20,000 nucleotides of DNA from an uncultured virus (IMG/VR IMGVR_UViG_3300042449_001682) (Duplodnaviria > Heunggongvirae > Uroviricota > Caudoviricetes): IMG/VR virus record IMGVR_UViG_3300042449_001682; one strand, written 5' to 3'. The translations under genes and the position numbers were made by a program. Positions within the stretch are counted from its first letter, which is position 1; each line of letters opens with the position of its first letter. Positions 1-20,000 of the stretch are shown piece after piece. The notes under the pieces are model-generated. The model made no database searches and had not been told where the DNA came from. It saw only the letters and a program-made list of their open reading frames with translations.

Positions 1-951
1 TAGTGATTTATAAAATTCATCTGTTTTCATATGAACCAATTTCGGTAGTTGGAGCGGTTCTCTTCTCAGTTGTTCAGTAGATTGTGATAGATGATTCTCA
101 TATAAATGAACATCACCTAAATTACCCACTAACTCATCAGGTACCATATTTACTATACTACCTAAAATGTGTAATAGTAAACCATAACTGGCGATATTGA
201 AAGGTAACCCTAAAAATAAATCTGCGGATCTTTGATTCCACATTAAAGAGATTGATCTGGTTGGTGTTGGTACATAATACGGATCATCAAAATTAGGCAT
301 TATTTCTTCACAATATTCCATACCACCCTCATAATTATTTGTAAACCAAATATGATATCTTTCTTTATATGATAATTCCTTTGTATACACTTGAAATCCA
401 TAATGACAAGGTGGGAGAACCATTGAATCTAATTCCCCAACATTCCAAGCATTAACCATTAATCGTCTAGAGTCAGGATTTGTTTTAAGGTCGTTGATTA
501 GATTTTTGATTTGGTCTGTGTTGGAATTTAATCCTTCCCAACTTCTCCATTGCTTACCGTAAATTGGACCTAAATCACCCCAATGTTTTGCAAACTTTTC
601 ATCGTTCTTTATTTTATCAATAAAATCAGTCATTGATAAAATCTTATCAGGCTCGTTACCAATCATTAACAATTGATAGTTCTTATAAGCATCACCATCC
701 CAAATATGACACCCATTATCTACAAGAAACTTAATATTAGTATCACCACGTAGGAACCATAATAGTTCTGTTGTAATTGTTTTGAATGGCATTTTCTTCG
801 TTGTTAGTAAAGGGAAACCTTCTATCATCTTATGACGAATTTGTTTACCGAATAAAGATCTAGTACCTGTACCAGTTCTATCACTTTTTTTCACACCTTT
901 TTCTAAAACCTCAAAGAGTAAATCTTTATATTGTTTATCTAAACTATTCAT
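1..951 (-). CDS. thyA: Thymidylate synthase (3' end runs off the window)
   Basis: Manual translation from ATG at 951: MNSLDKQY..DRTGTGTRSLFG..FPLLTTKK..ELLWFLRG..GDLGPIYGKQWR..PDSRR..LPPCH..QRSADLFLGLPFNIASY..GDVHLYENH. All ThyA motifs present; frame open to position 1; not in the ORF track. Confidence 0.97.
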   Translation of the reverse strand, partial: MNSLDKQYKDLLFEVLEKGVKKSDRTGTGTRSLFGKQIRHKMIEGFPLLTTKKMPFKTITTELLWFLRGDTNIKFLVDNGCHIWDGDAYKNYQLLMIGNEPDKILSMTDFIDKIKNDEKFAKHWGDLGPIYGKQWRSWEGLNSNTDQIKNLINDLKTNPDSRRLMVNAWNVGELDSMVLPPCHYGFQVYTKELSYKERYHIWFTNNYEGGMEYCEEIMPNFDDPYYVPTPTRSISLMWNQRSADLFLGLPFNIASYGLLLHILGSIVNMVPDELVGNLGDVHLYENHLSQSTEQLRREPLQLPKLVHMKTDEFYKSL

Positions 952-952
952 T

Positions 953-1249
953 TTAAAGATTTTTCTTTATCTCATTAATTTGTTCTAATAATGGTGTAAC
1001 ATCTAATGTATCTTTAGATTGTGTATATGGGTATTTTTTAAGGATACTATGTAGAGTCTTACCCTGACTTTCAGATGATTCGAATTTCTTATAATCTTCA
1101 TATTTGACACCTTCATAAACATATTGTCTACCAGAACCAAAAATTATTGCCAACTTTTTATCTGTCATAATATATTTTGAACCCAAAATATTTGATGAAT
1201 CGTATAGACATTCTATTGATCCATTTTCTTCGTACTTATTTAAAACCAT
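953..1249 (-). CDS. KTSC domain protein
   Basis: SSNI..Y....KKLAIIFGSGRQYVYEGV...Y..F..SESQGK..H..LKKYPY matches the KTSC pattern; 1 nt gap to thyA. Confidence 0.8.
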   Translation of the reverse strand: MVLNKYEENGSIECLYDSSNILGSKYIMTDKKLAIIFGSGRQYVYEGVKYEDYKKFESSESQGKTLHSILKKYPYTQSKDTLDVTPLLEQINEIKKNL

Positions 1250-1252
1250 ATT

Positions 1253-1477
1253 TTAATCTTTATATATTTTATATGAATGGATGTCTTCCATTTGATAAAT
1301 CCTTCCGTCTATTGTAGATGGTTCATCGATAGAAACTTCTTTTTCTTCAGTAATGATTACATAATTTCCTGTTATTATCATTGCCGAATCTAAATATTCT
1401 ATCCTATCTGATGGTTTACCCTCTATATCTTTTAAAAGTAAAACTATCTTCCTAAATTTTGGTGCACTAGGTATCAT
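1253..1477 (-). CDS. Hypothetical protein, 74 aa
   Basis: ATG-started ORF 3 nt from the KTSC gene, with a promoter-like motif directly upstream. Confidence 0.75.
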   Translation of the reverse strand: MIPSAPKFRKIVLLLKDIEGKPSDRIEYLDSAMIITGNYVIITEEKEVSIDEPSTIDGRIYQMEDIHSYKIYKD

Positions 1478-1483
1478 TTTATA

Positions 1484-1512
1484 AGTATAATTAAATAATG
1501 TTATTTTGTCAA
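1484..1512 (-). promoter_or_regulatory. Sigma70-like promoter TTGACA-N17-TATACT
   Basis: Minus strand TTGACA (1512-1507), 17-nt spacer, TATACT (1489-1484); only 6 nt separate it from the ATG at 1477. Confidence 0.6.
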
Positions 1513-1578
1513 ATCTAAATATAGATAAAACCTAAGATAAGTAAAGATAAAAAGTATTTCTTAAAGTGTGACACTTTG

Positions 1579-2502
1579 TCACGGGTTGTTAATATGTTTA
1601 CCTTTAATTTTATAGTAATTGGCATCAATACCCTTATCCTCTAAAAGATTTTTAGGTATATATTCATCTCCAGTCTCTATAAAGTGATTTAACCGTTTAG
1701 TCCCAAACTCAACGTTGAATGGTACCAAATCTACGCCAATAAACTTTCTATTGTTTTTAAGTGCCGCAATACCTGTGGTAGATGATCCTGCAAATGGATC
1801 CATAATTACGTCACCTTCGTCACTACCAATTCTTACAAACCAATCAACTAACTCCACAGAAAATGGTGCAGGGTGTAGAACACTAGGGTTTGTTTCTGAA
1901 GCCGCAATTACTACATTATGTGGTAATGAACCTTTTTCGTTTAATTCCCTCATTTGTGAGTCATACACACCATCCCTCGATCCGATAGTTGTCACTGGTT
2001 TAAGAAATCTTTTTTTAGTAACTTCTGAATGTTCAGTTCTACAATTATCTGCCCTAAATTTAGGTTTATTAGAGTTGGAGAAATGGAAAACATACTCATA
2101 TCTATCAATCGCCCTATATTTACAGTTTGTTGGGATTGCGTTCTTTTTAAACCATATATATGGTTTCGCAACCAAATACCAACCCTGTTTACGCATTTTA
2201 TATTTTAACTCATCTAAAACTGGGTGAATCACCCCATCGTCTATTTTATCGTTGATATTTAAGAAAAAACTACCATTAGGTTTTAAAACTTTAAGAAATA
2301 AATCAGTAAATTCTAAAAACCAATCCGCATAATCGTCAACGTGTATCGAACCAACCTCACCATCATTATTACCGCTATAGTTCTTTCTCATAGAATAATA
2401 TGGGGGTGATGTAAAAATCATATCAACCTTTTCATTCGACTCAATCATTTCTTTTAACACATTTTTAGTGTCACCCAAAATAACTTCATATTGACTTTTC
2501 AT
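1579..2502 (-). CDS. Orphan DNA methyltransferase, N4/N6 family, beta class (probably m4C)
   Basis: Catalytic TSPPYY precedes SAM-binding DPFAGSSTT; HPAPF motif; no cognate restriction endonuclease adjacent. Confidence 0.92.
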   Translation of the reverse strand: MKSQYEVILGDTKNVLKEMIESNEKVDMIFTSPPYYSMRKNYSGNNDGEVGSIHVDDYADWFLEFTDLFLKVLKPNGSFFLNINDKIDDGVIHPVLDELKYKMRKQGWYLVAKPYIWFKKNAIPTNCKYRAIDRYEYVFHFSNSNKPKFRADNCRTEHSEVTKKRFLKPVTTIGSRDGVYDSQMRELNEKGSLPHNVVIAASETNPSVLHPAPFSVELVDWFVRIGSDEGDVIMDPFAGSSTTGIAALKNNRKFIGVDLVPFNVEFGTKRLNHFIETGDEYIPKNLLEDKGIDANYYKIKGKHINNP

Positions 2503-2525
2503 ATTTTATTTATTAAATTTGAATA

Positions 2526-2557
2526 CAAAGATAAGGATATTTATAATAAAAAACAAA
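2526..2557 (-). promoter_or_regulatory. Bacteroidota-type housekeeping promoter for the MTase
   Basis: Minus strand TTTG (2557-2554), N20, TATCTTTG (2533-2526); exact match to the -33/-7 consensus, 23 nt before the ATG. Confidence 0.75.
2537..2545 (+). promoter_or_regulatory. ATATTTATA motif (putative phage late promoter) for clpC
   Basis: Same motif as before many other genes here; 18 nt upstream of ATG 2564. Confidence 0.6.
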
Positions 2558-2563
2558 TCGTAT

Positions 2564-5029
2564 ATGAAAAAGATTTTGCCTAAGGTGAAGAAAATCATAA
2601 ATATGTCCATCAAACAGGCTAAATTTTATGGGGACAATGAAGTAAAGATTGAACATATAATCATCTCATTGATAAATGATTATAATAATAATGCGGTTAA
2701 GGCGTTAATAAGTATGGGTGTTGATGTAGATAAACTACATAAGAGTATTGAGAAGAAATTACATAAGGATAGGGACGATTTTAACACTATGTTGGTAAAT
2801 AAAAAAGAGTTCCCTTTGGAAATTGTAACTGAAAATATTTTGAAGGGTGCAGAAAAAGAATGTGATTTGATGAATAATGAATATTTGGATACGGAACATA
2901 TTTTGTTGGCAACATTAAAAGTAAAAAATGACATAAGTAGTATATTAAAAGGGATGAAAATAAATTATAACAGTTACAAAACTTCTATCGAAAACTCTAT
3001 TGAGCCAGTAAGTGGAGATGGTGAAGACAATTTCAGTAAAATACCCAAACCAAAAGGTAGTACTAAATCCAACGACACCCCTATTTTAAATAATTTTTCT
3101 GTGGATGTAACTAAAAGGGCGTCTGAAGGTAAAATTGATCCTGTAATTGGTAGGGATGAGTCCATACAAAGAGTTGCACAGATTTTGGCTAGGAAGAAAA
3201 AAAATAATCCAGTCTTAATTGGTGACCCTGGTGTTGGTAAAACTACAATTATTGAGGGTTTAGCGTTAAAAATTGCACAGGGTGATGCACCTAGAACTTT
3301 ATTAGATAAGAGAGTTGTGTCATTAGATTTAACGTCTTTAGTTGCAGGTACTAAGTATAGAGGTCAGTTTGAGGAAAGAATAAAAGGTGTGGTGGATGAA
3401 TTAATGGAAGTCGATAATGTAATCTTATTTATTGACGAATTACATACTATGGTAGGTGCGGGTAACTCATCAGGTTCTATGGACGCTGCGAATGTATTAA
3501 AACCTGCGTTGGCTAGGGGTGATATACAGTTGATTGGTGCAACTACTTTAGATGAATATAGAGAACATATCGAAAAAGATGGTGCATTAGCGAGAAGATT
3601 CCAACAAGTTCTAATTGAACCACCTACAATAGAGGAAACAATTCAAATATTAGATAAAATTAAATCTTCATATGAAACTTACCATAAAGTAACTTACCCA
3701 TTAGTAACTATTGAACATTGTGTTAAAATGGCTGACAGATATATTACAGATAGGGAATTTCCTGATAAGGCAATTGATATTATGGATGAAATAGGTTCAA
3801 AAAGTCAACTATCTATCAAACCACCATCATCTATAAGTAAATTGGAGGAGAAGATTGTTGAAATTAAGAACAGAAAAAGTGAGGTTGTTAAGAAACAAAA
3901 ATACGAAGAGGCTGCAAAGTTAAGAGATGAGGAAAGGGAGGTTAATGAAAAATTAGTTTTAGAAAAAGAAAAATGGTTAACAAATTTGAATAACGAAAGA
4001 ACTGTTGTAACCATTGAGGATGTTAATGAAGTGGTGTCCTCAATGACTGGAATACCATTAAAAAGAATTAGTGGGGATCAAGGTAAAAGGATGTTAGAGA
4101 TTGAAGGTGAGTTAAAAAAATCAATTATAGGTCAAGAAATTGCGTTGGAAAAGATTGCCAAATCTATTAGAAGAAATAGAGTTGGTATTCGAAACCCTAA
4201 AAAACCAATTGGTACTTTTATGTTTTTAGGTCCTACAGGTGTGGGTAAAACTCATATTGCGAAAAGATTGGCAGAATACCTTTTTGGTGATGAGGACTCA
4301 TTAATTAGATTAGATATGTCTGAATTTCAAGAGAAACACTCAATATCTAGACTTATTGGATCTCCTCCAGGATATGTTGGTCATGGTGATGGTGGACAAC
4401 TAACTGAAAAAGTGAGAAGAAGACCATATTCAATAGTACTATTTGATGAAATAGAGAAAGCAAATAAAGAAATCTATAATACACTATTACAATTATTGGA
4501 TGACGGTCAACTTACTGATAGTTCTGGTAGAAAAGTTAACTTTAAAAATTGTATGGTTATTATGACATCTAATGTAGGTGTTAAAAAATTACAAGATTTT
4601 GGTACAGGTGTCGGATTTGGTACTAAGTCAAAATTAGAGAGAGAAGACTCTATTAAAGAAAGTCTATTAACTGATGAATTAAAAAAACAATTCCCACCAG
4701 AATTCCTTAATAGGTTAGATGATGTAATCATATTTAAATCTTTAACTAAAGAAGAAATTGGGAAAATTGTTGATTTGGAATTAGTAAAACTTAAGAAGAG
4801 AGTTGGTGAAATAGGTTATAACTTAATTATCAACAAAACGGTTAGGGATTATTTAATTGATGATGGGTATAGTGAAGATTATGGGGCTAGACCTCTAAAT
4901 AGGGCAATACAAAAACATATCGAAGATCCTATATCTGAAGAAATTTTAAGTGGTAATGTAAAGGATAATGGTACCATAAAAATAAGTTATTCTAAGGCAA
5001 AAGATGAAATTATCATAAAAAGTGAATAA
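2564..5029 (+). CDS. clpC: ClpC-type ATP-dependent Clp protease ATPase subunit
   Basis: Two Clp-N repeats (EHII/EHIL), Walker A GDPGVGKT and GPTGVGKT, pore loops GTKYRG and PPGYVG, UVR middle domain QKYEEAAKLRDEE, ClpP-docking VGF loop, GARPL sensor. Start moved from TTG 2519 to ATG 2564. Confidence 0.95.
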   Translation: MKKILPKVKKIINMSIKQAKFYGDNEVKIEHIIISLINDYNNNAVKALISMGVDVDKLHKSIEKKLHKDRDDFNTMLVNKKEFPLEIVTENILKGAEKECDLMNNEYLDTEHILLATLKVKNDISSILKGMKINYNSYKTSIENSIEPVSGDGEDNFSKIPKPKGSTKSNDTPILNNFSVDVTKRASEGKIDPVIGRDESIQRVAQILARKKKNNPVLIGDPGVGKTTIIEGLALKIAQGDAPRTLLDKRVVSLDLTSLVAGTKYRGQFEERIKGVVDELMEVDNVILFIDELHTMVGAGNSSGSMDAANVLKPALARGDIQLIGATTLDEYREHIEKDGALARRFQQVLIEPPTIEETIQILDKIKSSYETYHKVTYPLVTIEHCVKMADRYITDREFPDKAIDIMDEIGSKSQLSIKPPSSISKLEEKIVEIKNRKSEVVKKQKYEEAAKLRDEEREVNEKLVLEKEKWLTNLNNERTVVTIEDVNEVVSSMTGIPLKRISGDQGKRMLEIEGELKKSIIGQEIALEKIAKSIRRNRVGIRNPKKPIGTFMFLGPTGVGKTHIAKRLAEYLFGDEDSLIRLDMSEFQEKHSISRLIGSPPGYVGHGDGGQLTEKVRRRPYSIVLFDEIEKANKEIYNTLLQLLDDGQLTDSSGRKVNFKNCMVIMTSNVGVKKLQDFGTGVGFGTKSKLEREDSIKESLLTDELKKQFPPEFLNRLDDVIIFKSLTKEEIGKIVDLELVKLKKRVGEIGYNLIINKTVRDYLIDDGYSEDYGARPLNRAIQKHIEDPISEEILSGNVKDNGTIKISYSKAKDEIIIKSE

Positions 5030-5033
5030 AATA

Positions 5034-5065
5034 TTTGGCAGATTAAATAATTCTTATTACATTTG
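5034..5065 (+). promoter_or_regulatory. Bacteroidota-type promoter
   Basis: TTTG (5034-5037), N20, TACATTTG (5058-5065); 21 nt before ATG 5087. Confidence 0.8.
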
Positions 5066-5086
5066 TTCTTATAAAACTATAACGAT

Positions 5087-5587
5087 ATGAAAAATTTAGT
5101 GATTTTATTCAGTCTTCTTTTGGGTGTAGAGGCTTATTCCCAAAAAGATATGGTTTCTTATTCCATTGAAAATAATAAGAAAGTAGTTTCTCAGATGAAT
5201 ATTGATTCTTTGGAAACTGTTTTGGTTGGTATGATAAACTCTTTTAGAGTGAGTAACGGATTAAGTATTCTCACTAAAGATGTATCATTATCAACCTACG
5301 CAGATGAGTGGTCAGTGAATATGTTGAATAAAAATAAAATCTACCACTCCGACATTCAAAGTAATAGTATTGTCGCAGAAAACGTATATTTCAGTAAATC
5401 ATTTGGTGTTTTCCCTATGACTAAGGAATATGTGTCTGAAGTAACTAATAGAATTTACAATAGTTGGTTGACTTCTGAAAAACATAAGAAAAATATGTTA
5501 ACTGAAGATATTAATAAAATCGGAGTATCTATTGTACTATTACCTAACGGTATGGTAGATGAATCCTCAACAATGGTGGTTAATTAA
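5087..5587 (+). CDS. Secreted CAP/SCP-domain protein
   Basis: Signal peptide MKNLVILFSLLLGVEAYS|Q; CAP motifs IN.FR..NGL..L, YHS, AENV, W..SEKHKKNML, IGVSI. Confidence 0.88.
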   Translation: MKNLVILFSLLLGVEAYSQKDMVSYSIENNKKVVSQMNIDSLETVLVGMINSFRVSNGLSILTKDVSLSTYADEWSVNMLNKNKIYHSDIQSNSIVAENVYFSKSFGVFPMTKEYVSEVTNRIYNSWLTSEKHKKNMLTEDINKIGVSIVLLPNGMVDESSTMVVN

Positions 5588-5598
5588 CCACCATTGTT
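5569..5598. terminator. Perfect 30-bp palindrome, probable bidirectional terminator
   Basis: AACAATGGTGGTTAA|TTAACCACCATTGTT spans the CAP stop codon between convergent genes; T-rich tail on the plus strand. Confidence 0.75.
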
Positions 5599-5601
5599 TT
5601 A

Positions 5602-6126
5602 TTAGAATTGTGTATTATAAAGACATTTAGTAATCTGTACTAAATTCGCAATATCTGTAGTAAAATCATATTTACTTACCCATTCATCTACAGATTCACC
5701 TGTTTGTGGTGTAAAATCGTCTTTAATATGTTTTCTTTTTGATTTACTATCATTAGACTTAAGATCCTTAATCACTTCGTCTATATGTCTTCTACAAAAA
5801 TTAACTGTTTTTTCTACTGCCTTTTCTCTTAAAGTGACATCAGTTATTTTTGATAGGATACCAGCGTTAATTTCATCATTCTTTAACCCTTCACATCCAG
5901 TAACTGAAAATGTTACACCAGTTTTCATTTTCTTTAATAAAGTATTATCTGAAGAAGCGTTAGTACCTGCATTACCTGCATCCGTACTGTCGGATCTTAA
6001 CCATTCAGGATATGTCTTAAAACAAAACTTAAATGATATTTTTTCTTCTTTTAAAAGATATTTTTTAATTGATGCGATATCACTTTCTGTAAGTGTAACT
6101 ACAACATTATTTTTTTTAATTTTCAT
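5602..6126 (-). CDS. Hypothetical protein (174 aa) with LTESD/LLKEE leader, putative virion protein
   Basis: Start reassigned to ATG 6126 (MKIKKNNVVVTLTESDIASIKKYLLKEE), which removes the overlap with the upstream gene. Confidence 0.75.
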   Translation of the reverse strand: MKIKKNNVVVTLTESDIASIKKYLLKEEKISFKFCFKTYPEWLRSDSTDAGNAGTNASSDNTLLKKMKTGVTFSVTGCEGLKNDEINAGILSKITDVTLREKAVEKTVNFCRRHIDEVIKDLKSNDSKSKRKHIKDDFTPQTGESVDEWVSKYDFTTDIANLVQITKCLYNTQF

Positions 6127-6145
6127 AATATATATTTTTAAATTA

Positions 6146-8104
6146 TTAACCCCATTTAGGACAACAAGTCTGACAAACTTTTGAGAAATCGGGTGCTTTA
6201 CCAAAAAACCTACGTTTAGGTTTAAGATTTCTTAAAGACTTCTTTATTTTTCTTTTTAATTTTTTAATACCTCTCTTAAAATTTTTCCAAGAATCTTTAA
6301 AACTAAATTCTCCATTTGACTGTAGCTCTATTCCCATTCCTGGTACTGCAATAACAAAATAATCCTCACCGACCTCTGATTTAGTTACTATAGTTGGTTT
6401 TTTTAATGTAACGCTAATACCAGCCAAATTCATTCTAAATGGTCCGTATATATCGTTATATTCTTGAGATAATTCTTGTTGTGCAACTTCTCTACCTAAT
6501 TTTTCTGACGCTTTCTTTGCCCAAGCAGTACCTCTATTACCATAAAATAACTGTGGTTTTAGTTCATTGTCTTTTTTGTATGCCTCTTGGAACATTGCAC
6601 CATATGCGGTTATAGGTACGTCTGAACCATCAGCATATTTACCATCTATTTTCTCCCAACCTGGACCGATATTAGGTTTTTCTATTCTAGAGGCTAAGAT
6701 TATATTATAACCATCTAACTTATATTGTTTCAAAATACCTCTAACTGAGTTTTCTATAACATTACTTCTATCTTCCGCTAATTTTATATTATTATCTTCA
6801 CTAAAACTTTTATCTTTACTTTTATATGATGTTCTTACTTTACTGGTTGAGGAATAAATAAATATGTTTATTGATGACACATCTAATTTAAATTCTTCAC
6901 CTAAATCATTTTCAGTTCTTTGTGCTTCAACCTCTGAATCTTGAGTGTCTATAAACTTTCTTAATAATCTCACTTGTTCTCTAATACCATCAATTGCCTC
7001 TGAAGACATAGACGTACCATCATCTGGAAAGAAATTATTACTTAAATTATTTCTTTCACCTTCAGGTGTATTTTCTGGTGGGTACTGGAATATATCAGAA
7101 TCTCCTTCTTCCATAATAGGTACACCTTTACCCGCCTCATCCTCAACTTTAAACTGTTTAAGTTCTGTAGGTTTATCAGTAATTGTTATATTAGTAATTT
7201 TCTTAAGTAATTTTCTATATGTATCCTCACCAACAGACTCAATTTCAGCAGATAATTTTTTCATTACACTATTTTTAATACCAATTCTTTGATCTGTATT
7301 TACATCTATTTTGACATTCTCATCATCTACATCTAAACCAATTTCTTTTTTATCTTTTAAATTAAATCCTATCAGATAACTTACAACATCTTTCAAAGAT
7401 TCCATAGAATTAGGATCAGTCTTAGGATTTTTACTAAAATCTATTAAAACATTAAGATTAGTTTTTAATGGTTCTAATATTTCCTTTTTTAGAAAAACTT
7501 TACCATTATTAATTGCAATTAATTCCTTATTTAATTTTTCTAATGTTCTGGACGATACTAAAGTATCAACTGATTTTTTTAAGTTTTTATCGGTAACATT
7601 AAATGTTTTAAGATCAATTTTTGATGCGTTGTCTAATATAGTTGTTACTTCTGACTGAAGATTTTTATCGTACTGATCAGGTGCAACCACATTTTTCTTA
7701 GTTTGTTTTACATCCTCAGATTTTTTAATCCCATAATATATGTCACCAAACATCCACTCCTTTAATGAATTCCTTACACTTTCACTATCATTGCCTTCAA
7801 ACCAATCCATCATTGTTGTGTACGATGGATTATTTAAAAAAGAACCACCAAAATACTCGTCAACTTCTCTAATATATTCAATAATATCTTTTAATTTCGC
7901 ATTTTCCCAATTAAACTTACCACCCTTAGACCAATCAGAAAATACTGGAACTTCCTCTTCCTGTTCCTTTATTAGGTATTTTTTTACCAATTTTTCTTCT
8001 AAAAGTCTATCGAATGAAGTGACATTTTCTCTATATTCATTTGAGTCATGTCCCATTAATTTTCTCATTCTATATATTTCTTCTGTTAACGTATTTTTTC
8101 TCAT
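6146..8104 (-). CDS. 652-aa protein with a divergent OmpA-like domain and basic, Cys-containing tail
   Basis: Leader LTEEIYRMRKLM shared with 8810..10225; FFPDD..MSSEA..INIFIYSSTS..NNIKLAEDRSNVIENSV..GP..FR resembles the OmpA C-terminal fold. ORF is certain, domain call moderate. Confidence 0.6.
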   Translation of the reverse strand: MRKNTLTEEIYRMRKLMGHDSNEYRENVTSFDRLLEEKLVKKYLIKEQEEEVPVFSDWSKGGKFNWENAKLKDIIEYIREVDEYFGGSFLNNPSYTTMMDWFEGNDSESVRNSLKEWMFGDIYYGIKKSEDVKQTKKNVVAPDQYDKNLQSEVTTILDNASKIDLKTFNVTDKNLKKSVDTLVSSRTLEKLNKELIAINNGKVFLKKEILEPLKTNLNVLIDFSKNPKTDPNSMESLKDVVSYLIGFNLKDKKEIGLDVDDENVKIDVNTDQRIGIKNSVMKKLSAEIESVGEDTYRKLLKKITNITITDKPTELKQFKVEDEAGKGVPIMEEGDSDIFQYPPENTPEGERNNLSNNFFPDDGTSMSSEAIDGIREQVRLLRKFIDTQDSEVEAQRTENDLGEEFKLDVSSINIFIYSSTSKVRTSYKSKDKSFSEDNNIKLAEDRSNVIENSVRGILKQYKLDGYNIILASRIEKPNIGPGWEKIDGKYADGSDVPITAYGAMFQEAYKKDNELKPQLFYGNRGTAWAKKASEKLGREVAQQELSQEYNDIYGPFRMNLAGISVTLKKPTIVTKSEVGEDYFVIAVPGMGIELQSNGEFSFKDSWKNFKRGIKKLKRKIKKSLRNLKPKRRFFGKAPDFSKVCQTCCPKWG

Positions 8105-8120
8105 AATAAATTATTTTATT

Positions 8121-8129
8121 TATAAATAT
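8121..8129 (-). promoter_or_regulatory. ATATTTATA putative late promoter
   Basis: 16 nt upstream of ATG 8104. Confidence 0.65.
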
Positions 8130-8148
8130 AAAAAAAACGGTAAAAAAA

Positions 8149-8179
8149 TTTGTATAATAAAAAAAATGGTGTATATTTG
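8149..8179 (+). promoter_or_regulatory. Bacteroidota-type promoter
   Basis: TTTG (8149-8152), N19, TATATTTG (8172-8179); 20 nt before ATG 8200. Confidence 0.8.
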
Positions 8180-8199
8180 TTCTTATAAACGTAACAACT

Positions 8200-8805
8200 A
8201 TGAAAAACTTAATTTTGATTTTGATGTTTATCCTACCATCAGTAGTTTTTTCTCAGAGAGATGGTTCGAAAGTAATGGACGTAAACAATATCGATTACCG
8301 ACTTTTGGATAGTCTGATTATTGTTGAGATTAATGTGGTAAGAGATTCATTAGGTAATAACAATATGCATTACTCACGATTGGTGAGTGACAATGTTTCA
8401 AAAATAAGATGTCAAAAATTACACAGTGAAGAAAAAGTATATCATCCAGATGGTAGGTTGGAACTATATAGTGAAAAATTAAAGTCCTCAATTATGGGAG
8501 AATCTTATTCTACATATAAATTTAAAGGTGGTGTTAATGTAGTAGACGGTTTTGAAATTTGTTTATTTAAGACAAAAAATTACAAACTATTAACGTATGG
8601 TGATATAGCAAAATCAATTGTAGATTATTGGGAGACATCTCCTGATCACTGTTTTGTGATTAGAGATGTATTTAATCAACAAATTACTGATAATGGAAAA
8701 GAAGTATTCTTAATGAGCGGTGTTTCTACAAAATACGGTACCTACAAAGGTAAAAACGGATTTTACGCAGTACTAAACCTTACAGTTGTTTATAAGCGTC
8801 AGTAG
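8200..8805 (+). CDS. Secreted divergent CAP/SCP-domain protein
   Basis: Signal peptide MKNLILILMFILPSVVFS|Q; EINVVRDSLG, VYH, FEI, IVDYWETSPDH and GVS align with CAP motifs and with the 5087 paralog. Confidence 0.72.
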   Translation: MKNLILILMFILPSVVFSQRDGSKVMDVNNIDYRLLDSLIIVEINVVRDSLGNNNMHYSRLVSDNVSKIRCQKLHSEEKVYHPDGRLELYSEKLKSSIMGESYSTYKFKGGVNVVDGFEICLFKTKNYKLLTYGDIAKSIVDYWETSPDHCFVIRDVFNQQITDNGKEVFLMSGVSTKYGTYKGKNGFYAVLNLTVVYKRQ

Positions 8806-8809
8806 GTAG

Positions 8810-10225
8810 TTATTCCTCTTTACGGTAAGCAGGGAATTTAATCTCAAAACGTCTATCTGGTCTAGTTTCTTCATTACTGTAAGGACTTTTAACATTCTGT
8901 GGTACACCGTCTTTTATTTTTGTCTCAGGTTGATTCCAAACTAACCCACTCCATTGGTTTGTTTCACCTTTACCTACTGCAACAAAATTCACATCTTTAA
9001 ATGCACCATTCGCAATTGTTTTTAGGTATTCTACTACTGCTTTTGCTCTAGCCTCACTTAAACATTGATTGTATTTTACTCTCGGACCTTTACCCAAACC
9101 GTATTTAGAACAACCCGCGTAACGACCACCATCAGGGAAATTGGATAACGCATCTATAGAAGCATATGCATTAACTACAATAGTTTTATCTTCTAAAAAT
9201 TCTAAATACTCTTCTTTTCTATATTGTGGGATAGGATTCCATATTTTAACAATGTTCTCATCAATTATATCTTTCGCTTCTTGAGTTAATACTGCCTCAT
9301 CAATTGGAAAGTTTTTAATCGCTTCTACTGCAAAATCAAAAACAATTTCACCATCTTTACATCTTTCTGGTAACGGGCTACCGCACTCATATGTAATCTG
9401 TTCACCTGTTTCTACATCATTACAAAAACATTTTGTTGGTTCTGGATCAGTTTTATTTGGATCGGGCTCACCCCAACTTTTAGGTATATCTGCACCGTTT
9501 ATTTGAATTTTAGTAAGTTTAACCTTAAAAGATGATTCTATCTCACCATAAAGATTATCATTTAGTTTAATGAAAAACCTTCTATTAAATGATAGTAATG
9601 TAATATCCTCCAGTTTAACTAATTTGGCACCATTAACACTTTGTTTAATAGTCCTTTTTAAGTCCCTCTTATTACCAATCACCATCATTTTGAATGATAT
9701 TGGCGTAGAACCTTCAGGTATTAATCTCATTTTTATAGTTTCATTATCTATTTGATTTTTAATCGAATCATATCTATCATATAATAATCTAAAACATCTA
9801 TCCTTTAAAAGTTCTTCCCTAACTAAAGATACTGAAATATCGGTTGAGAATGGGATATATCTATCAGTTACTTTAAACATATATACACCCTTACTAGTTT
9901 TTGATAATGGTAACTCAACGTCACCTATTTTGAAAAATATATTTTCTGGTCCAGTTGCAACTACCTTAACTTTTATCTGAGGTTCTATAACATTTAATTG
10001 TTTTTCTAATAAATCATTTAACTGATTACTCATTTGGAATGACACCTCAGGTGGTCCACCATATACTCTATCACACTCTCCCTCTTCAGGATCAGTATTT
10101 TTTCCTTCAGTACTCTTATTAAAATTTTCTTCAGATAGTGAATCATGAGAATTTTCATTAATGTTAAATGACATTAATTTTCTCATTTTTTGTATTTCTT
10201 CGTTAAGGGTTTGAACTTTTTTCAT
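8810..10225 (-). CDS. 471-aa protein with C-terminal OmpA-like (peptidoglycan-binding fold) domain
   Basis: FPIDEAVLTQEAKDII..IVVNAYAS..YNQCLSEARAKAVVEYL..AVGKGET..RPDRRFEIKF; no signal peptide or beta-barrel; leader LNEEIQKMRKLM. Confidence 0.85.
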   Translation of the reverse strand: MKKVQTLNEEIQKMRKLMSFNINENSHDSLSEENFNKSTEGKNTDPEEGECDRVYGGPPEVSFQMSNQLNDLLEKQLNVIEPQIKVKVVATGPENIFFKIGDVELPLSKTSKGVYMFKVTDRYIPFSTDISVSLVREELLKDRCFRLLYDRYDSIKNQIDNETIKMRLIPEGSTPISFKMMVIGNKRDLKRTIKQSVNGAKLVKLEDITLLSFNRRFFIKLNDNLYGEIESSFKVKLTKIQINGADIPKSWGEPDPNKTDPEPTKCFCNDVETGEQITYECGSPLPERCKDGEIVFDFAVEAIKNFPIDEAVLTQEAKDIIDENIVKIWNPIPQYRKEEYLEFLEDKTIVVNAYASIDALSNFPDGGRYAGCSKYGLGKGPRVKYNQCLSEARAKAVVEYLKTIANGAFKDVNFVAVGKGETNQWSGLVWNQPETKIKDGVPQNVKSPYSNEETRPDRRFEIKFPAYRKEE

Positions 10226-10233
10226 AAAATAAA

Positions 10234-10398
10234 TTATCTTCTTCTATTTCTATTTTCTGACAATCTTTTAGATTCTCTTTGTCTTAAAGATTCAGTAACT
10301 TGCGCTCTTTTTTCTCTTTTTACTTCATTAACAATTCTTTCTACTAAGTTAATCATTTCTGATTCAGTCAATCTAATCACTTTTTTTTCTCTTCTCAT
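10234..10398 (-). CDS. Small Arg-rich protein, 54 aa (not in ORF track)
   Basis: MRREKKVIRLTESEMINLVERIVNEVKREKRAQVTESLRQRESKRLSENRNRRR*; fills the gap between the late motif and the OmpA-like gene; shares the LTES leader. Confidence 0.8.
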   Translation of the reverse strand: MRREKKVIRLTESEMINLVERIVNEVKREKRAQVTESLRQRESKRLSENRNRRR

Positions 10399-10430
10399 TT
10401 TTTTAAGTTTTTTATTCTTTTTATTCTTAT

Positions 10431-10439
10431 TATAAATAT
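10431..10439 (-). promoter_or_regulatory. ATATTTATA putative late promoter
   Basis: 32 nt upstream of ATG 10398. Confidence 0.65.
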
Positions 10440-10459
10440 ATTAAATTTTATAAAAATTT

Positions 10460-12106
10460 TTATCTAAATGTAATTGTTCCACCTACTTCATCCACTAAAC
10501 TTTGGAATTCTTTTGCATTATCAGGTGATAAGTTATTTACCACATCAGAGTTCACACCAAAACGAATAAATGTTTCGTCCTCTATCATTTTTGTTAATAC
10601 AGGTACATTAATTTCTTTTATAGGATTGTTTAATAATGTGATCATGAAACATTCTTTTAATGTTTCATAACCATCTAAAGGTGCCTTAGTAATTTGGTTG
10701 TCATTGAAACTAAGTACGTTAATCATTCTACCACCATCAGGTAAGATATTCACAGATGGTAACTCAGTTAAATTACAATTATTTGCAGTAATTCTATCTA
10801 CCTTGTGGAATTTAGACATATTTGGCAATTTACCTAAATTCATATTAGAAAAGTCTAAAGATTCTGTAACCTCAGGATCTAAATAATCCAATATCTCCAC
10901 ATTCTCAGTATTTTCCATCAACCACTTCAAATATTTGTTTTGTTGTAAAGGAACTTTTTGTTGTGAAGCCAATTTTTTAATGTTATCAACACCTTTTTGG
11001 TAAACTTCACCAGAAATAACTTCCTCTGCCTTACCACCAAACATATTCATATATTTAATGTATGCACTATCCATAAGTCCTGTACCTTTAACTACATCCA
11101 TCTCAACTAACTTACCCAATTCCTTTTTAAAGAAATCCTTTAATCCTGGAAATCTACTTAGAACTTCACTAAGTTTAGAACTTCTTTCTATTGACTGGTT
11201 GTTTTTATCGTGTAACTGATTAGATTCAAAGTGGAATTGTAATGGATACATACCACCCTCATCATCTCCTGAGAATAAAGCTTTAGGCATAATTACATAA
11301 TAATCCGATAATGTACCGTCAGGTTTAGGGTTATTTCTTCTGTAAGAATCAAAATAACTATTACCCTCTCTTCTAGTACACCATGAGGCTAAAGGACCTA
11401 AAGGATCACAACTAGACTCAATAGTCTGTGGTGAATATACTAAAACACCATTATCTCTATAAACTAATTTCGCCTCACCAAGATCAACATATTTTTTTAA
11501 TTTTTTCCAAAGAGGACTTTCACCATCTTCACTATCATCATCTGATGATCCAATAAACGGACTCACTACCGAATAAAGATGTGCCAAATCATTATATTGA
11601 TTTATGTCTGTAACATTTTGAGGTGCATTTGGTCTATTAGGTGCACTTCTCTTAAATACTTTTTTATCCTTAACACCATCAAAAATAGTTAAGAACTCAT
11701 TTGCTTCAGGTAAATCTTCAGTCAAAAATCTAATCGCTTGTTCAATATCACCATCCGCAATATGTCTTAAGAAAACTTGAATCATCCATTGAACATATTG
11801 TTTATTTCTTGATGGATCTGCCTCAACAATGTCATTAAATATTTCATCTGTTAATTTTACAGATTGTTTACCTTTATTATTTGTTACAATATAAGCAATG
11901 TCTACACCATCATGATTTTCTATGGGTTCTACTTTAATTTTGTTAGGATCCATACCACCCTCAGGTCTCTTACTTTTTTTCTCTAACTTACCTTTAGTTA
12001 AGTCATCTAATAATTTGGGGTCAATGACATTTTGAGTCTTCAAAAAGGCAACTCTATCTTCTTTTAATAAAATTCTATATTGATTTTCTGTTATAATGTA
12101 CTTCAT
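10460..12106 (-). CDS. 548-aa protein with a central WCT-motif region and C-terminal leucine-rich repeats
   Basis: LRR-like units LDFSNMNLGKLP, ITANNCNLTELP, LSFNDNQITKAP, ITLLNNPIKEI; central ADPS..KQYVQW, DINQY and ASWCT motifs; leader MKYIITENQY..LLKE. Confidence 0.7.
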   Translation of the reverse strand: MKYIITENQYRILLKEDRVAFLKTQNVIDPKLLDDLTKGKLEKKSKRPEGGMDPNKIKVEPIENHDGVDIAYIVTNNKGKQSVKLTDEIFNDIVEADPSRNKQYVQWMIQVFLRHIADGDIEQAIRFLTEDLPEANEFLTIFDGVKDKKVFKRSAPNRPNAPQNVTDINQYNDLAHLYSVVSPFIGSSDDDSEDGESPLWKKLKKYVDLGEAKLVYRDNGVLVYSPQTIESSCDPLGPLASWCTRREGNSYFDSYRRNNPKPDGTLSDYYVIMPKALFSGDDEGGMYPLQFHFESNQLHDKNNQSIERSSKLSEVLSRFPGLKDFFKKELGKLVEMDVVKGTGLMDSAYIKYMNMFGGKAEEVISGEVYQKGVDNIKKLASQQKVPLQQNKYLKWLMENTENVEILDYLDPEVTESLDFSNMNLGKLPNMSKFHKVDRITANNCNLTELPSVNILPDGGRMINVLSFNDNQITKAPLDGYETLKECFMITLLNNPIKEINVPVLTKMIEDETFIRFGVNSDVVNNLSPDNAKEFQSLVDEVGGTITFR

Positions 12107-12120
12107 TTTATTTTTTTATA

Positions 12121-12128
12121 ATAAATAT
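12121..12128 (-). promoter_or_regulatory. ATATTTAT putative late promoter
   Basis: 14 nt upstream of ATG 12106. Confidence 0.6.
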
Positions 12129-12145
12129 TAGTTTTTTTTAAAAAA

Positions 12146-13003
12146 TTATTTAATAGCGTCTGATCTAACCCATCCAGTTGTAAACCCATCTACTTTTTTA
12201 TCTAAGGTTACTTGATACCATTGGTACCCATCATCATCGGTTTTAATTTTAGTTATCGTACCAATTTTATTCGGTGACATTATTTTAGCAACTCTATCAC
12301 TTTCTCTATTAGCATCTTTTCTAACATTTGCATATCCTTCAGATTCTTTAGGGTATACAGTACTACCTACTGAATGTGAACCCTTTTCTTCTTTTTTGGT
12401 GGTGGCACTTGTAGTACTTTTAACATTACCATTAGTTTTTTTATAGGTTCCATTAATATAATCATGTATTCTTTTTGCGGATTGCTTTCTTATATTTATT
12501 GTCCCACCGCAGTCACCACATCTTTCGGATTTCGTAGCGAAACTTTCAGCCTTTGCTGGTATAGTGTCACTTTTCATCGCACTATTAAATTGGTTTATTT
12601 CAAATTTTGGAGAATCTTTAATACCACTAGGTAAATTAGGTATTAATTCACCACCTACTTTATACCCATCTTTCAATTCTATCTTAATAAAATCTAATTG
12701 TAGTTTTTCACTATTTACATCTACACCTCTATGAGATGCCAAAGAATTTAAAGCCTTTTTTCTATCACCTAACCATTGTAATAATCCAAATGCACCATTA
12801 GATCCCTCATTAGTCGAATCAAACTGGGATTCTGCCCATATATTTCCTGCCATTGCACACGCAGCATCTAATCCAAAACCTCTATTTTGTAATTTAGTCA
12901 CAATATCTTTGGCTTTATCTAAATATTCGTCAGTAACTACCTCTTGTTTGGTTTCATACAATAAAACCTTTTTTAATTGTGTTTCCGTTATAATTATACG
13001 CAT
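12146..13003 (-). CDS. Phage tail-type lysozyme domain plus C-terminal SH3b domain (peptidoglycan hydrolase)
   Basis: AACAMAGNIWAES..GAFGLLQW.GDR...L..QLDFI..EL..A.SF....ER (Phage_lysozyme2-like); ANVRK..WYQV..GWVRSDAI (SH3b); leader MRIIITETQL. Confidence 0.85.
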   Translation of the reverse strand: MRIIITETQLKKVLLYETKQEVVTDEYLDKAKDIVTKLQNRGFGLDAACAMAGNIWAESQFDSTNEGSNGAFGLLQWLGDRKKALNSLASHRGVDVNSEKLQLDFIKIELKDGYKVGGELIPNLPSGIKDSPKFEINQFNSAMKSDTIPAKAESFATKSERCGDCGGTINIRKQSAKRIHDYINGTYKKTNGNVKSTTSATTKKEEKGSHSVGSTVYPKESEGYANVRKDANRESDRVAKIMSPNKIGTITKIKTDDDGYQWYQVTLDKKVDGFTTGWVRSDAIK

Positions 13004-13009
13004 TTTGTC

Positions 13010-13027
13010 TATTTATTATATAAATAT
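13010..13027. promoter_or_regulatory. Two opposed TATTTAT motifs serving divergent genes
   Basis: Plus TATTTAT 13010-13016 (toward ATG 13046) and minus ATATTTATA 13027-13019 (toward ATG 13003). Confidence 0.55.
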
Positions 13028-13045
13028 ACGAATATATCATCTTTT

Positions 13046-13453
13046 ATGAAAAAACCAATTAAATATAAGAAAAAAATTACTAAAAAAACAGATTTGACTG
13101 AAGAAATAAAGAAAGAAATCAGAAAAATATGTAAAAAATACCCTAAAATCAAACAAAAAATCAAAAATATTAAAGATTTAGAAAAAAAACTGTATTATGC
13201 GATGGTTTGGGGGGTTACAGAGTCACAACCACTCCATATTTTAGAAAATTTTGATAAAAGAGGGTGGAAAAACCATCATTTGGATCATATTTACCCCATA
13301 TCTATGGGTTTTAAAGAAAAAATCCCACCAGAAAAGGTGGGAAATATCAAAAATTTAAGGTTTATACCCTATACGGAGAACTTAGATAAGGGATTTAAGG
13401 TTACAACTGAGTCTATGAACGCCCTAAGACGTATAAAAAGGTTGAGAAAGTGA
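13046..13453 (+). CDS. Basic HNH-like endonuclease domain protein (135 aa)
   Basis: HLDHIYPIS...NIKNLRFIPYTENLDKG fits the HNH/HNN beta-beta-alpha pattern; start moved to ATG 13046. Confidence 0.7.
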   Translation: MKKPIKYKKKITKKTDLTEEIKKEIRKICKKYPKIKQKIKNIKDLEKKLYYAMVWGVTESQPLHILENFDKRGWKNHHLDHIYPISMGFKEKIPPEKVGNIKNLRFIPYTENLDKGFKVTTESMNALRRIKRLRK

Positions 13454-14236
13454 TTAATAGAACAAATTTTTAGTGAAAATGTAATAAAATGTATCTCCTA
13501 AGTAAATTTTATCCTTATTTTCAGTGACATAAGTTTTAATTACCTTATATAACCTTTCCTCACCAATAACATCTTTATAAAATTCACATAATTCATAGTT
13601 ATCCCACCCTAAAGACTGTATTGGGTAATGCCAATATGATCTAAAGTAAGACTTTTCTCTATCTAAATCATCAAAAGTAACACCGTTTTCTTCTTGCCAC
13701 TCTTCATCATCCATTTTTTCCTCTACAACCTCTACAATTTCGCCCCATAATTTATCTTTTAGGTCCTCATTCCAACGAGTACGTCCGTCACCTATTAATT
13801 TATCCCATACAAACTCAAAAAATTTATCATCACAGGTAAATATTTCTTTATTAATGAAATAAAAGACATCATTTTCCGCAACAATGTGTATTCTAAACTT
13901 TTTTTCTGGTTCATTATAGTTAAGAATGTAATTAATTACATTTTCTGCGACATCTTTACTAGGTATACCCTCAATTAATGGGTTATCACTACCCAACATT
14001 CGATTGATTTCTATCCCAAATGCACCATCCTCGTCCCCAAATGAGTCCTTAAGATGTTTAACATAACCCTCAAAGGACTTTGGGTATTCATTATCTGCGG
14101 ATTCTTTACCTCTACGTTCTAAATTATGATTATAAATTTCTTTATACTTAAATTTAATCACGCCTTCGGCAAACCTATCCATTAAACCTTTGGTAGATTC
14201 TTGTAAAATTCTCCTTATTTTACTTTTTGTAACCAT
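13454..14236 (-). CDS. Acidic hypothetical protein, 260 aa
   Basis: ORF with leader MVTKSKIRRILQES; its stop abuts the HNH-like gene stop. Confidence 0.8.
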   Translation of the reverse strand: MVTKSKIRRILQESTKGLMDRFAEGVIKFKYKEIYNHNLERRGKESADNEYPKSFEGYVKHLKDSFGDEDGAFGIEINRMLGSDNPLIEGIPSKDVAENVINYILNYNEPEKKFRIHIVAENDVFYFINKEIFTCDDKFFEFVWDKLIGDGRTRWNEDLKDKLWGEIVEVVEEKMDDEEWQEENGVTFDDLDREKSYFRSYWHYPIQSLGWDNYELCEFYKDVIGEERLYKVIKTYVTENKDKIYLGDTFYYIFTKNLFY

Positions 14237-14240
14237 TTAA

Positions 14241-14432
14241 TTATTTCATCAATGATATGGCTTGTTGTACCAACACCTGTTTTTGAGATTCTAACAATTC
14301 AAGTTGTTTCTTTTGTTCTTTATTTAGTTCAACACCAGCCGCCTCTGATTTAATGTCTGCGATTTGTCCGTCAAGTTTATCGTGTCTCAATAAAAGTGTG
14401 TGATACATCGTTGCTTTTTCTTCGTTATTCAT
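14241..14432 (-). CDS. Small coiled-coil hypothetical protein, 63 aa
   Basis: Preferred start MNNEEKA at 14432 after an A-rich leader; the upstream ATG at 14474 lies in a hairpin. Confidence 0.7.
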   Translation of the reverse strand: MNNEEKATMYHTLLLRHDKLDGQIADIKSEAAGVELNKEQKKQLELLESQKQVLVQQAISLMK

Positions 14433-14465
14433 AATTTTAATTTTTAAAACGTTATTATTATTTAC

Positions 14466-14485
14466 CAAACCCATATTAGGGTTTG
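14466..14485 (-). promoter_or_regulatory. 5' leader stem-loop
   Basis: CAAACCC-ATATTA-GGGTTTG on the plus strand, a 7-bp stem between the late motif and the gene start. Confidence 0.45.
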
Positions 14486-14496
14486 TTTCTTTTTAT

Positions 14497-14505
14497 TATA
14501 AATAT
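14497..14505 (-). promoter_or_regulatory. ATATTTATA putative late promoter
   Basis: Heads the 14432/14236 gene pair. Confidence 0.6.
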
Positions 14506-14524
14506 CAAAAAATATAATAAAAAA

Positions 14525-14556
14525 TTTGGTGGATTCATTATTTCTTTTTACATTTG
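14525..14556 (+). promoter_or_regulatory. Bacteroidota-type promoter
   Basis: TTTG (14525-14528), N20, TACATTTG (14549-14556); 18 nt before ATG 14575. Confidence 0.8.
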
Positions 14557-14574
14557 TCCTATAAAACAACTGTT

Positions 14575-15069
14575 ATGAAAAATTTAATTTTGTTATTCGT
14601 ATTAATAGTATTATCTGTTAACTCATATTCTCAGTGTTATACCTCTAAAAAAGAAGGTTGGGTAATAAGTGATGGTATTAACACAATTAATAATAAAGGG
14701 TTTGTAATTGATTCTCATTTCCCTAAAGAAGAAACTGTTAAAGGTAAAACTACTTTTAGAAAAGTTGATAATTTATCTAAAGACACCATATCGTCTGAAA
14801 AAAATGGTTCATACTTCTATTATTTTGACTTTACTACTAAAGAATTGGATTTACATGATTGTAATGGTTCATTTAGAATTTATAATATAAGTAAAATCAA
14901 ACATAAAGGTGATACATATTACATCACAATTAAAGAATCAGGAAAAAAGATTAAGTTTAAAATTATTTTTCACGATTACGTTGAATTTACTCAAATAAAC
15001 TACTATAAAAAAGAAAAGTATAGTAATATATTGATTAATAAAAATTCCACCTATTACAGTAAGAAATAA
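14575..15069 (+). CDS. Secreted hypothetical protein, 164 aa
   Basis: Start reassigned to ATG 14575; signal peptide MKNLILLFVLIVLSVNSYS|Q; beta-rich-looking mature part with no recognised family. Confidence 0.8.
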   Translation: MKNLILLFVLIVLSVNSYSQCYTSKKEGWVISDGINTINNKGFVIDSHFPKEETVKGKTTFRKVDNLSKDTISSEKNGSYFYYFDFTTKELDLHDCNGSFRIYNISKIKHKGDTYYITIKESGKKIKFKIIFHDYVEFTQINYYKKEKYSNILINKNSTYYSKK

Positions 15070-15096
15070 ACCGAAGGTATTATCCTTCGGTTTTTT
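15068..15096. terminator. Intrinsic terminator, probably bidirectional
   Basis: AAACCGAAGG-TATTAT-CCTTCGGTTT followed by further Ts, between convergent genes. Confidence 0.85.
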
Positions 15097-15256
15097 GTGT
15101 TTCTTCAATACTTAACTGTCTATCCCTTAAAGTCTGTATTTCTTTCAAGAATTCTTCTTGAAATGCCTTTTGATACTTCTGTTGTTCCGCCTTAATCCTT
15201 TGGCTTCTAGCCTTAGATTTTTCTTTTTGATTTTTTCTATGTTTACTTTTTGGCAT
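15080..15256 (-). CDS. Small basic protein, 58 aa (not in ORF track)
   Basis: MPKSKHRKNQKEKSKARSQRIKAEQQKYQKAFQEEFLKEIQTLRDRQLSIEETQKTEG*; has its own promoter; stop codon lies in the terminator loop. Confidence 0.75.
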   Translation of the reverse strand: MPKSKHRKNQKEKSKARSQRIKAEQQKYQKAFQEEFLKEIQTLRDRQLSIEETQKTEG

Positions 15257-15278
15257 AAATATATTTTTTTATTATATA

Positions 15279-15307
15279 ATTATAATATTATTTTATTCAT
15301 TTGTCAA
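15279..15307 (-). promoter_or_regulatory. Perfect sigma70-consensus promoter TTGACA-N17-TATAAT
   Basis: Minus strand TTGACA 15307-15302, 17-nt spacer, TATAAT 15284-15279; 22 nt before ATG 15256. Confidence 0.65.
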
Positions 15308-15308
15308 C

Positions 15309-15315
15309 TATTTAT
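15309..15315 (+). promoter_or_regulatory. TATTTAT putative late promoter
   Basis: 4 nt before ATG 15320. Confidence 0.55.
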
Positions 15316-15319
15316 TAAT

Positions 15320-15721
15320 ATGAAATTGTTAGATATTATATCTGAAGACACACAAATACCATTTAAAAATAAATGTCTGATAACTATTACGAATAATAAT
15401 GGTGAAGAAATTGACGTTGAGTGTGAAGTACCTAGTACTGAAGAAGAAAAAGTTACTGGTTTAATGTATAGAGACAATCTTTGTCAAAACTGTGGTATGT
15501 ATTATGACTACGTTAGTAGTGGTTTTTGGATGAAGAACGTTAACTTCCCTATTGAGATGATTTTTGTGAACGGAGATACTATTGTAGATATTAAAAGTGC
15601 GTATCCTAATGACATATCAATTATTAAACCTTCAGAATTTTCAGACGGTAATATAGAAGTAAATGAAGGATTTTGTGAGAATAATAATATCTCTATAGGT
15701 AATACTTTTTATAAGTCATAA
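15320..15721 (+). CDS. DUF192 domain protein
   Basis: EV..T.EEK.TGLMYR..L..NCGM...FWMKNVNFPIEMIFV...IV.I...IEVNEG......I.IG; start moved to ATG 15320 (MKLLDIISE). Confidence 0.85.
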   Translation: MKLLDIISEDTQIPFKNKCLITITNNNGEEIDVECEVPSTEEEKVTGLMYRDNLCQNCGMYYDYVSSGFWMKNVNFPIEMIFVNGDTIVDIKSAYPNDISIIKPSEFSDGNIEVNEGFCENNNISIGNTFYKS

Positions 15722-16122
15722 ATTTCAGGATTCTCATCCCCAAATTGTCTAACTAATCTACCAGCCCTAGCATTCGCCTCATCTTCCCAAGGAGAACCTT
15801 TTTCACCTTCACCTTTGTTACCCCTTAAGTCACCCCTTACGTTTTGATTATGGTGTACCATTTCATGTGCAATTGATCTAATTATATCAGGTATTGCTCT
15901 ATTCTTTTTAACTACGGTAATCTCTTTTCCTTCAATATCATAATTACCTAAAGTATCAACACTATCAGTATTGTCTGTTAAATTTATTTTGAAATCGTCA
16001 CCTAATGATAATTCACTCTTACCAAATTCAATAAAATCTTCGACAATACCTTCGTTAATGTTATTTCTAACTATATTGGATACTTCTTCTTTTAATATAC
16101 GTTTAATTAATTTTTTCATCAT
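15709..16122 (-). CDS. Small HExxH zinc metallopeptidase-like (minimal zincin) protein
   Basis: IIRSIAHEMVHHNQ plus downstream WEDEANARAG third-ligand motif; leader MMKKLIKRILKEE. Confidence 0.75.
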   Translation of the reverse strand: MMKKLIKRILKEEVSNIVRNNINEGIVEDFIEFGKSELSLGDDFKINLTDNTDSVDTLGNYDIEGKEITVVKKNRAIPDIIRSIAHEMVHHNQNVRGDLRGNKGEGEKGSPWEDEANARAGRLVRQFGDENPEIYDL

Positions 16123-16544
16123 TCACCATCTTTTATTCTCTCAAACTCATCTAATCCAACGATTAAATTTAATTTTCTACCATTTTGCCAATCAACTATT
16201 AAGTGATCTTCATTAAAAGTACTTACAGTTTGTATTTCTCTTACAATACCTATTGTATTTGGCCGTATTGGTTGTGGATCGTCTTCCATTTTAATTAAAC
16301 GTATAGTATCTCCAGGTATCGCATATTTACCATCACCATAATTTTGTCTACACCAACCTTTTAAAATATCATAAAATTCAACACTATTTTGATCAACACC
16401 ATAACGATTAATTAAATCATCTGAAATAGAAGTATTAGCGATAAACATAATATCTCTAAAAAAATTAAAATTATAATTAGGTAATGTATTTTTATTATAA
16501 TCTTTATTTAAAAAATTTAATACTTTACTTTGAAATGGTGTCAT
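16119..16544 (-). CDS. DUF4314-like domain protein
   Basis: C-terminal PGDTIRLIKMEDDP.PI.PNT.G.V...I.V.WQNGR.L.LI.G.DEF; ATGA overlap with the downstream gene. Confidence 0.7.
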   Translation of the reverse strand: MTPFQSKVLNFLNKDYNKNTLPNYNFNFFRDIMFIANTSISDDLINRYGVDQNSVEFYDILKGWCRQNYGDGKYAIPGDTIRLIKMEDDPQPIRPNTIGIVREIQTVSTFNEDHLIVDWQNGRKLNLIVGLDEFERIKDGE

Positions 16545-16545
16545 A

Positions 16546-17382
16546 CTATGGGTTTTCTACTTTAACTTCACCATCTGTAATTCTTTTTTTAGGATTAGAA
16601 TATGGCATACCCTCTCCGTCTTCTATTTCGATTTCTGGATACATATTTAAAAGATTCTCGATAGTCTTTTGTATCATAGTTAATTTTTTATGTTCTACGT
16701 CCATCCCACCATTTTTAGTAAATCTTAAGGCTGGTGCGATAGTACCTTCATTAAGTTCTAATAATCTAGTAATAACGTAAAGCCAAGCTGTTGGTTCATG
16801 TACTGCAACTCTTTCAAAAATTTCTGAAGTATCTATGGACACATTTTTAAGGTTAGTAGTATATTCTTCTTTTGCAGCAAGATAATCACGCTCTACCTTT
16901 TTATATGTTTCTTTCATTTTCGAAATGTCTAAATCATTTTGTATAGAAGTTAAAACTAAGTTATTTTCATACTTCATTTCCCCCAATATACCCTTTCTAC
17001 TAATATCTTCGGGAGAATCGTCAATATTATTTAATGATATTTCAAAAACTTTAGTTGCGAAATTTTGTGTGGATGAATTATAAAGTTTACCTAATATAAA
17101 AAAATTTGTTTCAGGTTCTTTTATACCTTCTGATAAATAGACATTACTATACCACAATTCATGATACCTTTGATATTCTTTACTGTATACTAAATCGTCT
17201 ATATTAAATTCCACTAATCCTTTAGAGTCGGGAACTGATTTTAACTCTGATATAATGTTACTAGTATATGTAATACCTTTCATGTCTCTGAAAGTGACAT
17301 AAAATTTACCATACATCACTATCTCCTCTAAACCACCTATTTCATATGTGTCTTGTAAATTAAATGATATGCTATTTGTCAT
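16546..17382 (-). CDS. Hypothetical protein, 278 aa
   Basis: Long ORF tightly packed in a minus-strand operon. Confidence 0.8.
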   Translation of the reverse strand: MTNSISFNLQDTYEIGGLEEIVMYGKFYVTFRDMKGITYTSNIISELKSVPDSKGLVEFNIDDLVYSKEYQRYHELWYSNVYLSEGIKEPETNFFILGKLYNSSTQNFATKVFEISLNNIDDSPEDISRKGILGEMKYENNLVLTSIQNDLDISKMKETYKKVERDYLAAKEEYTTNLKNVSIDTSEIFERVAVHEPTAWLYVITRLLELNEGTIAPALRFTKNGGMDVEHKKLTMIQKTIENLLNMYPEIEIEDGEGMPYSNPKKRITDGEVKVENP

Positions 17383-17394
17383 AATTTATTTTTT

Positions 17395-18036
17395 TTAAAT
17401 TGGATTATATTCACCCATTTTAAAGGGTTCTAATATTGGGTTTATTGCGTGTAACGAATAACTACCATCTGGACGATATTCAGCGTACACAAACTCTGCA
17501 CCCAACACTTTATTATTGGCATCGGCAGTATAAAAATAATCAGAAATAAATGGGTTATATTTTATTTCTTCTGCCATATTTTTTAAATTAATTGGATCGT
17601 CAGGTAAATCTTGTACTACCCCACCAACTCCAACTACTTGAGATCTTTTCGCAATTTCACCTACATCTTGTGTCGTTCTCATTATATTATGATAACCTAG
17701 ACTAATATCAAAATTAATATCACCACCTATAAGTATGTCATTGGTATATCCGATAATTCCAGGTGTAGAATGTTTTCTACCCCTTTTAGTTCTACCATAT
17801 ACACCAAACGCACCATTTTTATTGTGTTTGATATTATGTCTGTTAGTATGAAACCATACTTCTTTACCTAATAATTCAGGTGAATCACCCTCTAAATAAC
17901 CGTGTTGTGCCTTTGGCGCAATAACAGGTTCGCCCATCTCTGGATGATATGGGGGTGTTTCATTAATCATTCTATCCCTCATTTCCATAAGTAGATTAAC
18001 TTTCTTAATATTATTTATTTTATCTCTTGTTCTCAT
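17395..18036 (-). CDS. Hypothetical protein, 213 aa
   Basis: ORF directly after a late motif; basic leader ending LLME. Confidence 0.8.
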   Translation of the reverse strand: MRTRDKINNIKKVNLLMEMRDRMINETPPYHPEMGEPVIAPKAQHGYLEGDSPELLGKEVWFHTNRHNIKHNKNGAFGVYGRTKRGRKHSTPGIIGYTNDILIGGDINFDISLGYHNIMRTTQDVGEIAKRSQVVGVGGVVQDLPDDPINLKNMAEEIKYNPFISDYFYTADANNKVLGAEFVYAEYRPDGSYSLHAINPILEPFKMGEYNPI

Positions 18037-18040
18037 ATAT

Positions 18041-18049
18041 TATAAATAT
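18041..18049 (-). promoter_or_regulatory. ATATTTATA putative late promoter
   Basis: 4 nt before ATG 18036. Confidence 0.6.
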
Positions 18050-18059
18050 AACTTTAATG

Positions 18060-19001
18060 TTAATAATTTAATCTATCAGATAGTATTTCATTAAAATAAC
18101 CCCAATCTATATCTCCAGCCCCACCATATCTAAAATGTTTATCCGTATTAATTCGTATTAAGTCATCGGGAAAAAAGTAATTATATTCACCACTGTACCC
18201 ATCCTGTTCTTTTTCTTTAATTCCTGCAAAAATATCAATTAAATCAGGGTAATAACTATATAATGCATCTTCTACTACATCTTGATACCACTCACTGTTT
18301 GTTAACTCACCTATTTCTAAACTACCAACAAATTTTAACCCTAAACTCTTTTCATCTGCAACTAGTTTTCCGTTAAGGTTGGAAAGGTAGTCTAATACCC
18401 CATTTTCAAAATCTGAATGTAAGTATTCGACATCCGCACTGTTTTGTGCCTCAGATGCGGAACAACCTATTTCTGTATCATATTCGGATTGAATGTATTC
18501 ATAAAAACCTTCTTCACTTTCCTCACCTTCTAAATCTCTTAAATATTTTTCCTTTAGAGTTTCGATATTTTTTTCGTTAATCTTATCAATCAACCAAGAA
18601 TCTACATCCATACAATCGTAATCATAATTATAGTCATAGTCACCATTAAAATAATCCCTAACCATTCTTTGTATATCATAATCTCTATCATCTGCGAAAA
18701 ATTCTGATAAAGTGTTACCATCAAATTCAAATGTTATATAAAACGGTGTTCTATTTTCATATTCAGTTAAATATTTGTAGGCAATATTATATTCTTTTTG
18801 ATATTGATCGTAATCACCTTCAAAGTCCTCACCAAATTGTAAGTCCTCAATTGTTTTAAACATTCTTTCAGGATTTTTATCTAATAACTTAAAAACCCTC
18901 TCATAAAATTTTTCAGGAAAAATATTGTCTTTAGTATAATCTAAATCTCCCCCATTCTCAGTATTCTCCATTAAAATATTTTTAATTAATTTTTTCATCA
19001 T
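18060..19001 (-). CDS. Highly acidic D/E/Y-rich hypothetical protein, 313 aa
   Basis: Leader MMKKLIKNILMEN; ATGA overlap with the upstream gene. Confidence 0.8.
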   Translation of the reverse strand: MMKKLIKNILMENTENGGDLDYTKDNIFPEKFYERVFKLLDKNPERMFKTIEDLQFGEDFEGDYDQYQKEYNIAYKYLTEYENRTPFYITFEFDGNTLSEFFADDRDYDIQRMVRDYFNGDYDYNYDYDCMDVDSWLIDKINEKNIETLKEKYLRDLEGEESEEGFYEYIQSEYDTEIGCSASEAQNSADVEYLHSDFENGVLDYLSNLNGKLVADEKSLGLKFVGSLEIGELTNSEWYQDVVEDALYSYYPDLIDIFAGIKEKEQDGYSGEYNYFFPDDLIRINTDKHFRYGGAGDIDWGYFNEILSDRLNY

Positions 19002-20000
19002 AACCCAAATCTAGATTTAGTTGCATTATAATTTTGACTTATTTCTGTAGTACTTAAACCTTTAGTGTAGAAATAACAGGATCCAATTTTACCGTTAAGA
19101 AAAAGTGAACCCACACCACTACCAATAAAACCTAAATAAAATGGATTGCTTTCGTTATATGAGTCGCTACCATGTGAATTAGTAATATACTCTGTTTCAT
19201 TGATGTACACCTTAGTTGTATTCGATGATGAGGTTATTTGTGACATAAATGTTAACAAGTACCAAGTATTAGTCGTAACTGTTAGGGTAGAATTACTTAT
19301 TTTCTGTTGACTAGTACCATTTGTAACACATCTTACTATCCCACTGTTTGAGAATAACCCACCCCAATATCCGTCAAACCCAAACGATCCAGATAATTTA
19401 CCAAAAACAGGTATCTGCTGGTTAAGTCCACCTAAAGAATCGAATTTAACCCAAACCTGTACAGTTTTTTGGGTGGTAGTTGAAAGAGATAGTGAAGAAT
19501 TGTGAGGAACACTAATAGTATCGTTAATACCATCAAAATCAAATATACCACCATCCGTAGATAACCAAGTTGCACCATTTATTGTTGCGTCATTCCCATT
19601 ACCTGTTTCATCGGACCAAGATCCACTAATATAATTAGATGCATCTAATTCCATAAATAAACTATCAGTAACTATCCCACTAATCGAACCACCCCAAGAA
19701 GTCCAATAACCATTATTATTTAAATAATTTTTACATCCATCTCCCGTACTAAAACTTTGATTAAACAGTCCATTAGTTAAACTAATGAAAGAATTTTCTG
19801 TTTTTGATTCCGATCGCCAAAAACCCAAATATGCGGATACATTATCTGGGTTAGGTTGTGTGCCAGATAATGTTGTATGTGCAATAACGTAACCTAAATC
19901 TTCATCTGGACCGTTCCACCATCTAACACCACCTGCATTTTGAGAATAGTTTAAAGAAGGGGATACCCCTATGGCAATACTACCTACTTGTTCTGTACCA
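18998..20000 (-). CDS. LamG/concanavalin A-like lectin domain protein, putative virion surface protein (5' end beyond window)
   Basis: Frame stays open past 19828 to the edge (GTEQVGSIAIG..WWNGPDEDLGYVIAH..YLGFWRS); C-terminal LDA..W.D.TGNGN.ATING..FDFDG.ND..TVQVWVK..WY.L..YIN..GKIG....Y.K.LS..EI.QNY fits LamG_3. Confidence 0.85.
   Translation of the reverse strand, partial: GTEQVGSIAIGVSPSLNYSQNAGGVRWWNGPDEDLGYVIAHTTLSGTQPNPDNVSAYLGFWRSESKTENSFISLTNGLFNQSFSTGDGCKNYLNNNGYWTSWGGSISGIVTDSLFMELDASNYISGSWSDETGNGNDATINGATWLSTDGGIFDFDGINDTISVPHNSSLSLSTTTQKTVQVWVKFDSLGGLNQQIPVFGKLSGSFGFDGYWGGLFSNSGIVRCVTNGTSQQKISNSTLTVTTNTWYLLTFMSQITSSSNTTKVYINETEYITNSHGSDSYNESNPFYLGFIGSGVGSLFLNGKIGSCYFYTKGLSTTEISQNYNATKSRFGL

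Follow-up and report, generated by a model that had tools for sequence, protein, structure and literature searches.

Among the closest described counterparts of the locus analyzed here are systems of phages T5, P22, and T4. In T5, the early periplasmic exclusion protein Llp is encoded beside the gene for the virion protein pb5 and stops entry via a shared host target (PMC9586334). In P22, DNA entry is blocked by the envelope protein SieA, and mutations that allow escape affect the virion-ejected proteins gp16 and gp20 (PMC10461980). In T4, the internal proteins IPI-III and Alt, a diverse and poorly conserved cargo, carry an N-terminal propeptide ending in L/I-x-E; gp21 cleaves after this motif and removes the propeptide, the CTS loads proteins into heads, and ejection delivers the internal proteins to the cytoplasm (PMC9026906). 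As regards architecture, the original prediction that no such phage system had been described has to be given up, since T5 Llp/pb5 provides a precedent (PMC9586334). A literature search, supplements aside, found no paper describing a phage CAP/OmpA-like pair.

The window, i.e., the whole stretch of 20,000 nucleotides that was analyzed, originates from an uncultured freshwater (lake) T4-type jumbo phage with Flavobacteriales as probable hosts. It contains two convergent modules, each composed of a signal-peptide gene behind a Bacteroidota-type promoter and a gene for an OmpA-like-fold protein with an N-terminal leader behind the phage's own promoter motif:

5034 to 5065, plus strand: Bacteroidota-type promoter of CAP1, TTTG-N20-TACATTTG (pattern search)
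5087 to 5587, plus strand: CAP1, 166-aa signal-peptide CAP/SCP protein (PF00188, E 4.2e-11; phrog_16914)
5602 to 6126, minus strand: 174-aa protein with LTES-type (type B) leader, encoded second in the 652-aa operon (ORF list)
6146 to 8104, minus strand: 652-aa protein, predicted OmpA-like (AF2 model, VIA, family alignment)
8120 to 8129, minus strand: ATATTTATAA, a motif resembling the phage promoter, upstream of the 652-aa gene (pattern search)
8149 to 8179, plus strand: Bacteroidota-type promoter of CAP2, TTTG-N19-TATATTTG (pattern search)
8200 to 8805, plus strand: CAP2, 201-aa signal-peptide protein, remote CAP relative with polymorphic mature part (hhalign, Atlas, cassette profile)
8810 to 10225, minus strand: 471-aa protein, predicted OmpA-like (family alignment, AF2 model, VIA wide)
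10234 to 10398, minus strand: 54-aa protein with LTES-type leader and arginine-rich tail, encoded first in the 471-aa operon (ORF list)
10430 to 10439, minus strand: ATATTTATAA, a motif resembling the phage promoter, upstream of the 54-aa/471-aa operon (pattern search)

All six open reading frames lie where the original prediction had placed them. Its claim that the same layout occurs twice holds for the two convergent modules but not for the small leader gene, which follows the 652-aa gene in one case and precedes the 471-aa gene in the other. The 174-aa gene is present in three loci only (the window, L003, and L011) and is no conserved part of the module, whereas the 54-aa gene upstream of the OmpA-like gene is kept in relatives. 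Cultured relatives gave no DNA match to positions 5000-10500, and a tblastn search of 50,697 phage records returned no match to the 471-aa, 652-aa, or CAP1 proteins. Further along the window, the Bacteroidota-type promoter recurs ahead of a third gene for a secreted protein (14575-15069), which faces a different kind of gene.

The promoter pattern TTTG-N19/20-TAnnTTTG matches four times in the window (0.98 expected), and three of the four matches precede its three signal-peptide genes. An identical 14-mer is found at 5062-5075 and 8176-8189, 24-25 nt before the start codons of CAP1 and CAP2. The TATTTAT element of the original prediction corresponds to ATATTTATWW on the coding strand, with eight matches in the window (3.2 expected), seven of which lie just upstream of gene starts, those of the 652-aa and 54-aa genes included. 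The same window showed no enrichment of the T4 late box TATAAATA (7 matches, 6.75 expected) or in a generic sigma-70 scan (25 matches, 32.5 expected). Among relatives, the host-type promoter lies upstream of 36/48 secreted partners, 0/48 OmpA-like/X genes, and 10/348 other ORFs; for ATATTTATWW the corresponding counts are 0/48, 17/48, and 101/348. The promoter types thus separate cleanly (36/48 versus 0/48), as expected if a host-type promoter drives the CAP genes and TATTTAT the OmpA-like units, and in four co-directional loci the partner retains its own promoter. ATATTTATWW also precedes the portal gene and may represent a late class of promoter, although its presence ahead of the ClpB-like gene counts against this, and the CAP-type partner would be transcribed early by host RNA polymerase. 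The single run labelled RNA contains a 25.8-kb contig across the region and therefore provides no evidence of transcription.

The 652-aa protein consists of a type A leader (residues 1-36), helical domains, an OmpA-like fold with insertions (~330-568), and a C-terminal polybasic tail and Cys-Pro motif, and the 471-aa protein of a type A leader (1-32), a hypervariable domain (~36-275), and an OmpA-like domain (~285-469). In VIA, the AF2 models matched OmpA-like structures with Z 8.2 (652-aa; rmsd 3.0, 114/120 residues aligned, with insertions) and Z 9.4 (471-aa; rmsd 3.0, 108/109 residues aligned). In VIA wide, the top 33 rows for the 471-aa protein were all OmpA-like (Z 9.4-5.2; next Z 4.9). 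In both models, the OmpA-like fold is predicted to span the whole domain, and the fold originally proposed for the 652-aa protein is thus present. The predicted fold is shared with TagL/TssL of the T6SS, MotB/PomB, ZorB, and Pal (Z 9.0 for TagL), in which such domains anchor trans-envelope devices in the cell wall. Unlike the cell-exported or membrane-inserted anchors (TagL, MotB, Pal), the phage proteins have neither signal peptide nor membrane segment.

Against Pfam PF00691, the 471-aa protein scored 20.4 bits, below the cut-off of 27.2, and the 652-aa protein had no match; PF00691 does appear in the precomputed annotation of some distant relatives. A PDB profile search gave an OmpA-like match at E about 5e-4. 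Foldseek with the whole 652-aa model returned nothing at E <= 0.001 (E >= 0.05 overall), so that a second look with VIA was needed. The middle domain of the 471-aa protein (57-250), taken within the full-protein model, had no fold match above Z 4.1. By BLASTP, the 652-aa and 471-aa proteins have only the leader in common (residues 5-41 and 6-37, E 8e-4), in keeping with the strong divergence originally noted for the two copies. For the post-leader parts of the two families, hhalign gave a probability of only 21.8%; common ancestry of the two OmpA-like domains therefore does not follow from their sequences. D358 and R393 are invariant in the 471-aa family, and we take them to be the Asp/Arg pair of OmpA-like domains that holds diaminopimelate. 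In the 652-aa family, S421 occupies the Asp position and R446 is kept; Ser in place of Asp would count against a peptidoglycan-holding role of this family.

Both CAP1 and CAP2 start with a putative signal peptide (K, ~14 hydrophobic residues, (Y/F)SQ). CAP1 matches the Pfam CAP family well above the cut-off (44.2 bits versus 21.1). CAP2 has no Pfam family match, 0/20 of its relatives match Pfam either, and a CAP2 profile search of the PDB returned no CAP entry among its matches. With signal peptides removed, hhalign nevertheless aligned the CAP2 family with the CAP1 family over 114 columns (probability 96.4%, E 1.4e-9), and an Atlas lead pointed to a PF00188 cluster (score 0.93). His82, Glu119, and His150 are invariant in the CAP2 family. 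The idea that both secreted genes encode CAP proteins therefore stands for CAP1 and has to be relaxed for CAP2, which is only a remote relative. Among partner proteins of relatives, 8/47 match PF00188 at E <= 0.01 and 6/47 score above its cut-off. The pairing with a CAP-type protein in each module is likewise not universal, since in 3/47 cases DUF2927 replaces CAP as the partner in the ClpB-side module, and the CAP fold itself is thus dispensable. A complex prediction for the 471-aa protein with mature CAP2 scored 0.00 in a run without controls and is uninformative either way.

The predicted linkage of the two gene types is borne out in metagenome relatives, where all 37 evaluable phage-type OmpA-like genes (37/37) are immediately followed by a gene for a secreted partner. 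In convergent pairs, the gap is -4 to 14 nt. Clustering of the 38 OmpA-like genes, the window included, yields 28 groups at 95% identity, 15 at 80%, and 10 at 60%. The adjacency persists at identities as low as 35-40%, in either orientation. As leaders and signal peptides are alike enough to merge families in untrimmed iterated HMMs, family assignment was based on re-clustering after trimming both, upon which the partner belongs to the CAP2 family in 35/36 pairs of the 471 family. Comparison of the window with L003 revealed flanks that are 85-96% identical in DNA, whereas positions ~8300-10100 are only 45-72% identical. This block is bounded by the codons for the CAP2 signal peptide on one side and by those for the leader of the 471-aa protein on the other; the leader-side border was seen again in comparison with L007. 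In phages whose ClpB is 90-96% identical, the percent identities of OmpA-like protein and partner were (48,67), (60,81), (89,90), (52,65), (53,70), and (48,64). In near-identical phages, the post-leader 471-aa part and the mature CAP2 part thus diverge jointly as one cassette, which lends partial support to the original interpretation. Joint divergence of neighbouring genes can also arise by linkage alone. Functional coupling of the OmpA-like gene and its secreted partner is well supported.

In the 471 family alignment, residues 1-35 are nearly invariant, with L30 and E32 fully so. As in the T4 CTS, these conserved leaders end in L-x-E where the variable part starts. They are longer (about 22-36 aa) than the 10-aa T4 CTS and contain a conserved helix after the first L-x-E, and, unlike the cytoplasm-bound T4 cargo, the putatively packaged proteins include predicted peptidoglycan-binding folds. 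An [LI]xE ending at residues 17-40 occurs in 34/35 type A leaders versus 208/516 other ORFs (40%); the motif is short and common, which weakens the leader argument. Type A leaders as such are confined almost entirely to the OmpA-like genes of the modules. The window's own record stops inside the portal gene, and a gp21-type protease is known from the close relative G001, whose T4-order head module includes a Peptidase_S77 gene (E 8.3e-26). Both elements of a T4-type CTS, a propeptide ending in L/I-x-E and a gp21-type protease in the genome, are thus found, the latter via G001. Since the lineage has this protease and the leaders end in (L/I)xE, loading into the virion is plausible. For an adjoining 548-aa protein that bears a leader as well, the PA5oct homologue is annotated as 'structural protein, ESI-MS/MS'. 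We are not aware of any myovirus that packages a peptidoglycan binder in its head, which, like the cytoplasmic destination of the T4 cargo, counts against virion delivery.

A Crocinitomicaceae MAG contig carries an intact CAP2 gene among T9SS-substrate neighbours. Its DNA is 87-89% identical to phage alleles (dN/dS 0.15), it is adjoined only by a 32-codon stub of an OmpA-like gene, and a search of the MAG for a T4-type portal found none. This orphan copy, a single case from a pattern-limited scan, fits a stand-alone value of the secreted partner. In the same family, 28/201 genomes match the CAP2 profile, and 23/32 of the matches fall within open frames 521-906 aa long. Four full-length bacterial proteins carry PF00188 at their N-terminus (E 2.4e-13 to 5.4e-10), and a 9-sequence profile of bacterial residues ~345-515 hit OmpA-like domains in 30/32 rows of a PDB search (best E 5.5e-4). 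The bacterial and phage sides have in common an unusual A-S-I-(D/E) motif (hhalign E 3e-4 over 39 columns, probability only 39.6%). Crocinitomicaceae thus appear to carry ~800-aa secreted CAP and OmpA-like fusions, whose OmpA-like part is assigned from weak scores. They resemble the phage module in combining the same two domain types, with a CAP domain that the phage CAP2 profile detects, and differ in being one polypeptide with one signal peptide and a large C-terminal domain absent from the phage. We know of no published name for them.

The best explanation of these observations is that the module is a polymorphic two-gene envelope system, present twice, in a T4-type jumbo phage. As to what it does, the analogy with the T4 CTS and with T5 Llp/pb5 tentatively favours virion delivery combined with superinfection exclusion. 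The large OmpA-like protein would be made late and enter the virion via its leader, which a gp21-type prohead protease would cut off at the conserved L-x-E. At entry, the protein would be freed into the envelope of the next host, where its OmpA-like domain would grip peptidoglycan. The CAP-type partner would be transcribed soon after infection by host RNA polymerase, be exported to the periplasm, and stop the same entry step for later phages of like type, whether it binds the incoming protein itself or takes up the envelope target that the two have in common, as Llp does with respect to pb5. At the locus, a host-type promoter, a putative signal peptide, and the adjacency of the presumably exported protein to a candidate entry-protein gene are in evidence; early timing and virion location would be likenesses to T5. 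It differs from T5 in having a CAP fold without lipobox and a leader-tagged OmpA-like protein in a duplicated module, where T5 has a small lipoprotein and, at the tail tip, a receptor-binding protein that recognises an outer-membrane transporter. P22 SieA has no CAP or OmpA-like fold and is not part of a convergent cassette. If the module mediates exclusion, cassette exchange would generate exclusion types among co-circulating phages. A more far-reaching and doubtful extension is that a host CAP-OmpA-like fusion was split by the phage into a virion-borne, leader-tagged half and an early secreted half, that the swappable cassettes represent exclusion types among co-circulating lake phages, and that bacteria capture the secreted half as a defence gene.

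It is unlikely that the module instead assists lysis, with the OmpA-like proteins kept in the cytoplasm until holin lesions let them reach peptidoglycan, the CAPs preparing or restraining this from the periplasm, and the 652-aa protein helping to break the outer membrane by means of its polybasic tail and its helical bundle. A peptidoglycan-binding fold without signal peptide is reminiscent of canonical endolysins, and the same strand carries, two genes upstream, a gene for a lysozyme with SH3 (PF18013, E 5.3e-18); its product, however, matches tail and tape-measure PHROGs and itself bears a leader. The polybasic C-terminal helix is conserved in the 652-aa family and the four-helix bundle weakly matches membrane-permeabilising domains, but these Z values (about 7) are in the tool's non-specific range. 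Neither a holin nor a spanin was recognised here, and hypervariability among near-identical phages and a host that keeps CAP alone fit poorly with a lysis role. Improbable, too, is that the early CAP encounters the OmpA-like protein of the virion in the periplasm of one newly infected cell and that the two together replace or jam the host fusion, thereby remodelling the envelope. The CAP2-profile matches in Crocinitomicaceae, with PF00188 at the N-terminus of the four full-length proteins, the OmpA-like hits of the bacterial middle region, and the shared A-S-I-(D/E) motif favour such mimicry, but the host OmpA-like assignment comes from weak sequence scores, with the low hhalign probability given above, and both virion delivery and a meeting of the two phage proteins, each hypothetical, would be needed. 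Very unlikely is a pairing without functional coupling, in which 'moron-like' secreted genes with host promoters preferentially insert at the ends of late operons and linkage alone keeps the pairs; the third secreted gene opposite a different kind of gene and the varying partner family of the ClpB-side module agree with it, whereas the adjacency in every evaluable locus across deep divergence and in either orientation, the near-exclusive type A leaders, and the fusion of the same two domain types in bacteria speak against it. A two-component spanin/lysis cassette was rejected, as a membrane segment is absent from the large proteins and a lipobox Cys from the CAPs, and as the genes converge under different promoters rather than being co-directional.

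Should virion delivery with superinfection exclusion prove to be the role of the module, a new protein pair would join a known strategy, the matching of an early exclusion factor with an entry factor of the virion. Bacterial and phage CAP/SCP proteins, about whose function in prokaryotes little is known to date, would thereby gain a role, and the module would provide a case of head-packaged cargo that acts on the cell wall. To our knowledge, entry and exclusion are almost unstudied in the abundant, uncultured freshwater phages of Bacteroidota. The cassette structure supplies sets of cognate and non-cognate alleles for binding and plating tests, and the orphan copy in Crocinitomicaceae points to a candidate host group for isolation.

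All six open reading frames of the two modules at 5034-10439 were present as originally described:

5087-5587, plus strand: CAP1, a signal-peptide gene (166 aa)
5602-6126, minus strand: leader-bearing 174-aa gene
6146-8104, minus strand: OmpA-like 652-aa gene, facing CAP1 (ClpB-side module)
8200-8805, plus strand: CAP2, a signal-peptide gene (201 aa)
8810-10225, minus strand: OmpA-like 471-aa gene, facing CAP2
10234-10398, minus strand: leader-bearing 54-aa gene

Both signal-peptide genes had been called CAP genes. CAP1 is a CAP protein by Pfam (E 4.2e-11), but for CAP2 the assignment held only in a weaker form, as neither CAP2 nor any of 20 relatives matched a Pfam family. With signal peptides removed, the CAP2 family aligned with the CAP1 family over 114 columns (hhalign 96.4%, E 1.4e-9) with two histidine motifs coinciding, and an Atlas feature search gave a PF00188 cluster as a lead at 0.93. 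On the strength of this alignment and lead, CAP2 appears to be a remote CAP relative.

The 652-aa and 471-aa proteins share sequence similarity only in their leader. We compared an AlphaFold model of the 471-aa protein (pLDDT 73.8) with 48,161 chains; for residues 285-469 the best 33 matches were all OmpA-like (Z 9.4 to 5.2), followed by Z 4.9. The OmpA-like fold originally proposed for the 652-aa protein is likewise predicted by its model (pLDDT 71.7), in which residues 330-567 matched at Z 8.2 (rmsd 3.0, 114 of 120 aligned); Foldseek alone gave a weak result on this model. D358 and R393 are invariant across the 471-aa family, and the 652-aa family has Ser at the position of the Asp. The large ClpB-side proteins (652-aa C-terminus, window 6146-6340, and relatives) end in a polybasic helix and then, in the final 2-5 residues, a Cys motif of the form C-P/D/A-x-aromatic; Cys648 of the 652-aa protein is invariant among relatives and Pro649 nearly so. 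Residues 143-255 (window 7340-7675) form a four-helix bundle in the model, with weak matches to MLKL, NRG1 CC-R, CAMP factor, and IncA at Z ~7, a value within the tool's non-specific range for helical bundles.

The window corresponds to the reverse strand of an IMG/VR virus record of 32.9 kb, about 10% complete according to CheckV. The last 367 bases of the window (19634-20000) extend past the end of the record G000. Upstream, the 32.9-kb record encodes a portal (PF07230, E 8.7e-77) and a large terminase, both of T4 type; judged by portal, Microcystis phage Mel-JY01 (42%) and Flavobacterium phage immuto (35%) are the nearest cultured phages. Homologues of the 471-aa and 652-aa proteins occur on contigs as long as 289 kb, and region 5000-10500 was almost complete in 19 lake-water metagenome runs, two of which are possibly the window's own source. 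The window phage, with a G+C content of ~30%, is therefore a T4-like jumbo phage, uncultured but common in fresh water.

Relatives of the 471-aa protein were found in one viral-contig locus and 53 metagenome loci. Eleven loci (L045-L055) were left out as bacterial, judged from gene maps by a 384-aa protein and one-directional gene context, and none of the 10 genes scored in them had a secreted neighbour. Seven of the 44 phage-type genes lie at contig ends, leaving 37 evaluable with at least 500 nt downstream. The adjacency of CAP-type and OmpA-like genes, on which the original prediction depended, recurred throughout: a signal-peptide gene of ~200 aa directly follows the OmpA-like gene in 37 of 37. 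The partner is convergent in most loci, with stop codons from 14 nt apart to a 4-nt overlap; in L014, L017, and L043 (within the 37) and in L056 it is co-directional and keeps its own promoter. With the window included there are 38 genes; at 95%, 80%, and 60% identity they form 28, 15, and 10 clusters. The secreted partners were collected with iterated profiles that merged partly through the common signal peptide, and were re-paired after trimming of leaders and signal peptides; 35 of the 36 pairs then match the 471 family with the CAP2 family, the exception (L021) being an artefact of the pairing rule.

The ClpB-side module is looser, with a large protein of 374 to 781 aa from several families, and here partner type tends to track large-protein type. 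A scan of 47 partner proteins matched CAP in eight, six above cut-off, and DUF2927 in three; the remainder, including the whole CAP2 family, had no Pfam family. Adjoining this module, and conserved there, is a full-length ClpB/ClpA-like double-AAA ATPase of 821 aa (2564-5029, plus strand; phrog_4871, E 6e-252), preceded by a ATATTTATAA motif and a TAnnTTTG box.

Comparison with the related locus L003 revealed how the CAP2 module changes. Identity is 96% for ClpB, 97% for the methylase, 90% for the 548-aa protein, 85% for the 652-aa protein, and 93% for CAP1, but only 53% for the 471-aa protein and 70% for CAP2. At the DNA level, identity drops from 85-96% to 45-72% between ~8300 and 10100, and the borders fall where the signal-peptide codons of CAP2 and the leader codons of the 471-aa gene end; the leader-side border was found again in a comparison with L007. 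Among phages with ClpB 90-96% identical, the OmpA-like gene and its partner diverge jointly, one pair having both near 90%; linkage alone could give this pattern. The module is nonetheless exchanged or diversified as one unit, bordered by the conserved 5' ends of both genes. Run X20, a library labelled metatranscriptomic, yielded a 25.8-kb contig of a phage variant across window 4500-10600, likely carried-over DNA; with the CAP2 3' half (8456-8832) replaced and 9233-9417 diverged, it represents another cassette variant.

The two partners differ in their promoters. TTTG-N19/20-TAnnTTTG, which we take to be the Bacteroidota housekeeping promoter form, has four matches in the window (0.98 expected), upstream of CAP1, CAP2, a third signal-peptide gene (14575-15069), and the methylase gene. 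ATATTTATWW serves the opposite-strand genes, with eight window matches (3.2 expected), seven of them just upstream of a start codon, and also precedes the portal gene. Across all phage loci analysed, the host-type pattern lies upstream of secreted partners in 36 of 48 cases, of OmpA-like/X genes in 0 of 48, and of other ORFs in 10 of 348; the corresponding numbers for ATATTTATWW are 0 of 48, 17 of 48, and 101 of 348. Read from these motifs, the secreted partners would be expressed early and the OmpA-like genes late. The third signal-peptide gene (14525-15069 with its promoter, plus strand) has a near-identical signal peptide and, like a lipoprotein, a Cys directly following the SQ site. It matched no Pfam family and is 47% identical to its L003 counterpart between flanks of ~94%, making it another fast-changing secreted gene.

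Across the 471-aa family, residues 1-35 hardly vary even where identity elsewhere is 50%, and L30 and E32 are invariant. This type A leader, a helix L-N/T-E-E-I-x-R/K-M-R-K-L-M followed by L-x-E, occurs on 35 of the 596 unique ORFs, which are almost exclusively large genes of CAP/OmpA-like modules; a 162-aa ORF in L006 is a clear exception, and a type-A-like 211-aa ORF in the close relative genome G001 lacks a secreted neighbour. A type B leader (R-L-T-E-S-D/E-L...) is present on 45 other ORFs, including the window's 54-aa, 174-aa, 548-aa, and lysozyme-SH3 proteins. Of the 35 type A leaders, 34 have an [LI]xE ending at residues 17-40; 36 of the 45 type B leaders do, as do 208 of 516 other ORFs. 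A gp21-type protease (Peptidase_S77, E 8.3e-26) is present in G001, within a head module in T4 order: portal, two small genes, protease, and likely scaffold and major capsid genes, the last two assigned from position only. In T4, gp21 cleaves behind L/I-x-E, and a propeptide of 10 residues directs a varied set of poorly conserved proteins into the head (PMC9026906).

In PA5oct, a homologue of the neighbouring 548-aa protein (23% identity, E 5e-6) carries the annotation of a structural protein detected by mass spectrometry. The 54-aa protein, kept ahead of the OmpA-like gene in many relatives, is barely more than a leader with an arginine-rich tail and would suit the role of a DNA-associated head peptide. 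A 137-aa protein (15709-16122, minus strand) with an M-M-K-K-L-I-K-type leader and an H-E-x-x-H motif is part of a longer, 346-aa fused form in L003. Dozens more genes of the lineage carry LTES-type or KLIK-type leaders (L059, G001:C1:1-17000; L002), and therefore this address-like tag is used well beyond the CAP/OmpA-like modules.

A pattern scan covering a single genome for each species detected one CAP2 relative, carried by a Crocinitomicaceae MAG on a contig of 132 kb. Its neighbours there encode a subtilase and a beta-lactamase-family protein with T9SS sorting domains, an LRR protein, and a Fib_succ_major protein. Homology to the phage spans 680 nt, from the CAP2 start codon to ~75 nt beyond the stop. 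CAP2 itself has an intact frame (dN/dS 0.15 against the nearest phage allele) and the OmpA-like gene is reduced to a 32-residue stub; a T4-type portal was not found in this incomplete MAG. This single case is compatible with a Crocinitomicaceae host and with stand-alone usefulness of the partner gene.

In the MAG's family, 28 of 201 genomes match the CAP2 profile, with 23 of the 32 matches in open frames of 521-906 aa. Four full-length proteins of 778-882 aa begin with a signal-peptide-like stretch and carry PF00188 at the N-terminus. Besides their N-terminal CAP domain, the ~800-aa secreted proteins of this family (L075-L078) have a Cys-rich domain at the C-terminus and, around residue 400, a probable OmpA-like domain. 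Residues ~345-515 of the ~800-aa proteins (9-sequence profile) matched OmpA-like PDB entries in 30 of 32 listed rows (best E 5.5e-4) and aligned with the phage 471-aa domain around a common A-S-I-(D/E) motif (E 3e-4, probability 39.6%). Atlas gave further leads for these proteins, for which we know of no published name or function. Judging from the PF00188 and OmpA-like profile matches, single envelope proteins of the likely host group appear to combine both domain types. The phage pair could be pictured as a split mimic of such a fusion protein, both halves acting in the same cell, which we consider unlikely.

We tentatively favour an exclusion module, although the whole chain is somewhat less than an even bet: the OmpA-like protein would be packaged through its leader, cleaved, and brought in by the virion as a wall-binding protein delivered to the periplasm, and the early periplasmic CAP-type partner would block this step for phages arriving later. 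An accessory role in lysis is about as improbable as the split mimic. Mere linkage is the least probable explanation, and the two genes are very probably functionally coupled.

Literature searches turned up no account of a phage CAP/OmpA-like pair, and no cultured phage in the searched collection has relatives of the 471-aa, 652-aa, or CAP1 proteins. T5 Llp/pb5 is an exclusion module of like build (PMC9586334), and P22 SieA is aimed at a virion-borne entry factor, as proposed here for the CAP-type partner (PMC10461980). The exclusion strategy itself therefore has precedents.
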